Shown: piece after piece, positions 1 through 64,000 of the stretch
Numbering within the stretch: the stretch's first letter is position 1
Layout: every line of letters begins with the position of its first letter
NCBI GenBank assembly: GCA_903918885.1
Contig: CAIXFY010000030.1
Coordinates: 39,324 to 103,323, forward strand
Source: an uncultured Verrucomicrobia subdivision 3 bacterium
GTDB lineage: Bacteria > Verrucomicrobiota > Verrucomicrobiia > Limisphaerales > UBA11358
Reading direction: 5' to 3'
DNA length: 64,000 nucleotides
Made by a program: the position numbers and the translations under genes
The notes under the pieces: generated by a model
Told to the model about the DNA's origin: nothing
Databases searched by the model: none
What the model saw: the letters and a program-made list of their open reading frames with translations, nothing else

Positions 1-942
1 CACAAACGCCAGATCCAGCTTGGCGAAAATATCCTCTTCCGTTTTGCACGACACGAGCAATTTGGCATCGCGTGTCTCTTCCTTCGATTTGAACAAGCCG
101 TATTCATTCAGCCGCAAGCCGCGCTGAATCGCCCGCTGCCGCATCACGATGTTGTGCTCCTTACTGCCGGTGAAATACGCCAGTGCGAACGGAAATTCCG
201 CATCGCTCACCACGCGCAAATCACACTGGATGCCGCCTTCAAGAATCACGCTCGCCTTCGTCTCCCCCTTCGCCAGCACTTTTACAATGCCCGGCTGCGA
301 CGCAAAAAATTCAATCACTGCCGTCGCGTTCTTCGACGACGCCAGCAGATCAATGTCGCCAATCACCTCCTTGAACCGCCGCAAGCTGCCCGCCGTGCTG
401 CATCGGATTACATCCGGGTGCGACCGCAAATCATCCAGCAACGGCTCCGCCGCCAGCCACGCATCGCCCAGCAAATGTTTGCTCGCGTAAGTGCGCTTAC
501 GCGCGATGCCTTCCAGAATGTTCGTCTGCGTTTTCTCGCCGAAACCATCCAACTCCGCCACCTTGCCAGCGTTGCAAGCCGCTTCAAGTTTCTCAATGGA
601 ATCAATGCCAAGCTGCTTATTCATCGCCTGAATTTTCTTCGGTCCAAGCCCGGAAATTTCCAGCATTTCGATCAGCCCCGGCGCAATGGAAGCTTTGAGT
701 TCCTCGTAATATTTTAATTTTCCCGTCTCGACCAACTCCGTGATTTTTTGCTCCAACGCCGCGCCGATGCCCTTGATTTCGCCCAGCCGTTTTTCCGCGA
801 CGAGCGTCGCCAGCGGCTCATTCAAACCCTCAATCGTCCGTGCGCCGTTCGCATAAGCGCGCGTCTTGAACGGGTTTTCGCCCTTCAATTCCAGCAGCGT
901 TCCAATCTCCACCAAAATCTCCGCAACTTTTTCTTTGTCCAT
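1..942 (-). CDS. polX: DNA polymerase/3'-5' exonuclease PolX, N-terminal part (gene runs off the left edge)
   Basis: Absent from the ORF track because there is no stop inside the window. My translation of the minus strand from ATG 942..940 gives MDKEKVAEILVEIGTLLELKGENPFKTRAYANGARTIEGL... It has repeated helix-hairpin-helix signatures (GIGAALEQKI, ISGLGPKKI, DGFGEKTQ) and a pol-beta-type GDIDLL nucleotidyltransferase motif. Confidence 0.8.
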   Translation of the reverse strand, partial: MDKEKVAEILVEIGTLLELKGENPFKTRAYANGARTIEGLNEPLATLVAEKRLGEIKGIGAALEQKITELVETGKLKYYEELKASIAPGLIEMLEISGLGPKKIQAMNKQLGIDSIEKLEAACNAGKVAELDGFGEKTQTNILEGIARKRTYASKHLLGDAWLAAEPLLDDLRSHPDVIRCSTAGSLRRFKEVIGDIDLLASSKNATAVIEFFASQPGIVKVLAKGETKASVILEGGIQCDLRVVSDAEFPFALAYFTGSKEHNIVMRQRAIQRGLRLNEYGLFKSKEETRDAKLLVSCKTEEDIFAKLDLAFV

Positions 943-995
943 GCGCAAACAATATGAAGCGCAATTTACAAAGTTCAAATTTGTTTCTTCGCGTT

Positions 996-1076
996 CTTAA
1001 TCCTAATCTTAATCCTAATCTTAATCGGCTTCTCGGTTCAGTTTGGGATTACGATTAAGATTAGGATTATGATTAC
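996..1076. repeat. Hexamer-periodic inverted repeat (hairpin) between divergent polX and thiD
   Basis: 996-1026 reads (CTTAAT/CCTAAT)x5. 1047-1076 is its imperfect reverse complement. A perfect 17-nt stem forms between 1010-1026 (taatcctaatcttaatc) and 1053-1069 (gattaagattaggatta), with a 26-nt loop. Confidence 0.6.
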
Positions 1077-1947
1077 GAGAACAACTTTGCCCGTCGCGCT
1101 CACCATCGCCGGCTCCGACAGCGGCGGCGGCGCGGGCATTCAGGCCGATTTGAAAACCTTCGCTGCGCTTGGCGTCCACGGCACGAGCGCGATTGCTTGC
1201 CTGACTGCGCAAAATCCCAAACGCGTGCTCGCCGTCGAACCGTGCTCGCCCAAAATGTTGCGCCAGCAAATCGAAGCCGTGTTTGAAGAATTGAGTCCGG
1301 CGGCGGTGAAAACCGGCATGCTGTTCTCGGCGGAAAATATTCGGGTCGTTGCCAACTTTTTCCGCAACTCAAAACTAAAAACTAAAAACTTAAAACTCGT
1401 CGTCGATCCCGTGATGGTTTCCACCAGCGGTGCGCGATTATTGCAGCCGGCGGCAGAAAAAATCCTGCGCGAAAAACTGTTGCCACTCGCCGCGCTCGTC
1501 ACGCCGAATTTGGACGAGGCCGAAATTCTCGCCGGACAAAAGATTTCCTCGCCCGAAGACCTGCGTTCCACCGCGCGCACAATCCATTCGCGCTACGGCT
1601 GCGCGGTATTGGTGAAAGGCGGCCACCTCAAGAATTCCCTCATGGCCATTGATGTTTTCTTTGACGGCGAAACCGAGCTACTCCTGTCCGCGCCGTTTGT
1701 GAAAGGCGTTTCCACGCACGGCACCGGCTGCACTTATTCCGCCGCCATTTGCGCTGCGCTCGCGCTTGGTCACGGTTTGCCGCACGCGGTGGAGATTGGG
1801 AAAATTTTTATTACCGAAGCCATTTCCAACAGCTACCAAATCGGCAAACACTTCGCACTCGGCCAAGTTAAAAATTCGGACTGCGCAGCCGGAAAAACTG
1901 CGCCGCGTTCGTCATCGGCACGGACAAAATGTTCGTGCTGCCCGTAA
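1069..1947 (+). CDS. thiD: hydroxymethylpyrimidine/phosphomethylpyrimidine kinase
   Basis: TIAGSDSGGGAGIQADLKTF, VVDPVMVSTSG and GTGCTYSAAI motifs. The last ~25 codons are unconserved-looking and overlap the convergent protease gene, so the true C-terminus is uncertain. Confidence 0.85.
   Translation: MITRTTLPVALTIAGSDSGGGAGIQADLKTFAALGVHGTSAIACLTAQNPKRVLAVEPCSPKMLRQQIEAVFEELSPAAVKTGMLFSAENIRVVANFFRNSKLKTKNLKLVVDPVMVSTSGARLLQPAAEKILREKLLPLAALVTPNLDEAEILAGQKISSPEDLRSTARTIHSRYGCAVLVKGGHLKNSLMAIDVFFDGETELLLSAPFVKGVSTHGTGCTYSAAICAALALGHGLPHAVEIGKIFITEAISNSYQIGKHFALGQVKNSDCAAGKTAPRSSSARTKCSCCP
1366..1398 (+). repeat. 33-nt AT-rich heptad element (CTNAAAA-like x4) in frame inside thiD
   Basis: aactcaaaactaaaaactaaaaacttaaaactc encodes [11 protein letters not shown]. 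It is 30/33 identical to 35613-35645 inside ribH, and the flanks are unrelated. Confidence 0.8.
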
Positions 1948-3427
1948 GCGTGGCGGAAAAATTGTTCGTGCTCCACGTTGGCGCGGCCAGATTCGTCGTC
2001 GCCTCCACACAGAAACCCGCCGGATAAACCGGCCACGTCAAAACCGCATTCGTGCCGGTGCGAGCGAGCGACAATTGTGTCGGCGCAAAGGCAAACGCTA
2101 GCGCGTAAGTCTCATTATCGCTCACGACATTCGTGCCACCGTTTTTCAAAATTTGCAAATCGTAACTGCCTGCGTCGAGTCTCGCAAAAAAGATGTGCTC
2201 CACATTATCCACGCGGCTTGTGCTGCACGCGACGAGGTTACTGCTGGCGCAATCGTATAGAAACAAGTCGAGGTCGTTGATGTTCGTTTTGCCAAGCTGA
2301 CGATTCCATACAAGCGTGGCCACAACAAAACCATTGGTGGCATTGAAGAAATAATGGTTCACCGCATCGTTTGTCGCGGTGCTGGAGATGCTTTGCAAAT
2401 TCCACCCGCTGTTCGCGGCCACGACATTTGTGACCGCAATCGGCGGATGCGCCGCACCCGTTAAAATAAAATCCGTTGCGCTGGGATTGTATTTTCCACC
2501 CGCCAGCTGCTTGTAAGAATTAAAAACATTCAGCACGCCCGCGCCGTAGCGGGCATCGAGCGGCGAGGAATTTGAATTCGTCCAGTTCGCCGGCTTCACT
2601 GCGCCGTTGAGCAGCAGCGCTTTGATTGTTCGCAGATCAAAGGCGGCATTGGTATCGCTCCCGCCGTCACCGCGCAAGGCGGCTTGCATCAGCACCGCCG
2701 CCGCACCGGAAACTTGCGGCGTGGAAAAGCTGGTCACGCCCGAGGGCGCGGTGATGTCTGGTTTGCACCGGCCATTGTCCAAGGTCGGACCGGTGCTGGA
2801 ACTGCCACCGTAAGCCGCCACACCAATCCCGTTGTAGCTGGTGGCTGCTGGACTTACTGAACCACTATTACCCGCGCCGGAAATAAAAAGCGTGCCGTAT
2901 TGCGCGGCATAATCATCGTAGGCGGAATCAATTTCCTGCTGCTCACCGACGCTGGCATGACCGCCGTTCGTCTCGGTGAAAATAAAACTTTGATTCACAA
3001 CGGAATCATTAAGCACCATCAAATTGCTGACGACGTAAGTGTTGACGAAATAATTCGCGTCAAAGTTGTCCACACGCGCCACGTTAGTTGCGACACCACT
3101 TCCGGTCATGCCATAAAAGTTCGCCCCCACGCCGTCCGCGTGGCCTGATTCGCTGCCGACGCTATTGGGATAATTCGTGGCCGTCCCTGCCGCCGAAGCG
3201 TAAGTAAACCGATTCGTCGGCTGGCCCACCGACGCTGGATTGACCTCGAAGGCGGGCGCGCTCGCCTCCGGCTGAGCGACACGGATACCGGAGCCGTCCA
3301 GATTGGTCGTCTGCGTCCGCAAAAGCGTCACCCCAATCTGGTCAAGGTTTTGCGCCCGCGCACTCACACCGAAAATGCCCGTCAACAAACCGGCAAGCAG
3401 GATGGTCTGGCGAATCAATGGGTTCAT
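1868..3427 (-). CDS. secreted subtilisin-like (S8) serine peptidase
   Basis: Signal peptide (LLAGLLTGIFGVSARA). His motif SGHADGVG, oxyanion FISGAGNSG, Ser motif TSFSTPQVSGAAAVL. The Asp-motif position is atypical (IRVAQPEAS). The C-terminal ~90 aa form a beta-rich tail. Confidence 0.8.
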   Translation of the reverse strand: MNPLIRQTILLAGLLTGIFGVSARAQNLDQIGVTLLRTQTTNLDGSGIRVAQPEASAPAFEVNPASVGQPTNRFTYASAAGTATNYPNSVGSESGHADGVGANFYGMTGSGVATNVARVDNFDANYFVNTYVVSNLMVLNDSVVNQSFIFTETNGGHASVGEQQEIDSAYDDYAAQYGTLFISGAGNSGSVSPAATSYNGIGVAAYGGSSSTGPTLDNGRCKPDITAPSGVTSFSTPQVSGAAAVLMQAALRGDGGSDTNAAFDLRTIKALLLNGAVKPANWTNSNSSPLDARYGAGVLNVFNSYKQLAGGKYNPSATDFILTGAAHPPIAVTNVVAANSGWNLQSISSTATNDAVNHYFFNATNGFVVATLVWNRQLGKTNINDLDLFLYDCASSNLVACSTSRVDNVEHIFFARLDAGSYDLQILKNGGTNVVSDNETYALAFAFAPTQLSLARTGTNAVLTWPVYPAGFCVEATTNLAAPTWSTNNFSATLTGSTNILSVPMTNAAQFFRLRSPNF

Positions 3428-3532
3428 GAAAAATTTGTGGCGCGTCCAAAAAGTAATTCATGCCGCCAAAAAAATCCAATCCGCCGTGCGTAATGACATT
3501 TCTTTTTTTACGTTTTGGACTAGACTTCGCCC

Positions 3533-4270
3533 GTGATTGACACCCTCGTCGTCAATGAAATCTATTTGAGCCTGCAAGGTGAAAGCACCTTCGCCGGCTT
3601 GCCGTGCGTCTTCATCCGGCTCACCGGCTGCGACCTGCGCTGCTCCTATTGCGACACCGCCTACGCATTTACCGAAGGCAAAAAGCAAACGCTCGCGGAA
3701 ATTTTAGAAAAAGTTCGAGCATTGGCCGCGCCCTTCAAAAACTCACCACTCACCGCTTCGCCACTGCCCTTGGTTGAATTGACCGGCGGCGAGCCATTGC
3801 TGCAGAAAAATTCCCTACCGTTGATGAAAGCACTCTGCGACGCCGGTTTCACCGTGCTGATTGAAACGAGCGGCGCGCATGACATTTCTAAAATTGACTC
3901 GCGCGTCCGTCGCATCATGGATTTAAAATGTCCGAGCAGCGGCGAAGTGGGGCGAAATCTTTTTTCCAACCTCGCGCATCTAAAAGCCACGGACGAAATC
4001 AAGTTCGTCATCGGCATGCTCGAAGATTACGAATGGACGAAAGCGCAAATCGTCACGCACAAGCTGGCAGGCTTGTGTCCCCTGCTCTTGTCGTGGGTGC
4101 ATCCGCTCGCGCCGCAGCAGCAAAATAAAGTTCTCAAACCAGTTCCCGCCGGACTCTCGCCAATTTCGCGCAAAGAGTTGGTGGAAAAAATCATCGCCGA
4201 CGCGTTGCCCGTGCGGTTCCAAATCCAGCAGCACAAAATCATCTGGCCGCCGGAACAACGCGGCGTTTGA
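3533..4270 (+). CDS. queE: 7-carboxy-7-deazaguanine synthase (radical SAM)
   Basis: GTG start. EIYLSLQGEST...CVFIRLTGCDLRCSYCDT contains the CX3CX2C cluster in the QueE context. Confidence 0.85.
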   Translation: MIDTLVVNEIYLSLQGESTFAGLPCVFIRLTGCDLRCSYCDTAYAFTEGKKQTLAEILEKVRALAAPFKNSPLTASPLPLVELTGGEPLLQKNSLPLMKALCDAGFTVLIETSGAHDISKIDSRVRRIMDLKCPSSGEVGRNLFSNLAHLKATDEIKFVIGMLEDYEWTKAQIVTHKLAGLCPLLLSWVHPLAPQQQNKVLKPVPAGLSPISRKELVEKIIADALPVRFQIQQHKIIWPPEQRGV

Positions 4271-4273
4271 TTC

Positions 4274-5200
4274 ATGAATACAAGCGATTACGTCATCGAC
4301 GTGCGTGGCGTGACGAAGAAATTCGGCACGCGCACCGTCGTCAACGACATCGCGATGCAAGTTCGCCCCGGCGAGATTTACGGTTTCCTCGGTCCGAACG
4401 GCAGCGGCAAGACCACGTTTCTGCGGATGCTCTGCGGCTTGCTCACGCCGGATGGCGGCGAAGGCCAATGTCTTGGGTTGGATTTCCGCCGCGAATCTGC
4501 CGAGATCAAAAAGCGCGTCGGCTACATGACGCAAAAATTTTCGTTCTACGAAGATTTGAGCATCGAGGAAAATCTGGATTTCATCGCGCGACTTTATCTG
4601 ATGCCGCAGCGCAAGACCGCCGTGGAAAAAAGTCTGGAACGGCTCGGCATGGTGGAGCGGCGCAAGCAACTGGCGGGCACGCTTTCCGGCGGCTGGAAAC
4701 AGCGGCTCGCGCTCGCGGCGTGTTTGATTCACGAGCCGCAACTGCTGCTACTCGACGAGCCGACGGCCGGCGTGGATCCCAAGGCGCGGCGCGATTTCTG
4801 GGACGAGATTCACAAATTAGCCGCGTCAGGATTGACGTTTCTCATCACCACGCATTACATGGATGAGGCATCGCGCTGCAACCGGCTCGCCTACATCGCC
4901 TACGGAAATTTGCTCGCGCGCGGCACGGTGAACGAAGTGGTGAAAGCTGGCGGGCTGACGACGTGGGAAATTTCCGGCGAAAATCTGGCGGCGCTCGCGG
5001 AAAAAATTCGTGGTTTGCCGGGCGTGGAACAGGTCGTTGCGTTCGGCACGGCATTGCACGTCAGCGGTCGGGACGCGGAAAAATTGCGGGCGAGCGTCGC
5101 GCCCTTCATGTCGGGAGCGCAACGCTGGGAGAAAATCGAATCAGGCTTGGAAGACGTGTTCATCAGCCTGATGGAAACCGCGAAGGACAATTTCTCGTGA
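4274..5200 (+). CDS. ABC transporter ATP-binding protein (ABC-2 exporter type)
   Basis: Walker A GPNGSGKTT, signature LSGGWKQRL, Walker B LLLLDEP. Confidence 0.9.
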   Translation: MNTSDYVIDVRGVTKKFGTRTVVNDIAMQVRPGEIYGFLGPNGSGKTTFLRMLCGLLTPDGGEGQCLGLDFRRESAEIKKRVGYMTQKFSFYEDLSIEENLDFIARLYLMPQRKTAVEKSLERLGMVERRKQLAGTLSGGWKQRLALAACLIHEPQLLLLDEPTAGVDPKARRDFWDEIHKLAASGLTFLITTHYMDEASRCNRLAYIAYGNLLARGTVNEVVKAGGLTTWEISGENLAALAEKIRGLPGVEQVVAFGTALHVSGRDAEKLRASVAPFMSGAQRWEKIESGLEDVFISLMETAKDNFS

Positions 5201-5375
5201 AATTTCGAAATCATTTTTGGGAGCGCGCCCGCCACGGGCGCAGTTTTCCGCGCCCTCGCGGAAAACAACAAACGCACAAAAGATTTCTGGCGATTCGCGT
5301 ATCGCGCGCACGCCCAATGCTGGACGCGGGGCGCGCCCAGCAACGCCCGAGGCGGGCGTGCTCCCTGAAAATAAT
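5201..5375. mobile_element. MITE-like hairpin insert flanked by a 24-nt direct duplication of the ABC gene 3' end
   Basis: Direct repeats cgcgaaggacaatttctc[g/a]tgaa at 5179-5202 and 5376-5399 (23/24). Inside them are inverted repeats gggagcgcgcccgcc (5219-5233) and ggcgggcgtgctccc (5351-5365), 14/15. Confidence 0.45.
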
Positions 5376-5413
5376 CGCGAAGGACAATTTCTCATGAAGC
5401 CTTCACATCAACC

Positions 5414-5472
5414 GGTAGGGCAAAGCTGCCGCTTTGCCACATCATTCAGGCAGCGCGGCAGCGCCGCCCTAC
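5414..5472. repeat. GC-rich imperfect palindrome (REP-like)
   Basis: ggtagggcaaagctgccgctttgcc...aggcagcgcggcagcgccgccctacc. The outer arms ggtagggc/gccctacc and inner arms gctgccgc/gcggcagc are complementary. Confidence 0.55.
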
Positions 5473-5491
5473 CAGGAACGGAGGCGCGCTC

Positions 5492-6622
5492 ATGAACTTC
5501 AACTTCCAACGTTTGTTCGCCATCGTGCTGAAGGAGTTCATCCAGATGCGGCGCGACCGGCTGACTTTCGGGATGATGATCGGCATTCCGATGATTCAGT
5601 TGATTTTGTTTGGCTACGCGATCAACTCGAATCCGAAACATCTGCCGACGGCGGTTTATGCGGCAGACAACAGCGTGTTCTCCCGCACGCTCATCTGGGG
5701 TTTGCGCAACAGCAGCTATTTCGACATCACCCGCGAGGCGCACAGCGTGGCGGAGATAAACACGTGGCTGGCCGAGGGCAAAGTGCAGTTCGCCATCACC
5801 GTGCCGGTGGATTTCTCGCGCAAACTTTTACGCGGCGAGAAACCCGATTTGCTGCTCGAAGCTGATGCGACCGATCCATCCGCCGTCGGCTTTGCACAAG
5901 CGGCGGTAAGCCAACTCGCGACGACCGTCATCAACCGTGACCTGACCGGGCCGCTGGCGAAATTGCAGTCGTCCGCACCGCCGTTCAACATCATCTCGCA
6001 TCAGCATTACAACCCCGAAAGCATCAGCCAATACAACATCGTTCCCGGACTCATGGGCGTGATGCTGACCATGACGATGATCATGATTACCGGCCTCGCC
6101 ATCACGCGCGAACGTGAGCGCGGCACGATGGAAAATCTCCTATCCACGCCCGTGCATCCCGGCGAAGTCATCGTGGGAAAAATCATTCCCTACATCATGG
6201 TCGGCTACGTGCAGGTGATTCTGGTTTTGCTGGCGGCGAAATTTCTGTTCAACGTGCCGATGCTCGGCAGCGTGCCGTTGCTGTTCCTGCTCGTGCTGCT
6301 ATTCATCGTGGCGAATCTCGCGGTGGGCATCACGTTTTCGACGGTGGCCAAAAACCAATTGCAGGCGGTGCAAATGGCGTTCTTCTTCTTTCTGCCGTCG
6401 CTGTTGCTCTCCGGCTACATGTTTCCGTTTCGCGGGATGCCGGGCTGGGCGCAGCACATCGGCGAATGCCTGCCGCTCACTCATTTTCTGCGCGTCGTGC
6501 GCGGGATTTTGCTGAAAGGCAATGGACTTGCGGAAACCTTGCCAGACTTGTGGCCGATTGCGTTGTTCCTGACGGTGGTGCTGGCCATCGGCATCAAGCG
6601 TTACCGGCAGACGCTGGATTAA
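5492..6622 (+). CDS. ABC-2 type transporter permease
   Basis: N-terminal TM, a large periplasmic loop, then five C-terminal TMs (YbhS/YhhJ-like layout). Lies downstream of the ATPase. Confidence 0.85.
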   Translation: MNFNFQRLFAIVLKEFIQMRRDRLTFGMMIGIPMIQLILFGYAINSNPKHLPTAVYAADNSVFSRTLIWGLRNSSYFDITREAHSVAEINTWLAEGKVQFAITVPVDFSRKLLRGEKPDLLLEADATDPSAVGFAQAAVSQLATTVINRDLTGPLAKLQSSAPPFNIISHQHYNPESISQYNIVPGLMGVMLTMTMIMITGLAITRERERGTMENLLSTPVHPGEVIVGKIIPYIMVGYVQVILVLLAAKFLFNVPMLGSVPLLFLLVLLFIVANLAVGITFSTVAKNQLQAVQMAFFFFLPSLLLSGYMFPFRGMPGWAQHIGECLPLTHFLRVVRGILLKGNGLAETLPDLWPIALFLTVVLAIGIKRYRQTLD

Positions 6623-6689
6623 ACAGTTTGCCTGAGCTGGTTTTACTTTCACTTGTCCAAATTAATCAAACCCGCCACATTCTCTCGCG

Positions 6690-7739
6690 ATGGCTTCAAT
6701 CACCGAATCTAAAACCAAAATTTCCGGCATCCTGATCAGCTTTGGGCTGCTGGCGACGGTGGGGTTAGTAGATTATGCGACCGGCTACAAGCTCACTTTT
6801 TTCCTGTTTTATCTGTTGCCGATTTTATTTGCGCTGAAGCGGGTGGGACAGGCGTTCGCTTTCGTGGTGTCCGTGATGTCAATCGTGGTCTGGCTGCTGG
6901 CTAACATGGCGGCGGGAGAACAATACGACGATATGTTGACGCCGGCTTGGAATATGGGCATCCGCCTGGCGGTTTTTCTGCTGATCATCATTCTGATTTC
7001 GGCGCGGGATGAATTGCAACTTTTGGTTCGCCAACGGACGGAAAGATTGGAGCGGGAAATTCAGGAGCGGGTCCGGCTGGAAAAAGAATTGCTCGAAGCC
7101 GGCGAACGCGAGCAGCGGCGCATCGGCCATGATTTGCATGACAGCCTCGGACAACATCTGACGGCCACGGCACTGGCGGGCAAGGTTCTGGCGAAAAAGT
7201 TGACGGACAAATCCGTGGCTGAAGCCACCGCCGCCGATCGCTTGGTGGCGCTGGTGGAGGAAGCAATTGAACTCACGCGCAAACTGGCGCGCAGCCTGCA
7301 TCCCATCGAGTTGGAAGCGAACGGACTGGCGGACGCGTTGCAGAATCTGGCGGCGAACATTTCCAAAGCCTTCAACGTATCGTGCCGTTTTGAAAATTCC
7401 GGCACCGCCGTTGCGACGACGCCCGAGTCCAGCACGCATTTGTATCGCATCGCGCAGGAGGCGGTGAGCAATGCCATTCGCCACGGTCACGCGCGTCATG
7501 TCACCATCTCGCTCGCCGGCTCGGGCGGGCAAATCCTGCTAACGGTCACGGATGACGGCACCGGGCTTTCAACGGATGCCCGCACAAAAAAAGGCATGGG
7601 CCTGCGCATCATGGATTATCGCGCTGGCATGATTGGCGCGACGTTTGACATCCAGAATCTGCCTGCTGGCGGCACGCGCGCCGTGTGTGTGCTGAAGCCC
7701 AACGTGTCCGCAACCGAGAATTCTCCCGATGAAAACTAA
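6690..7739 (+). CDS. sensor histidine kinase (HisKA_3/NarX-type) with N-terminal multi-TM domain
   Basis: H-box IGHDLHDSLGQHLTA. The ATPase region has SNAIRHG, DDGTG and GMGLRIM. About 4 TM helices occupy the first 110 aa. Confidence 0.85.
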   Translation: MASITESKTKISGILISFGLLATVGLVDYATGYKLTFFLFYLLPILFALKRVGQAFAFVVSVMSIVVWLLANMAAGEQYDDMLTPAWNMGIRLAVFLLIIILISARDELQLLVRQRTERLEREIQERVRLEKELLEAGEREQRRIGHDLHDSLGQHLTATALAGKVLAKKLTDKSVAEATAADRLVALVEEAIELTRKLARSLHPIELEANGLADALQNLAANISKAFNVSCRFENSGTAVATTPESSTHLYRIAQEAVSNAIRHGHARHVTISLAGSGGQILLTVTDDGTGLSTDARTKKGMGLRIMDYRAGMIGATFDIQNLPAGGTRAVCVLKPNVSATENSPDEN

Positions 7740-8379
7740 AGTGCTATTGGTGGACGATCATCCGCTCGTGCGCGAGTGGCTCACCAACCTGATCAACGAG
7801 GAAGCGGACTTTGAAGTCTGCGGGCAGGCGGGCGACGCGCGCGCGGCGCTGGAATTGATTGGCACATTATCGCCGCGCATCGCGGTGGTGGACATTTCGC
7901 TCGATGGCGGCTCCGGTCTGGAACTCATCAAGGACATCAAGGCGCAGTATCCGAAAACGGATGCGATCGTGTTGTCCATGCACGACGAGTCGCTGTATGC
8001 CGAGCGCGCGATGCGGGCGGGTGCCGCCGGCTACATCATGAAACGCGAGGCCACCGGCAAAGTGCTGGATGCTCTGCGCGCGGTGCTGGCCGGCGGACTT
8101 TTTTTCAGCAACGCCGTCAACGCCATGCTGGCGCAAAAACTGGTTCAAGGTGCGTCCGCCAAACCGACGGCGGTCGAAATTTTAAGCGACCGCGAGCTGG
8201 AGGTGTTTCAATTGCTCGGCCGCGGCTACAATACGCGGCAGATTTCCGAACAGATGAAGGTCAGTTTCAAGACGATTCAGGCTTACTGCGCCCGCATCAA
8301 GGAAAAGCTCAATCTCGCTAACATCAACGAACTGATTTTTCACGCCGTCCGCTGGCACGAAAGCCAGCAGCCGCGTTAA
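7729..8379 (+). CDS. response regulator, NarL/LuxR family
   Basis: REC domain (LLVDDHPLVRE, VVDISLDG), followed by a LuxR HTH (LSDRELEVFQLLGRGYNTRQISEQMKVSFKTIQAY). Overlaps the kinase gene by 11 nt. Confidence 0.9.
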   Translation: MKTKVLLVDDHPLVREWLTNLINEEADFEVCGQAGDARAALELIGTLSPRIAVVDISLDGGSGLELIKDIKAQYPKTDAIVLSMHDESLYAERAMRAGAAGYIMKREATGKVLDALRAVLAGGLFFSNAVNAMLAQKLVQGASAKPTAVEILSDRELEVFQLLGRGYNTRQISEQMKVSFKTIQAYCARIKEKLNLANINELIFHAVRWHESQQPR

Positions 8380-8576
8380 AATAATCCACATCACGGCGTG
8401 TAGGGCGGTTTCCTACAAAACAATTAGGCCGATTCGTGCAGACATTTTCTTGGCATTGGTTTCACGTTTGCTATGTTGTAGGTAGCGTGGTTGCAGCAGG
8501 CAATACTGGAACGCAAATGTCATTATCATAATCCGCCTGCTGCGCTGTTCCACCGCGTGAAAAGAAAGCAAAACCT

Positions 8577-8954
8577 ATGAAACAGAACAAAGACATTCGC
8601 CAAGCGGGTTTCACTCTAGTGGAAATCATGATTGTCGTGGCCATCATCGGCCTGTTGGCAGCCATCGCAATCCCCAACTTCGTGAAAGCTCGCGCCACCT
8701 CGCAGGCCAATGCTTGCATCAACAATCTCCGCCAGATTGACGCGGCGGCCAACCAATGGGCGTTGGAAACGAAAAAAGTGACCGGTTCAACCTGCTCGCT
8801 TAGCAGTGACCTTAATGCTTATATCAAACTAAACAAGTCCGGCAGCATTCCTCCCTGTCCGGCGGGTGGAACCTACACCGATACCATCACGGCGGGAACC
8901 AATCCGGTATGTTCATATTCCTCGCTTGCAGCTCAACCGCATCGTCTGCAATAG
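8577..8954 (+). CDS. prepilin-type N-terminal cleavage/methylation domain protein (orphan pseudopilin)
   Basis: Class III signal QAGFTLVEIMIVVAIIGLLAAIAIPNF. C-terminal CPAGGTYT...PVC motif. Confidence 0.8.
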   Translation: MKQNKDIRQAGFTLVEIMIVVAIIGLLAAIAIPNFVKARATSQANACINNLRQIDAAANQWALETKKVTGSTCSLSSDLNAYIKLNKSGSIPPCPAGGTYTDTITAGTNPVCSYSSLAAQPHRLQ

Positions 8955-9194
8955 AAGAGAATCTGGCGAACGTCTGAAATCAATCCAAACATCATAATGT
9001 TTGGTGCAATCACTAAGTTTTCGATTGTCCCTAAAATGGGCAATCATTTCTCAATTTGAGACACGATTCGTGAAAGTCGTTTGGGCATGCTCTGTCGCGG
9101 GTAAACTTTGAATTGACAATTTTCCCGCCGTCGTTCCGCCCATGGCCGCACCGCACTTGCAAATTCAGGCGATTTCGTCTTTCCTTGTTCCAAC

Positions 9195-10760
9195 ATGAGT
9201 CGTGCCTGTGGCCTGCTGATTTTAATCGGAAGTTTGCTGACCGCCTCGGTCGGCTTCGCGGCGGAGTCCGCCGAGGTGAATCTCGATTACGTCGCGCAGC
9301 GCGCCCTCGAACGCGCCAAGTCGCCCTTTCACTCGCCGCGCGCCGATCTGCCCAAAGTCCTGCGTCAGGATAACCTCGACTACGACAAATACCGCGAAAT
9401 CCGCTTCCGCCGCGACCGCGCGCTGTGGGCGGCGGATAATCTGCCGTTTCGCGTGGAATTTTTTCACCCCGGCTACCTGTATCAGGAACCCGTCCATGTC
9501 CACGAATTCACACTGACGCACACGCAGCCCATCCGTTTCGTCCAAGATTTCTTTGACTACGGCAAGCTCGACATTGCCAACCAGATTCCGACCAAGACCG
9601 GCTACGCGGGTTTTCGCGTGCTGTATCCGCTGAACCAGCCGGGGCAACTCGACGAACTCGGCGCGTTTCTCGGCGCGAGCTATTTTCGATTGCTCGGGAA
9701 AAACCTGCGCTACGGCGAATCCGCGCGCGGCCTCGCGCTCAATTCAGGCGAGGGCGATCGCGGCGAGGAATTCCCCATATTCACCGACTGGTGGCTCGGT
9801 AAGCCGCATGCGGATGACACCGAGCTGCGCCTCTACGCCATCCTCGACAGCGTGAGTTGCTGCGGCGCGTATGAATTCTTCATCCGCCCCGGCGACACGA
9901 CGACTTGCAGCATCAGGGCGGTTTTATATTTTCGCGAAACGAACAATGTTGTCGCAGTGGACAAAAACCGGAAACCCAACAAGACCATCGGACTCGCGCC
10001 GCTGACGAGCATGTTCTGGTTCGGCAAGGACACGGAACGGAAATTTGACGACTACCGCACGGAGGTTCACGACAGCGACACGCTGCTCGTGCACATGGGC
10101 AACGGCGAAATCTTTTCCCGCCCGCTCGACAATCCGCCGGCCACGCGCCATCAGGTGTTTCACGCGCCGAACATTCGCGGCTTCGGCCTGCTCCAGCGCG
10201 AACGGAATTTCGCCGCGTATCAGGACATGTTCAATGTCTATCACCAAGTGCCGAGCGTCTGGGTGGAACCCACCGGCAACTGGGGCGATGGCGACCTGCA
10301 CCTTGTCGAGTTGAGCACCAGCTACGAAGGCCTTGATAACATTGTCGCTTTCTGGGATCCGAAAAACAAACCCGCGCCGCTCACGCCGTTTCGTTTCGGC
10401 TACACGCTGCATTGGGAAAGCGGCGAAGCCGATTTGCGCCGCTCGGAAAACCGCGTCGTCAGCACTCGCATCGGACCGGACACGCAGTTTGGCGGACGGC
10501 AGTTTGTGATTGATTTCGACGGCCCGGCGTTCGACGCGATTCCCGAGAACAAACCGCCGGTGGCCATCGCCAATTGCAGCGGCGGCGCGCGCATCGCCGA
10601 CTGCTCGGTCTTCCGCAATGAATTTTCCGGCACCTGGCGCGTGATCCTGAAAATGATTCCGCCCGCCGGCAGCAAGGACGCCGTGGATTTACGCTGTTCC
10701 TTGCAGCAAGGCACAAATGTAGTCGGTGAAACCTGGGTCTATCAATGGAGCCCGCCCTGA
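9195..10760 (+). CDS. opgG: periplasmic glucan biosynthesis protein OpgG/MdoG family
   Basis: Sec signal peptide. OpgG-like blocks FRVEFFHPGY, GYAGFRVLYPLN, ELGAFLGASYFR, GEEFPIFTDWWL. Confidence 0.85.
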   Translation: MSRACGLLILIGSLLTASVGFAAESAEVNLDYVAQRALERAKSPFHSPRADLPKVLRQDNLDYDKYREIRFRRDRALWAADNLPFRVEFFHPGYLYQEPVHVHEFTLTHTQPIRFVQDFFDYGKLDIANQIPTKTGYAGFRVLYPLNQPGQLDELGAFLGASYFRLLGKNLRYGESARGLALNSGEGDRGEEFPIFTDWWLGKPHADDTELRLYAILDSVSCCGAYEFFIRPGDTTTCSIRAVLYFRETNNVVAVDKNRKPNKTIGLAPLTSMFWFGKDTERKFDDYRTEVHDSDTLLVHMGNGEIFSRPLDNPPATRHQVFHAPNIRGFGLLQRERNFAAYQDMFNVYHQVPSVWVEPTGNWGDGDLHLVELSTSYEGLDNIVAFWDPKNKPAPLTPFRFGYTLHWESGEADLRRSENRVVSTRIGPDTQFGGRQFVIDFDGPAFDAIPENKPPVAIANCSGGARIADCSVFRNEFSGTWRVILKMIPPAGSKDAVDLRCSLQQGTNVVGETWVYQWSPP

Positions 10761-11359
10761 AAATTCTGCCGGATGTTTCCGGTGAAATCGCCGGGCGTTC
10801 GCTGGAGGAATGGAACGCCGCGTATGTGAAGGTGGAAAATTATTTCCACGCGCTGCGCATCCGCAACAAGCCGCTGCTCGGCCAACTCGTTCTCCGCGTG
10901 CTCGAACGCGCCCAGCGCCGCGCGCCCGCCGAGCCGCACCGCTCCGCCACGGAACTCGCTGCCGAGGAAATGGACAAAATCGTCACCGACTGGTTTGCGG
11001 AAGTCTTGCAGACCTCGCCCGTCGGCAGCGAGCACACGCTCTCCACGCGCGGCCGCCTCGCGCTGCTGCTTGCCGACATGCCGGGCACCTGGCAGGATCA
11101 GTTTCTGCGTCCCGGGCCGTGGCCGGAGGAATTCGTGGATTCCATGCGGGAAAGTTTCTTTCGCGCCGGGCCAGATTTTCAACTATCCAAAATGGCGCCG
11201 CGTCCGCTCGACCTCGGCCCGCTCACCACGCTGACGAATCTGGGCAAACTGCCTTACGTCCGCATGGCGCTCGTTTGGGGCGGCTACGCGCTGCTGCTCG
11301 TCGCCATTTTCTGGCTGACGCACGGCGGGTTCCAAAAAGTGATGGACTGGTTCAAATAA
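10745..11359 (+). CDS. hypothetical protein with C-terminal TM helix, translationally coupled between opgG and opgH
   Basis: Overlaps the opgG end by 16 nt and stops 1 nt before the opgH ATG. I recognise no motif. One TM helix (VWGGYALLLVAIFWL) lies near the C-terminus. Confidence 0.55.
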   Translation: MEPALKILPDVSGEIAGRSLEEWNAAYVKVENYFHALRIRNKPLLGQLVLRVLERAQRRAPAEPHRSATELAAEEMDKIVTDWFAEVLQTSPVGSEHTLSTRGRLALLLADMPGTWQDQFLRPGPWPEEFVDSMRESFFRAGPDFQLSKMAPRPLDLGPLTTLTNLGKLPYVRMALVWGGYALLLVAIFWLTHGGFQKVMDWFK

Positions 11360-11360
11360 A

Positions 11361-13520
11361 ATGTCCACCGAACCAAAAATTGATTCCGTCGCCGCGCCGC
11401 GTTTGCGCCGCGGCTGGCGGCTGTTTTTGTTTTTCTCGCCGGCGGTGCTGTTGACCGGCGCGGTCTCGATGCTGTTCGCCGATCTGCTTTGGCGCACCGG
11501 CTGGAGCGCGTCGCGCACGGTGCTGCTCGTGCTGTTCATCGTTTTGTTTTTGCTCACGGCCATCGGCTGCATGCACGGCGTGTTCGGATTTTTCATCCGC
11601 GTATTCGGCACGCAGCGGCGCATCACCGGGCTGAAGCCGTTCAAGGATCAGAAAATTGACGGCGTGAGCACGGCGATTATTTTTCCGATTTACAACGAGG
11701 ATTCTATCCGCGTGCTCGAAGGCCTGCGCGCGACTTATGAATCGCTCCAACGCACCGGCCAGTTGGAGAAATTTGACTTCTTCATTTTGAGCGACTCGAC
11801 GAATCCCGACCGCTGGATCGAGGAGGAAAAAAACTGGTGCGACCTCGTCCGCGACCTCGACGCGCTGGGAAAAATTTATTACCGCCGCCGGCTGTTCAAC
11901 GAGGAGCGCAAGAGCGGCAATGTCCGCGACTTCCTAAACACCTGGGGCAAACGCTACCGCTATTTTATCTGCTGCGACGCCGACAGCGTGATGAGCGGCG
12001 AGACGCTGACGGACTTGGTGAAATTGATGGAAGCGCATCCGACCGTCGGGCTGATTCAAACCGTGCCGTCCCTCGTGAACGCGGAAAGTTTGTTCGGACG
12101 AATCCAGCAATTTGCGAATCGCCTTTACGCGCCGGTGTTCATTTCCGGCTTGAATTACTGGGCACTCGACTTCGGAAATTATTGGGGCCACAACGCCATC
12201 ATTCGCACCGAACCGTTCATGCAGTTCTGCGACCTGCCGCAACTGCCGGGACGCAAACCGTTCGGCGGACAAATCCTCTCGCACGATTTCGTCGAAGCCG
12301 CGCTGATGCTGCGCGAAAACTGGTCGGTCTGGCTCGCCTACGATCTGGAAGGCAGCTACGAGGAAGCCCCGCAGGCATTGATTGAAAATGCGCAGCGCGA
12401 ACGCCGTTGGTGTCAGGGCAATCTGCAACACGGCCTCGTCCTATTCGCCAAGGGTCTGCGCGGCGTGAGCCGGCTGCATTTGGTTTTTGGAATTTTCGGC
12501 TATGTCGCGAGTCCGCTCTGGCTGGCGTTTCTCATCACCTTCGACTGGATTTATTGCTTCCAACAATACACCGGCCTGTCGGAAATTCCCGTGCCGGCGT
12601 TCAATCCGTATCTCGCCAACTGGAGCGGCACGGCGCACGCGCTGCTGATTTTCGTCATCTGCATGGTCGTCATCATGCTGCCGAAATTTCTGTCGCTCGT
12701 GGATCTCGCGCGCGACTGGCCGCGCCGCGCGCAGTTTGGCGGATTGCTCAACGCCACCGGCGGCGTCATCGGCGAAACTATTTTTTCCACGCTGCACGCG
12801 CCGCTGCTAATGCTCTGGCACACGCGGTTCGTGCTGACAAACATCGCCGGCATCAGCGTCGGCTGGACCACGCAAAACCGCGCCGCTGACGGCACGAGCT
12901 GGCTTTACGCCGCGCAACGGCATTGGGGACACACGCTCATCGGCGTCGCGTGGGGCTGGTTCACTTGGAAGCTCGGCGCGGATTTGTTTTGGTGGTTCAC
13001 GCCGGTGCTGGCGGGCATGGTGTTTTCCATTCCGTTGAGCGTGCTGACCAGCCGCGGCAGCCTCGGCGCGCGAGCAAAACAGATGGGATTATTTTTGACG
13101 CCGGAAGAAACGCGTCCACCGATGGAGCTCATTTCTTTGCGCTCGCGAATGAAGATTCACGAGTTCACCGAGGAAGAAACTGAAACGAACCGTTGCCGCG
13201 CCCACGTCGGACTGGCCGCCGCTGTGCTCGACCCGTATGTGAACGCCATTCACGTTTCGCTGCTGCGCGAAAAGCAGTTTAACCCGGTTTACGCCGAACA
13301 TTTCACGCGCATCGGCGCGGGCACGGACGCCGTGCGCGAGCTCGGCGAAAAACTGCTGGCCGGCGGACCGGAAAAATTAAAATCGTCTGAGCGGATGGCG
13401 GTGATGGCCGACCAGCGCGTGATGGTGTGGCTGCACCAGCAGGCGTGGGTGCGACCGGAGGAAAAACTCGCGCCCTGGTGGCGCGCGATGATCCGAGAAT
13501 TCAGCCAGCGGGAGAATTAA
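11361..13520 (+). CDS. opgH: glucans biosynthesis glucosyltransferase H (GT2)
   Basis: IIFPIYNED, CCDADSVM and QRERRWCQGNLQH motifs, flanked by multi-TM regions. Confidence 0.9.
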   Translation: MSTEPKIDSVAAPRLRRGWRLFLFFSPAVLLTGAVSMLFADLLWRTGWSASRTVLLVLFIVLFLLTAIGCMHGVFGFFIRVFGTQRRITGLKPFKDQKIDGVSTAIIFPIYNEDSIRVLEGLRATYESLQRTGQLEKFDFFILSDSTNPDRWIEEEKNWCDLVRDLDALGKIYYRRRLFNEERKSGNVRDFLNTWGKRYRYFICCDADSVMSGETLTDLVKLMEAHPTVGLIQTVPSLVNAESLFGRIQQFANRLYAPVFISGLNYWALDFGNYWGHNAIIRTEPFMQFCDLPQLPGRKPFGGQILSHDFVEAALMLRENWSVWLAYDLEGSYEEAPQALIENAQRERRWCQGNLQHGLVLFAKGLRGVSRLHLVFGIFGYVASPLWLAFLITFDWIYCFQQYTGLSEIPVPAFNPYLANWSGTAHALLIFVICMVVIMLPKFLSLVDLARDWPRRAQFGGLLNATGGVIGETIFSTLHAPLLMLWHTRFVLTNIAGISVGWTTQNRAADGTSWLYAAQRHWGHTLIGVAWGWFTWKLGADLFWWFTPVLAGMVFSIPLSVLTSRGSLGARAKQMGLFLTPEETRPPMELISLRSRMKIHEFTEEETETNRCRAHVGLAAAVLDPYVNAIHVSLLREKQFNPVYAEHFTRIGAGTDAVRELGEKLLAGGPEKLKSSERMAVMADQRVMVWLHQQAWVRPEEKLAPWWRAMIREFSQREN

Positions 13521-13563
13521 GTAGATTTCTATTCGAGCCTAGACTTTGAAGCCTATCAGTCTG

Positions 13564-13902
13564 TTAGGCCGATGTCTTATCATAAAGATGCTTCCGTAAA
13601 TCCGATAAATGTTCTGCGTCTGCTTCCTCAAGCAAACGATGTGCGGCACGAAAACGCAAACCTAGCCAGTAAGCGAGCAACATAATGGTCGCAGCCGGAA
13701 CGAGAATGCTCAATGGCCAATGTGAAAATGGTAAAGTGCCAGTGGCCATGAAAATGAAAAAGGGTGGAAGTGGACCAATAGCGACACCAAGAAATGCACG
13801 CTCTAAAGCTCGTGCCGCGTCTGTATTGGTGTGCGGACTTGGCCACGGAATGAAAACCCGCCGCCAACGGCCGACGAACTGCTGTGCTTGTGGAATAGTC
13901 AT
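13564..13902 (-). CDS. hypothetical small membrane protein
   Basis: 112-aa ORF with two hydrophobic helices inside an AT-richer intergenic islet. No recognisable motif. Confidence 0.35.
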   Translation of the reverse strand: MTIPQAQQFVGRWRRVFIPWPSPHTNTDAARALERAFLGVAIGPLPPFFIFMATGTLPFSHWPLSILVPAATIMLLAYWLGLRFRAAHRLLEEADAEHLSDLRKHLYDKTSA

Positions 13903-14107
13903 AAACGTGTAATCGACCTAACAATAATTAGATCGCAGTTTTTGCAGCCTATTAAGGTTCTTGAATTCGAGCTTGCGCCGGATGTAAAAAGTTGTCCAGC
14001 ACATTTTCCAAAGAGAAAGGACAAGCGATTTGTTTTAAGCAAAGGTGGCAAGTAAGGCTGCAAACCCGCCTCAAATCCAAAGGGCTGGTAGTGGCTTCTG
14101 ACTGGGT

Positions 14108-15256
14108 TCACAAAAATTCCACCACGCGGTGCAATTCCGCATCGGTGTTGTAAAAGTGCGGCGAGAGGCGAATGTAGTTTTGTCCCTTCCGGTCGGTGCG
14201 CAGCGACGCGACGATGCCGGCTTCGGAAAGTTTTTGGTTCAATTCCGCGAGATTTTTTTCCGGCGCAAAAAACGAAGTGATGCCGCTGGCGTTGACCGGC
14301 TTTGGCTCGGCGTTCAACACGGTGTAGCCCTTGGCCTGCAACGCCGGCACCAGCCACGCGCGTTTGCGGAGCAGTTCGGCGGCGATGTTTTCCACGCCGA
14401 TTTCCAGCGCCAATTCCATCGCAGCCAGCAGGCCGGCGAGGCCGACGAGGTTGTGCGTGCCCGCTTCAAATTTTGCCGCGCCGCCGCGAAACTCGATTTT
14501 TTCCTGCGCGACAAAATTCGGATTGCGCACGTTGTGCCAGCCGTAGACGGGCGGATTCAGTTTTTCCTGCAAATCTTTTTTGACGTAGAACAAACCCGCG
14601 CCGCACGGGCCGAGCAGCCATTTGTGCGAATCGGCGGCGAGAAAATCCACGTTCGCCACGTCGGTCGGAAACACGCCGAGCGTCTGGATGGCGTCGAGGC
14701 AAAAAAGGATGCCGCGCTCGCGCAGAAATTTGCCGATGGCGTCGTGGTCGAGGCGGTAGCCGCTGATGAAATGATTGGAGGCGAGCGCGACGAGTTTGGT
14801 GTCCTCGTCCACCTGCCCCATGACGTCCACCGCGCGGATGACGCCAAGGTGGCGGATGTTCATCAGGCGGACTTTCACGCCCTTTTCGGCGAGCGCCATC
14901 CAGGGATATACGTTGGACGGATAATCGTCATGGTAAATCAGGATGTTCTGGCCTTTGCGGAAATTCAGTCCGGCGGCGACAAAACTCAACGCCAGCGAGG
15001 TCGGCCCGACGAGCGAAACTTCGTCGGGCGAGCAGCTTAATAATTTTGCACCGGCTTTTCGCGCGTCCGCGATTTTGCGCATAACGAAGGCTTCCTGATC
15101 GCCGAGCGTGCCGCCGTGCGCGCAATCAGCCATCGCCTGCGCGACGCGGCGCGGCAGCGCGCAGACGCCGCCGTGCGCGAGAAAAATTTTATTTTTCGCG
15201 ACGGGGAATTCGTGCTGGCGGAGTTCCTCGTTCGACAAAATTTCAGACAAAGTCAT
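14108..15256 (-). CDS. aminotransferase class V-fold PLP-dependent enzyme (cysteine desulfurase/selenocysteine lyase-like)
   Basis: PLP-lysine context FLAADSHKWLLGPCGAGLFYV. The overall length and layout fit the class V fold. Confidence 0.8.
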   Translation of the reverse strand: MTLSEILSNEELRQHEFPVAKNKIFLAHGGVCALPRRVAQAMADCAHGGTLGDQEAFVMRKIADARKAGAKLLSCSPDEVSLVGPTSLALSFVAAGLNFRKGQNILIYHDDYPSNVYPWMALAEKGVKVRLMNIRHLGVIRAVDVMGQVDEDTKLVALASNHFISGYRLDHDAIGKFLRERGILFCLDAIQTLGVFPTDVANVDFLAADSHKWLLGPCGAGLFYVKKDLQEKLNPPVYGWHNVRNPNFVAQEKIEFRGGAAKFEAGTHNLVGLAGLLAAMELALEIGVENIAAELLRKRAWLVPALQAKGYTVLNAEPKPVNASGITSFFAPEKNLAELNQKLSEAGIVASLRTDRKGQNYIRLSPHFYNTDAELHRVVEFL

Positions 15257-15328
15257 GCGGGGAAGTTAGCGGAAAATAAAAACCGGCAAAGCGGGAAAAT
15301 CCGCCTTGCCGGTTGGTTTGAAAACAAA

Positions 15329-15661
15329 TTACGCGACGGCCTTGTCGAGGCTGGCCTTCAAATCGCGTTTGCTCTTGGCACCGACCATCTGTTCGGAGAC
15401 CTGGCCGCCCTTGAAGACTAGCAGCGTGGGAATCGCACGGACGCCATATTGCGCGGCGAGACCGGGATGTTCGTCAATGTTGACTTTGCCGATTTTGGCT
15501 TTGCCTTGGAACTCGGTGGCGAGTTCATCGAGCACGGGCGTAATCATTTTGCAGGGTCCACACCATTCGGCCCAAAAATCCACGAGCACGGGCGCGGTGG
15601 ATTTGAGCGCTTCGGTTTCGAAGTTATCTTGAGTCAAGGTGACGATTAGTGGGGATGCCAT
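15329..15661 (-). CDS. trxA: thioredoxin
   Basis: [12 protein letters not shown] active site, 110 aa. Confidence 0.92.
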
Positions 15662-15666
15662 ATTTT

Positions 15667-16143
15667 TTAGCTGGAGAAATTTTCAACAACGTTTTTCAAA
15701 GTGAGAAAAACCCAGACTACGCCGCCTATAGCAACAAGGCTGGCAAAGGCAGCGGAGAAAATCAGAACTTTGTCCAATGTCTTGATGGAAGGAACGACTG
15801 GAGCGGCGGCGCGCTGTGCTACGGGAGCGGCTTTTTGTGCGGCTGTAGGAGCAGCGCCAGATTTGGCAGCGGCGGCGGCGGCGGGAGCCGCTGGCGCGGC
15901 CGCTGTCCTTAACGCGGGGGCTGGTGCGGTTGGTGCGGCTGCGACAGACACTGGACTGGGCGCACCGGTCGGGCCGCCGGGCGGCAAGGTTGGCAGCTTG
16001 ATGGTTGGAGCCGCAGTCGGTTTGGGCGGCAAATTGATACGGACAGTCTCTTTTTTCGGCTGAACCTTGCCGGTGGATTTCTTCAATGGTTCGGCACCGG
16101 TTGGCGTGCCAGGCAACGGATTGTTCAGAGGTGTGTCGGCCAT
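15667..16143 (-). CDS. Pro/Ala-rich tail-anchored membrane protein, hypothetical
   Basis: Low-complexity P/A/T region followed by a single C-terminal TM ([20 protein letters not shown]). Lies 5 nt upstream of trxA on the same strand. Confidence 0.5.
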
Positions 16144-16273
16144 AGTCTTTTGAAGATAAGCAGAGCGCCGCTGCTGTCAAATTTAATTCCGGGGGGAAAT
16201 GAAATTAAAATCCGGATTGGACTGGGTATATTCGTTTCTGACTTGCAAATGGAATCGGCCAAAAAACTTTAAA

Positions 16274-17656
16274 TCAGGTTTTTTCCTCGATTAATTCGCG
16301 CCTTGCACTACCCAAAAGCTGTTCGACAAAATTCGTCGAATAAACGCCGCGCCGGAAATTCGGATCCTGCATGATGGCCTGTTGGAATGACATCGTGGTT
16401 TTGACGCCGGTGATCATGTATTCGCTCAACGCGCGGTTCATACGGTCAATCGCATCGCGGCGATCTTTGCCGCGCACGATGAGCTTGCCAATCATCGAAT
16501 CGTAGGTCGGTGGAATCGTGTAACCCGCGTAGGCATGCGTGTCTACGCGCACTTCGCGACCACCAGGTTGATAATACATTTCAATGCGCCCTGGGCTGGG
16601 GCGGAAGTCATTGAAAGGATCTTCTGCATTGATACGGCATTCGATGGCATGACCTTTCATCACGATGTCGCTTTGCGAATAACGCAGCGGTTCGCCCATC
16701 GCAATTTCAATCTGCGCCCGCACGAGGTCAATGCCTGTGACCTCTTCCGTGACCGGATGTTCCACCTGGATGCGTTTGTTGACTTCGAGAAAATAGAAGT
16801 TGCCGTTGTCATCCACGATGAACTCAACCGTGCCGGCATTCGTGTAGCGCGCTGCCTCGGCGATGCGGATAGCGGCTTTGCCGATTTTTTCGCGCAATTT
16901 TTTGAATTTGTATTCCAGCAACGGCGAAGGGGATTCCTCGATCAATTTCTGGTTGCGGCGTTGCACTGAGCAGTCGCGTTCGCCAAGATGGATGATTTTC
17001 CCTTTGGTGTCGCCGAGAATCTGAATTTCAATATGGTGCGGATTCTCGATGAATTTTTCGATGTAAACCCCGGAATTGCCGAAACACTTTTCCGCTTCGG
17101 ATCGTGCGGTGTGGTAGCCTTTAACCAGCGAAATATCATTGTGGGCGATGCGCATACCGCGTCCGCCGCCGCCCGCCACAGCTTTGATCATCACTGGATA
17201 GCCGATGCGTTTGGCATTGGCCAACGCATCTTTTTCATTTTCAACGATGCCTTCAGATCCCGGCGGTGTTTCCACGCCCGCTTTTTTGGCGAGTGCGCGG
17301 CTAACCGCCTTGTCTTCCAGTGCGCTCATTGCTCTGGCGCTGGGACCAATGAAGCGGATATTGCAACTTTCGCAGACTTCGGCGAAGTGGGCGTTCTCGG
17401 ATAGAAAACCATACCCCGGATGAATCGCATCAACATCGGCAATTTCCGCCGCGCTGATAATCCGATCAATGCGGAGATAACTTTCCGACGAAGCCGCCTT
17501 ACCGATGCAAATCGCCTCGTCAGCCATCTGAACATGCATGGAGTTCGAGTCAATCTCCGAATACACCGCGACGGTGCGGATATTCAATTCTTTGCAGGCG
17601 CGGATGATGCGAACGGCAATTTCGCCGCGGTTGGCGACCAGAATCTTTTCAAACAT
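16274..17656 (-). CDS. accC: acetyl-CoA carboxylase biotin carboxylase subunit
   Basis: [39 protein letters not shown]-like [13 protein letters not shown]. Confidence 0.95.
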
Positions 17657-17682
17657 GGTAAATGAGGTGGATGAAAGTCCGC

Positions 17683-18153
17683 TTAAGTGGGGCGAATTTT
17701 AAATAACGCCTGTCCAAATTCAACCGGCTTACCGCTTTCAACCAAAACTTGTGTAACTACACCCTTCATTTCGGCCTTAATTTCATTCATCACTTTCATG
17801 GCTTCAATGATGCAGACCACAGTTTCGGCGTTTACTTCCGTCCCAACATCGACATAGGGAGCAGATTCTGGCGAGGGTGAACGATAAAAAGTTCCAATCA
17901 TCGGTGATTTTATATCTATTTCACCCGTGTTTGTGGGTGCAGATGCCGCCGGAGCGGCAACCGGCAAGGCAGCGACCGGAGCGAGATATGGCAATGAAGA
18001 GACTGGGGTAGGCTCATCGCCTTGAGCAGCAATAGATCCGGAAGCGATTCCACGCTTTAGTCGTAGTTTGGAATCCTTTTCTTCCAGTTCAAACTCTGTT
18101 ATAGAGTTCTTTTTCATCAAATCAATGATGGCTTTGATATCTTTTAGTTCCAC
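17683..18153 (-). CDS. accB: acetyl-CoA carboxylase biotin carboxyl carrier protein
   Basis: Biotinyl-lysine motif [12 protein letters not shown] Pro/Ala linker precedes the lipoyl-like domain. Confidence 0.9.
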
Positions 18154-18324
18154 AGTAGTGATTCGTTAAAGTTTTTGAAAAGTTGACTAATTTGAGATTT
18201 AAAAGGAAAAATGAGAGAATTAAGCAGTGAATTGATTCATTTATTGGAAAGCATATTTATCTATCAATGAATCGTCAAGCTATTTTTAGAAATAGCTAAC
18301 GACTGCCCGGTGGGTAAAATTTTG

Positions 18325-18765
18325 CTATTTATCTGTTTCGTTAACGAAAACTGAAGCTTCAAGACCTAAAATATAAGATTTTTCGCCAAATCCACATATC
18401 TGCCCCTTGCAAACCGGAGCAATCAGCGACTTGTGACGAAATTCCTCGCGCGCATGGATATTGGAAAGATGAATCTCAATCGTCGGCACGCCAACCGCAG
18501 AAATGGCGTCCCGCAAAGCAACGCTCGTGTGCGTGTAGGCGGCGGCGTTGACGACAATCACCTGAAACTTACCTCTTGCTTCTTGAATCCAACTGACCAA
18601 TTCACCTTCCTGATTCGATTGACGAAAATCCACTTCGACTTTCAATTGCACTGCCCGTTCGCGGACTTTGGCCTCAATATCCGCCAAAGTCGTTCGTCCA
18701 TAAACTTCCGGCTCGCGTGTGCCGAGCAAGTTAAGATTCGGACCATTCAGGAAAAGAATCTTCAT
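18325..18765 (-). CDS. aroQ: type II 3-dehydroquinate dehydratase
   Basis: [18 protein letters not shown] and [16 protein letters not shown] motifs. Confidence 0.9.
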
Positions 18766-18774
18766 GGCGTTAGC

Positions 18775-20166
18775 CTAGCCAACGGTTCGATTTTTGTCGA
18801 ATTGAATCCCGGTTCCTGCAACCGCCGAACCCATGAGTGTGAACGCCACCCACGCGGTTGCTGGGATATATAAGCCGAATTCTCCCAGTCCCTGGAGAAA
18901 CCAAGCGAGCAGTCCCATGAATATGGCAAAGGCGATTAAATTTTCCTTTTGCCATGCTCTTGCGCCGACCGCCGCCAAAGCCAGCGCAATCCACACGGCA
19001 TAGCTGATGCCGCCGATGAGACCGGAATCGGAAAACTGTTCGAGGTAATCATTGTGTGTCAGCCGCGCCATTTCGGATTCAAGTGCTTTGATGTGCGCAT
19101 AAGGCCGCTGAAAAGTTCCCGGGCCGGTGCCAAAAAATGGTTGCGCCGCCGTCGTCTGCACCGCCGCGCGCCAATAATCCAAGCGGGCGCCAGCGCTAGT
19201 GGCTCCGCTGGCGAAATACTGGTGAAAGCGGACGGAAAAGATCCCCAGTCCCAAAATCAACACTGCCGCCACTGCGACAAATTTTATTTTTTTTGCCCAA
19301 TCCAGCCGTATTAAAAATAGTCCGCAAATTACGATGCCAATGAGCCAGCCGAGTTTGGATCCGCTCCAATAGAACGCTGCGCCGCCCAGAAAAACCACCA
19401 GCGCAATTACTGCGCTGCGAATGGCGGGTTTGAGATTTTTTGTCGCGCCGAATGCCAGCGCGAGCGACACCGGCCAGAGGAGTAGGATGATTCCTGCCAA
19501 CGCGTTCGGATAGACCAGCGTGCCGGAAACACGTCCCTTTTGGAATTTGGCCAAGATGAGCGGATTCGCCACCTCAGTGCCGTTGGTGTTGATAATAATG
19601 CCATCAAGCTTCATGGTGCTAACGGCTTGTGGCGGATAATTCGTCCAGCCGCAGCGCTCGCCTTCGGTCAAAAACTGAAGACTCTGCGGATACTCAAACA
19701 ATTTTTGGTCCACCGCACGGATCAGGCAGAAAGTGAATGCGGCCAGCACCCCGACCAACAGCCAGTGCGTCAAATTTTTGTTGGCAAAGAAAAAAATGCC
19801 GAGAAAATAACAGGCCACGCAGCCGGAAAATTGCCAGAGTGTCGCCGCCGTCAATTCAGCATCCACGGTTTGGGTCGCGGAAACAAACTGCCAGCCGAGC
19901 CAGAGTAACGGCAGCCGCCAGAGCCATTTTGAGCGCGGCCAGCAAAACTTCTGCTGAACAACGAGCCATCCGCCAATAATTGCCAGCGGCAAAAAAATCC
20001 AATTTGCCCAGTGTAACGGCCATGGTTCATCGAGAAATTCCGACAGCGTGACTGGCGCGGTAATTTTGTGGTCGAGGATTACGGGGTTGCCAAATTTCCA
20101 GATGCAGAGGCCGAGAAAAAGTCCGAATGCGAGCGCGTAAGTTTTCGTCGCGGTGAATTTTTTCAT
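18775..20166 (-). CDS. O-antigen ligase (Wzy_C/WaaL)-like polytopic membrane protein
   Basis: About 11 TM helices. Periplasmic loop motif RLTHNDYLEQFSDSGLIGG, typical of the O-antigen ligase domain. Confidence 0.7.
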   Translation of the reverse strand: MKKFTATKTYALAFGLFLGLCIWKFGNPVILDHKITAPVTLSEFLDEPWPLHWANWIFLPLAIIGGWLVVQQKFCWPRSKWLWRLPLLWLGWQFVSATQTVDAELTAATLWQFSGCVACYFLGIFFFANKNLTHWLLVGVLAAFTFCLIRAVDQKLFEYPQSLQFLTEGERCGWTNYPPQAVSTMKLDGIIINTNGTEVANPLILAKFQKGRVSGTLVYPNALAGIILLLWPVSLALAFGATKNLKPAIRSAVIALVVFLGGAAFYWSGSKLGWLIGIVICGLFLIRLDWAKKIKFVAVAAVLILGLGIFSVRFHQYFASGATSAGARLDYWRAAVQTTAAQPFFGTGPGTFQRPYAHIKALESEMARLTHNDYLEQFSDSGLIGGISYAVWIALALAAVGARAWQKENLIAFAIFMGLLAWFLQGLGEFGLYIPATAWVAFTLMGSAVAGTGIQFDKNRTVG

Positions 20167-20170
20167 CGCG

Positions 20171-21196
20171 TCAGATCTGCAATTTCAGCAGGCCAACTTC
20201 GAGTGCGAGCGCCTCCTGCACATTGCCGTGAAGCAGTCGCTGAGTTTGTTCCAGCACGGCAAGATTCTCTTGTGCCTGCTTGGTTGAAATGCGTCCGGCG
20301 ACTTCATCCGCACCGGCGATTTGCGGCAGGTGCAGCAATTCCTCGCCCGCCGCGAGCGTGTGCAGCCAGACATCGCGCAACCACCATTGCAGCAGCAGCA
20401 AAACTTCGGCGCGCTGGCGGCGATATTCGGCCTCGATGCCGGCGATCAGTTCGTCCTCCCATTTTTGGCGCAGGTTTTTCTCCGCGTCGTCGTATTTTTC
20501 CAGCGGCGAACGCGCGGTCAAGGTTTCATCCACTTTTTCGCGGATGGCGTTGAGGTGTTGCAGGAGCGAATCCAGTAACCGATAGCGACCGAATAGACTT
20601 TTTTGCTCCGTGGCGGCGGCAGAGCTGAATTGTTGTAGCCAGTAGGATTGCTCGGCGGAAAGTGTGCGCGCGGTTTCGGCGGAGAAATTCAGCCGGAGGC
20701 AGCGCGATAAAATCGTTTCCAAAATCCGCGACGGCTCGGTGGACAGGAGGATTAAAATGGATTTCTGCGGCGGCTCTTCGAGCGTTTTGAGGAACGCGTT
20801 CGCCGCTTGGACGTTCAACCGGTCGGCTCCGGAAATGACGGCGATTTTATAGCCGGCTTCCGTCGGCTTAAGCTGGATTTGTTGCATCAAATCGCGGGTT
20901 TGGTCAATGGTAATGACGCGGGATTTTGATTCCGGCCGCGCCCAGTGGACGTCGGCGTGGAGGTCGTCGGCAATTTTCCGGCAGTTCGCACATTCGTCGC
21001 AGCAGTCCGTTGGTATGCCAGAGATTTTGACCGGCTGGAGGCAATTCAGCGTTTTCGCCAGCGTGCGGGCGAGCGATTCCAATCCATCAAGTTGATGACC
21101 GGTAAAAAGATAAGCATGGCCGAGACGGCCGCGAGCCAGTGAGCGCTGCAAAAGCTGGACGCCTTGGGATTGTTCGGAAAATTGGGTGAAAGCCAT
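20171..21196 (-). CDS. holB: DNA polymerase III subunit delta'
   Basis: GRLGHAYLFTG, zinc module CDECANCRK, SGADRLN...ANAFLKTLEEPP. The ORF extends to 21244, but I prefer the ATG at 21196 (MAFTQF...). Confidence 0.8.
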   Translation of the reverse strand: MAFTQFSEQSQGVQLLQRSLARGRLGHAYLFTGHQLDGLESLARTLAKTLNCLQPVKISGIPTDCCDECANCRKIADDLHADVHWARPESKSRVITIDQTRDLMQQIQLKPTEAGYKIAVISGADRLNVQAANAFLKTLEEPPQKSILILLSTEPSRILETILSRCLRLNFSAETARTLSAEQSYWLQQFSSAAATEQKSLFGRYRLLDSLLQHLNAIREKVDETLTARSPLEKYDDAEKNLRQKWEDELIAGIEAEYRRQRAEVLLLLQWWLRDVWLHTLAAGEELLHLPQIAGADEVAGRISTKQAQENLAVLEQTQRLLHGNVQEALALEVGLLKLQI

Positions 21197-21366
21197 GCTG
21201 CGTCGTAAAGTCGGCACTTTGCAGTTTTGCTTTCTGCTGGTCAAGCAGAAGGCGTTTGGGCGTCAACCTCTGACGTGTTGAAAATGTTCCGGTTTGCATT
21301 CTCGGCCAGCCGGTTGAGCCGGTTGAAAAAAGTTGCCGTGTTATTTAACCCTGATACTCTCCGCGC

Positions 21367-22269
21367 GTGTTGATTTTCCAGAATTTTCTGATGCACCGTG
21401 TGGAATTACCCCCCAGTTTTTTTAAGGGCATTATTTTGCCGATTACCATATTGTTCTGCGTAGGTTTTTCACCCATAAATGCGGCGGCGGCGACCAATGA
21501 GGCGCCCGCTATGGATCTCAAATTGGCGGATTATCTTCAACAGGTCGTGCAGCATAACGAATCGGTGCAGGCGCAAATGCTGGAGGCGGAGGTCAACCGC
21601 CGCAAAAACCGCGCGGAACTCGGTATCTTTGAACCGCAACTGACCGCTTCCGTCACCCGTGAGGCGAATCGCCGCACCAACAACGTGCAGCAACAGGCGG
21701 CGCAGAATGGACAAGGTTTTTTTAACGAGCGAAACACCATTTATGACGCAGGAATTGATCAAGGTTTGCCGACTGGCGGGAAAATCCGGCTCGGCTACAC
21801 CTTGAGCAATCTGGGTAACAACGTGAATCCCTACGGCAGCGTTTTCACCACGACCAATGGCGTTTGGATTAAGCAATATCAGACGTTTGTCGGCGCCACG
21901 CTCGTCCAGCCCTTGTTGAAAGATGGCGGCCTGACGCCGACATTCGCCGGGCTTCGCCTTTCCGCGCTCGAATCGGAAAACGCCTTTCAGGAATATCGTC
22001 GCCAGTTGATGTTGACGGTTTTTCGTGCTGAAAGCGCCTATTGGAGTCTTTATTATTCACAGGAACAGGTTCGTTTTTTTGATCAATCGGTGGCGGTGGC
22101 GCAAAATGTTTTGGACGACAGCCGGGAAAAGCTCAAGGCTGGCACTGGCGCGGAACTTAACGTGATGGAGGCGCAGTCCGCGCTTTGTCTGGAAATTTTG
22201 ATTAATAAGCTCGGAGACTCTTGCGCCGGGGAAATTGTGTTGATTGCACAGTTCCCCCGTTTTTTTTGA
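21367..22269 (+). pseudogene. TolC-family outer membrane efflux protein, apparently truncated after the first repeat
   Basis: Signal peptide plus OEP-type helices (LADYLQQVVQHNESVQAQ..., YRRQLMLTVFRAESAYWSLY). Similarity stops near 22190 (EAQSAL), and the ORF ends in unrelated AT-rich sequence beside the tRNA-Leu 3' end. At 300 aa it is well short of the usual ~420-500. Confidence 0.5.
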
Positions 22270-22334
22270 ACTGAATAAAAAATTATCTGCCGGGAAAACC
22301 AATTCGTCCGTGAAGGAAAAAACGATTTTGTAGA

Positions 22335-22421
22335 TGGTGCCGACGGAGGGGGTCGAACCCACACATCCTTACGGATACAAGATTTTGAGTCTAGCGCGTC
22401 TGCCAATTCCGCCACATCGGC
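22335..22421 (-). tRNA. tRNA-Leu (anticodon CAA), CCA encoded
   Basis: The reverse complement reads GCCGATGTGGCGGAATTGGCAGACGCGCTAGACTCAAAATCTTGTATCCGTAAGGATGTGTGGGTTCGACCCCCTCCGTCGGCACCA. It has a 7-bp acceptor stem, a Leu-type D-arm, the anticodon loop CTCAAAA, a long variable arm and a TTCGA T-loop. There is one U-U mismatch each in the anticodon stem and the T stem. Confidence 0.8.
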
Positions 22422-22461
22422 TACCAGACGCACAATATATCATCCCGGACCGTCAGGAAAA

Positions 22462-22496
22462 GAAAAAACGCCGGTGGAAATTCCTCCGGCGTTTTG
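22462..22496 (-). terminator. rho-independent terminator of the lipoprotein operon
   Basis: Stem cgccgg (22469-22474) / ccggcg (22486-22491), extended by A/T pairs. On the minus strand it is followed by a T6 run. Confidence 0.6.
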
Positions 22497-22518
22497 TCAA
22501 AAATAGTTGGAGCAAAAA

Positions 22519-23094
22519 TTAGAATCCAACGGCTGCGCGAGTGCCTTGCTTGCCGACTTCTTTTTCGCCTTCCCAGACTTGCGTGCCCATTTTGTTATCG
22601 TTGAGCGAGAGTTGAAAACTATAGGTCACACGGCGCGTGTTACCGGCGCGATCCACGGTCTCGATGATTTTTCCGGACAGCGTAAAGTCCGGCAGGCGGG
22701 TGGCTTTCTGGTCGTTGAGGAATTCATTTTCCTGTTGGTAGCCGGTGGCTTTGGCGTCAACCGTCTTGGTGACCGCCTTGCCGCTGTGCAACATGGCGAT
22801 GCTGATTTTTTTGGTCAGCAAATCCGTATCAATCTGTTGGCTGGTGTTATTGATGATGCGGCTGATTTCGACCACGGCCGGCGGATTGGCAACCTTGTCG
22901 AGCACGCCCGACGTCAACAAATCGTTGACCGCATTGTTCGCGGCATTGGCGTAATCTTGAATATTAATCTGGTTCAGGCTGATGACCTGTTCGCGGTCAC
23001 CAGTCTGGACGTAATGGGCATCGGTGGTGGCGCAGCCGGTGAGCAGTGCAGCGCCGGCGGCCGTGATGAGTGGAAGTAGAATTTTAATTTTCAT
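22519..23094 (-). CDS. LpoB-like (COG3417-type) lipoprotein
   Basis: Lipobox LLTGC. The pattern PPAVVEISRIINNTSQQIDTDLLTKKISIAML...PDFTLSGKIIE...YSFQLSLNDNKMGTQVWEGEKEVGKQG matches the LpoB/YcfM family layout. Confidence 0.7.
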   Translation of the reverse strand: MKIKILLPLITAAGAALLTGCATTDAHYVQTGDREQVISLNQINIQDYANAANNAVNDLLTSGVLDKVANPPAVVEISRIINNTSQQIDTDLLTKKISIAMLHSGKAVTKTVDAKATGYQQENEFLNDQKATRLPDFTLSGKIIETVDRAGNTRRVTYSFQLSLNDNKMGTQVWEGEKEVGKQGTRAAVGF

Positions 23095-23112
23095 GTTTTG
23101 GTTGGTTAAAGT

Positions 23113-23535
23113 TTATTCGGCATCAATCAATTTGAGACGGAAATCCTTGCAGCCCGGATTGGGGGCGATGCTGGAAATCATTTTGCTTTCCTTGCCTTCA
23201 ATCTGGTCGGTGATGGAGGCGGAAATGACGTTGTTGACCTGCATGCCGTTCATATCGAACCACTCAAACTTGTAGCTGAAGTGGTGAATGGAGCGGGTGC
23301 GGTTGAGCAACTCGACCTGCACGCGGAGCAAACCGCCGGGCGTCATGGCGGAGTTGACGCCCACCACGTTGACATGGCGGTTGAGCGACGGGTCGGTGAC
23401 CACGCGCTGGTCGGTGACCATCGTGCGCTGGCCGTCCTTCTGGGCGTTTTCGACGGAGTTGACAGTGGTTCCGCAACCAGCCACGACGAGCGTTGCCACT
23501 GCGCAGGCGACAGGAAACAAGTTTTTAATTTTCAT
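23113..23535 (-). CDS. YcfL-like (DUF1425) lipoprotein
   Basis: Lipobox VVAGC. LLRVQVELLNRTRSIHHFSYKFEWFDMNGMQV is the characteristic YcfL beta-sandwich signature. Confidence 0.65.
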   Translation of the reverse strand: MKIKNLFPVACAVATLVVAGCGTTVNSVENAQKDGQRTMVTDQRVVTDPSLNRHVNVVGVNSAMTPGGLLRVQVELLNRTRSIHHFSYKFEWFDMNGMQVNNVISASITDQIEGKESKMISSIAPNPGCKDFRLKLIDAE

Positions 23536-25025
23536 TTCAATTTAAATTGGTTGACCAGCAACGGCGTGCTGGCGTTGATGGATTTGACATACACCACGTT
23601 CACCGCGCTGCCGGAGTTCAAAGTTGCTTGCACGTTCGTGGAGGTCAAATCAATTTTTGTTCCCCCCGCCGCTGGTGTAAGCGTGAGCGAAGCCTTCATG
23701 CCGTTGGGCGTGGCGAGATTGATCACGCCATCAGCCGGGGTAGGGAAACGGCACACTTGAAATTCCTTGGGCAGCGTGGTCCACGTGCGTGTATCCGCAA
23801 TGTTGACTGCCATTTCGTAGGCCGCAGTTGCGATTTGGGCAAACAAGCCCGCCATGTCGCCACCGGCCTGCCGGGCAGCTTCATTCGCGGCGTAGGCGGC
23901 CACGGCTTTGGTGATGGTGGCAGCAATGGTTTTGGTGATGACGATAGGCTGTTCGTTTTTGTAGTCCAGCGCCACAATGCTGTCCACGCTGGCCACCGTC
24001 TTGGTGTTGTAATTTGTTCCGTTGGCGGCCACGGTCAAAGTGGATTGAAAATTTCCCTGCGGCTTGATGGTCGGGAAAGCCGCACCTACATAGGACACGC
24101 GGGAAATGATGATGGGAATATCAATGCGCATCTGGCCGCGGATGGGCGCGCAACCGGTTTCAAAAATCACGTAGGTCATGGGCGGAATCGGCTGGGAGTT
24201 TGTGCTCATTAAGCCATCCAAAGCCGCCAGATCCTGTTTCACATAGTCGTTGTCTTCGGCAAAGCTGGCCACGCGCTCCAGCGATTTGTGGGCGCGTTCC
24301 AAATCCGAGGCGTCCGCCGCGTTGGCCATGAAATACAAGGCATCGAGATATACCGTGAACGGGTTCACATAATCGGCATAAACCTTGACGTCATTGATGT
24401 TCGTCAACGTGTTTTGCAGTTGCGCCTGAAACTTCGGATCCTGTTGTGCCTTGTCCATCTTGGCTTTTTCCTTGTCCTTTTCCGCCGCCGCCTGCGTCTT
24501 CTCAATCTCCCGCTTGTTGGCCTCCACCGCGTCCTGCTGGCGCTGGTAGGCGTGAATGATTTCTGGGCGCGCCTTGTCCGGCTGGCCGAGCGCGAGATAA
24601 TTTAGCGCCTTGTAAGTGTTCAACATGATGCCGTCGTAGGAACGGCCTTCGTAATCCAGATTGGCCTGGTTGGAAAGCAACGCGCCCGCTTCCTGACCCA
24701 CGCGCACTTTGGCTTTCTGGGCGTAGTCGTCAATTTTTTCCTGCGCGAGATCGAACGCCTTGTTGCTGTCGTCGTATTGGCCGTTGGCGCGTAGCACGGC
24801 GGCCTGCTCCAATCGCCAGATGATGGCGTCCTTGTTCTTGGCGTTTTCGTCCGCCTGCTTGGTGGCTTCGACCACGGCGTTGGTCAGGTTGCCCTGGTTC
24901 CAAAACACGACGACTTTGTTTTGCTGCTGGTAAGTCTGGCAGCCGGTGGTTAGCAATGCGGCTCCGGCGATGGGAACCACAAGTTGAATGATTTTTTTCA
25001 CGACTACTTTTCCGGTGTTGGTCAC
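23532..25025 (-). CDS. large helical lipoprotein (COG3014-like), hypothetical
   Basis: Lipobox LLTTGC. N-terminal TPR-like helices (YKALNYLALGQPDKARPEI), a charged coiled segment, and a beta-rich C-terminal half. Overlaps the ycfL-like start by 4 nt. Confidence 0.5.
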   Translation of the reverse strand: MTNTGKVVVKKIIQLVVPIAGAALLTTGCQTYQQQNKVVVFWNQGNLTNAVVEATKQADENAKNKDAIIWRLEQAAVLRANGQYDDSNKAFDLAQEKIDDYAQKAKVRVGQEAGALLSNQANLDYEGRSYDGIMLNTYKALNYLALGQPDKARPEIIHAYQRQQDAVEANKREIEKTQAAAEKDKEKAKMDKAQQDPKFQAQLQNTLTNINDVKVYADYVNPFTVYLDALYFMANAADASDLERAHKSLERVASFAEDNDYVKQDLAALDGLMSTNSQPIPPMTYVIFETGCAPIRGQMRIDIPIIISRVSYVGAAFPTIKPQGNFQSTLTVAANGTNYNTKTVASVDSIVALDYKNEQPIVITKTIAATITKAVAAYAANEAARQAGGDMAGLFAQIATAAYEMAVNIADTRTWTTLPKEFQVCRFPTPADGVINLATPNGMKASLTLTPAAGGTKIDLTSTNVQATLNSGSAVNVVYVKSINASTPLLVNQFKLK

Positions 25026-25061
25026 GTTACCCTCCTGATGGTTGTTGGTTTTGGTTTCTGA

Positions 25062-26024
25062 TTACTTTGCTTTGCGCAGCACGGCACCCTTGTCAATGCC
25101 CGTGTCTTCCAGAATTTCCGCCAGTGATGTCTTGGGATTCACCTGCGAAATTTTCACCTTGCCGACCTTGACCTCTTCGCGGCCGAGCACCTCACCGGTG
25201 TCCGGGTCCTTGAGTTCGTCGCCCTGCGCAAAAACATTGAACACGTTGCCCTCGGCCACGCCCGCGCCTTCGCCGCGATTGATGGTCACGGTATTGTCGC
25301 GCTTGATCAAAATCTTGGCCGGGAAAATAACGTCCGCCACATGCGTCGCGATTTTTTCCGCCATGTCGCGGGAGATGCCCACCATCATTTCATCGCTCAA
25401 CTGGCTGTTCTTGACCGAATAATTTTTCTCCTGCTGAATCTGCTTGAACGCGTCGTTGCCGGTCTGAAAATTCGCCGATTCAAGCAGCTTGCCCGTGGTG
25501 GAATCATAAATTTTCCCCACGATGGAAAGGCGGAACACGCGTTTGGTTGCCGACCGACCCGTGCCTTCAAACACCGCGCGCTCGAAGTAATCCTGAAAAT
25601 CATCCACCGTCGCCACCAGTAGATATTTTGCGCCCGCCAGCTTGCCAGCCTTGGCGGCGGATTTCGTGTCCACATTGCCCGAAGCGCCCAAGTCTTGCTC
25701 CGCCATGACATCCTTCAAATCGCTGCGGCTCAACACATCAAACTTGCGTGTGGCGTTGACGCGGTCAATCAACTGGCTGTCGAGCGATTCGATGATGCGG
25801 CCAAGTTCCACTCTCGTATCAAGCACAACCGACTCGTCCTTCTGGTGTGTTTCCGTTTGCGTGCTGGAACTCAACGCCGAGCCGCCAGCAACGGCCGCTG
25901 CCACGGAAACCGTGGGCTTGATGGACGAGATGGCGATGGTGGCCTTCTCCTGCGCCGAAGCGAGCAGGGGAAGCAAGGCGATGCCGCCAAGGACGAATGA
26001 GATTTTTAGCAATGATGTTTTCAT
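25062..26024 (-). CDS. CsgG/HfaB-like periplasmic protein with C-terminal SH3-like barrel
   Basis: SPase I signal (LLASAQE). ATIAISSI...LGRIIESLDSQLIDRVNATRKFDVLSRSDLKDVMAEQDLGASG...AGKLAGAKYLLVATVDDF matches the CsgG-family pattern. The C-terminus is VTINRGEGAGVAEGNVFNVF...DPDTGEVLGREEVKVGKVKI. Confidence 0.6.
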   Translation of the reverse strand: MKTSLLKISFVLGGIALLPLLASAQEKATIAISSIKPTVSVAAAVAGGSALSSSTQTETHQKDESVVLDTRVELGRIIESLDSQLIDRVNATRKFDVLSRSDLKDVMAEQDLGASGNVDTKSAAKAGKLAGAKYLLVATVDDFQDYFERAVFEGTGRSATKRVFRLSIVGKIYDSTTGKLLESANFQTGNDAFKQIQQEKNYSVKNSQLSDEMMVGISRDMAEKIATHVADVIFPAKILIKRDNTVTINRGEGAGVAEGNVFNVFAQGDELKDPDTGEVLGREEVKVGKVKISQVNPKTSLAEILEDTGIDKGAVLRKAK

Positions 26025-26059
26025 AATGAAATCAGATGATGTATTTGATTTGGTTTAAA

Positions 26060-27478
26060 TCAAAAACCTTTTTTATGGTTGCCGAAAAGATCACCTGGCC
26101 CAGTTTTTTTTTGCGAGGTATCCGGTTCAGAATCCTTCGTTTGCTTAGACTTCTCATCCGACTTCGAGTCTGACCCGGATGGGTAGGATTGAGGGGCTAC
26201 ATAAACTGGTGACGGAGTGGAATCGATTGAAGCACTCGCCCCAGGTCCGATGACTTTTTGTTCGGTGATGTTGATTTCTTTCGCGTGATCCACATTGAAG
26301 TGGCTGTTGCTGAGCATTTTGGCAAGTCCCTCAACCCGCTTGACCTCAGCATCGGTGAGTTTTCGACTCGATTCTAAGCTGACGAGAAAATCAAACGTGT
26401 CTTTCCATCTTTCATATCCAGCCTCGCTCATGTTCAACGCCACACGCAACGACTGGCCGTTGTAAATGTTGACGGTTCTTGTCCAGTCTTGAAAATCTTC
26501 GCGCGAGAGCCGGAGCTTGTGCAATCCGGGCGTTGCCTTCAATTCGCCGGGTGCGGAACCAATGGCCACCCCGTCTAATTCCACCGTCACATCAAACGGC
26601 TGCATTGTTCCCCCCGCAAAGTTCGGTCCAAAAACTTTGCCACCGGAGTCGAGTTTTAGAGAATCAATCAAAATTGGCTGCTGACGCGGATCGGTCATGG
26701 TGCAGACAATCTTGAAACTCACCAGCGCCGCCTTGGCGACCTCCGTGGGCAGCGATTTTCCGCTGGCCACAATCGCCTCGGCCAACTGGTCAGCGGCGTC
26801 ATCTAGTAATGAATTCAACGTGTCTGTGCTATCTGTTTGCAAATTTGCCGAATCGCGGGTCGTGTTTTCCGAAACAAAACTACCGCCATGCACCGCGCCG
26901 CCCAAACCGGCTTCCACGATTTTGTAGCTCACGCGCAGGCGATGCGTCACGTTCAGTGTCTGTATGTCGTTGCCTGTGTAGGATTTTTTTTCCGTGCCGT
27001 AACTCGTGATGCTCGGAATCAAAATGAAATCCGCGCCGAGATTCTGCGCGAGCCGCAAGGCCGAAGTGTTATCGCTCAAGTTCTGGTCCAATTGTGTAGT
27101 GTCTGGCGTGGCGGAAACCTTTGCTGAATCCGATTCCGCCACTTCCGTGTGCGCGGTGACGTGATCCGGTGAAAGTGTGGCCTTCGCCGTCGTGGCCGAT
27201 TTCAAATCGGCGGCAACACCCACTGAAGTATAAGTCTTGAGCGCGTTCAGAATCACATCGCGGTTGATGATGGCAAAACCCTTGCCCGCCACGCGGCTGG
27301 TGATGAGGTCTTCCAGCGCGGAAACCTTGTCGTTGAGGCTCGCGTCGGCACGGTTTTCCACGATGATGGCGACTTTGCGTTGCGTTTCCTTCGCGGCTGG
27401 CGCGGCGGACTGCGCGTGCAACCCGCCGAAGTTCAAGAGCGACGCGAATATAATAAGTGGTAGTTGAATTTTTAACAT
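26060..27478 (-). CDS. PEGA domain-containing exported protein with CsgG/LpoB-like N-terminal module
   Basis: Signal peptide. RKVAIIVENRA...LEDLITSRVAGKGFAIINRD...AQNLGADFILIPSITSY. PEGA-like block VTVELDGVAIGSAPGELKATPGLHKLRLSREDFQDW. S/K/D-rich tail. Confidence 0.6.
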   Translation of the reverse strand: MLKIQLPLIIFASLLNFGGLHAQSAAPAAKETQRKVAIIVENRADASLNDKVSALEDLITSRVAGKGFAIINRDVILNALKTYTSVGVAADLKSATTAKATLSPDHVTAHTEVAESDSAKVSATPDTTQLDQNLSDNTSALRLAQNLGADFILIPSITSYGTEKKSYTGNDIQTLNVTHRLRVSYKIVEAGLGGAVHGGSFVSENTTRDSANLQTDSTDTLNSLLDDAADQLAEAIVASGKSLPTEVAKAALVSFKIVCTMTDPRQQPILIDSLKLDSGGKVFGPNFAGGTMQPFDVTVELDGVAIGSAPGELKATPGLHKLRLSREDFQDWTRTVNIYNGQSLRVALNMSEAGYERWKDTFDFLVSLESSRKLTDAEVKRVEGLAKMLSNSHFNVDHAKEINITEQKVIGPGASASIDSTPSPVYVAPQSYPSGSDSKSDEKSKQTKDSEPDTSQKKTGPGDLFGNHKKGF

Positions 27479-27494
27479 AGGATAAGGGGTTGAA

Positions 27495-27881
27495 TTATTT
27501 ACTACTCGCCGGCGGCGGCGCGGCGTTGCCGGTGGGAGCTGGCGCGTTCACCGGCCGACCATATTCATCCACCAAGACATCGTAAGGCACTTGCACCGTG
27601 CGGCCATCCGCCGTGGTTTCCGTTTTCCACCTGCGCACCATGCGGTAACTCGGATCCAGCGCGCTGGCCGTGCCAGCAACCGTGCCTTGCACCACGCCCG
27701 CACCGAACCCGGCGACATTGCCGGCGACCACGCCGACGCCGACACCAATGGCATTACCTGCTGCCGGGCCAGGATGATAAGGACTGCCGACCGGACCTTC
27801 GCTGCGACAGCCAGTCGTAATCAGGAGTGTAAACAAACCGGAGAAGAAACCCGTGGTTAAGGCATTTTTTTCATAGCGCAC
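27495..27881 (-). CDS. glycine-zipper lipoprotein
   Basis: Lipobox ITTGC. GNAIGVGVGVVAGNVAGFGAGVVQGTVAG glycine zipper. Lies 16 nt upstream of the PEGA gene. Confidence 0.6.
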   Translation of the reverse strand: MRYEKNALTTGFFSGLFTLLITTGCRSEGPVGSPYHPGPAAGNAIGVGVGVVAGNVAGFGAGVVQGTVAGTASALDPSYRMVRRWKTETTADGRTVQVPYDVLVDEYGRPVNAPAPTGNAAPPPASSK

Positions 27882-27933
27882 CTCTCAACTTTCGATAGTG
27901 GCTAATTCTTGCGGTGGTGGGCGGATACTTACA

Positions 27934-27977
27934 AGCAAAAACTAACCGCGCTGGCTTGTTTGAGAGCCGGCGCGGTT
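27934..27977 (-). terminator. putative rho-independent terminator
   Basis: Imperfect stem aaccgcgctggct / agccggcgcggtt (27944-27977). On the minus strand it is followed by agtttttgc. Confidence 0.4.
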
Positions 27978-28014
27978 GTCGAGCTTTCTGAAGAAATTTT
28001 TTGACGCGGACGCC

Positions 28015-28719
28015 TCAACGCCAGTGGCCGCGATTATGATGCCAACCGCGTTCGTCGCGCCAATTATAACCGCCAATCCAAACGCTGAAGCCAGATGGCG
28101 GACGCGACCAGTAACCCGCGCGCCAAGCCCAGCGGTTGTTCCATTCCCATTCGCCACTGACCCACACGTAGCCCGGCCCCGGCCCAACCACCACCGTTTC
28201 TGCTGGCGGCGGCGGTGGTGCTTGCTGGATGACGGTCACCGCGGCCCCGGCTGTGTTCGGCGTGTTGATCATGTTATTCACAATCTTATCACTCACGCCG
28301 GCATCACGCAGGCCGATGATGTCACTCGCGCTCAAATGAAAAACGCTGTGCGTCGCGCCGATTTGGTTGATGACGACATCCTCGCTGATGCCGGAGCGAA
28401 CCAACGCTTTGACATCCGCCATACTCAAAGATTGGCCTTGATCCACGCGCGTGTAAGTCTGCGGGGCTTGCTGGCGTAGACGGCTCTGTTGCTGCTGATC
28501 CACCGAGTTGCCGATTAATCCGCCGGCCACTGCGCCCACCGCCGCGCCAATCAGCGCGCCCTCGCCGCCGCGCCCGTTCGCTCCGCCAATCAACGCTCCC
28601 GATCCGGCGCCGATGAGCGCACCGGAGCCGGTGTAGTATTGTGTGCCATCGGGATTGACGCAGCCGGTCAGCACCACGGCTAGAGACAGGGCGGCAAAAA
28701 TTGTGAGGTGAAATTTCAT
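28015..28719 (-). CDS. glycine-zipper lipoprotein with YXWGXW-type Trp-rich C-terminus
   Basis: Lipobox VLTGC. GALIGAGSGALIGG...GAAVGAVAGGLIG. Two copies of a (D)V..L...G(I/V)S(E/D).(V/I)(V/I)N.(I/M)(G/I) motif (MADVKALVRSGISEDVVINQIG and ASDIIGLRDAGVSDKIVNNMIN). C-terminus GYVWVSGEWEWNNRWAWRAGYW. Confidence 0.65.
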   Translation of the reverse strand: MKFHLTIFAALSLAVVLTGCVNPDGTQYYTGSGALIGAGSGALIGGANGRGGEGALIGAAVGAVAGGLIGNSVDQQQQSRLRQQAPQTYTRVDQGQSLSMADVKALVRSGISEDVVINQIGATHSVFHLSASDIIGLRDAGVSDKIVNNMINTPNTAGAAVTVIQQAPPPPPAETVVVGPGPGYVWVSGEWEWNNRWAWRAGYWSRPPSGFSVWIGGYNWRDERGWHHNRGHWR

Positions 28720-28817
28720 AAAGTTAATTCCTATTTGCTAAAACATCCGACAAGTGGAGAGACGCGGCAATTCAAAAAAAGTTTCAACTCGCCGACAAAA
28801 CTGCCATTTTACCGACG

Positions 28818-29591
28818 ATGATTGCAAAACGTGTCAGTCCCTGCCTCGATGTCCACGACGGCCAGGTCACGCGCGGCGTTCAATTTGGCGTCGCCGAAAA
28901 AGGCGGCCTCAAGAACGTCGGTGATCCCGTGGAACTCGCCCTCCGTTACAACGAACAGGGCGCGGACGAAATGGTGTTCTTCGACATCACCGCCACCGCG
29001 CACGGACGCGGCACGATGGTGGACGTCATCGAACGCGCGGCCGACCAATGCTTCATGCCCCTCACCGTCGGCGGCGGCATCAAGTCCGTGGACGACATGT
29101 TTACCATGCTGCGTGCCGGGGCGGATAAAATTTCCATCAACTCCAGCGCCATCGCCAATCCCGAACTCATCCGGCAAGGCGCGGAAAAATTCGGCAGCCA
29201 GTGTATCGTCGTCTCTATTGACGCCAAGAAAATTGCGCCGGACAAATGGGGTGTGTTCGCTGCCGGTGGCCGCAAAGAAACCGGCCTCGACGCCGTGGAA
29301 TGGGCCAAGAAAGCCGTGGCGCTCGGCGCAGGCGAGATTGTGCTTAACTCGATTGACGCCGACGGCACGAAGGCCGGGTTCGACCTCGTCATCACGCGCC
29401 GCATCAGCGAAAGCGTCGGCGTCCCCGTCGTGGCCAGCGGCGGCGCGGGCACGCTGGAACACATGGCCGAAGTGCTGCTCGCCGGCAAAGCCGACGCGGT
29501 GCTGGCCGCGAGCATTTTTCACTTTGGAACATTCACCGTCGGCGACGTGAAACGGTTTTTGAAGGAGAAGAATATTCCGGTGCGCTTGTAA
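28818..29591 (+). CDS. hisF: imidazole glycerol phosphate synthase cyclase subunit
   Basis: [51 protein letters not shown]. Confidence 0.95.
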
Positions 29592-29623
29592 CAGGATTCT
29601 TAATTTGATAATTTTTCTGCGGT

Positions 29624-30550
29624 ATGAAAATCTTCATTAGCTGGTCAGGTAAACCGAGCCTCAATGTGGCAATGGCCTTGAGGGATTGGCTGCCCTACAT
29701 TTTCAACGGCATCGAATTGTTTGTTTCATCGGAAGACATCAGAAAAGGCAAACGCTGGCCGCTGGAAGTAAGCAAGGAACTCGACGTTTGCAATTTTGGC
29801 ATTGTTTGCCTGACTCCTGATAATTTGGAAGCGCCGTGGTTGCTCTTTGAGTCGGGAGCGCTTTCAAAATCGGTCAAAGAAGCGTCTGTCTATACATTGC
29901 TTGTTGGAGGTTTGCGAATTGGTGATGTTGAGGGGCCGTTATCGCATTTCCAGCATACCATGTTCGAGAAGGAAGACTTTTTCAAGCTCGTCAAATCCAT
30001 CAATGAAGCACTGGAACCAAACAAACAGGACGAAACGCGTCTAAAAAAGATTTTCGATAAATTTTGGGACGATCTTGAAACAAATGTATCTATAGCGATT
30101 AAGATAGATTCAAAGCCGGAAAAAAAACGTAGTTCAGAGGATATGCTTCGTGAATTGCTTGAAACAACCAGCTATATCGCTCGGAATATTCCTGATACGC
30201 GCCAAAATGAATTTACGGGTTCAGCGCGTTTTGGTAACGAATTAATCCTTTCCAAACCAACTCTGTCGGATGTCGATTTTTGGGAGCAGATTCTTGAGAA
30301 CGTAGGAAAAAAAAGCCCATTTACTAAAGGGTATCTTAATGAAGGCATAGGCCGATTTGCAAATGGAACGCTCACTGTAACCTATCCTCATGAGCGTGAG
30401 GATTATCTTGTTTTAGTTAACAACGAACGAAACATTAAACTGCTTCAAAAGGTTCTAACCGAGTTAGGTTATGGCGATGGTTGCAAAATCGTCTTCACGA
30501 AAAATGCTCCCCCAGTAAAAATACCGACAAGACCTCCGCCAAGAAAGTAA
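29624..30550 (+). CDS. TIR domain-containing protein with uncharacterised C-terminal region
   Basis: N-terminus MKIFISWSGKPSLNVAMALRDWL...ELFVSSEDIRKGKRWPLEV...GIVCLTPDNLEAPWLLFESGAL follows the bacterial TIR (TIR_2/DUF1863-like) strand/helix pattern, including the conserved Glu. Hand counts of 60-nt lines give 33-55 % G+C inside the gene against about 63 % in hisF. Confidence 0.72.
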   Translation: MKIFISWSGKPSLNVAMALRDWLPYIFNGIELFVSSEDIRKGKRWPLEVSKELDVCNFGIVCLTPDNLEAPWLLFESGALSKSVKEASVYTLLVGGLRIGDVEGPLSHFQHTMFEKEDFFKLVKSINEALEPNKQDETRLKKIFDKFWDDLETNVSIAIKIDSKPEKKRSSEDMLRELLETTSYIARNIPDTRQNEFTGSARFGNELILSKPTLSDVDFWEQILENVGKKSPFTKGYLNEGIGRFANGTLTVTYPHEREDYLVLVNNERNIKLLQKVLTELGYGDGCKIVFTKNAPPVKIPTRPPPRK

Positions 30551-30587
30551 CTCCTCGGCACACACCTTATTCCGCCGTTCGCGTGGC

Positions 30588-30800
30588 CAGCAAAACCGGC
30601 CAACCCCAGCGCCGTAGGCGCGGCTGACAATAGCCCGCAGTTTCAACTGCGGGTTCCGTGCGCCAGATAAAACCCAGTCCCGGAGGGACGACCGGATTTC
30701 CCGCCATCCGTCTGCCGCCCCGCTGGGGCTTGATCGGTTTTGGTAAGACCACCCGCAGTTGAAACTGCGGGCTATTTTCGGTCGTCGCTCCGCGACTTCA
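30588..30800. repeat. REP-like composite hairpin cluster (two units in opposite orientation)
   Basis: gacaatagcccgcagtttcaactgcgggt (30626-30654) and its inverse acccgcagttgaaactgcgggctattttc (30750-30778). Small hairpins gtcccggagggac and gtcgctccgcgac. caaaaccgg..ccccagcg (30591-30611) pairs with cgctgggg...cggttttgg (30720-30743). Same family as 63195-63535. Confidence 0.65.
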
Positions 30801-30983
30801 ATCCATGCCCATGTTCTCGTTTGACTCGGCTGGCGGATAAATTCATTTTCTGCGGCATGGATTTCACCTCCTCCCGCTGGCTTCCCATCGTGCGGCTGAC
30901 CGGCTCAAATCTTTTTTCCGCAGTCCGCGCGGGCGGCTAAATCCGCTTGGCAGTCGCTTGTCATTCTGTTTAATTGGCCGCGC

Positions 30984-33263
30984 TTGAAATCATTCTTCGC
31001 CATCGTCCTGACTGGTCTTGCCGCGTTTTTCGCCGTTTCCGTCATCGCACAGGAAGCGCCATCGTGGGAAGTGCAGTCGTTGAGCCAGATCATTCCCGGC
31101 ACGGTCGAGGGCAAGGTGGATTACGATCTCGCGTCCGGCACGGCCGTCGGCACGAACGGCGTTTACATCAAATATGGCAACACCACGCTGACGACCGATA
31201 ACGCTTCGGTGAACACCAAGACCGGCGATGTGGATGCGGACGGTCATGTGCGCATCGAATCCGGTGACCAACTCTGGGTTGGCGAAAATGTCCATTACAA
31301 TTTCAAGACCCGCCAGATGCGGACGGAGCAGTTTCGCACGGGAAAATTTCCGATTTTCGCCGGTGGCACGGGGTTGGCGGGCAATGGCAGCAACAAGGTT
31401 TATACGGCCAGCCACGCGTTTTTCACCACGGACGACACTGCGGAACCGGGTTACGAAGTTCGCGCGAGCCGCATCAAAATCATTCCCGGGAAATCCATCC
31501 AGATGTGGAACGCCGTGATGTTCGTCGAACATGTGCCGGTGTTTTATTTTCCGTATTTCAAGCGTAACCTTGGCGAGCGGCCGAATAATTTCACTGTCAC
31601 GCCGGGCTACCGCAGCCGCTACGGCGCGTATTTTCTGAACACCTACACTTGGTATCTTGGCGACGTCGCGGACGGCAAAATCCACGCGGACTATCGCGAA
31701 CGGCGTGGCGGCGCGGCGGGGCCGGACGTGAATCTTCATCTTGGCCAGTGGGGCGATTTCGGTCTGAAATATTATTACGCCGACGACGCGCGTCCGAACA
31801 CCAGCACGAATATTTTTCCGCAATACGGCAACATTCCCGAAAACCGCCAGCGTTTCAAATTCACTTGGCAGGCCACGCCCGCGACGAATCTGAACCTCAA
31901 GGCGCTGGTGAATTATCAGAGCGATCCGCTGGTGGTGCACGATTTCAACGAAGCTGATTTCAGTTTTGATCCGCAGCCGGGCACGTTCGTTGAGGCAAAT
32001 AAATACTGGAACAACTGGAGCCTCGACGGGTTGGCCACGCCGCGCGTGAACAGCTTTTTCAATCAGGTGGAGCGGTTGCCGGATGTGCGGCTGACCGGTT
32101 TTCGCCAGCAGGTTTTTGATACGCCGATTTATTACGACAGCGAAAGTTCGGCGGGTTGGTATCGGCAGTTCAACAGTTACGCGAACGTTTACACCAACGG
32201 ATTTTACAAAGGCACGAATGGTTTTTATGCCAACTACGGCGCGCGTGCCGACACCTATCATCAACTCACGTTGCCGTGGACGTTCTTCCACTGGCTCAAC
32301 GTTACGCCGCGCGTTGGCGGGCGAATGACATATTATCATGTGACAAAAAACAGTTTCGCAGATAATGGATCCGGGCAGAAGTTCCTTTTTGGTTCAGACA
32401 GCGAAACGTATCGCGGCGTCTTCAACGCCGGGGTCGGCACATCGTTCAAAGCCTCGCGGTTGTGGCGAGACGCGACCAATTCGTTTTTGGAAGTGGACGG
32501 CTTGCGTCACATTCTGGAGCCGTCGGCGGATTATGTTTACGTTCCCGATCCCAGCACGCCGCCCGGCCAGTTGCCGCAATTTGATGCCGAGCAGCCTAGC
32601 CTGTTGCTGTTGCCGCTGACCTTCCCGGATTACAACAACATTGATTCCATTGATTCGCAAAACGTCGTCCGCTTCGGCCTGCGCAACACGCTCCAGACGA
32701 TGCGCGATGGGCAGCTCGATAATCTGCTCTCGTGGAATTTGCTGCTCGACTGGCGCTTGGATCCCAAGTCCGGTCAGGGCCGGTGGAATGATCTTTACTC
32801 CGCGTTCGCCTTCAAGCCGCGCACCTGGCTCACGCTGGAATCGCAGACGCGCTACGATGTCGAGAACCGCAATCTCAACATGGCCTTCGAGCAATTGACC
32901 TTCGCGCCGAACGACCGCTGGAGTTGGGGCTTGGGCTATTGGTATCTGCGCAATGGAACTTGGGGCAACAGCACTTGGACGGAAAACAATCTCGTCACCA
33001 GCACTTTCTTTGTGCGGTTCGGCGACAATTGGGGCGCGCGCATGACGCACAATTACAACCTCGTGGCGAATCGCATGCAGGACCAGTTCTACACGCTTTA
33101 CCGCGACCTGCGGAGCTGGACCACCGCCGTGACTTTCCGGGTGTCGAATAACTCCGGCAGCGATCCAGACTTCACCATCGCGTTGGTCTTGTCCTTGAAA
33201 GCCGCGCCCGTGACGAGCGTGGGCGAGGATGTGGTGAACCGCTACCACCTCGTCGGGGAATAA
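30984..33263 (+). CDS. lptD: LPS-assembly protein LptD (OstA family)
   Basis: TTG start and signal peptide. OstA-like N-domain (NASVNTKTGDVDADGHVRIESGDQLWVGENVHYNFKT), followed by a long aromatic-rich beta-barrel region. Confidence 0.75.
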   Translation: MKSFFAIVLTGLAAFFAVSVIAQEAPSWEVQSLSQIIPGTVEGKVDYDLASGTAVGTNGVYIKYGNTTLTTDNASVNTKTGDVDADGHVRIESGDQLWVGENVHYNFKTRQMRTEQFRTGKFPIFAGGTGLAGNGSNKVYTASHAFFTTDDTAEPGYEVRASRIKIIPGKSIQMWNAVMFVEHVPVFYFPYFKRNLGERPNNFTVTPGYRSRYGAYFLNTYTWYLGDVADGKIHADYRERRGGAAGPDVNLHLGQWGDFGLKYYYADDARPNTSTNIFPQYGNIPENRQRFKFTWQATPATNLNLKALVNYQSDPLVVHDFNEADFSFDPQPGTFVEANKYWNNWSLDGLATPRVNSFFNQVERLPDVRLTGFRQQVFDTPIYYDSESSAGWYRQFNSYANVYTNGFYKGTNGFYANYGARADTYHQLTLPWTFFHWLNVTPRVGGRMTYYHVTKNSFADNGSGQKFLFGSDSETYRGVFNAGVGTSFKASRLWRDATNSFLEVDGLRHILEPSADYVYVPDPSTPPGQLPQFDAEQPSLLLLPLTFPDYNNIDSIDSQNVVRFGLRNTLQTMRDGQLDNLLSWNLLLDWRLDPKSGQGRWNDLYSAFAFKPRTWLTLESQTRYDVENRNLNMAFEQLTFAPNDRWSWGLGYWYLRNGTWGNSTWTENNLVTSTFFVRFGDNWGARMTHNYNLVANRMQDQFYTLYRDLRSWTTAVTFRVSNNSGSDPDFTIALVLSLKAAPVTSVGEDVVNRYHLVGE

Positions 33264-33274
33264 TTTTCGGACGC

Positions 33275-34030
33275 TTACAATTCGGCCGCGAGCGAAATGA
33301 TGAAGGTCGTGCCGCGTCCGGCTTCACTTTTCACTTCGATGGTTCCCTGATGCTCCTGCGCGACGCGCTGGCAGATTGAGAGGCCGAGGCCGGTGCCGTT
33401 TTTCTTGGTCGTGAAAAACGGCTGGAACACGCGCGCCAGGTTTTCCGGAGCAATGCCGGCGCCGGTGTCCCGGATGTGAATCTTCAGCCGCTTGCCGCCG
33501 GGACTTTCAATCGTCGTCTCCGTCTGAATCGTGAGTTCGCCGTTGTTGCCGATGGCTTCCGCCGCGTTGAGCAGCAGGTTCATGAAGGCCTGTTGCAACT
33601 GGGCCTCGTCCCCGCGCACCGTGTCAGGCGCAGCCTGATAATTTTTTTTCAACGCAATCAGTCGTCCGCTCAACTGGTGTTCCAGCAAGCGTAGCGAATG
33701 GTCGAGCACCTCGTGCACGCGCACGGTCGTCAGCGCCGCCGGCTTGGGTGATGAAAATCGCAGCATCTGCGTCACGAGCGCGTCAATGCGTTTCAACTCG
33801 CGCCGCACGACTTCGGTCATCTCCTTGTCCTCGCCTTTTTCCAGTAGCACTTCCACGAAAGTGTTGATGGCCACGAGGCCGTTTTTGATTTCGTGCGCGA
33901 CACTAGCGGCGACGAGGCCGAGGTTGGCGAGCCGGTCAAGCTGGTGCAGGTTTTCCTGCAAATGATGCGTCTCGGCGGAGAGATTCGGCGCCGGGCGGTC
34001 AGTATTTGATTTTTTTTGGTCGAATGACAT
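33275..34030 (-). CDS. soluble sensor histidine kinase (HisKA + HATPase_c), orphan
   Basis: H-box LVAASVAHEIKNGL. N-box LLLNAAEA. G-boxes IRDTGAGI and GTGLGLSI. The ATG at 34030 (MSFDQ...) is preferred over the ORF-track start at 34135. Confidence 0.8.
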   Translation of the reverse strand: MSFDQKKSNTDRPAPNLSAETHHLQENLHQLDRLANLGLVAASVAHEIKNGLVAINTFVEVLLEKGEDKEMTEVVRRELKRIDALVTQMLRFSSPKPAALTTVRVHEVLDHSLRLLEHQLSGRLIALKKNYQAAPDTVRGDEAQLQQAFMNLLLNAAEAIGNNGELTIQTETTIESPGGKRLKIHIRDTGAGIAPENLARVFQPFFTTKKNGTGLGLSICQRVAQEHQGTIEVKSEAGRGTTFIISLAAEL

Positions 34031-34194
34031 TTGAAAAACCTCGACGCCACCAACCCCTCGCCAATGAGATTTGAAAAAATACTTCTTCACTTTAACCAAA
34101 ATTAAGTGTGCAACCAGCAAAATTTGTCCGAGCATCGATAAAATTCACGAATGATGTGACATTTTGCGGCTTCCAGATTAGTTTGTCCGCGCCG

Positions 34195-35394
34195 ATGAAA
34201 ACCAAATTTGATTCCATCGAGGCCGTCCTCGCCGACATTCGCAAAGGAAAAATCGTCATCGTCGTGGACGACGCCGACCGCGAGAACGAGGGCGACCTCA
34301 TCTGCGCCGGCCAGCACACCACGCCCGCCGCCATCAATTTCATGGCCAAACATGGCCGCGGTTTGATTTGCGTCTCCACCACCGGCGAACGGTTGCAACA
34401 ACTTGGCATTGAGCAAATGGTGCAGCGCAACCGCGAGAGCCACCGCACGGATTTTCAGGTCAGCGTGGACGCCGCCAAAGGCATCACCACCGGCATCAGC
34501 GCCGCCGACCGCGCGAAGACCATCCAGATCATGTCCGCGCCCGTCGCCGTGCCGGAGGATCTGGTGCAGCCCGGCCACATCTTTCCGCTGCGCGCCAAAT
34601 CCGGTGGCGTGCTCCAGCGCGCCGGCCATACCGAAGCCACCGTGGATTTGGTGCGCCTCGCCGGCTTGCGGCCCATCGGCGTGCTGTGCGAAATCCTCAA
34701 TGACGACGGCACGATGGCGCGGCTGCCGGAACTGCTGAAATTCGCCAAGAAGCACAAGCTGAAAATCTGTTCCATCGCCGCGCTCATCGAATTCCGCCGC
34801 ACGCGCGAGAAACAGGTCGAGGCGATTGAAGTCATCAAGCTGCCGACCGACTACGGCGATTTCGATTTGCACTTGTATCGCTCCAAGCTCGACGGCCAGC
34901 ATCACCTCGCGCTCGTGCGCGGCGATTTGGCCGGCAAGAAAAATGTCCTCGTCCGCGTTCACAGCGAATGTCTCACCGGCGACGTCTTTGGTTCGCGCCG
35001 CTGCGACTGCGGGCCGCAACTGCACACCGCCATGCGGCAGGTGGCCGAGGCCGGCTGCGGCGTGATTCTTTACATGCGGCAGGAAGGCCGCGGCATCGGC
35101 CTCGCGCCGAAGATTCAGGCTTACAAATTGCAGGAGCAGGGCTACGACACCGTGGAAGCGAACGAAAAGCTCGGCTTCAAGATGGACCTGCGCGAATACG
35201 GTCTCGGCGCACAAATCCTCTGTGATCTCGGCCTGAAAACCATCCGGCTGCTGACGAACAACCCGCGCAAGATTGTCGGCCTCGAAGGTTACGGCTTGAA
35301 AATCACGCAACAGGTGCCCATCAAAATAAAATCCAACCCGCACAACGAGCGCTACCTGAAAACCAAGCGCGAGAAGCTGGGGCATTTGCTCTGA
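34195..35394 (+). CDS. ribBA: bifunctional 3,4-dihydroxy-2-butanone-4-phosphate synthase / GTP cyclohydrolase II
   Basis: [15 protein letters not shown] (DHBPS) and [19 protein letters not shown] (GCH II zinc site). The ATG at 34195 is preferred over 34108. Confidence 0.9.
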
Positions 35395-35411
35395 ACAATT
35401 AAACTTAAAGC

Positions 35412-35891
35412 ATGTTAAAACCCGTCCAAACCAAATCCATCCGCGCCGCCGGCGGCACGTTCGCCATCGTCGCGTCGAAATATAATTCCCGTTTCGTGGA
35501 CGCCATGCTGCGCGCGGCAAAAGCGGAAATTCTCCGCGCTGGCGGCAAAGTGCAAATCGTCCGCGTGCCCGGCGCGTATGAAATTCCCGTCGTCGCCGCG
35601 AAGCTGGCGGCGAACTCAAAACTCAAAACTAAAAATTCAAAACTCTCCGCCATCATTTGTCTCGGCGTCATTTTGCGCGGCGCGACGACCCACGCGCAAC
35701 ACATCGGCGAGGCCGTGAGCAACGCGCTCGTGCAGATTCAGATTCAGCATGAAGTGCCAGTGATTCATGAAGTGCTGCTGTTGGAAAACGAGCAGCAGGC
35801 CGTCGAGCGTTGTTTGGACAAAAAACACAATCGCGGCACGGAGGCGGCGCAGACCGCTTTGGAAATGGCGCGCGTGATGGCGGCTTTGTGA
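35412..35891 (+). CDS. ribH: 6,7-dimethyl-8-ribityllumazine synthase
   Basis: [43 protein letters not shown]. Confidence 0.9.
35613..35645 (+). repeat. 33-nt AT-rich heptad element in frame inside ribH
   Basis: aactcaaaactcaaaactaaaaattcaaaactc encodes [11 protein letters not shown]. It is 30/33 identical to 1366-1398 in thiD and lies in the same reading phase. Confidence 0.8.
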
Positions 35892-35964
35892 AACAATTCA
35901 CAATCGCCTTGCGAGACGGGCTTGGCAATGCTACTTTCCGGCTGCTCAAAAATTCAAAATTGTT

Positions 35965-36660
35965 ATGAAAAAATCTCTTTTGCTTATCGTGCTCGGACTG
36001 TTCGCCGCCGCGCAAATCCACGCCGGCGATGTCACCGGCACCATCACCTTCAAGGGCGCGGCCCCGGCGGAAAAGGAATTGACGCCCATCAAGGACGACC
36101 CGAATTGCGCGATGCTGTATCCGGCTGGTTTGCCGAAGACGAAGTTTTACGTCGTCGGCGCGAACGGCGAGCTGGCGGACGTGATTGTTTCGCTCAAGGG
36201 AATTTCCGACAAGTCCACCGGCGCGAGCGCGGCTCCGGCGACGCTCGACCAGAAGGGCGCGCTTTACGTGCCGCAAATCATCGCCATCCAGACCGGACAG
36301 AAGCTCATCGTGAAAAATTCCGATCAGCTCGTCCACAACGTCCACACCCAGCCCACGGCGAATCCCGAATCCAATCAGGTGCAGATGGGCGGCGGACCGG
36401 ATTTGACCTACACGTTCGACAAGCCGGAAGCGTTCTTAAAATTCAAGTGCGACGTGCATCCGTGGATGTTCGCGTGGGTGACAGTGGTGGATCATCCGTA
36501 TTTCGCCATGAGCGACAAGGACGGCAAATTCACCATCAAGAACGTTCCCGCTGGCAAATACACACTTGAAGCCGCGCACCGCAAGCTCGGCACGCAGACT
36601 GCCGAAGTCGAAGTGAAGGCCGACGGCGCGGCGCAGAACTTCACGTTCGAGGTGAAATAA
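35965..36660 (+). CDS. exported type-1 copper (cupredoxin) protein with C-terminal CarboxypepD_reg-like domain
   Basis: Signal peptide. Candidate T1Cu ligands are His in LVHNVH plus CDVHPWM (Cys-x2-His-x2-Met). C-terminal block DKDGKFTIKNVPAGKYTLEA. Confidence 0.6.
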   Translation: MKKSLLLIVLGLFAAAQIHAGDVTGTITFKGAAPAEKELTPIKDDPNCAMLYPAGLPKTKFYVVGANGELADVIVSLKGISDKSTGASAAPATLDQKGALYVPQIIAIQTGQKLIVKNSDQLVHNVHTQPTANPESNQVQMGGGPDLTYTFDKPEAFLKFKCDVHPWMFAWVTVVDHPYFAMSDKDGKFTIKNVPAGKYTLEAAHRKLGTQTAEVEVKADGAAQNFTFEVK

Positions 36661-36678
36661 ATTTCATTCCGTCCCGCG

Positions 36679-36715
36679 ACCGCTGCGTGACATAAACGCA
36701 GCGGTTGTTCTTTTT
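36679..36715 (+). terminator. rho-independent terminator
   Basis: Stem accgctgcgt (36679-36688) / acgcagcggt (36696-36705), followed by tgttcttttt. Confidence 0.6.
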
Positions 36716-36720
36716 GAAAC

Positions 36721-37710
36721 ATGAACAACAAATACAATCCCGCGCTGTTCTGGTTCGCCGTGCTGAACGCCGTCACGACCTTTCTGCTCATCGGTCTCGG
36801 CGGTCTGGTCACCAGTCACGAAGCTGGCATGTCCGTGCCCGACTGGCCGAACAGCTATGGCTACAACATGTTTTTGTTTCCGATCAAGGACTGGATTGGC
36901 GGCATTTTTTATGAGCACACGCATCGGCTGCTTGCGTCGGTGGTCGGCCTGCTTACGACGATTCTGGCCGTCTGGCTCTGGCTGAAAGATTCGCGTAAAT
37001 GGATGCAATGGCTGGGCATCGCGGCATTCCTGCTGGTCGTCGTGCAGGGAATTCTCGGCGGGCTGCGCGTGGATTTACGGATGGCTGCCCTGGGGATTTT
37101 TCACGGCACCATCGCTCAGATATTTCTGATTTTAACGTGTGCCATCGCGCTGTGCTTGAGCCGCTGGTGGACAAATTCCGAAACGGAAAAAACAATTGCC
37201 GTTCCGCGCGGCCTGCGTAGTCATGTGCTTTACGTCACCCTTTTGATTTTTGTGCAACTGATGATCGCCGCGACCATGCGCCACCAGCACGCCGGTCTGG
37301 CCATCACGGATTTTCCGCTCGCCTACGGAAAAATCTGGCCGGCGACAACGCCCGAAGCCATCGCGCACTATAATGCTACGCGCCCGCCTGGCACCATCGG
37401 CGATTCCATCACCGCGTTTCAAGTGAACTTACAAATGATTCACCGCTGCGTCGCCTACGCGATTTTTCTCGGCGTTATCGCCGCTGCGTTTCTGGCGAAG
37501 AAAAAACTGGGCGCGGCGGACGGCTTGACGAAATTCGCCTGGTTCTGGCTCGCGCTGATCATCGCACAAATCGGTCTCGGCGCGTGGACGGTCTGGTCGA
37601 ACAAGGCGGCGGACGTCACCACGCTGCATGTCATGGTCGGCGCGTCGGCGCTGTTGACGGGCGCGCTCTGGTGGTTGGCGTCGGCGCGGCGCACGAAGCT
37701 GGCGGCATAA
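36721..37710 (+). CDS. ctaA: heme A synthase (COX15/CtaA family)
   Basis: Eight-TM protein with paired His motifs (YEHTHRL, TMRHQHAG) in an oxidase-cluster context. Confidence 0.8.
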   Translation: MNNKYNPALFWFAVLNAVTTFLLIGLGGLVTSHEAGMSVPDWPNSYGYNMFLFPIKDWIGGIFYEHTHRLLASVVGLLTTILAVWLWLKDSRKWMQWLGIAAFLLVVVQGILGGLRVDLRMAALGIFHGTIAQIFLILTCAIALCLSRWWTNSETEKTIAVPRGLRSHVLYVTLLIFVQLMIAATMRHQHAGLAITDFPLAYGKIWPATTPEAIAHYNATRPPGTIGDSITAFQVNLQMIHRCVAYAIFLGVIAAAFLAKKKLGAADGLTKFAWFWLALIIAQIGLGAWTVWSNKAADVTTLHVMVGASALLTGALWWLASARRTKLAA

Positions 37711-37842
37711 TTGTTTTACCTAGTTAATTTAAGGAATCGTCCTATCTAATTCCGTGGCAAACGACATTGACATATTTTGTTTTGGCATGACAAAATGGGG
37801 AGAATTAGGCGCGGTTCTCACCTCGCATTTTTTACCAGAAGC

Positions 37843-38745
37843 ATGAAATCATCGGCGGAAGCATTGGACACGACGGTTGGCGTGGAAAAACACTGGGCGG
37901 CGGTCTTCGCGGACCTCGTCAAGGCGCGTCTAACGGCGCTCGTGCTGCTCACCACCTTCGTGGGTTTTTATCTCGGCGAACGCGGAGCAGTGAATTACCT
38001 GCTCTTGTTTCACGCGCTGCTCGGCACGGCGCTCGTCGCCTCTGGCGCGGCGGCGTTGAATCAGTGGCTCGAACGCGATTACGACGCGAAGATGCGCCGC
38101 ACTGCCAGCCGCCCGCTGCCCAGCGGCCGTTTGCAACCGTCGACCGTCGCCATTTTCGGTGGCGCGTGTTCCGTGGTCGGCTTGGTTTATTTGGCGGTGC
38201 TGGTGAATCCGCTTACGAGCGTGGTCGGCGCAGTCACGAGCGTGAGTTATCTTTTCATCTACACGCCGCTCAAGCGCGTGACGTGGGTGAACACTTTGGT
38301 CGGCGCGATTCCCGGTGCGCTGCCGCCGCTCATGGGCTGGACCGCTGCCCGTAACGAAATGTCCGGCGAAGGCTGGGCGTTGTTTGCGATTCTGGCGTTC
38401 TGGCAAATTCCGCATTTCATGGCCATCGCGTGGCTGTATCGCGACGAATATGCCAAGGCCGGTTTCGTGATGTTGCCTAATGTGGATGCCGATGGCAGTC
38501 GCACGGTGCTGCATTCCGTGAGCAACACGATTGCGCTTTTGCTGGCGAGCCTGTGCCCGTTTGCATTCGGGCTGGAGGGAAAAATTTACCTCGCGGTTGC
38601 GCTAATTCTCGGCGCGGGCTATCTCTGGTGTGCGGTTCGCTTCGCGCGGCAACTGACGGCGCAACGCGCAAGGCAATTATTTTTGGCGTCCATCATTTAC
38701 CTACCGCTGCTCATCGCGGCGCTCGTCGGCAACAAATTGAAATAA
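37843..38745 (+). CDS. ctaB: protoheme IX farnesyltransferase (heme O synthase)
   Basis: UbiA-family motifs NQWLERDYDAKMRRTASRPL and YTPLKR. The ATG at 37843 is preferred over the ORF start at 37777. Confidence 0.85.
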   Translation: MKSSAEALDTTVGVEKHWAAVFADLVKARLTALVLLTTFVGFYLGERGAVNYLLLFHALLGTALVASGAAALNQWLERDYDAKMRRTASRPLPSGRLQPSTVAIFGGACSVVGLVYLAVLVNPLTSVVGAVTSVSYLFIYTPLKRVTWVNTLVGAIPGALPPLMGWTAARNEMSGEGWALFAILAFWQIPHFMAIAWLYRDEYAKAGFVMLPNVDADGSRTVLHSVSNTIALLLASLCPFAFGLEGKIYLAVALILGAGYLWCAVRFARQLTAQRARQLFLASIIYLPLLIAALVGNKLK

Positions 38746-38749
38746 ATTT

Positions 38750-40618
38750 ATGCAGTCAAACGTCCAACAGTTTCCGCCGTTCCGCGAAGTTCCCCCGACG
38801 CACGCGCATCACGACCACGGCCACGGCGAACACCACGAGCCCGGCTTCTGGCAGAAATACATTTTCTCCACCGACCACAAGGTCATCGGCATCCAATACG
38901 GTTTCATGGCGCTCTGCTTCATGCTGTTTGGTTTTTTTCTGATGCTGCTCATGCGCTGGCAGATTGCGCATCCGGGCGTGCCGGTTCCGGTTTTCGGCCC
39001 GCTGCTGGAAAAAATTCTCGGCCAGCCCGCCGCGCACGGCGCGATTTCGCCGGATCTCTACAATTCCTTCGGCGCAATGCACGGCACCATCATGGTGTTC
39101 CTCGGCGTCGTGCCACTGGCGTTCGCGGCGTTCGGCAACTATGTCGTGCCACTGATGATCGGCGCGCCGGACATGACCTTTCCGCGTATCAACATGGCGA
39201 GCTTTCACGCGTTTTTTCTGGGTGGCGTGGTGATGCTGGTGAGCTTTTTCATTCCCGGCGGCGCGGCGCAGGCCGGCTGGACTTCGTATTCGCCGCTGGC
39301 GACGACGATTCCGACGCACGGTCAGGCGTTCTGGCTGGTCGGCATGGTTTTGCTCATCACCTCGTCGCTGCTCGGCGCGGTGAATTTCATCGCAACGATT
39401 GTCCAGCTCCGCGCGCCCGGCATGACTTGGATGCGGTTGCCATGGTTCGTCTGGGCGCAGTTTGTGACGGCGTTCATTCTGCTGCTCGCATTTCCGCCGC
39501 TCGAAGCCGCCGGCGTTTTGCAGTTGATGGATAATGTTGTCGGCACGAGTTTCTTCCTGCCGACCGGTCTGGCCGTCGGCGGCGCAGTCGGTCAAGCCAG
39601 CGGCGGCGGCAGTCCCTTGCTGTGGCAACATTTGTTTTGGTTCCTCGGCCATCCGGAAGTTTATGTTTTGATTCTGCCAGCGATGGGCATTGTCGCCGAA
39701 GTCATCGCGAACAACACGCGCAAGCCGCTGTGGGGCTACAAATCGCTCGTGTATTCGGCGCTGTTCGTCGGCTTCCTGTCATTCATCGTTTGGGCGCATC
39801 ACATGTATATGACTGGCATGGGGCAGAAAATCGCGACCTTCTTTCAGGCGACGACGATGATCATCTCGATTCCGTCGGTGATCATTTTGACCTGCATGTT
39901 TCTGTCGCTTTGGGGCGGCTCGATCCGCATCAACACGCCGATGCTTTTCGCGCTCGGATTTTTGCCAATGTTCGGCATCGGCGGTCTCACCGGTCTGCCG
40001 CTCGGCCTCGCGGCGGCGGACTTGTATCTGCACGACACTTACTATGTTATCGCACATTTCCATTATGTCGTTGCGCCGGGAACGATCTTCGCGCTGTTTG
40101 CCGGCGTGTATTTCTGGTTCCCGAAAATGACCGGACGCAAGATGAATGAATTTTGGGGTCGCGTGCATTTTTGGTGCTCGTTCACTTTCATGAACATCGT
40201 GTTCATGCCGATGTTCGCGCAGGGTATCAAGGGCATGCTGCGCCGCATGAGCGACGGCGCGGTGAACTATTCCGCCACCCGCGTGCCGAACGCCATTGAC
40301 GCGCTGCCGGGCACGGTGATGCAATTGAACGGCTTTATTCTCTGGGCCGCCATTGGGTTGGGCATCGCGCAAATTCCGTTCATCATCAATTTGTTTTGGA
40401 GCATCAGCCACGGCGAGAAAGTGAACAGCGACAATCCCTGGCGCGCGACCACGCTGGACTGGCAGACGCCCACGCCGCCGCCGCACGGAAATTTTTCGCA
40501 CACGCCGGTCGTCGTGCGCGGGCCTTACGAATACAGCGCGCCCGGCCACGCGGAAGATTTTACGCCGCAGGACGAACCCGTCGACGGCGCCGCACCCGCC
40601 ACCACCGCGCATCATTGA
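38750..40618 (+). CDS. ctaD: cytochrome c oxidase subunit I
   Basis: WFLGHPEVYVLILPAMG, VWAHHMYMTG, YYVIAHFHYV. 622 aa. Confidence 0.95.
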   Translation: MQSNVQQFPPFREVPPTHAHHDHGHGEHHEPGFWQKYIFSTDHKVIGIQYGFMALCFMLFGFFLMLLMRWQIAHPGVPVPVFGPLLEKILGQPAAHGAISPDLYNSFGAMHGTIMVFLGVVPLAFAAFGNYVVPLMIGAPDMTFPRINMASFHAFFLGGVVMLVSFFIPGGAAQAGWTSYSPLATTIPTHGQAFWLVGMVLLITSSLLGAVNFIATIVQLRAPGMTWMRLPWFVWAQFVTAFILLLAFPPLEAAGVLQLMDNVVGTSFFLPTGLAVGGAVGQASGGGSPLLWQHLFWFLGHPEVYVLILPAMGIVAEVIANNTRKPLWGYKSLVYSALFVGFLSFIVWAHHMYMTGMGQKIATFFQATTMIISIPSVIILTCMFLSLWGGSIRINTPMLFALGFLPMFGIGGLTGLPLGLAAADLYLHDTYYVIAHFHYVVAPGTIFALFAGVYFWFPKMTGRKMNEFWGRVHFWCSFTFMNIVFMPMFAQGIKGMLRRMSDGAVNYSATRVPNAIDALPGTVMQLNGFILWAAIGLGIAQIPFIINLFWSISHGEKVNSDNPWRATTLDWQTPTPPPHGNFSHTPVVVRGPYEYSAPGHAEDFTPQDEPVDGAAPATTAHH

Positions 40619-40624
40619 TTTCAC

Positions 40625-41428
40625 ATGGAAATTCCCTACACAACTGAACATCGGCCGGACACCGGCCTTTACAACGCCAAGCTCGGCGTCTGGCTGTTTC
40701 TCGCGTCCGAAGTGATGCTCTTCGGCGGACTTTTTTCCGCCTATGTTTTGTTGCGCGTTGGCGCGGAACCCGGCATGTGGCCGCACGGCTGGCTCAATGT
40801 CACGCTCGGTTCCATCAACACACTGCTGCTCGCGCTCTCGGCCATCACTACGCTGCTCGCGTGGGCGGCGTGCAAGGTGCGCGACTTCGGCAAATTCAAA
40901 ATCTTTCACGCCTGCACCATGATTTTGGCAATCGCGTTTTTGGGCATCAAATCCTACGAATACCGCGACAAGTTTTTGCACTACGAAATCGCGCTGAACA
41001 ACGGCACTTTCGCCGACGGCCATCTCGTGGAAAAATCCGCCGACTTCGACCTCGCGAACAAAACCGGCGCGGTCACCCTGCACGGACACATCGTCGAGGA
41101 CCGCAAGGAATTGATGGATTTGCGCAGCCCCGAGGCGCAGAAGGCCGAGCACAAGGAACTCGTCATTCCCGCCGCCGATATCAAGAAAATGCAGAACTAC
41201 GGGCCGTGGCACAACACCTTCACCGCGATTTATTTCACGATGTCCGGTTTGCACGCGCTGCACATTCTCGGCGGCACGCTGGTGATTTTTTACCTGTGGG
41301 GACCGGGCAGCCGGATGTATAAGACCGATCCCGAACGCTTCACGAACCGCATCGAAGTCTCCGGCCTGTTCTGGCACTTCGTGGATTTGGTTTGGATTTT
41401 CCTGTTCCCCGTGATGTATTTGACCTGA
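40625..41428 (+). CDS. ctaE: cytochrome c oxidase subunit III with a ~75-aa loop insertion
   Basis: LGVWLFLASEVMLFGGLFSAY, FTMSGLHALHILGG, LFWHFVDLVWIFLF. The segment at about aa 118-193 is hydrophilic and extra. Confidence 0.85.
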   Translation: MEIPYTTEHRPDTGLYNAKLGVWLFLASEVMLFGGLFSAYVLLRVGAEPGMWPHGWLNVTLGSINTLLLALSAITTLLAWAACKVRDFGKFKIFHACTMILAIAFLGIKSYEYRDKFLHYEIALNNGTFADGHLVEKSADFDLANKTGAVTLHGHIVEDRKELMDLRSPEAQKAEHKELVIPAADIKKMQNYGPWHNTFTAIYFTMSGLHALHILGGTLVIFYLWGPGSRMYKTDPERFTNRIEVSGLFWHFVDLVWIFLFPVMYLT

Positions 41429-41435
41429 AAATTTT

Positions 41436-41756
41436 ATGAGCGAATCTGAAAAACCCGTCAGCCTGAAAGATACCATTCGCCTCTGCGCGCTGGTTTTTGC
41501 CGCCGTTGTCTGCGCCACCGGCCTGATGATTTACACCTCGTTCCTGCCGCACTACGGCTGGACGGCGAAGGTCTCCATCATTCTCGCCATCGCCACGGTG
41601 AACGCCTTTCTCGTCGCCGGTTATCTGATGCACTTGCTCTCGGAAAAAAAACTCGTCTACACCGTGCTCGGCTTCACCGTGTTTTTCGTCATCGGCTTGG
41701 CTGGTCTGACCATCTGCGCGACGAACGGTTTTCCGCCCGGCACCGTTTCCCATTAA
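41436..41756 (+). CDS. ctaF: cytochrome c oxidase subunit IV (prokaryotic COX4 family)
   Basis: Three TM helices with NAFLVAGYLMHL (a KA.LV..FMHL-like motif), directly after ctaE. Confidence 0.65.
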   Translation: MSESEKPVSLKDTIRLCALVFAAVVCATGLMIYTSFLPHYGWTAKVSIILAIATVNAFLVAGYLMHLLSEKKLVYTVLGFTVFFVIGLAGLTICATNGFPPGTVSH

Positions 41757-41761
41757 CAAAC

Positions 41762-41947
41762 ATGTCCCTCAAAGCCTTCCATCTGATTTTCGTCACGCTG
41801 CTCACCGCGCTGTCGTTCGGTTGCGCGGCGTGGGCGTTTCAGGCGGGCAGCGTGCTTTGGGGCGTGACCGGAATCGCCGCCGGCATTTTCGTGATTGCCT
41901 ACGGAATTTATTTTTTGAGGAAACTGAAAAACGTCAGCTACCTGTGA
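41762..41947 (+). CDS. hypothetical two-TM small membrane protein
   Basis: 61 aa, two hydrophobic helices. Lies 5 nt after ctaF, and its stop overlaps the next start (GTGA). Confidence 0.4.
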   Translation: MSLKAFHLIFVTLLTALSFGCAAWAFQAGSVLWGVTGIAAGIFVIAYGIYFLRKLKNVSYL

Positions 41948-42189
41948 AGCCGCTCCGCAAAATCCCGTTCGCATTCGCCCTGCTCGCGCCGGCGAAAATT
42001 TTCGCCTGCGCCGCGTGCTACGGCGGGAACATCGATTCGCCGATGGCCGATGGCATGAACTGGGGCATCTTCACGCTGCTGGCCGTCGTCGGCACGGTGC
42101 TGGCCGCGTTTCTGGCCTTTTTGATCTACGCCATCCGCAAGAGCGAGGCGCTGACCGCCGCTGCCGAACGGGAAAATATTTCCAAGTAA
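41944..42189 (+). CDS. hypothetical small exported/anchored protein with CAACYG motif
   Basis: GTG at 41944 is in frame with track ORF 41821..42189. VKPLRKIPFAFALLAPAKIFACAACYGGN... is followed by one C-terminal TM. Ends 4 nt before ctaC. Confidence 0.4.
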   Translation: MKPLRKIPFAFALLAPAKIFACAACYGGNIDSPMADGMNWGIFTLLAVVGTVLAAFLAFLIYAIRKSEALTAAAERENISK

Positions 42190-42193
42190 AATT

Positions 42194-42967
42194 ATGAACG
42201 ACTGGTTTGCCTATAACATTCTCGGACTGCCGGAACGCGCCGCCGTCGGCGCCAAGCACGTCGACGACCTCATGGTCTGGGTTCACTACCTGATGGTCGC
42301 GCTGTTCATCGGCTGGATTTTTTATTTCGGCTACGTGCTCTGGCGTTTCAGCGCCGCGCGCCAGCCAAAGGCCAGCTACGACGGCTCCAAGAGCAAGATT
42401 CCCTCTTATGTCGAACTGGTCATCGTCGGCGTTGAAGCCCTGTTGCTCCTCGGCGTCGCCGTCCCGCTGTGGGCGAAAAATGTGGATCATTTTCCTGAAG
42501 CCAAGGACGCGACGGTCATTCAAATCGTCGCGCAGCAATTCGCGTGGAACGCGCGCTATCCCGGCCTCGACGGCAAGTTCGGTCAGCAGGATATGAAACT
42601 CGTCGCCGACAGCAACGTCTTCGGCGTGGATCCCGCCGACCCCGCCGGCAAGGATGACGTGCAGGTCTTCAATGAAATCCACGTGCCGGTCAACAAGCCC
42701 GTGCTGATTTATTTGAGCAGTAAGGACGTGATTCATTCGCTCAAGCTCGTCGCCATGCGCCTGACGCAGGACGCGATTCCCGGACTGCGGATTCCCTGCA
42801 CCTTCACGCCCACGAAGCTCGGCCGCTTCCAGATCGAATGCGCCCAGCTCTGCGGCAACGGCCACGCCGCGATGGCCGGCGGCTTTATCGTCGTGCAAAG
42901 CCAGGAAGACTTCGACAAATGGCTCGCGTCCAAATCCGGCGGCGCGTCGGCGCAGAGTTTTGAATAA
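42194..42967 (+). CDS. ctaC: cytochrome c oxidase subunit II (CuA), no fused cytochrome c domain
   Basis: Two N-terminal TMs. CuA ligands DVIHS and CAQLCGNGHAAM. Confidence 0.85.
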   Translation: MNDWFAYNILGLPERAAVGAKHVDDLMVWVHYLMVALFIGWIFYFGYVLWRFSAARQPKASYDGSKSKIPSYVELVIVGVEALLLLGVAVPLWAKNVDHFPEAKDATVIQIVAQQFAWNARYPGLDGKFGQQDMKLVADSNVFGVDPADPAGKDDVQVFNEIHVPVNKPVLIYLSSKDVIHSLKLVAMRLTQDAIPGLRIPCTFTPTKLGRFQIECAQLCGNGHAAMAGGFIVVQSQEDFDKWLASKSGGASAQSFE

Positions 42968-42987
42968 ATCATTTTCCGTTTCCAAAG

Positions 42988-43022
42988 CCGCATCCGTTTT
43001 TCGGGTGCGGTATTTTTCTTTC
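42988..43022 (+). terminator. putative rho-independent terminator
   Basis: Stem ccgcatccg / cgggtgcgg (one mismatch), followed by tatttttcttt. Confidence 0.5.
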
Positions 43023-43043
43023 GGGCTATAATGAACGGACTTT

Positions 43044-43703
43044 ATGGCCGAAACACCGTTGCGTCCGTCCCGCGTCATTTGGGTCGGCTACCTGCTGCTG
43101 TCGCTCACGATGGCCGCGGCATTTGTGACTTGGTGGTGGCAGACCAGTCGCAGTCTGCAACCGCCGCTTCGCGTCATCGGTTCAGTGGCGGATTTCACGC
43201 TCACGAATCAGGCCGGCCAAGTTTCCACGCTCGCCGATTTCACGAACCGCGTCTGGGTCGCCGACATCGTCTTCACGCGCTGCGCCGGCCCGTGTCCGCG
43301 CCTGACCCAGCAGATGCGGCAGGTGCAGGATTCGCTGCCGAAAGAGAGCAATGCAAAGCTAGTGACGCTCACCACCGATCCTGAATTCGACGCGCCCGCC
43401 GTGCTGGAAAAATACGGCGAACACTTTGGCGCGGATTTCAACCGCTGGACTTTTCTAACCGGCACGAAAGGCGAAATCGCCGCGCTCGCCGCCAATAGTT
43501 TGAAATTGAGCGCGCAACCGGTGAAACCGGAGGAACAAAAGGATTCCGCCGACTTGTTCATTCACACCACGATTTTCGTCATCGTGGACAAGCACGCGCA
43601 GTTGCGCGGATTTTTTGAGACCGGCGGCGACGGCGTGGACTGGACGAACGCCGTGCTGCCCAAAATCCTGAAAGCCGTCCGCCAGTTGGAGAACGAGCCA
43701 TGA
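43044..43703 (+). CDS. SCO1/SenC family copper chaperone
   Basis: N-terminal TM. The FTRCAGPCP CxxxC motif sits in a thioredoxin-like context, and HTTIFVIVD carries the conserved His. Confidence 0.85.
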   Translation: MAETPLRPSRVIWVGYLLLSLTMAAAFVTWWWQTSRSLQPPLRVIGSVADFTLTNQAGQVSTLADFTNRVWVADIVFTRCAGPCPRLTQQMRQVQDSLPKESNAKLVTLTTDPEFDAPAVLEKYGEHFGADFNRWTFLTGTKGEIAALAANSLKLSAQPVKPEEQKDSADLFIHTTIFVIVDKHAQLRGFFETGGDGVDWTNAVLPKILKAVRQLENEP

Positions 43704-44143
43704 CCATTCACGATTTGCCCGCCGTCAACGCCACGCTCAACGGCTTGAGCGCGGTCTTCCTTTCGCTCGGCTTCATCTTCATCAAGCGCGGCAATAAAAT
43801 CGCCCACCGCAACTGCATGATTTCCGCGTTCGGCATGTCGGTGGTTTTTCTCGCGTGCTATCTGACTTATCACGTCTGGCTGGCCGTGGTTTTGCATCAA
43901 GGACCGACGCGGTTTCTCAATCCCGCGTGGTTTCGTCCGATTTACCTGACGATTTTGATGACGCACACGCTGCTCGCCGCCGTCATCGTGCCGCTGATTT
44001 TGATGACCTTGAACCGCGCGCGGAAGCAAGACTTTGCGGCGCACAAAAAGATCGCCCGCTGGACGTGGCCGCTGTGGATGTATGTCTCCGTCACTGGCGT
44101 GGTGATTTATCTTTTGCTCTACCAGATTTTCCCGCAGAGATAA
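43700..44143 (+). CDS. DUF420 family membrane protein
   Basis: LPAVNATLNGLSAVFLSLGFIFIK...HRNCM...VFLACYLTYH is the typical DUF420 pattern. Overlaps the sco stop by 4 nt. Confidence 0.75.
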   Translation: MTIHDLPAVNATLNGLSAVFLSLGFIFIKRGNKIAHRNCMISAFGMSVVFLACYLTYHVWLAVVLHQGPTRFLNPAWFRPIYLTILMTHTLLAAVIVPLILMTLNRARKQDFAAHKKIARWTWPLWMYVSVTGVVIYLLLYQIFPQR

Positions 44144-44149
44144 TCACGC

Positions 44150-45130
44150 ATGACTACCAGCGTCCAAGTTGCGATTCATCCCAGCCAGTTTCCCGAAAAT
44201 GTCCGGCGCGATTTGCTCGCCTCGCTGCGCACGCGGCGCGTGAACCACAAGTTTCACTACGACAGCGTCAAGCAAACCCAGAAATGGCTCGCGTTGCACG
44301 AAGCCCACTCGCCCGCCCGCTACGATAAAAATTGCCTGACGACTTACGACGAAGCTTTCATTGCCGCCGCCAAAAGTGTGAAAAATAAATCTGTCCACGT
44401 CATCGGCCTCGGCTGCGGTGGCGGACAGAAAGACATGCAGTTGATGAATCAGTTGCTGGGGCGTGGCAAAAATGTTTCCTACGCGCCCGGCGATGTCAGC
44501 GTTGCGATGGTGCTCGCCGCGCGCCAGGCCGCGCTCGGGTTGGTGCCGGCAGAAAATTGTTTTCCCTTCGTCTGCGACTTGGCGACGGCGAAAGATTTGC
44601 CCGAAGTATTTGTCAAAAATCGCGTGTCCCATGTCGTCCACCTCGTGACCTTCTTCGGGATGATTCCGAATTTTGAGCCGCGCCAGATTCTGCCGAAACT
44701 CGCAGAGCTATTGCGCCCCAATGATTTTCTGTTGTTCAGCGCCAACCTTGCGCCGGGGAAAAATTACGCCGCAGGCATGAAAAAGATACTCCCGCAATAC
44801 GACAACCCGCTGACGCGCGACTGGCTCACGGCCTTCCTGTTTGATCTGGGCGTGGAGCCGCGCGATGGCAATTTGCGTTTCACCATCGAGGCCGGCGGGC
44901 TGGGTTTACAGCGCGTCATGGCGCGGTTTCATTTTCAGCGCGCTCGCAAAATCAAAGTCAGCGGGCGGGGATTTTCCTTTACGCGCGGCGAAGCCATCCG
45001 GCTTTTCTTTTCGTATCGCTACACGCCCGCGCTGGTCCGCAAAGTTCTTCACCATCACGGCTTCGAAGTTTCCGGCGAATGGATTGCGCAATCAAAAGAA
45101 GAAGGCGTTTTCCTCTGTCGCAGAAAATAA
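44150..45130 (+). CDS. SAM-dependent methyltransferase, EgtD/Methyltransf_33-like
   Basis: By-eye colinearity with EgtD-type enzymes: VIGLGCGGGQKD (SAM loop), FVCDLA, LVTFFGMIPNFEP, LLFSANL, FFSYRYTP...GF. No egtB, egtC or egtE lies nearby. Confidence 0.5.
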   Translation: MTTSVQVAIHPSQFPENVRRDLLASLRTRRVNHKFHYDSVKQTQKWLALHEAHSPARYDKNCLTTYDEAFIAAAKSVKNKSVHVIGLGCGGGQKDMQLMNQLLGRGKNVSYAPGDVSVAMVLAARQAALGLVPAENCFPFVCDLATAKDLPEVFVKNRVSHVVHLVTFFGMIPNFEPRQILPKLAELLRPNDFLLFSANLAPGKNYAAGMKKILPQYDNPLTRDWLTAFLFDLGVEPRDGNLRFTIEAGGLGLQRVMARFHFQRARKIKVSGRGFSFTRGEAIRLFFSYRYTPALVRKVLHHHGFEVSGEWIAQSKEEGVFLCRRK

Positions 45131-45157
45131 ATCTGTGTCCATCTGCGTAATCTGCGG

Positions 45158-46045
45158 TTAAAAAGTTTTCAGCGTGTCCAGCACCGCTTTGATGCGCGGA
45201 ACCTCGTGCGTGCGGAACAAATCCGTTTTGCCCAGCGCCGCCAGCACCGCAAAAAACGGCTCGGCGCAGCGGACTTCCTCGCCGAAAAATTCAAACGCGT
45301 GGGGCAGGGCATGGCAGACGGGAAAACCGAGTTCGCGCAGCCGGAACGTATTCAGAAAAATGTTCATCTGGTGCCGCACGCGCACCGCGCTGTCCTGTAA
45401 ATTGCGGTAGTAAAAGCCGAGGCCGGGGTCTATGAAGATTTTCTTCACGCCGTTGCGCTGCGCAAGTTCGATTTGCCGCGCAAAAAATTCCCGCAGCATC
45501 GGAATCGGGTCGGCGCTCAAATCAAAGTCGCCGACTTCGCGGACATTCTTGCCGGCGACGTAGCAGATGATGACCGCCGCATCGTGGTCGGCGACCATTT
45601 TGAAAATTTCCCGCGAGCCAACGGTGCCGGTGAGGTTCAGGATGTTTGCGCCGGCTTCAAGCGAGGCGCGGGTGACGGCAGTCGAATAGGTTTCGACCGA
45701 GACAAGAATTTTGGCTGCGCGCAATCCTTTGATGACCGGAATTAATTGGGATTTTTGCGCGGCATTGCCGACGCGCGCGGCGTGGGCGAGCGTGGATTCC
45801 GCGCCGACATCAATGATCTGCGCGCCTTGCGCCGCCAGCACCTTGCTACGCTGAATCGCAGAATCCGCCGATAAACAAACGCTTTCGCGATACCATGAAT
45901 CGGCAGAGAGATTGACCACACCCATGATGGCCGGCTGCGTGTTGAAGGCGAATTTTTTGCCGCCGAGGGAAAATTCCCGCACGCGCGCGGAAGCGGCGGT
46001 GCGGTTTTGTTCCAGCAATCCGGCGAGGTGGTCGAGCGAAAGCAT
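45158..46045 (-). CDS. folP: dihydropteroate synthase
   Basis: IMGVVNLSADSWY, GAQIIDVGAEST, IDPGLGF pterin-binding motifs. Confidence 0.8.
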   Translation of the reverse strand: MLSLDHLAGLLEQNRTAASARVREFSLGGKKFAFNTQPAIMGVVNLSADSWYRESVCLSADSAIQRSKVLAAQGAQIIDVGAESTLAHAARVGNAAQKSQLIPVIKGLRAAKILVSVETYSTAVTRASLEAGANILNLTGTVGSREIFKMVADHDAAVIICYVAGKNVREVGDFDLSADPIPMLREFFARQIELAQRNGVKKIFIDPGLGFYYRNLQDSAVRVRHQMNIFLNTFRLRELGFPVCHALPHAFEFFGEEVRCAEPFFAVLAALGKTDLFRTHEVPRIKAVLDTLKTF

Positions 46046-46113
46046 GGCGGAATCGTAAGCGGGAAAAAGAATTTCGCAAACAGATTAGCGCGGAAAAATA
46101 ATTTACGCGGCGG

Positions 46114-46659
46114 TCAGCGACGGTTCAAAAACGTATCTGCCAGCGAGCCTTTTTCCGAAGTGATTACCGTGCCGGACGCGATGTTGTGGCGGGTGAACCA
46201 GCCTTCCTTGGTTTCCAAAACGAAACGGATGTCATCGCGCGCGGCGACCACGGAGTTGGTATCGTTCTGTTCGAGGTGATGGATTTCTTGAATCACGCCG
46301 TCCGCCGTGAGGTAGGCGGCGGAGATGGATTCGGGGCAGTTTTTCATCCAGAAACTCGCGCGCTGCGGCATCGGCAGCACGAACAGCATCGCGTCCGTCT
46401 CCTGAATGTTCGTGCGGAACATCATGCCGGTCATCTCCTGATCCTGCGTCAGTGCCAGCTCGGCATCGAGTATTTCCGCGCCGAGATAAAGTTTCATCGT
46501 CGGCAATTTCGCCTGCGCGTGTTTGGGCAGCAAATCATCTACGGTCAGCGGCGGATTCAGCGTGATGGACGCGTCCGGCTTGGTGCAACCAGCGAAAACT
46601 ACGGCGGCCAACAGCGTGGGAAAAATGAATTTTAACTTCACGCAGCCAATGTGCCGCAA
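46114..46659 (-). CDS. DUF192 domain-containing exported protein
   Basis: Lipobox-like FAGC. The MLFVLPMPQRASFWMKNCPESISAAYL pattern is typical of DUF192. Confidence 0.7.
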   Translation of the reverse strand: MRHIGCVKLKFIFPTLLAAVVFAGCTKPDASITLNPPLTVDDLLPKHAQAKLPTMKLYLGAEILDAELALTQDQEMTGMMFRTNIQETDAMLFVLPMPQRASFWMKNCPESISAAYLTADGVIQEIHHLEQNDTNSVVAARDDIRFVLETKEGWFTRHNIASGTVITSEKGSLADTFLNRR

Positions 46660-46707
46660 ACCACGTTAGTATTCAAATCATTCTCAATTTTCGATTTGAA
46701 AACGGTG

Positions 46708-46780
46708 TTGCGCGAAGAACGCGAAGGTTGCGAAGGGGATAAATTCTGTTCCTTCGCTGCCCTCGTGTTCTTCGCGCGAA
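46708..46780. repeat. imperfect 29-nt inverted repeat (hairpin) upstream of feoA
   Basis: ttgcgcgaagaacgcgaaggttgcgaagg (46708-46736) pairs with ccttcgctgccctcgtgttcttcgcgcgaa (46751-46780), about 25/29 complementary with a 14-nt loop. Confidence 0.55.
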
Positions 46781-46889
46781 ATCAATTTCGCAAGCTGCCG
46801 ACAACAAACCGCAAACGGCCAACAGTCCTGCCGCGCGCCAGCGGATAGACTTTGCACTGGATTGCAGGAAAGACTATTTTGTTCAAGCT

Positions 46890-47174
46890 GTGACAACTAA
46901 TGCCAAACCCGTTTCGCTCGTCCGGCTGGACGAATTACCGCCGCGCGTCTGCGCCGTGGTGCGCAGTGTCACGACCGAAGACGAGGACACGCAGCGGCTC
47001 AAGACGCTTGGCGTCTGCATCGGTCGTCGGCTGGAGCTCGTCCGCGCTGGCAATCCGCTGATCCTGAAAATTTTTGGTTCGCGCCTCGGTCTTTCTGCCG
47101 AACTCGCCGCGCGCGTCACGGTGGAAGTTTGCCAACCCGGCCATTGCGCGATGCGCGAAGAGAATTGCGCATGA
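46890..47174 (+). CDS. feoA: ferrous iron transport protein A
   Basis: GTG start. SH3-like FeoA pattern LDELPPRVCAVVRSV...RLKTLGVCIGRRLELVR...LGLSAELAARV. Confidence 0.8.
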   Translation: MTTNAKPVSLVRLDELPPRVCAVVRSVTTEDEDTQRLKTLGVCIGRRLELVRAGNPLILKIFGSRLGLSAELAARVTVEVCQPGHCAMREENCA

Positions 47175-49198
47175 GCGCCTGCCACGACACCGCGTCGGAA
47201 ACTGCGGCGCATTCCCACAACGCATTTACGCTCGCGCTCGTCGGCAATCCGAACGCCGGCAAAACCACCTTGTTCAACGCTCTCACCGGTCTGCGCGCCA
47301 AGACGGCGAATTTTCCCGGCACGACGGTTGAACGCAAAGTTGGTCGGCTGCATCTCGACCACAAACAGATTGTTGTCGTGGATTTGCCGGGACTTTACAG
47401 TCTCGACAGTAAATCGCCGGACGAAAAACTCGCCGCCGATGCGTTGCAGGGAAAACTGGAACACACCGCGCCGAACGCCGCGCTCGTTGTCGTGGACGCG
47501 ACAAATCTCGAACGGAATCTTTTTCTCGTCAGCCAGATTTTGGAGTTGAAGAAAATTCCCGTCGTCGTGGCGTTGAACATGATGGACATGGCGCGGCGCG
47601 ACGGCATCCACATTGACGTGACGAAGTTGCGCGAGGAACTTGGCTGCGTGGTCATGCCCGTGTCCGCGCGCAACGGCGAAGGCGTTGATGAACTGAAACA
47701 GGAATTAAACCGGTTGGTCACCGGCGCGATGCCGGAGTCAGTGGATCATGTTGACCCAAACTGCGCGGGCTGCACCGGCTGCACCTTTCAGGCACGCTAC
47801 GAATGGACGGAGCAGATTTCCACGCGCGTCATGGACTCCGCGCTCATTCAACGCTCGGCGTGGACGGATCGGTTGGATGATTATTTCACGCATCCGGTCA
47901 CCGGCGTGGTGATTTTTCACGTCGTGATGCTGGCGCTGTTCGCGTTGATTTTCTGGGCGGCACAAATTCCGATGGAGCTGATTGACCACGCTTTTGCGGG
48001 CATAAAATCATGGACGGCTTCCATTTTGCCAGCGGGTGATTTGCAAAGTCTCGTGTCGGATGGTGTGGTCGGCGGCGTCGGCGGCATTCTGGTTTTTCTA
48101 CCGCAAATCTGTATTTTATTTTTCGCGCTGTCGCTGTTGGAAGACACCGGTTATCTGTCGCGGGCGGCGTTCGTGATGGACAAAATCATGCGCAAGCTCG
48201 GCCTGCCGGGGAAGGCGTTTGTGCCGCTGCTCTCGGCGCATGCGTGTGCAATTCCGGCAATCATGTCCACCCGCGTCATCGAAAATCCGCGCGACCGGTT
48301 GGTGACGATTCTGGTCACACCGCTGATGGCGTGTTCGGCGCGCATTCCCGTTTACGCGATGATCACGGCGCTGCTGTTTCCGCACTCGCCGTTGAAGGCT
48401 GCGCTGGTTTTCACCGGCGCTTACGCGACGGGCGTGATGGCGGCGCTGGGCATGGCGATGATTTTCCGGCGGACAATTTTGCCCGGCGAAAGCAAACCGC
48501 TGATGATTGAACTGCCGCCGTATCGCGTGCCGGGCTTGCGCGTGGCGCTGCTGCACACGTTCGACCGCGCGAAAATTTTCGTGAAACAGGCTGGCACGGT
48601 CATTCTGGCAATTTCGCTGATTTTGTGGGCGCTTTCTTATTATCCGAAATCCAGTCCGCCCGCCGCTGCGGTTGCGATGACCACGCAGGCCGCGCAAGTT
48701 GAAAAAACTGGCGATGCCAATCAGGCTTCACAATTGCGCGACGCGGCCGGTCGCCTGACCGCGCAAGCGTCGCTGCAAAATTCCTTCGCCGGGAAAATTG
48801 GTCATGTCATCGAGCCGGTCATCGCGCCGCTGGGTTACGACTGGCAGATTGGCATCGGCATCATCAGCTCGTTCGCCGCGCGCGAAGTCATCGTCTCGAC
48901 GCTGGCAATCGTCTATGGCGTGGGCAAAGACGCAGCGGATAGCAATCAGTCGTCGCTTTACAGCACGTTGCGGCAGGCCAAGCGCACGGACGGCACGCCG
49001 ATTTTTAACACGGCGACCTGCGCGAGCCTGTTGGTGTTTTACATTTTGGCGGCGCAATGTTTATCCACCACCGCCGTCGTTCGCCGCGAGACGAACAGTT
49101 GGAAATGGCCGCTGTTCCAAATTGCCTACATGACCGGCCTTGCTTACATCATGGCGCTGGTCGTCTATCAAACGTTGCGGCACTTTGGCCACGCGTGA
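47171..49198 (+). CDS. feoB: ferrous iron transporter B
   Basis: The ATG at 47171 overlaps the feoA stop (ATGA). G-domain motifs LVGNPNAGKTTLFNALTG, DLPG and NMMD are followed by a polytopic membrane domain. Confidence 0.9.
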   Translation: MSACHDTASETAAHSHNAFTLALVGNPNAGKTTLFNALTGLRAKTANFPGTTVERKVGRLHLDHKQIVVVDLPGLYSLDSKSPDEKLAADALQGKLEHTAPNAALVVVDATNLERNLFLVSQILELKKIPVVVALNMMDMARRDGIHIDVTKLREELGCVVMPVSARNGEGVDELKQELNRLVTGAMPESVDHVDPNCAGCTGCTFQARYEWTEQISTRVMDSALIQRSAWTDRLDDYFTHPVTGVVIFHVVMLALFALIFWAAQIPMELIDHAFAGIKSWTASILPAGDLQSLVSDGVVGGVGGILVFLPQICILFFALSLLEDTGYLSRAAFVMDKIMRKLGLPGKAFVPLLSAHACAIPAIMSTRVIENPRDRLVTILVTPLMACSARIPVYAMITALLFPHSPLKAALVFTGAYATGVMAALGMAMIFRRTILPGESKPLMIELPPYRVPGLRVALLHTFDRAKIFVKQAGTVILAISLILWALSYYPKSSPPAAAVAMTTQAAQVEKTGDANQASQLRDAAGRLTAQASLQNSFAGKIGHVIEPVIAPLGYDWQIGIGIISSFAAREVIVSTLAIVYGVGKDAADSNQSSLYSTLRQAKRTDGTPIFNTATCASLLVFYILAAQCLSTTAVVRRETNSWKWPLFQIAYMTGLAYIMALVVYQTLRHFGHA

Positions 49199-49232
49199 AG
49201 ATTGGCGCGGGTGGTGATGGTTTTTAACTCAA

Positions 49233-51116
49233 TTAGTTTGCCGCGCGCTGGCTGGAACTTTTCCACCATTTCGCCGGGAGTAGGCCGAGTCCAATGAACG
49301 CGAGCTGACTGACGACAAAGAGCACGAGCCATTTAAACGCCGCCTCGGTGAAGCCGTAGCTGTGCAGGCCGATGCCGAGCATGTTCACGCCGAACCACGA
49401 CCACGCGGTGACGATGTTGCCGAAGATGGCGCAGCAGACTAGGCCGCGCTCGCGGATGATCCCTCCCCACCGTAGGTGCAAAATCAGTGCGTTCCACAAG
49501 ACGATGATGAGCGCGCCGTTTTCTTTCGGATCCCAGCCCCAGAAGCGACCCCAGGATTGATCGGCCCAGATGCCGCCGAGAACGGTTCCGACGAAGCTGA
49601 ACAGCGTGGCAAAACAGACAATACCGTAAATCATCCGCGCTAAAGATTTGCCGGTGGCTTCATCCAAAGTTTTTGTGAACACGCCGCGTAAAATATAAAT
49701 CAGTGCGAGAAATCCGGCGACGAAGGTGCTCGCGTAGCCCACGGTCACGGCGACGACATGCGTGGCGAGCCAGAAATTCGTGTCCAGCACCGCGCGCATC
49801 ATTTCCATGGTGTCACCTTCCAACGCGAGGTGATGCGCGATGATGAGCGTGATGAAACCGATGCCCGAGGCCACGACCACGCCGATGCCGTTCTTGTGAA
49901 ACTTTTCCAGAATCAAACCCAGCACGCACGCGCCCCAACCGATGAAGATGGCGGAGGAATACAAATTCGTGACCGGCGGACGGCCTTCAAGAATCATGCG
50001 GTAAAGCAAGCCCGCTGTGTGGATGGCCAGCGCCAACCCCGTGAGCCACACCGCCGAACGGCGGAGGGTTTCCGACAAGTTGAACCACGAGAAAATCGCG
50101 AGCAACCCGGCGAGCACGTAGATAATCATCGCGTTGTAAAACGGCTCCATCTGGTTGAAGTAGACCTCCGCGCGGCATTTATCGAGCGCCTTGGCTTGGG
50201 TCGGAATCATCTGCGAGCGCAGGTCGGTGAGCGCGGTGTTGAAGGATTCCGGCTGTTTCGCTGCCAGCGCGCCAGCTAGCTTTGCATAATCGCGGACAAA
50301 ATTATCTATGGTCTCGCCGCGCGGCGCGGCGAGTAGCGCGTCGCCCATGCGCCGCCAGTCGCGTCCGCTACCGGGCGGCAGGACGAGCGGTGTTTCGAGA
50401 CTGCCCATGAATTGAAAGCGAGAAATGTCGCCGGCGAAAATGGCGAAGGCATTGGTGTCGAATTTCTTTCCGGCTTGCTGCGCCTGTGCGGCGGCCATGC
50501 CGTCGGGAATGGACTGCTCAAACTGCGCCAACTCCGCCGGCCAGTCTTGTGCATCCGCCGGTTGCAAAGTGTTTTTCAACTGCACATAAAGCATCAGTCC
50601 GTTGTGTAATTTGACGATGGCGTTTTCGTAGGCCGTGCGGTTGGCGGACTCCACGCCCTGGGCGCGGGTGTTTTCTTTTTCAAAAATTTCAATGACCGGC
50701 TGGAGTTGGTTCCAGGAAAAATGTTTGCCGTCGGATTTTTTGGCCGGGTCGGCGTCCGGCAATTTCAGCAGCGAAACGAGATCGGGATTATCCACGCGGA
50801 ACACCGGCCATTCGTCGGCGATGCCGGGATTCATCATCAGGTTCGCGAGCCATTCGGTCGCGGAAAGAATTTTCGGATGATCGCTCCAGCCTTTCCACGG
50901 TTCGGCGTTGAGCGTCTGTTTCCCGCGGATTTCGAGGAGCGAATTGCGCGCGAGCGAATCCATCGGCTTGGTGCGGCCGTTGAACACGACGGGCAGCCGG
51001 CCGAATTCGTTGAAGGCAAAATCTTTTTGCGGCGGCGATTGCAGTTTGGCGAAAAACCACAACGCCATCGCCAACATCAGGAACGGCGGAAACCACTTTT
51101 GCAGAATTTTGTTCAT
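49233..51116 (-). CDS. ccsA: cytochrome c biogenesis protein CcsA (system II) with ~300-aa N-terminal periplasmic extension
   Basis: Trp-rich haem-handling motif WGRFWGWDPKENGAL. The CcsA core is in the C-terminal ~300 aa. The N-terminus has one TM and a soluble domain. Confidence 0.8.
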   Translation of the reverse strand: MNKILQKWFPPFLMLAMALWFFAKLQSPPQKDFAFNEFGRLPVVFNGRTKPMDSLARNSLLEIRGKQTLNAEPWKGWSDHPKILSATEWLANLMMNPGIADEWPVFRVDNPDLVSLLKLPDADPAKKSDGKHFSWNQLQPVIEIFEKENTRAQGVESANRTAYENAIVKLHNGLMLYVQLKNTLQPADAQDWPAELAQFEQSIPDGMAAAQAQQAGKKFDTNAFAIFAGDISRFQFMGSLETPLVLPPGSGRDWRRMGDALLAAPRGETIDNFVRDYAKLAGALAAKQPESFNTALTDLRSQMIPTQAKALDKCRAEVYFNQMEPFYNAMIIYVLAGLLAIFSWFNLSETLRRSAVWLTGLALAIHTAGLLYRMILEGRPPVTNLYSSAIFIGWGACVLGLILEKFHKNGIGVVVASGIGFITLIIAHHLALEGDTMEMMRAVLDTNFWLATHVVAVTVGYASTFVAGFLALIYILRGVFTKTLDEATGKSLARMIYGIVCFATLFSFVGTVLGGIWADQSWGRFWGWDPKENGALIIVLWNALILHLRWGGIIRERGLVCCAIFGNIVTAWSWFGVNMLGIGLHSYGFTEAAFKWLVLFVVSQLAFIGLGLLPAKWWKSSSQRAAN

Positions 51117-52351
51117 GGCGTTTTCCTTTTCGAGACAAAGCCGACGAGGTGATACAGAAATTGGATCGTCAGGCCGAGGCCGACCATGCCACAGCCGACA
51201 TAGGGCGTGAGCCAGCTTGGATTGCGCACGACGGACAGCACGGACGACGGCGTGCGACCGGCCTGTTGCGCGACCTGACCGGCGTCCATCTGGTATTGGT
51301 AGTAAGTGTAGCCGCCGTAGCGCAGCGGATGATTCATGGAAATTTCCACCTCGCGCTGCTCGTGCGCCGACGGATTGTCAATGCGCACGCGGCTGCGAAA
51401 ATCCTTTGGAATGTCCGTGCCGGGATAAACCGTGTGCGTCGCCTTCAGCAGCGTGAGCGAAAACGGATGGTAGACACGCAGCGGGCGGATGTTGAAGGTG
51501 AATTTCTTCCCGTCCACCGTGACGCTCTGCGGCGCGGTGAGTTTGGTGGCAATGCTTTGCGCCATGCCCGCGCCCATCTGCGCGTAGCCATTGCGGACGG
51601 CTTCGACGAGCGCCGCGTCACCGGCCCAATCGCTCGCGACCCAGATGCCGAGCGAGCCGGCCGGCGTGCGGAATTCCAGCACCGCCGTCGGCACATTCCG
51701 CGCATCCATCGTCTTCACATCGTCCACCTTGCGGAAATCAAAACTCAACGCGACGCCGTTCGTCGTCAGCGGCGGCGCGTTTTGCAGCATCGGCGCGCGG
51801 AAATTCAAATCGGAATTGTGCCAGTTTTCTTTCACGCAAATAGCGAACGGCAGGCTCGCGATCTGCATTTCCGTGCCCGGCTTCAGCGACTTTTCGGCGA
51901 TGGCCGTTACCGTGTCGCCGTTGAGGAAAATCAATTCATAATCTGTCGCGCTGTCCGAATAATTGCGCAACTGACCCTCGGTGAAATGCATCTGCAACTC
52001 GCGCGAAAGCAAGTCCGTCGAAAGTTGGCCGACGAGCAAAACGATTACGCCCGCGTGCGCGAGCTGGATGCCGATTTTTTTGGTCGTGAGTTGAAAGCGG
52101 TAAATGTGCGCGCAGACGAGATTTACGAGCAGCAGCACGCCGAGCAGGTAGCCACCGGGCAGAATCAGCGGAACTTTGTGTCCGAACATGTGCGCGCCGA
52201 GCACAATCCACTGCTTGAAATAATGCGCCTGCGCGCCGTAAAGCCCCTCGTCCGCCTGCGCCAGCGTGCCGACGAACACGAGCACGATGGAAAACGCCAG
52301 CAGCGCGACGGTGAGTTTTAGGGAGCAGAAAAATTCGACGGTTTTTTTCAT
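51113..52351 (-). CDS. resB: cytochrome c biogenesis protein ResB/CcsB
   Basis: N-terminus FFCSLKLTVALLAFSIVLVFVGTLAQ, a central periplasmic domain and a C-terminal TM. Overlaps ccsA by 4 nt. Confidence 0.8.
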   Translation of the reverse strand: MKKTVEFFCSLKLTVALLAFSIVLVFVGTLAQADEGLYGAQAHYFKQWIVLGAHMFGHKVPLILPGGYLLGVLLLVNLVCAHIYRFQLTTKKIGIQLAHAGVIVLLVGQLSTDLLSRELQMHFTEGQLRNYSDSATDYELIFLNGDTVTAIAEKSLKPGTEMQIASLPFAICVKENWHNSDLNFRAPMLQNAPPLTTNGVALSFDFRKVDDVKTMDARNVPTAVLEFRTPAGSLGIWVASDWAGDAALVEAVRNGYAQMGAGMAQSIATKLTAPQSVTVDGKKFTFNIRPLRVYHPFSLTLLKATHTVYPGTDIPKDFRSRVRIDNPSAHEQREVEISMNHPLRYGGYTYYQYQMDAGQVAQQAGRTPSSVLSVVRNPSWLTPYVGCGMVGLGLTIQFLYHLVGFVSKRKTP

Positions 52352-52368
52352 GGCGAGCGGTGCGGTTT

Positions 52369-53517
52369 TTATTGCGCCGGATAATTGGCTGAATTGACAA
52401 ACTTGATGAGCGCGTCCTTCTGCTGCGCCACCACGGTTGCGTCGCCCATCATTTTGTAAAACCAGGTTTGTCCGCCGAGCGGTAGCACCAGGCCGACGAG
52501 GCTTGCCGGCTTGCCAGCGCGCGCGTCCGTGCCGGAAATTTCCACCAGCGTCGCCTTCGCGCCGGACGCGTCAATCGTCGGCAGCTTCGCGATTTCATCC
52601 TCGGTGGTCGGCGTCAGTCCGAGTTGCGCGCGCCAGCGATTGATGTTCGGTAGCAAACCGCCACCGTCGCCAGCGAGTTGGCTTACATTGACCGCCGCCG
52701 TGGCGTCGCCGCTGCCGATGATGAATTTTGCCACGAGAAATTGCGCGAGCGGACCTTCCTTCCAGTCTACCGGAATCGTCCAAGTCGGTTTGTCGGCGGT
52801 ATTCGCCGTCATCGGCGCGGCACTCATTCCGGAAATATCGGGATGCGACGGCGGCAACTGGCTCGCATCCATGGCCGCTGGCGCAGCGGACTGGTCGAAG
52901 GAAACCGATTTCAAAAACGCGGTGAAGTTGGCTTTCTGTTTTTCCACCAAGTCGGCGTTGCCCATCATCTTGAAATACCAAGTCGCCGTGTCGCCGTGCA
53001 AAATGCCGCCGAGAATCCGCGCGGCATCACCGCTGCCGGGGCTCGTGCCGGCGATGTCGTAAAGCTCGCCCGGCTGGCCGGCGATTTCGACTGACTCGAC
53101 AATTTTTTTCAACTCCGTTTCATCCAACGGCGCTTGGCCGACCTGTCCGCGCCAGCGGTTCACATTGGCGGCATCGCCGCCAGACATGCTGCCGAGGGGA
53201 ATCACGCTGACATCCGCCGTCTGGCCGTTTCCAGAAATTTCAAAACTCGCGACGCGCAATTGCGTCAGCGCCTTTTCCTTCCAGCCGTCCGGCAATGTGT
53301 ATTTCAGTTTGGGCAGACCGCTGTTGTCCGGCGCCGCCAGTCCGGCGGGCATGGACGCGGGCATGGCGGCAGACTCGGCAGCGGGTGGTGGCGTGGCGAC
53401 CGTGTCGTTGGCGTCAACCTTGTAGACTTTGACATCGTCACGGCCGCAGCCGGTCAGGAAACACAGAACAGCCGCCGCTGACAGCGGCAGCATGGTGGCG
53501 AAGGCGAAACTTTTCAT
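52369..53517 (-). CDS. lipoprotein made of two tandem copies of an uncharacterised ~145-aa domain
   Basis: Lipobox FLTGC. Both halves share P.(G/D)WKE..L.Q..VA.F, N(V/I)NRWR(G/A)Q(V/L)G and TW(Y/F)(F/Y)KMMG. Lies 17 nt upstream of resB. Confidence 0.6.
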   Translation of the reverse strand: MKSFAFATMLPLSAAAVLCFLTGCGRDDVKVYKVDANDTVATPPPAAESAAMPASMPAGLAAPDNSGLPKLKYTLPDGWKEKALTQLRVASFEISGNGQTADVSVIPLGSMSGGDAANVNRWRGQVGQAPLDETELKKIVESVEIAGQPGELYDIAGTSPGSGDAARILGGILHGDTATWYFKMMGNADLVEKQKANFTAFLKSVSFDQSAAPAAMDASQLPPSHPDISGMSAAPMTANTADKPTWTIPVDWKEGPLAQFLVAKFIIGSGDATAAVNVSQLAGDGGGLLPNINRWRAQLGLTPTTEDEIAKLPTIDASGAKATLVEISGTDARAGKPASLVGLVLPLGGQTWFYKMMGDATVVAQQKDALIKFVNSANYPAQ

Positions 53518-53634
53518 TTCAATGCCGTCAAGGTAATGAAATTTCCTTCGCGGTGCGAAACTTTCTTTGGCTTTCTACGGCCAAAAATTGTCACGCCGCC
53601 GACAAAATAGGAATGGTCAAACCGGTTTCGGCGC

Positions 53635-55245
53635 TCAGCCGATGGACATGTTGAGCAGGAATTCGATGTTGCTCTTCGTCTTCTTGAGTTTCCCGAGCAG
53701 CAAATCCATCGCCTCGACCGGTGGCACGCCCGTGAGCGCGCGGCGCAGCATGGCGACGCGGCTGGCTTCGTCGGGATGGTAGAGCAACTCTTCCTTGCGC
53801 GTGCCGCTGCGCTCGATGTTGATGGACGGAAAAATCCGGCGGTCCACGAGCGCGCGGTCGAGATGGACTTCCATGTTGCCCGTGCCCTTGAACTCTTCAA
53901 AGATGACTTCGTCCATGCGGCTGCCGGTATCTACGAGAGCGGTCGCCATGATGGTGAGCGAACCGCCTTCTTCGATGTTGCGCGCCGCGCCGAAAAATCT
54001 TTTCGGCTTGTGTAACGCATTCGCGTCCACGCCGCCGGACAAAATTTTGCCGGAATGCGGTTGAACGGTGTTGTAAGCGCGCGCCAAACGCGTAATGGAA
54101 TCAAGCAGAATGACGACATCGCGCTTGTGCTCCACCATGCGACGGGCTTTTTCGATTACCATTTCCGCGACCTGCACATGGCGTTCCGGCGGTTCGTCGA
54201 AGGTGGACGAAATCACTTCCGCGCCTTTGCAAGTGCGCTCCATGTCCGTCACTTCTTCGGGGCGCTCGTCAATCAGCAGGATGAAGAGATACGACTCCGG
54301 ATTATTTTTCAGGATCGCGTTCGCCATCTTCTGCATTAAAACCGTTTTGCCCGTGCGCGGCGGCGCGACGATGAGGCCGCGCGTGCCTTTGCCGATGGGG
54401 CAAACCAAATCCAAAACGCGCGTGCTTAATTCGTCCGCGGCGGTCTCCATGATGAAGCGCTTGTTCGGAAACAACGGCGTCAGGTTGTCGAAATGCGTCT
54501 TGTCCTTCGCCTTGTCCGGCTCCTCGCCGTCCACGGCCTCCACCTTCAGCAGCGCGAAAAATTTTTCTTTTTCTTTCGGCGGACGGATCTGGCCGGTAAT
54601 CAGATTGCCCGTCTGCAAATCGAACCGGCGAATCTGCGACGGCGAAACATAAATATCCTCGGGGCAGGGGAGATAATTGAAACTCTGCGAGCGCAGAAAG
54701 CCGAAGCCTTCCGGCAGCACCTCGATGACGCCTTCGGAAAACAGCACGCCGGCGCGCGCCGCGTTTTTTTCGAGGATGTGGAAGATGACCTCGTGCTTGC
54801 GCATCGTGCCGAAATTTTCCACGCCGTATTCCTTCGCCATATTGTTCAGCTCCGTCATGCTCATCGCCTGCAATTTGGCAATGTTCATCGAAGTGGCGAT
54901 GCGGTCGCGCTGGTAGCCGCCGCGTCGTTCAAACTGACGCGGTTCTTCGCGCGGTTCCTCGTGCGACGGCTCGACCGGCGCCGAAGGCGGACGCAGATTG
55001 CGCGACGATTCGCCGGCGAAACGGGAGGAATCGCGGCGCGCGTCCTCGGTGGCGGCGGCGGTGATGCTGTCCACCGTTCGTTCGGCGGGTAATTCCGCCT
55101 CGACCTGCGCGGGTGCGGGTGCGGGCGTTTCCGCCACCGGCTCAAACATCGGCTCGGCGGCCTTGGGCGATTCCACCGCCGGCGATTCGGCGGCGGCTTT
55201 GGCGGATTTTTTTACCGCCGGTTTCTTCGTGGAGATTTTTGCCAT
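53635..55245 (-). CDS. rho: transcription termination factor Rho (possibly with 119-aa disordered N-terminal extension)
   Basis: FGFLRS RNA-binding motif, Walker [18 protein letters not shown]. The canonical Rho N-terminus begins at the internal Met ([18 protein letters not shown] 54888). The upstream 119 codons are A/P/E/K-rich, so the start is ambiguous. Confidence 0.9.
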
Positions 55246-55540
55246 AATAAATTTTATTTGGTTGACCCGAAGTCCACTTGGCAGTTGGCCGTGCGGGAAA
55301 AATGTTCCCGCATTGGACGGTCTGCGTCAGGAAAAGTTCAATTTGAATTTACCGACCGACAAAGATTTTACTCTTTAATCGGCAAGGGGGATTTCGTAGT
55401 CAGCGCCGCTAGAATCGCGCACTTGCCCAGCCAAGTCAAATCCGATTTTGTTGGCATTCCTTACCAACCCGAACCTTCGCGCGAAATTACGGAAATGGTT
55501 TGCCCGGTTTCTGGCTTTGGCGATAATGCGTGGCAATCCC

Positions 55541-56959
55541 ATGAATGAAATCCCGATTGCCCGACCATCGCGGCGGATTTTTCGCCGACTTCTGATTGCC
55601 GTCATTGGCTTTGCCGCGCTGGTGGCGCTGTTTTACGCCGAGGAAGACTGGCGCGGCAAACGCGCGTGGGAAAATTACCAGCGCGAACAGGAAGCCAAAG
55701 GCGTGGTGATGGACTGGAATAAATACATTCCGCCGCCCGTGCCGGATGAACAGAATTTTTTCAAGGCACCCAAAATGGCCGAGTGGTTTATCAAAGGGCA
55801 ATCATCCACCAATCCACTAAGTGAACGGCTTCACAATGCGGACACAACAGCGACCAACTTGGACGAAGCCGCATCGGCTAAATATCTGGCGTGGAGTGAT
55901 CAGTTCGCGCCGGACTTCGACTTAATCCGCGAGGCGTTAAAGCGTCCCTATGCGCGGATGGATGGCGATTATTCAAATCCAGACAAGCAGCCGATTCCAA
56001 ATTTTGTAACCGTCCGAAGTCTGGCGCAGACGCTCGCGCAGCGCACGAAATGTGAGTTGCTGCTCGGCCAGCCGGACAAGGCTTTACGGGATTTGACGCT
56101 GATGCACGATATGTGTCGTTTGCTCGAAGCCGCGCCGACCGGCAAGCCGATGACTTTGGTTTCGGCCATGATTAATGTTGCGGTCACCGGGCTTTATGTG
56201 AATACGCTTGCGACCGGTCTGGAATCACGCGCTTGGAACGAATCACAACTGGCCGCGCTCCAAAAACAGCTTGCGGAAATAGATTTGGCCCCCTTCGTCA
56301 TCGGTGCGTTCGCGTGTGAACCGGCTGGTTCCGCTTCTTGGCTGGAACATCACAAGCCGAGTGAGTTTTTTAATTTGTCGGCGATCGTGACTCGATCAAA
56401 ACGGCCGCAAACGCTTTGGGATAAAATCCGTGGTCTTAAAACTCGCTGGTGGGATTATGTGCCGCACGGCTGGCTTTACCAAAACCTCGTCCACTACCGT
56501 AAACTCTCTGATGAGATTCACGCCAGTCTCTTTGACGGAAACGGGTTGGTGACACCGAAAAATGCCGACCGGGAAGCCCGCGTGTTGGATACAAAGTTCG
56601 ATCATCCCGGTCTGTTCGATTTATTTTCCACCATCGCCATTCCCAGTTACAGCAGGTGCCTTCAAACATTTGCCTTCAACCAAACCAAGGCCAACGAGGC
56701 CCAAATCGTTTGCGCGCTCGAACGCTACCGGTTGGCACGCGGCAATTATCCCGAAACGCTCGACGCGCTCGCGCCGCAGTTCATCGGAAAAATTCCGCAG
56801 GATCTCATCGGTGGCGAGCCGTTGCACTATCGGCGCACGGAGGACGGAAAATTTCTGCTCTACTCCGTCGGCTGGAATGAAACGGATGACGGCGGTTCAC
56901 CGGGAACTTTGGCCGATGTGAAAAAAGGCGACTGGGTTTGGCAGTATCCGATCAAGTAA
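55541..56959 (+). CDS. hypothetical N-terminally anchored protein with pseudopilin-like C-terminal motif
   Basis: One TM (LLIAVIGFAALVALF), a helical middle, and C-terminus LHYRRTEDGKFLLYSVGWNETDDGGS...DWVW, which resembles GspG-like C-termini. The ATG at 55541 is preferred over the ORF start at 55448. Confidence 0.5.
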   Translation: MNEIPIARPSRRIFRRLLIAVIGFAALVALFYAEEDWRGKRAWENYQREQEAKGVVMDWNKYIPPPVPDEQNFFKAPKMAEWFIKGQSSTNPLSERLHNADTTATNLDEAASAKYLAWSDQFAPDFDLIREALKRPYARMDGDYSNPDKQPIPNFVTVRSLAQTLAQRTKCELLLGQPDKALRDLTLMHDMCRLLEAAPTGKPMTLVSAMINVAVTGLYVNTLATGLESRAWNESQLAALQKQLAEIDLAPFVIGAFACEPAGSASWLEHHKPSEFFNLSAIVTRSKRPQTLWDKIRGLKTRWWDYVPHGWLYQNLVHYRKLSDEIHASLFDGNGLVTPKNADREARVLDTKFDHPGLFDLFSTIAIPSYSRCLQTFAFNQTKANEAQIVCALERYRLARGNYPETLDALAPQFIGKIPQDLIGGEPLHYRRTEDGKFLLYSVGWNETDDGGSPGTLADVKKGDWVWQYPIK

Positions 56960-56991
56960 TAAAACTTCAGATTTCGCCGACAGTTAGCGGT

Positions 56992-57294
56992 TTAAACCAC
57001 CGCTTCTTGTTCTTCGACGGCAGATTTCTTCAATTCATCCAGCGCGCGGAAACGGCTCGCGGCAAAGCCGGCTTCCACGCCGAGATTGTTCGTCGGATTG
57101 TAGATGCCGACGAGCAGCAGCGAAGATTCCAGCACGCGGCGCATGTCCATGATGAGTTCGTCCGCGCGCACGCCCACGCGCACGGCGCGGACGACATAGA
57201 CCGTTTCGAGCACCGGCAATTGCAGGTAAAGCTGCTTGACCGTCTCCGGCCACTTGTCATCCACCAACACGACTTTTTGTCCGACGTTGAACAT
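56992..57294 (-). CDS. hypothetical 100-aa protein
   Basis: These are the last 100 codons of track ORF 56992..57735, starting at ATG 57294 (MFNVGQKVVLVDDKWPETVK...). Composition is normal, unlike the Arg-rich upstream part. Lies 8 nt downstream of the glyA fusion. Confidence 0.4.
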   Translation of the reverse strand: MFNVGQKVVLVDDKWPETVKQLYLQLPVLETVYVVRAVRVGVRADELIMDMRRVLESSLLLVGIYNPTNNLGVEAGFAASRFRALDELKKSAVEEQEAVV

Positions 57295-57302
57295 GGTCGC
57301 AA

Positions 57303-59480
57303 TCAATATGGCAGCGGAAATTTCGCCGTCAACTCGCGCACGCGGGCGCGAACTTTGTGGGCGGCGTCCACATTTTTGATATCCATCAACACTTCGGAAA
57401 TCATGTCCGCAATCGCCGCCATCTCGGTTTCCTTCATGCCGCGCGTGGTGCTGGCCGGCGTGCCGAGGCGGATGCCGCTGGCCTGAAACGGCGAGCGCGT
57501 CTCGAACGGAATCGTGTTCTTGTTCACCGTGATGCCGGCTTCGTCCAGCGCGATCTGCGAATCCTTGCCGGTGATGCTTTTCGCGCCGACATCCACGAGC
57601 ATGAGATGATTGTCCGTGCCGCCGCTGACGAGCCGGTAGCCGTTGCGCTTCATGCCGTCGGCGAGCGCGGCGGCGTTCTTGACGATTTGCTGCTGGTAAG
57701 CCTTGAAGCTCGGCTGCAACGCTTCGTGGAAGCAAACGGCTTTGCCGGCGATGACGTGTTCCAGCGGCCCGCCCTGGATGCCGGGGAAAACGATGGAATC
57801 AATTTCCTTCGCGTATTTCTCGGCGCACAAAATCAAACCGCCGCGCGGGCCGCGCAACGTCTTGTGCGTCGTCGTCGTGACAAAATCCGCGTGACCGATC
57901 GGGCTGGGATGAACTCCCGCCGCGACCATGCCGGCGATGTGCGCGATATCCGCGAGCAGATATGCGCCGACTTCGCGGGCGATCTCGCCCATGCGTTTGA
58001 AATCAATGATGCGCGGATACGCACTCGCGCCGATGGTGATCATCTTCGGCTTGTGTTCGCGCGCCATCGTGGCGATCTGCTCGTAGTCAATGCGCTCGGT
58101 TTCCTTGCCGACTCCGTAGTGGACGATCTCAAAAAACTTGCCGGAGAAATTTGCCTTGTTGCCGTGCGTCAGATGGCCGCCGTGGCTCAAGTCCATCGTC
58201 AGCATCTTGTCGCCGGGTTTCAGGAACGCGAAATAGACGGCCATGTTCGCGCCTGACCCGGAGTGCGGCTGGACGTTGGCGTGTTCGGCGCCGAACAATT
58301 TTTTGGCGCGGTCAATCGCCAGTTGCTCAATGGTGTCAATGTATTCGCAGCCGCCATACCAGCGCTTTTTCGGATAACCCTCGGCGTATTTGTTCGTCAG
58401 CACCGAGCCTTGCGCTTCCATCACCGCCGGACTGGTAAAGTTTTCCGACGCAATCAGCTCGATGTTTTCCTGCTGGCGTTTGCGTTCGTGTTCAACCGCC
58501 GCGGCGATTTCGGGATCAACATTCGCCAGCCGCAGATTGGCCGGCGCAAACTTCGAGTCCATCTTCAACACGCGGCGCTCGTGGCGTCCGCCTTCAAATT
58601 TCGCGCCAATGAACGCGGCGAGGATTTTTTTCCCGAGTTCGGTGGAAGTTTTTTTGCCGCTTAAACAAAGGACATTCACATCATTGTGCTGGCGGGACAT
58701 TGCGGCGGATTCTTCGTCGCCGATGAGCGCGGCGCGGACGCCGGTGACTTTGTTGGCCGTGATGCTCACGCCCACGCCGCTGGTGCAAATGAGCAAACCG
58801 AGTTCGGCTTTGCCGGCGGCGACGGCCTCGGCCACGGGCTTGGCGAAGTCGGGATAATCATCCGCCGGATCTTTCGTGGTCGCGCCAAAATCGCTGACGG
58901 TCAGGCCGCGTTCGCGCAAAAAGGCTTTTAGCGATTCCTTGAGTTCCAATCCGCCGTGATCTGCGCCGAGCGCGAAGTTGGTGACGGACGAAGATGACGG
59001 GTCTTGATTTTTCGACAGGAAGTTGTGTTGTTCCATAAATTTCAAAAGCGTGACGATGCCTTGTTCAATCTGGTCGCGGCACTCGACGTAAGTGTAAAAC
59101 GGACTGCCGATCGGATCGCTGATGTCCTTTTCGTAGGCTTCGAGCGTTTCGTCAAATTCGCGCAGCAGAAAAGTTTTTTCCGCCGCCTTCGGATACAGCA
59201 GCGCCACCGTGTCCGTGTGGCTGTGCGTCATGCCGAGAATCAAATCCGCCGACTTCACCAGCTCCGCCGTGAGTGCGCGGCTGCGCTGGCCGGAAATATC
59301 AATACCGATGTCGCGCATCGCCCGCACGGAATGATCCGTGGGCACCTGGCCGTCCACCGCGCCGATGCCCGCCGACAAAATGCGAAAGTCGCCGCGCCCT
59401 TTGACGGCGTGGCGGAAAAGCCCCTCGGCCATCGGGCTGCGGCAAACATTGCCGGTGCAAAGAAATAGAATCGTTTTCAT
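57303..59480 (-). CDS. glyA: tri-functional fusion: LMW protein phosphatase + ribose-5-phosphate isomerase B + serine hydroxymethyltransferase
   Basis: One uninterrupted 725-aa [20 protein letters not shown] is the LMW-PTP P-loop. [13 protein letters not shown]...[15 protein letters not shown] is Rpi[30 protein letters not shown]...[14 protein letters not shown] is SHMT with its PLP Lys. Confidence 0.85.
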
Positions 59481-59533
59481 CCCAAACGCGGACGGAAAAG
59501 GTGGATTTTTGGCGGCGAAAGGTCAATGCGGAA

Positions 59534-60223
59534 TCACCCGCGCGATTGCTTCAAAACGGCGATCGCTTTGAGCAAATCCACCGCCCGCGCTAGCGCCGGA
59601 TCGCGGATGACGGGCGTCGTTGGCTCGCTGCGCGGCGAAGCGGTGGCTCCGTCAATGTCCTCGCCGTCCTTGATTTTTTTGCGCACCAACTCGGCTTCGC
59701 TCGTGTGGTCAATGAACGGTAGAAATTCATTCGTCGCCGCCAGCGTCGTGGCCGGCTGTTCGTCCGCCACGGAAAACGGGTCGGCCTGAAATAATTTTTC
59801 CAGTTCGGGATTCACCGTCACCGCGATGTCCGGTGGAACCATGCCGTTCGTGCCGCCGATGACGATGCCGCTGCTGTCCGCGCGCAATTGCGCCGCGAGC
59901 TGGCCGGCCGCCCCGCTGGTCTGGCGGTTAACGAGGATGACCAGCGGAAATTTTTCACCGGCAAAAAATCCGTCCGCCGCGTGCGCCGCGCGTTTGTCGC
60001 CGTTGGCGAAACGCAAGTCTAGCACCAGGCTGGAAAAATTGGTGGCGGTCGCGGCGCGAAACTGCCCGGGGAAATTTTCCGAAACGCGCTTCACCGTCAC
60101 CCGCAGCACGCCGCCGTCCAGGAAGCTGTCATCCAAGTCGCCGGCGCGCAGGCCGGCCGGCAGTGCCAGCAACAGGCAAAAAATCCATCGCATCATGAGG
60201 CCGTTAAATTGCGTCACAAGCAC
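59534..60223 (-). CDS. S41 peptidase-like exported protein, probably non-catalytic
   Basis: LVLDLRFANGD and LVILVNRQTSGAAGQLAAQL resemble the S41 core. The consensus G.TfGKG Lys position reads GGTNGMV, so the Lys appears to be replaced. No PDZ domain. The start is ambiguous between 60223 and 60196. Confidence 0.45.
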   Translation of the reverse strand: MLVTQFNGLMMRWIFCLLLALPAGLRAGDLDDSFLDGGVLRVTVKRVSENFPGQFRAATATNFSSLVLDLRFANGDKRAAHAADGFFAGEKFPLVILVNRQTSGAAGQLAAQLRADSSGIVIGGTNGMVPPDIAVTVNPELEKLFQADPFSVADEQPATTLAATNEFLPFIDHTSEAELVRKKIKDGEDIDGATASPRSEPTTPVIRDPALARAVDLLKAIAVLKQSRG

Positions 60224-60247
60224 CGTAAAGTAAAGGGTTGGAGTGGC

Positions 60248-61537
60248 TCAAAATGCCTTCGCGGCGATATCGCGGCGAAAGTGCGCGCCTTCAAATTTGA
60301 TTCTCTCCACGGCGGCATACGCGGCAGCTTGCGCGGCGAGTAAATCTTTTCCAAGCGCAGTCACTCCGAGGACGCGCCCGCCGTTCGTCACGAACTGGCC
60401 GTCTTTCAATGCCGTGCCCGCGTGAAAAACTTTGGTGTGCGGCAACGCGTTCGCCGCATCGAGGCCGGAAATAATTTTTCCTTTCGCGTAGTTGCCGGGA
60501 TAGCCGCCGCTCGCCATCACCACGCAAACGCTCGCGAGCGGACTCCATTTCAATTCGTGCCGCGCCAACGTGCCGCTCGCGCTGGCGTCGAGCAGTTCCA
60601 CCAAATCATTTTCCAAGCGCGTGAGATAGACCTGCGTCTCGGGATCGCCGAAGCGCGCGTTGAATTCGAGGATCTTCGGGCCGTTCTTCGTGAGCATCAC
60701 GCCGGGATAAAGCAGCCCGCGATAATCAATACCCTCGGCCACGCAGCCGCGCATGAAGGGTTCAAGCACTTTGGCGGCAACATCGGCGAGCTGCGCGTCG
60801 TTGAGAAATGGCGTGGGCGAATACGTGCCCATGCCGCCGGTGTTCAAACCCAAATCGCCATCGAGCGCGCGTTTGTGATCTTGTGACGTGGGAAAAATCT
60901 TCGCCGTCGTGCCGTCGCAGAGCGCGTGCAGGGAAACTTCAATGCCTTCGAGAAATTCCTGGATGACGACGTTCGCGCCCGCCGCGCCGAACGCCTTGCT
61001 GACCATGATTTCGTCCACGGCTTTCTCGGCTTCAGTTTGGTTCGCGCAAATCAAAACGCCTTTACCGAGGGCGAGACCATCGGCTTTGACAACGCACTTG
61101 CCTCCGAGAGTCGCACAGAATTTTTTCGCGGCGGCGACATCGGAGAACGTGCCGGCGGCGGCGGTCGGGATGCCGTATTTCTCCATGAACTTCTGCGAGA
61201 AAACTTTCGACGCCTCGAACTGCGACGCCTTCTGGTTCACGCCCCAAATCTTCAGGCCGTGCTGCTGGAACAAATCCACGATACCGAGCGCGAGCGGATT
61301 GTCCGGGCCGACGACGGTGAAATCCACGCGCTTCTCCTGCGCGAACGCGAGCAGCTTCGGCAAATCCTCCGCGCTGATGCCGACGCATTCCACGGGACTG
61401 CCGTTCTTGGCGAGGCGCTCCTGCGCGATGCCGGCGTTGCCGGGCGCACACCACATCTGCGTGGCGTGCGGCGATTGCGCCAGTTTCCAGACGAGGGCGT
61501 GTTCGCGTCCGCCGGAACCTATGACGAGAAGTTTCAT
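60248..61537 (-). CDS. purD: phosphoribosylamine--glycine ligase
   Basis: MKLLVIGSGGREHALVWKL, ATP-grasp core, EFNARFGDPETQ. Confidence 0.95.
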   Translation of the reverse strand: MKLLVIGSGGREHALVWKLAQSPHATQMWCAPGNAGIAQERLAKNGSPVECVGISAEDLPKLLAFAQEKRVDFTVVGPDNPLALGIVDLFQQHGLKIWGVNQKASQFEASKVFSQKFMEKYGIPTAAAGTFSDVAAAKKFCATLGGKCVVKADGLALGKGVLICANQTEAEKAVDEIMVSKAFGAAGANVVIQEFLEGIEVSLHALCDGTTAKIFPTSQDHKRALDGDLGLNTGGMGTYSPTPFLNDAQLADVAAKVLEPFMRGCVAEGIDYRGLLYPGVMLTKNGPKILEFNARFGDPETQVYLTRLENDLVELLDASASGTLARHELKWSPLASVCVVMASGGYPGNYAKGKIISGLDAANALPHTKVFHAGTALKDGQFVTNGGRVLGVTALGKDLLAAQAAAYAAVERIKFEGAHFRRDIAAKAF

Positions 61538-61545
61538 GAAATAGT

Positions 61546-62061
61546 TTATTTAGCTCCGACATTTTCCCGAACTCGCAAAATAATCACAATGTAATGCCCG
61601 AACGTCCAAAAGTTTCCTGCCAGTAAAAATAGCGTCTTTTTATTTATTTTGCGATTGAGGAAATATTCAAAAAAAACATGAAATATTAGCAAGGAAGTTA
61701 CGAAATAAGTTGGGACAAAAAGCAAAACACTGGTTGCATCGAGAGCGTTATACCACCAAAGCAAACCTTGAAGAACCCAAGAAACAATTGAAACCGTGTA
61801 TTCAAGAGCTTTGACCGCACCACCGTCATCAACGGTTTTACCCACGCGCCATTTTGTTGACCGGGAGAACAGCCAAATAACTAGGCTATGCAAGGTGATT
61901 GCAAAGGTTCCAATAATTACCAAACCTTTTGAAAATGAAACTGCTGGCAATTCCTGCAAACCAAGAACGATTGAGAAAAGTAGCACAATGACAAAGCTGT
62001 TGACGGCCCAATTAATTGCCATTCCACCAGCAGATGCCCGACTTGCGCTGCTAAAAGACAT
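61546..62061 (-). CDS. hypothetical polytopic membrane protein (AT-rich insert between purM and purD)
   Basis: 171 aa with about 5 TM helices and no motif I recognise. Hand counts of two 60-nt lines give 25 % and 42 % G+C. Confidence 0.5.
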   Translation of the reverse strand: MSFSSASRASAGGMAINWAVNSFVIVLLFSIVLGLQELPAVSFSKGLVIIGTFAITLHSLVIWLFSRSTKWRVGKTVDDGGAVKALEYTVSIVSWVLQGLLWWYNALDATSVLLFVPTYFVTSLLIFHVFFEYFLNRKINKKTLFLLAGNFWTFGHYIVIILRVRENVGAK

Positions 62062-62064
62062 AGG

Positions 62065-63123
62065 CTATTCCACCCGCGCCACGCCCTTGCCTTTGACGAC
62101 TTCGCCGATGATCCAGGCGTTGTGCTTCTGACGCTTGATGAATTTCAGCACGGCATCCGCTTTTTCGCCGGAGACGATGCCCACCATGCCGATGCCCATG
62201 TTGAAGACCTGATAGAGTTCTTCTTCCGGCACGCCGCCTTTTTCTTTGATGATCTGGAAGATCGGCAGCATGTCCCACGAACCTTTCTTGATGACGCAGT
62301 CGAGCGACTTCGGCAACACGCGCGGGATGTTGTCCACGAAACCGCCGCCGGTGATATGCGCGAAGGCCTTGACCGAGTTCGGCTTGCCGACGAGGTTGAA
62401 CTTCTTGAGCAGCTTCTGCACGAGCGGACCGTAGCTGATGTGTTCCGCCAACAATTCTTCGCCGATGGATTTCTTGAGGCCGGGAACTTTGCTCGAAGGT
62501 TTGTAGCCGAGTTGCTCGAAGAAAATTTTGCGCCCGAGCGAATAGCCGTTCGTGTGCAGGCCGCTCGATTCGATGCCGATGACCACGTCGCCGCGCTTGA
62601 TGGTTTTCTGGCCGTTGAGCATGCGGGATTTTTCCACCACGCCGACGATTGTGCCGCTCACGTCGTATTCGCCGGCTTGATAAAAGCCCGGCATCTGCGC
62701 GGTCTCGCCGCCGATGAGCGCGCAATTATTTTGCGCGCAGGCGCGGGCGAAACCCTTGATAATGTCCGTGAACACATGCGGCTCCAATTTGCCGGTGCCG
62801 AGATAATCGAGGAAGAACAGCGGTTCCGCGCCGAGCACGGCGATGTCATCCACGCAATGGTTCACGAGGTCCGCGCCGATGGTGTCGTGCTTGTCGAGGG
62901 CGAACGCGAGCTTGAGCTTGGTGCCGACGCCGTCCACGGAGGAGACGAGGATGGGCTCTTTGTATTTCTTGAGATCGAGCGCGAACAGGCCGCCGAAGCC
63001 GCCGACTTTGCCGAGCACTTCTTTGCGATGCGTGCTGGCGAGCAACTGGGGCAGGGTGGCCTTGACTTTGTTGCCGAGATCAATGTCCACGCCGGCGGCG
63101 GCGTAAGCTTTTTGCTTCTTCAT
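62065..63123 (-). CDS. purM: phosphoribosylformylglycinamidine cyclo-ligase
   Basis: YAAAGVDIDLGN, DGVGTKL, AHITGGG. The ATG at 63123 is preferred, because the track ORF's upstream 38 codons read through REP sequence. Confidence 0.9.
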   Translation of the reverse strand: MKKQKAYAAAGVDIDLGNKVKATLPQLLASTHRKEVLGKVGGFGGLFALDLKKYKEPILVSSVDGVGTKLKLAFALDKHDTIGADLVNHCVDDIAVLGAEPLFFLDYLGTGKLEPHVFTDIIKGFARACAQNNCALIGGETAQMPGFYQAGEYDVSGTIVGVVEKSRMLNGQKTIKRGDVVIGIESSGLHTNGYSLGRKIFFEQLGYKPSSKVPGLKKSIGEELLAEHISYGPLVQKLLKKFNLVGKPNSVKAFAHITGGGFVDNIPRVLPKSLDCVIKKGSWDMLPIFQIIKEKGGVPEEELYQVFNMGIGMVGIVSGEKADAVLKFIKRQKHNAWIIGEVVKGKGVARVE

Positions 63124-63194
63124 GTGGCGCAGATTAAACCGAAAAACGGGATGGCGGGCGAGAAAATTTCGTTCGGTGTTGCGTCCAATCTTTG

Positions 63195-63535
63195 CGTTGT
63201 CCCAACGGGACATCCCGACAATAGCCCGGCGTTTCAACGCCGGGTAGCGCGGGAAGGTGAATGAGTCCCACCGGGACGGCTGACCAAATATTGCGCGGCT
63301 TCCATTTCTCTTAACTTCGGTCGTCCCTTCGGGACGGGTGATTGTTTTGTGGATTCAACCCGGCATTGAAATGCCGGGCTATTGTCATAGGTTCCTTCGG
63401 AACCGGGAAACAGCCCGGTGGATGGAAATCTGATTTGGCATGGCTGCTTGTCCCACCGGGACATCCCGAAAATAGCCCGCAGTTTCAACTGCGGGGTGCT
63501 TGCGCCAGGCCATCAGTCCCACCGGGACGGTTGAA
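63195..63535. repeat. REP array (at least 5-6 hairpin units in both orientations) abutting the RAYT gene
   Basis: An ~88-nt composite, tgtccca[a/c]cgggacatcccga[c/a]aatagccc[ggcg/gcag]tttcaac[gccg/tgcg]gg...gtcccaccgggacgg[c/t]tga, occurs at 63198-63285 and 63449-63533. An inverse unit cccggcattgaaatgccgggctattgtc lies at 63358-63385. Confidence 0.7.
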
Positions 63536-63537
63536 AT

Positions 63538-63984
63538 TCATTTCCACAAATACCGTTCGTCATATTCAATGCGGTGTTTCTTCAGCAGCGCCAGAAATTC
63601 CTCCTGAAACGTCATCTTCCGATGATGCGCTTCCTGTCCGCGAATATATTCAATGGTCTTGTCCAGCTGCGATACGCTGACGCTGAACGCGCCGTATTCT
63701 TCCTGCCACGCAAATCCGCGCTGGTCGGGAAAGGTTTCGTGAATCCATTTGGAAGAACCGCCCTTGATGAGTTGCAGTGCTTTGGAGACCGGCATTGTGG
63801 CGGGCAGCGAAAGCAGGATGTGGACGTGATCTTCCACGCCGCCAACCTCGATGGCCTTCATTTTGTTTTGACGGGCGATGCCGCCGAGGAACGGCCAGAG
63901 CCGTTCACGCAGTTGCGGCGTGATAAGCGGACGGCGTTCCTTGGTGCTGAAGACGCAATGGAAATAGGCGCTGACGTAGGACAT
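63538..63984 (-). CDS. REP-associated tyrosine transposase (RAYT; IS200/Y1 transposase family)
   Basis: YFHCVFSTKERRP, HUH motif EDHVHILLSLP, and the Tyr-helix TIEYIRGQEAHH. It is 148 aa and directly adjoins the REP array. Confidence 0.8.
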   Translation of the reverse strand: MSYVSAYFHCVFSTKERRPLITPQLRERLWPFLGGIARQNKMKAIEVGGVEDHVHILLSLPATMPVSKALQLIKGGSSKWIHETFPDQRGFAWQEEYGAFSVSVSQLDKTIEYIRGQEAHHRKMTFQEEFLALLKKHRIEYDERYLWK

Positions 63985-64000
63985 GGCGTTATTCAGCCGT

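Follow-up and report, generated by a model that had tools for sequence, protein, structure and literature searches.

Heptanucleotide tandem-repeat arrays translated within loops of ThiD and RibH in a verrucomicrobial lineage

Rickettsia palindromic elements (RPEs) are palindromic sequences of 100-150 nt with hairpin potential that are found in frame in protein-coding genes. The SDR elements of Nostoc punctiforme, 21-27 nt long, were reportedly described by Elhai and co-workers in 2008, and their mobility is said to have been inferred from insertion polymorphisms. The STRR tandem heptanucleotides of Calothrix PCC 7601, reportedly described by Mazel and co-workers in 1990, are said to form several dispersed unit families per genome and to serve mainly as fingerprinting targets; to our knowledge, in-frame cassettes in enzyme loops have not been described for STRR. 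In Geobacter metallireducens, elements of four tandem heptanucleotides (GGGACCG/GGACCGG) are present in 49 copies, a second class consists of five tandem MTYCTGA repeats, and the authors suggested a role as regulatory RNA or as sites for global regulators (Aklujkar et al., 2009; PMC2700814). Heptameric GGGNATC and GGGGA(C/T)T repeats in Xanthomonas and Nostoc are dispersed, mostly transcribed, and enriched within 50 bp of ORF ends, and their preference for four units was ascribed to G-quadruplex formation (Rehm et al., 2015; PMC4692102). The over-representation of heptameric repeat arrays in bacteria was noted as early as 2007, as relayed through a citation in the latter paper (PMC4692102). 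Finally, the hmw1A gene of Haemophilus influenzae has 7-bp contingency repeats (PMC8262952).

The window analyzed here, a 64,000-nt stretch of one contig from an uncultured Verrucomicrobia subdivision 3 bacterium, contains two arrays of this type, namely AACTCAAAACTAAAAACTAAAAACTTAAAACTC in thiD and AACTCAAAACTCAAAACTAAAAATTCAAAACTC in ribH. The gene ribH is located directly 3' of ribBA (34108..35394).

1366..1398, + strand: AACTCAA-type heptanucleotide array, 4.7 units, in frame in thiD (codons 100-110)
35613..35645, + strand: AACTCAA-type heptanucleotide array, 4.7 units, in frame in ribH (codons 68-78)
1069..1947, + strand: thiD, hydroxymethylpyrimidine/phosphomethylpyrimidine kinase (TIGR00097, 294 bits, cut-off 205)
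35412..35891, + strand: ribH, 6,7-dimethyl-8-ribityllumazine synthase (TIGR00114, 110 bits, cut-off 84.6)

The initial annotation had reported a 33-nt element common to thiD and ribH, and this element is real. The two arrays are identical at 30 of 33 positions and share one register, both beginning at codon position 1, whereas the sequences on either side are unrelated. Tandem Repeats Finder assigned a period of 7 to both, with 4.6 and 4.7 copies and 92% and 84% matches. A self-match scan (33-nt windows, at least 80% self-match, lags 5-10) found these arrays as the sole lag-7 matches in the 64-kb window. Similarly, a degenerate 33-mer pattern with up to three mismatches matched only the two arrays in the window and had no match in 100 dinucleotide-preserving shuffles. 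The GC content of the arrays is 0.21-0.24, compared with about 0.56 for the window, and G is absent from both. The source genome also has AT-rich intergenic regions. Each array is made up of four full units plus 5 nt, and the AACTCAA unit has a stop codon in no phase. Rare codons are used throughout, including TCA (8% of Ser codons), ACT (10% of Thr codons), and CTA/TTA (3-4% of Leu codons).

Copying or gene conversion between the two genes, as proposed in the initial annotation, finds no support in these data. Each array is identical to a perfect (AACTCAA)x4.7 repeat at 30-31 of 33 positions, such that a mutual identity of 30/33 is expected for two near-perfect arrays with one unit in one register. 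Beyond this consensus, they have no variants in common, one base excepted. Direct copying from thiD to ribH is likewise unsupported, as the arrays are as alike as each is to the perfect repeat. No signature of insertion was found at either array: terminal inverted repeats are absent, and the flanks (CGC|..|GTC in thiD and GCG|..|TCC in ribH) have no target-site duplication. Because the arrays are G-free direct repeats, Watson-Crick self-pairing of any strength is not possible. Furthermore, no promoter-like or terminator-like sites were found at the arrays, and no complementary array was found within the 64-kb window.

With a 7-nt head-to-tail period, four to five units, and sites both between and inside genes, the arrays share these features with the heptanucleotide class. 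They are real members of this widespread and known class and not a new kind of element. Like the Geobacter elements, they have four to five head-to-tail units of 7 nt and no established function. The Geobacter elements have many same-unit copies per genome, compared with two full copies and one decayed copy here in the 64-kb window alone. Moreover, the Geobacter unit is GC-rich, whereas the present one is AT-rich and G-free, and the Geobacter account does not include in-frame translation in conserved enzyme loops, unit replacement at orthologous sites, or allele swapping. The Xanthomonas/Nostoc repeats are also a dispersed heptameric simple-sequence family, and rotation of their unit gives AATCGGG, which differs by a single base from the AATCGGC found in thiD of relatives; however, they are G-rich, whereas the AACTCAA arrays have the same length preference and no G. 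Membership in the G-quadruplex-forming GGGNATC subfamily was excluded because the window arrays have no G. STRR are tandem heptamers as well, and AACTCAA-type arrays are also found in cyanobacterial records, but STRR belong to another phylum and have other units. As with RPEs, a selfish or neutral nucleotide element may be tolerated when translated in surface regions of housekeeping proteins, although the present elements are 33-nt direct repeats that lack self-complementarity. SDRs are comparable in that they are shorter than 40 nt, vary in presence at orthologous sites, and have no encoded function, but they are conserved specific sequences rather than tandem heptamers. The hmw1A repeats also have a 7-nt unit in or near genes and are in principle prone to slippage; however, repeats of that type are long switches of surface genes that vary unit by unit, in contrast to the short fixed-length arrays in housekeeping genes found here.

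Both arrays precede a conserved strand (VVDPVM in ThiD and SAIICLG in RibH) and lengthen a helix-to-strand loop, an observation of the initial annotation that solved structures and models now corroborate. In the AF2 model of ThiD, the array loop lies between the helix at residues 88-99 and the strand at residues 109-112, and it is four residues longer than in the solved ThiD 7r8y. In RibH, the loop between helix alpha2 and strand beta4 is seven residues longer than in the Aquifex lumazine synthase 1hqk. Model confidence is low at the array loops of both proteins, and pLDDT is below 50 at RibH residues 71-75. Based on these structural comparisons and models, the array loops are predicted to be permissive surface loops between a helix and a strand. 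The view that the arrays originated at the nucleotide level also holds, given that the peptides are translations of heptamers, the codons are rare, and other heptamers are found in the orthologous loops. Convergence at the protein level was ruled out by the rare codons and by unit replacement at the same site.

The absence of a riboswitch noted in the initial annotation was confirmed, as no TPP or FMN riboswitch was found at the Rfam gathering score in the whole window; cmscan identified one tRNA, two Acido-Lenti-1 RNAs, and no other curated RNA. The suggested link with vitamin genes and riboswitches looks coincidental; such arrays are also hosted by queE here and, elsewhere, by the genes listed below. 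Separately, a repeat-armed hairpin (-39.8 kcal/mol, z = -8.2) spans the start codon of thiD.

Among 120 ThiD homologues, 118 have an 11-codon cassette in this loop. The heptamers differ among the close relatives, which are Verrucomicrobiae metagenome-assembled genomes (AATCGGC, AATTGGA, AATCCGA, CATCCTC, and others), and the sequence comparison indicates that in close relatives the position of the cassette is kept and its sequence is not. Most of the 120 loops can be read as a translated 7-nt repeat with 0-3 mismatches, compared with 5-8 mismatches needed by most control 11-mers from the same proteins. At orthologous thiD sites, many units are joined by single-base steps, and both mixed arrays (e.g., NWKSEIGNRKL) and a decayed array (GSKLGIKKLKL) are present. 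Perfect (AATCGGC)x4.4 arrays are found in the thiD DNA of three relatives (L001, L206, and L207). Some thiD genes with sequence differences at 20% of positions hold identical perfect AATCGGC arrays, a finding that suggests homogenisation, selection, or repeated transfer. Two ThiD proteins (P0173 and P0218) are identical at 282 of 292 residues, yet their arrays are unrelated. When changes were polarised with L207 as the outgroup, 24 of the 25 changes derived in L204 were located inside one tract at thiD gene positions 297-357, and the array imported by this tract is identical to the window thiD array at 30 of 33 positions. This pattern shows the swapping of array alleles between near-identical thiD genes through a recombination tract of about 60 nt. 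The gene conversion actually observed is that between orthologous thiD alleles. The possibility of an ancient loop, raised in the initial annotation, is contradicted by ThiD orthologues further off, which lack the array among the matches listed, including one at 75% identity (L002). The closest ThiD relatives in the contig scan have 75-85% identity among the matches listed.

The RibH cassette is evidently more variable than that of ThiD in the sequences compared. Among 120 close RibH homologues, 52 have an AACTCAA-type array, 16 have a CGCGCCT-type array (a type with no occurrence among the 120 ThiD homologues), 33 have no array, and two have a 12-nt stump that is exactly 21 nt, or three units, below the full array. 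Co-variation of units between thiD and ribH was judged from these repertoires, with both genes paired on three contigs only. The array is thus polymorphic in presence and absence at orthologous ribH sites, and two genomes with an array-less ribH keep the thiD array on the same contig. Compared with the empty ribH alleles, 36 nt with the array stand in place of 15 nt. The net gain in length is +21 nt in ribH, about +12 nt in thiD, and about +24 nt in the PNPase gene. The CTCGCGC array unit occurs once in array-less ribH alleles, and this array appears to have grown from local sequence. For the AT-rich array, no local seed is visible in the array-less ribH alleles. CAAAACT was considered as a seed in the alleles that encode RAQNFS and was ruled out, as their DNA reads CAG AAT TTT.

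A third host gene and a short repeat in a leader position are also present in the window:

3533..4270, + strand: queE-like radical SAM gene (7-carboxy-7-deazaguanine synthase family), third host (TIGR04349, 253 bits, below the curated cut-off of 300)
3740..3766, + strand: heptad-array remnant of 27 nt, degenerate (AACTCAC CACTCAC CGCTTCG CCACTG), read in frame within queE and encoding NSPLTASPL
35941..35964, + strand: A-rich repeat of about 2.5 units (CTCAAAA ATTCAAA ATTG), whose end lies 3 nt ahead of the start codon (ATG) of ORF 35965..36660

The queE remnant is located at a loop that holds full 33-nt arrays in relatives. These arrays encode NSKLNTQNSKL in L003, NAQLKTKSAKL in L207, and NRKSAMGNGQL in L001, and the L003 array is identical to the window ribH array at 30 of 33 positions. 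The unit families AACTCAA and AATCGGN both recur in thiD and queE, and the thiD and queE arrays of L001 are 28/33 identical. This sharing of unit families hints at exchange between the loci or a shared constraint. The repeat at 35941-35964 may tentatively be placed in the same family as a weak member, and its leader position is that of many metagenomic AAAACTN arrays. The initial annotation had proposed a search for further copies and polymorphism; more copies were found, and polymorphism is abundant.

Beyond this lineage, AAAACTN arrays are present at hundreds of metagenomic and viral loci. In 2.16 Mb of sequence from the loci analysed, period 7 leads among tandem arrays, with 235 arrays compared with 2-61 for each other period. 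The length of AAAACTN-family arrays peaks at 32-35 nt in metagenomes (72 of 116 arrays) and at 31-33 nt in viruses (57 of 112), and arrays of other units peak at 30-34 nt. The two collections are independent and both peak at 31-35 nt; the upper edge of the peak is sharp. Certain array ends are preferred, with AACTN at the left in 44/116 and a full unit at the right in 67/116. Of array pairs located on one contig, 25% have their unit in common, compared with 6.7% of pairs on different contigs, and 13 of 29 same-unit pairs on one contig are inverted, several of them 10-230 nt apart. Most of the metagenomic array loci (n = 120) are intergenic, and leader positions are frequent. Among 69 GC-rich loci, 15 have an AAAACTN array no more than 25 nt upstream of the ATG of a long ORF, compared with 4.8 expected and only two on the opposite strand; such enrichment ahead of start codons indicates a possible cis role for at least some of the arrays. 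ORF analysis of DNA matches identified in-frame arrays elsewhere in genes for a histidyl-tRNA-synthetase-family protein, an ABC ATPase, a class I (Trp/Tyr) tRNA synthetase, PNPase, the penicillin-binding protein PBP1, and a glycogen debranching enzyme. At the protein level, matches to (NSKLKTQ)x6 were mostly short spurious ORFs over long intergenic arrays; such intergenic arrays were seen in cyanobacteria, Thiodiazotropha, and Verrucomicrobia.

The explanation that we consider probable is that the thiD and ribH arrays are members of the dispersed class of four-to-five-unit heptanucleotide arrays and act as translated, tolerated, nucleotide-driven cassettes that the enzymes do not need. Copies of an array with the unit AACTCAA, in four full units plus five bases, would occupy permissive loops in no fewer than three housekeeping enzymes (ThiD, RibH, and QueE) in this verrucomicrobial lineage. 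Because 33 nt correspond to 11 codons and the unit is stop-free in all phases, the array would simply be translated, giving a loop that is disordered and repeats every 7 residues (NSKLKTQ...). Each locus would have its own array allele, with other-unit or array-less alleles circulating among close relatives, and the exchange of alleles would proceed by short-patch homologous recombination, as demonstrated at thiD. The repetitiveness may have originated, and may be maintained, through tandem duplication or slipped-strand events with a ceiling of about 33 nt. The match between thiD and ribH would require the same common unit and register but not a recent copy between the genes. Some findings do not fit easily. 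Plain slippage predicts length variation in unit steps, yet the ThiD length is constant in 118 of 120 homologues, and the length peak at 31-34 nt with a sharp upper edge argues against a plain microsatellite model. The favoured explanation is also challenged by the AT-rich ribH array without a seed in array-less alleles, the persistence of perfect AATCGGC arrays across thiD genes with 20% divergence, the unit families common to thiD and queE, and the leader enrichment (15/69). Plain slippage leaves unexplained the unit-independent length ceiling, the preferred ends, and the sharing of units across loci of one genome. It is improbable, but conceivable, that a dedicated and sequence-independent process writes arrays of about 33 nt, or that the arrays are RNA address tags that co-regulate thiD, ribH, and queE. 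Such a process would write five 5-nt cores at 7-nt spacing, keep the arrays perfect, and overwrite loops in essential genes. It might be an activity that synthesises or repairs repeats from a template, or else a mobile element of very small size. Address tags would pair with complementary arrays and place cofactor genes that lack riboswitches under joint control.

The alternative with the next claim to attention, although unlikely, is a discrete 33-nt micro-element, AACTN(AAAACTN)4, that spreads by copy-and-paste through an unknown mechanism and whose thiD, ribH, and queE copies are insertions or ectopic conversions. Such an element would account for the equal unit, register, and boundaries in unrelated genes, the foreign-looking composition, the length quantised near 33 nt with preferred ends, the commoner sharing of units within than between genomes, the thiD-queE similarity in L001, and the ribH presence/absence polymorphism with no local seed in array-less alleles. 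Published families with 49 to approximately 185 same-unit copies per genome are also consistent with it. However, inverted termini and target-site duplications are absent, and the gains of +21, about +12, and about +24 nt include no clean insertion of 33 nt. Many units are linked by single-base steps at orthologous sites, where mixed arrays are also found, the GC-rich ribH array matches local sequence, and the thiD and ribH variants beyond the consensus are, except for one base, not common to both. We know of no enzyme that copies 33-nt arrays of this kind. Somewhat less credible still is a role as functional RNA or DNA cis-elements that tie thiD, ribH, and queE into common control, whether as an unstructured patch free of G that serves as a ribosome standby site or an enhancer, as a pairing partner of complementary arrays or antisense RNA, or as a protein-binding platform. 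The strand-biased leader arrays, the mini-array ahead of ORF 35965, the frequent inversion of same-unit pairs, the thiD start-codon hairpin, the perfect arrays kept across diverged thiD genes, and the lack of a riboswitch in the window are all in line with this role. Nevertheless, the unit sequence is not conserved among orthologues, 33 of 120 ribH relatives do without the array (two of these with a thiD array on the same contig), the window has no complementary array, and no promoter-like or terminator-like sites accompany the arrays. In addition, decayed arrays, such as GSKLGIKKLKL in ThiD and the queE remnant of the window, survive without apparent cost.

Because 7 is not a multiple of 3, a gene would be turned off or on whenever a single unit was added or removed, and the arrays could in principle toggle thiD and ribH by phase variation, with subpopulations living on vitamins from the community. 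The 7-nt unit within an ORF and the cofactor genes as hosts are compatible with such a switch, as are the heptanucleotide contingency repeats of Haemophilus and the fact that mismatch repair misses loops of 5 nt or longer. This explanation is nonetheless very unlikely. The arrays have 4.7 units only, and their hosts are housekeeping genes rather than surface, virulence, or restriction-modification genes. Among 240 homologous proteins and 12 sequenced alleles, array lengths differ by 0, 18, or 21 nt and no variant differs by 7 nt, although frameshifted alleles are under-reported in protein databases. Finally, both stretches are A-rich and of low complexity, and intergenic regions are AT-rich, such that a chance likeness might be invoked. 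With no match in 100 shuffles, no other lag-7 repeat in 64 kb, and cassette sites that are kept in relatives, this explanation, which the initial annotation had set against its own, is rejected with near certainty. Taken together, the favoured explanation remains that of a tolerated heptanucleotide cassette.

Heptameric repeat arrays are still poorly characterised, and the thiD, ribH, and queE loci make the class more tractable. The G-quadruplex account of the four-to-five-unit preference cannot be general, as G-free arrays show the same preference. These verrucomicrobial loci provide a natural experiment in which the same site and length are combined with different units and with the presence or absence of an array, such that the origin, homogenisation, and any cis function of the arrays are testable. 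The cassettes are small hypervariable patches within otherwise conserved housekeeping genes. Since recombination tracts of 60 nt move them, alignments, phylogenies, and the identification of horizontal transfer can all be misled by them. For protein engineering, the cassettes may mark loops that tolerate 7-11 extra residues, such as the one between alpha2 and beta4 in lumazine synthase, which is commonly used as a nanocage scaffold.

The window carries two 33-nt tandem arrays of a 7-nt unit, each read in frame as an 11-codon cassette, in thiD and ribH; queE is a third host. The features are as follows.

1069-1947: thiD ORF (ThiD by TIGR00097, 294 bits)
1366-1398, + strand: thiD array, codons 100-110 of ThiD, 11 residues
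3533-4270: queE, which in relatives has an 11-codon array in one helix-to-strand loop
3740-3766: decayed 27-nt queE array, the window's own copy
35412-35891: ribH ORF (RibH by TIGR00114, 110 bits), immediately 3' of ribBA
35613-35645, + strand: ribH array, codons 68-78 of RibH, 11 residues

Tandem Repeats Finder assigns both arrays period 7 and 4.6-4.7 copies. As the initial annotation had reported, they are identical at 30 of 33 positions, are in the same reading phase, and have flanks that lack similarity. Both start at codon position 1. A degenerate 33-mer pattern (up to three mismatches) matches only these two sites in the window and has no match across 100 dinucleotide-preserving shuffles; chance resemblance is scarcely credible. 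Lag-7 repeats in the 64-kb window are likewise confined to the two arrays, which contain no G and have a GC content of 0.21-0.24 (window, 0.56). Each is identical to a perfect repeat at 30-31 of 33 positions, and they have only one further variant in common. The copying or gene conversion between thiD and ribH that had been proposed is thus not needed to account for the match. A copy-and-paste micro-element is an unlikely source. The two elements are probably translated, tolerated heptanucleotide simple-sequence arrays in permissive loops, which match because both are near-perfect arrays of one unit in one register. A second small tandem repeat of ribH, (CAGATT)x2.5 at 35733-35747, encodes the peptide QIQIQ, which is kept at the protein level in relatives.

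The window comes from a verrucomicrobium; close homologues are labelled Verrucomicrobiae, and a subdivision 3 MAG is the nearest genome with a name. The ThiD cassette occupies one position in all 120 best homologues (79-100% identical) and is 11 residues long in 118, with a variable peptide sequence. In these homologues, the peptides are translations of differing heptanucleotide repeats (units AACTCAA, AATCGGC, AATTGGA, AATCCGA, CATCCTC, AATTCAA, AATCGGA, AATCCGC, ATTCCGC, and AATCGTC), and they mostly have 0-3 mismatches to a 7-nt-repeat translation, compared with mostly 5-8 for control 11-mers from the same proteins. The repeats were predicted from peptides first and confirmed in DNA second: in three relatives' loci (L001, L206, and L207), the thiD cassette is (AATCGGC)x4.4 without a mismatch. 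The units are linked as a chain of single-base steps, and mixed arrays occur (e.g., NWKSEIGNRKL). In the alignment of orthologues, which had been suggested for dating the insertion, the cassette is absent and the loop 4-5 residues shorter in the relative L002 (75% identity) and in orthologues of 65% identity or less among the matches listed; the insertion is therefore lineage-specific.

RibH is more variable than ThiD at the array site. Among 120 close homologues, 52 have an AACTCAA array (NSKLKTQNSKL is the perfect repeat translated), 16 a CGCGCCT-type array, 11 the peptide RQSTLNSQL, two a 12-nt stump, and 33 no array. The array-less proteins equal Aquifex lumazine synthase in length and are 7 residues shorter than the window RibH. 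In the ribH genes of L209 and L210, AAC TCA AAA TTA is the full array minus exactly three units. The unit of the L083 ribH array, CTCGCGC, occurs once in the DNA of array-less alleles (AAG CTCGCGC GCG), which suggests that this array grew from a local seed; DNA comparison found no such seed in array-less alleles for the AT-rich ribH array. The queE arrays of relatives encode NSKLNTQNSKL in L003 (30/33 identical to the window ribH array), NAQLKTKSAKL in L207, and NRKSAMGNGQL in L001 (28/33 identical to its own thiD array).

Comparison with solved structures places the ribH array between helix alpha2 and strand beta4, and puts the thiD array after a helix and before the VVDPVM strand, the loop position named initially. 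In AlphaFold2 models, pLDDT is below 50 at RibH residues 71-75 (the model averages 83.7 and is confident elsewhere) and falls to 68 at ThiD residues 101-110 (adjoining blocks, 87 and 81). A Leu codon closes each of the three host loops and opens the next strand. The arrays use rare codons (TCA, 8% of Ser; ACT, 10% of Thr; CTA and TTA, 3% and 4% of Leu), which argues that the nucleotide repeat rather than the protein sets the sequence, in line with the nucleotide-level origin that had been preferred to convergent protein evolution.

Array types are dispersed across the ThiD tree. The homologues P0173 and P0218 are identical at 282 of 292 residues and differ in their arrays (NPKLKTKNLKL in one, NRQSAIGNRQL in the other). 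Their DNA loci, L204 and L206, are near-identical across 1.19 kb apart from differences clustered near the array. With L207 as the outgroup, 24 of 25 L204-derived changes lie within one tract (gene positions 297-357), comprising the array and a few substitutions flanking each side, and the array brought in matches the window thiD array at 30 of 33 positions. Array alleles are therefore exchanged between orthologous thiD genes by short-patch homologous recombination. We can only infer how new units originate and come to fill all copies.

Other features surround thiD. At 993-1082, its 5' region contains a long hairpin (-39.8 kcal/mol, z = -8.2) with arms of tandem 6-nt repeats (TCTTAA/TCCTAA x5.3 at 995-1026; complementary GATTAA/GATTAG at 1047-1078) and the thiD AUG (1069) within the right arm. 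The hairpin is kept in L001 (-35.7 kcal/mol, z = -7.5), and L204 has another repeat-armed hairpin (GTGACAA/GTCACTC) slightly further upstream of the thiD start. No riboswitch was found anywhere in the 64-kb window, as stated initially, and the hairpin is possibly a translational control device replacing one. A similar GATTTAY-type inverted repeat pair in L003, a Verrucomicrobiia MAG (15419-15444/15471-15496), ends a few bases upstream of an aminotransferase gene start (15503). The thiD 3' end overlaps that of a convergent S8 peptidase gene (1868-3427, minus strand) by 80 nt (1868-1947), encoding a Cys-rich ThiD tail of about 35 residues (...KCSCCP) that is predicted to be disordered (residues 256-292, pLDDT <50); the same overlap occurs in L001 (10800-10879). 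Elsewhere, two Acido-Lenti-1 small-RNA matches (30608-30653, minus, 45.8 bits; 30752-30797, plus, 44.5 bits; gathering score, 37) are separated by about 100 nt, one on each strand. In the region 16000-20000, above all at 18088-18399, GC falls to the window's minimum (0.50-0.51) and AT-rich stretches are densely clustered, possibly marking a foreign or regulatory island.

Further copies, for which a search had been advised, are numerous: AAAACTN x4 occurs at no fewer than 120 metagenome loci, and an independent, complete scan of viral contigs found 115. Among the 120 metagenome matches listed, none is in thiD or ribH, and 69 are on contigs with GC of at least 0.5. Array length among the matches listed peaks at 33 nt (72 of 116 at 32-35 nt), with AACTN at the left end in 44/116 and a full unit at the right end in 67/116. 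The viral arrays peak likewise (31-33 nt in 57 of 112) and drop steeply beyond that length; the viral loci (L211-L325, IMG/VR) include giant-virus bins, and a few (L216, L225) carry both orientations. In 2.16 Mb of collected loci, period-7 arrays number 235 vs 2-61 for each other period, and other-unit arrays concentrate at 30-34 nt (48/136). In other phyla, in-frame AAAACTN-type arrays occur in a histidyl-tRNA-synthetase-family protein, an ABC ATPase, a class I (Trp/Tyr) tRNA synthetase, PNPase, PBP1, and a glycogen debranching enzyme. Relatives have more heptad arrays, with the units AATTCGG, CGTCACY, AAGTTCA, and AACATTC among them. The loci are L207 (990-1015 and 15410-15437), L001 (9883-9915 and 14140-14163), L005 (3041-6249, with five arrays within 3.2 kb), and L009 (9874-12828, where thiD lies between two CATTCGT arrays 2.8 kb apart).

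A unit is common to 29 of 116 same-contig array pairs, compared with 6.7% of different-contig pairs; 13 of the 29 are inverted, several 10-230 nt apart. Such pairs (L192, 7935-7966/8101-8128; L117, 10808-10839/10922-10949; L200, 3514-3546/3622-3654; L129, 1792-1815/1826-1851; L175, 2550-2573/2600-2623) could fold into roughly 30-bp stems, the arms pairing in several registers. The A-rich arm in L192 stops 1 nt 5' of an ATG. At 15 of 69 GC-rich loci, an ORF of at least 100 codons starts with an ATG no more than 25 nt 3' of the array on the A-rich strand (expected, 4.8; other strand, 2). This enrichment in leaders and the inverted pairs favor a functional RNA or DNA cis-element, whereas unit turnover at orthologous sites and ribH alleles without an array speak against it, and we regard it as rather improbable; promoter-like or terminator-like sites were not found at the arrays. 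Phase variation is very improbable, given that the homologous proteins and sequenced alleles compared include no 7-nt length variants. As for simple-sequence arrays, plain slippage leaves unexplained why the length at thiD is fixed, why lengths have a ceiling close to 33 nt, why certain array ends are preferred, why arrays are perfect in genes differing at 20% of positions, and why the same unit families recur at separate loci.

The thiD and ribH arrays have the 7-nt period and the four-to-five-unit length of the known bacterial heptanucleotide repeat class and, together with their counterparts elsewhere, its placement both inside and between genes. The class is represented by Geobacter repeats and by the Calothrix STRR sequences, the classic case. 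Heptameric repeats are reported to be over-represented in many bacteria (PMC4692102). In Geobacter metallireducens, four tandem GGGACCG repeats make up each of 49 elements, inside and between genes, and 15 sites carry five MTYCTGA repeats (PMC2700814). The arrays fall outside the G4 subfamily because they contain no G, and they differ from contingency loci and hairpin-type miniature mobile elements. They are real, non-random members of a known but unexplained repeat class, and there is more to them than the initial annotation saw. Beyond the literature surveyed are the sharing of this length preference by arrays that lack G, the presence of 11-codon cassettes of differing units in orthologous enzyme loops, and the exchange of these cassettes via recombination tracts of about 60 nt.
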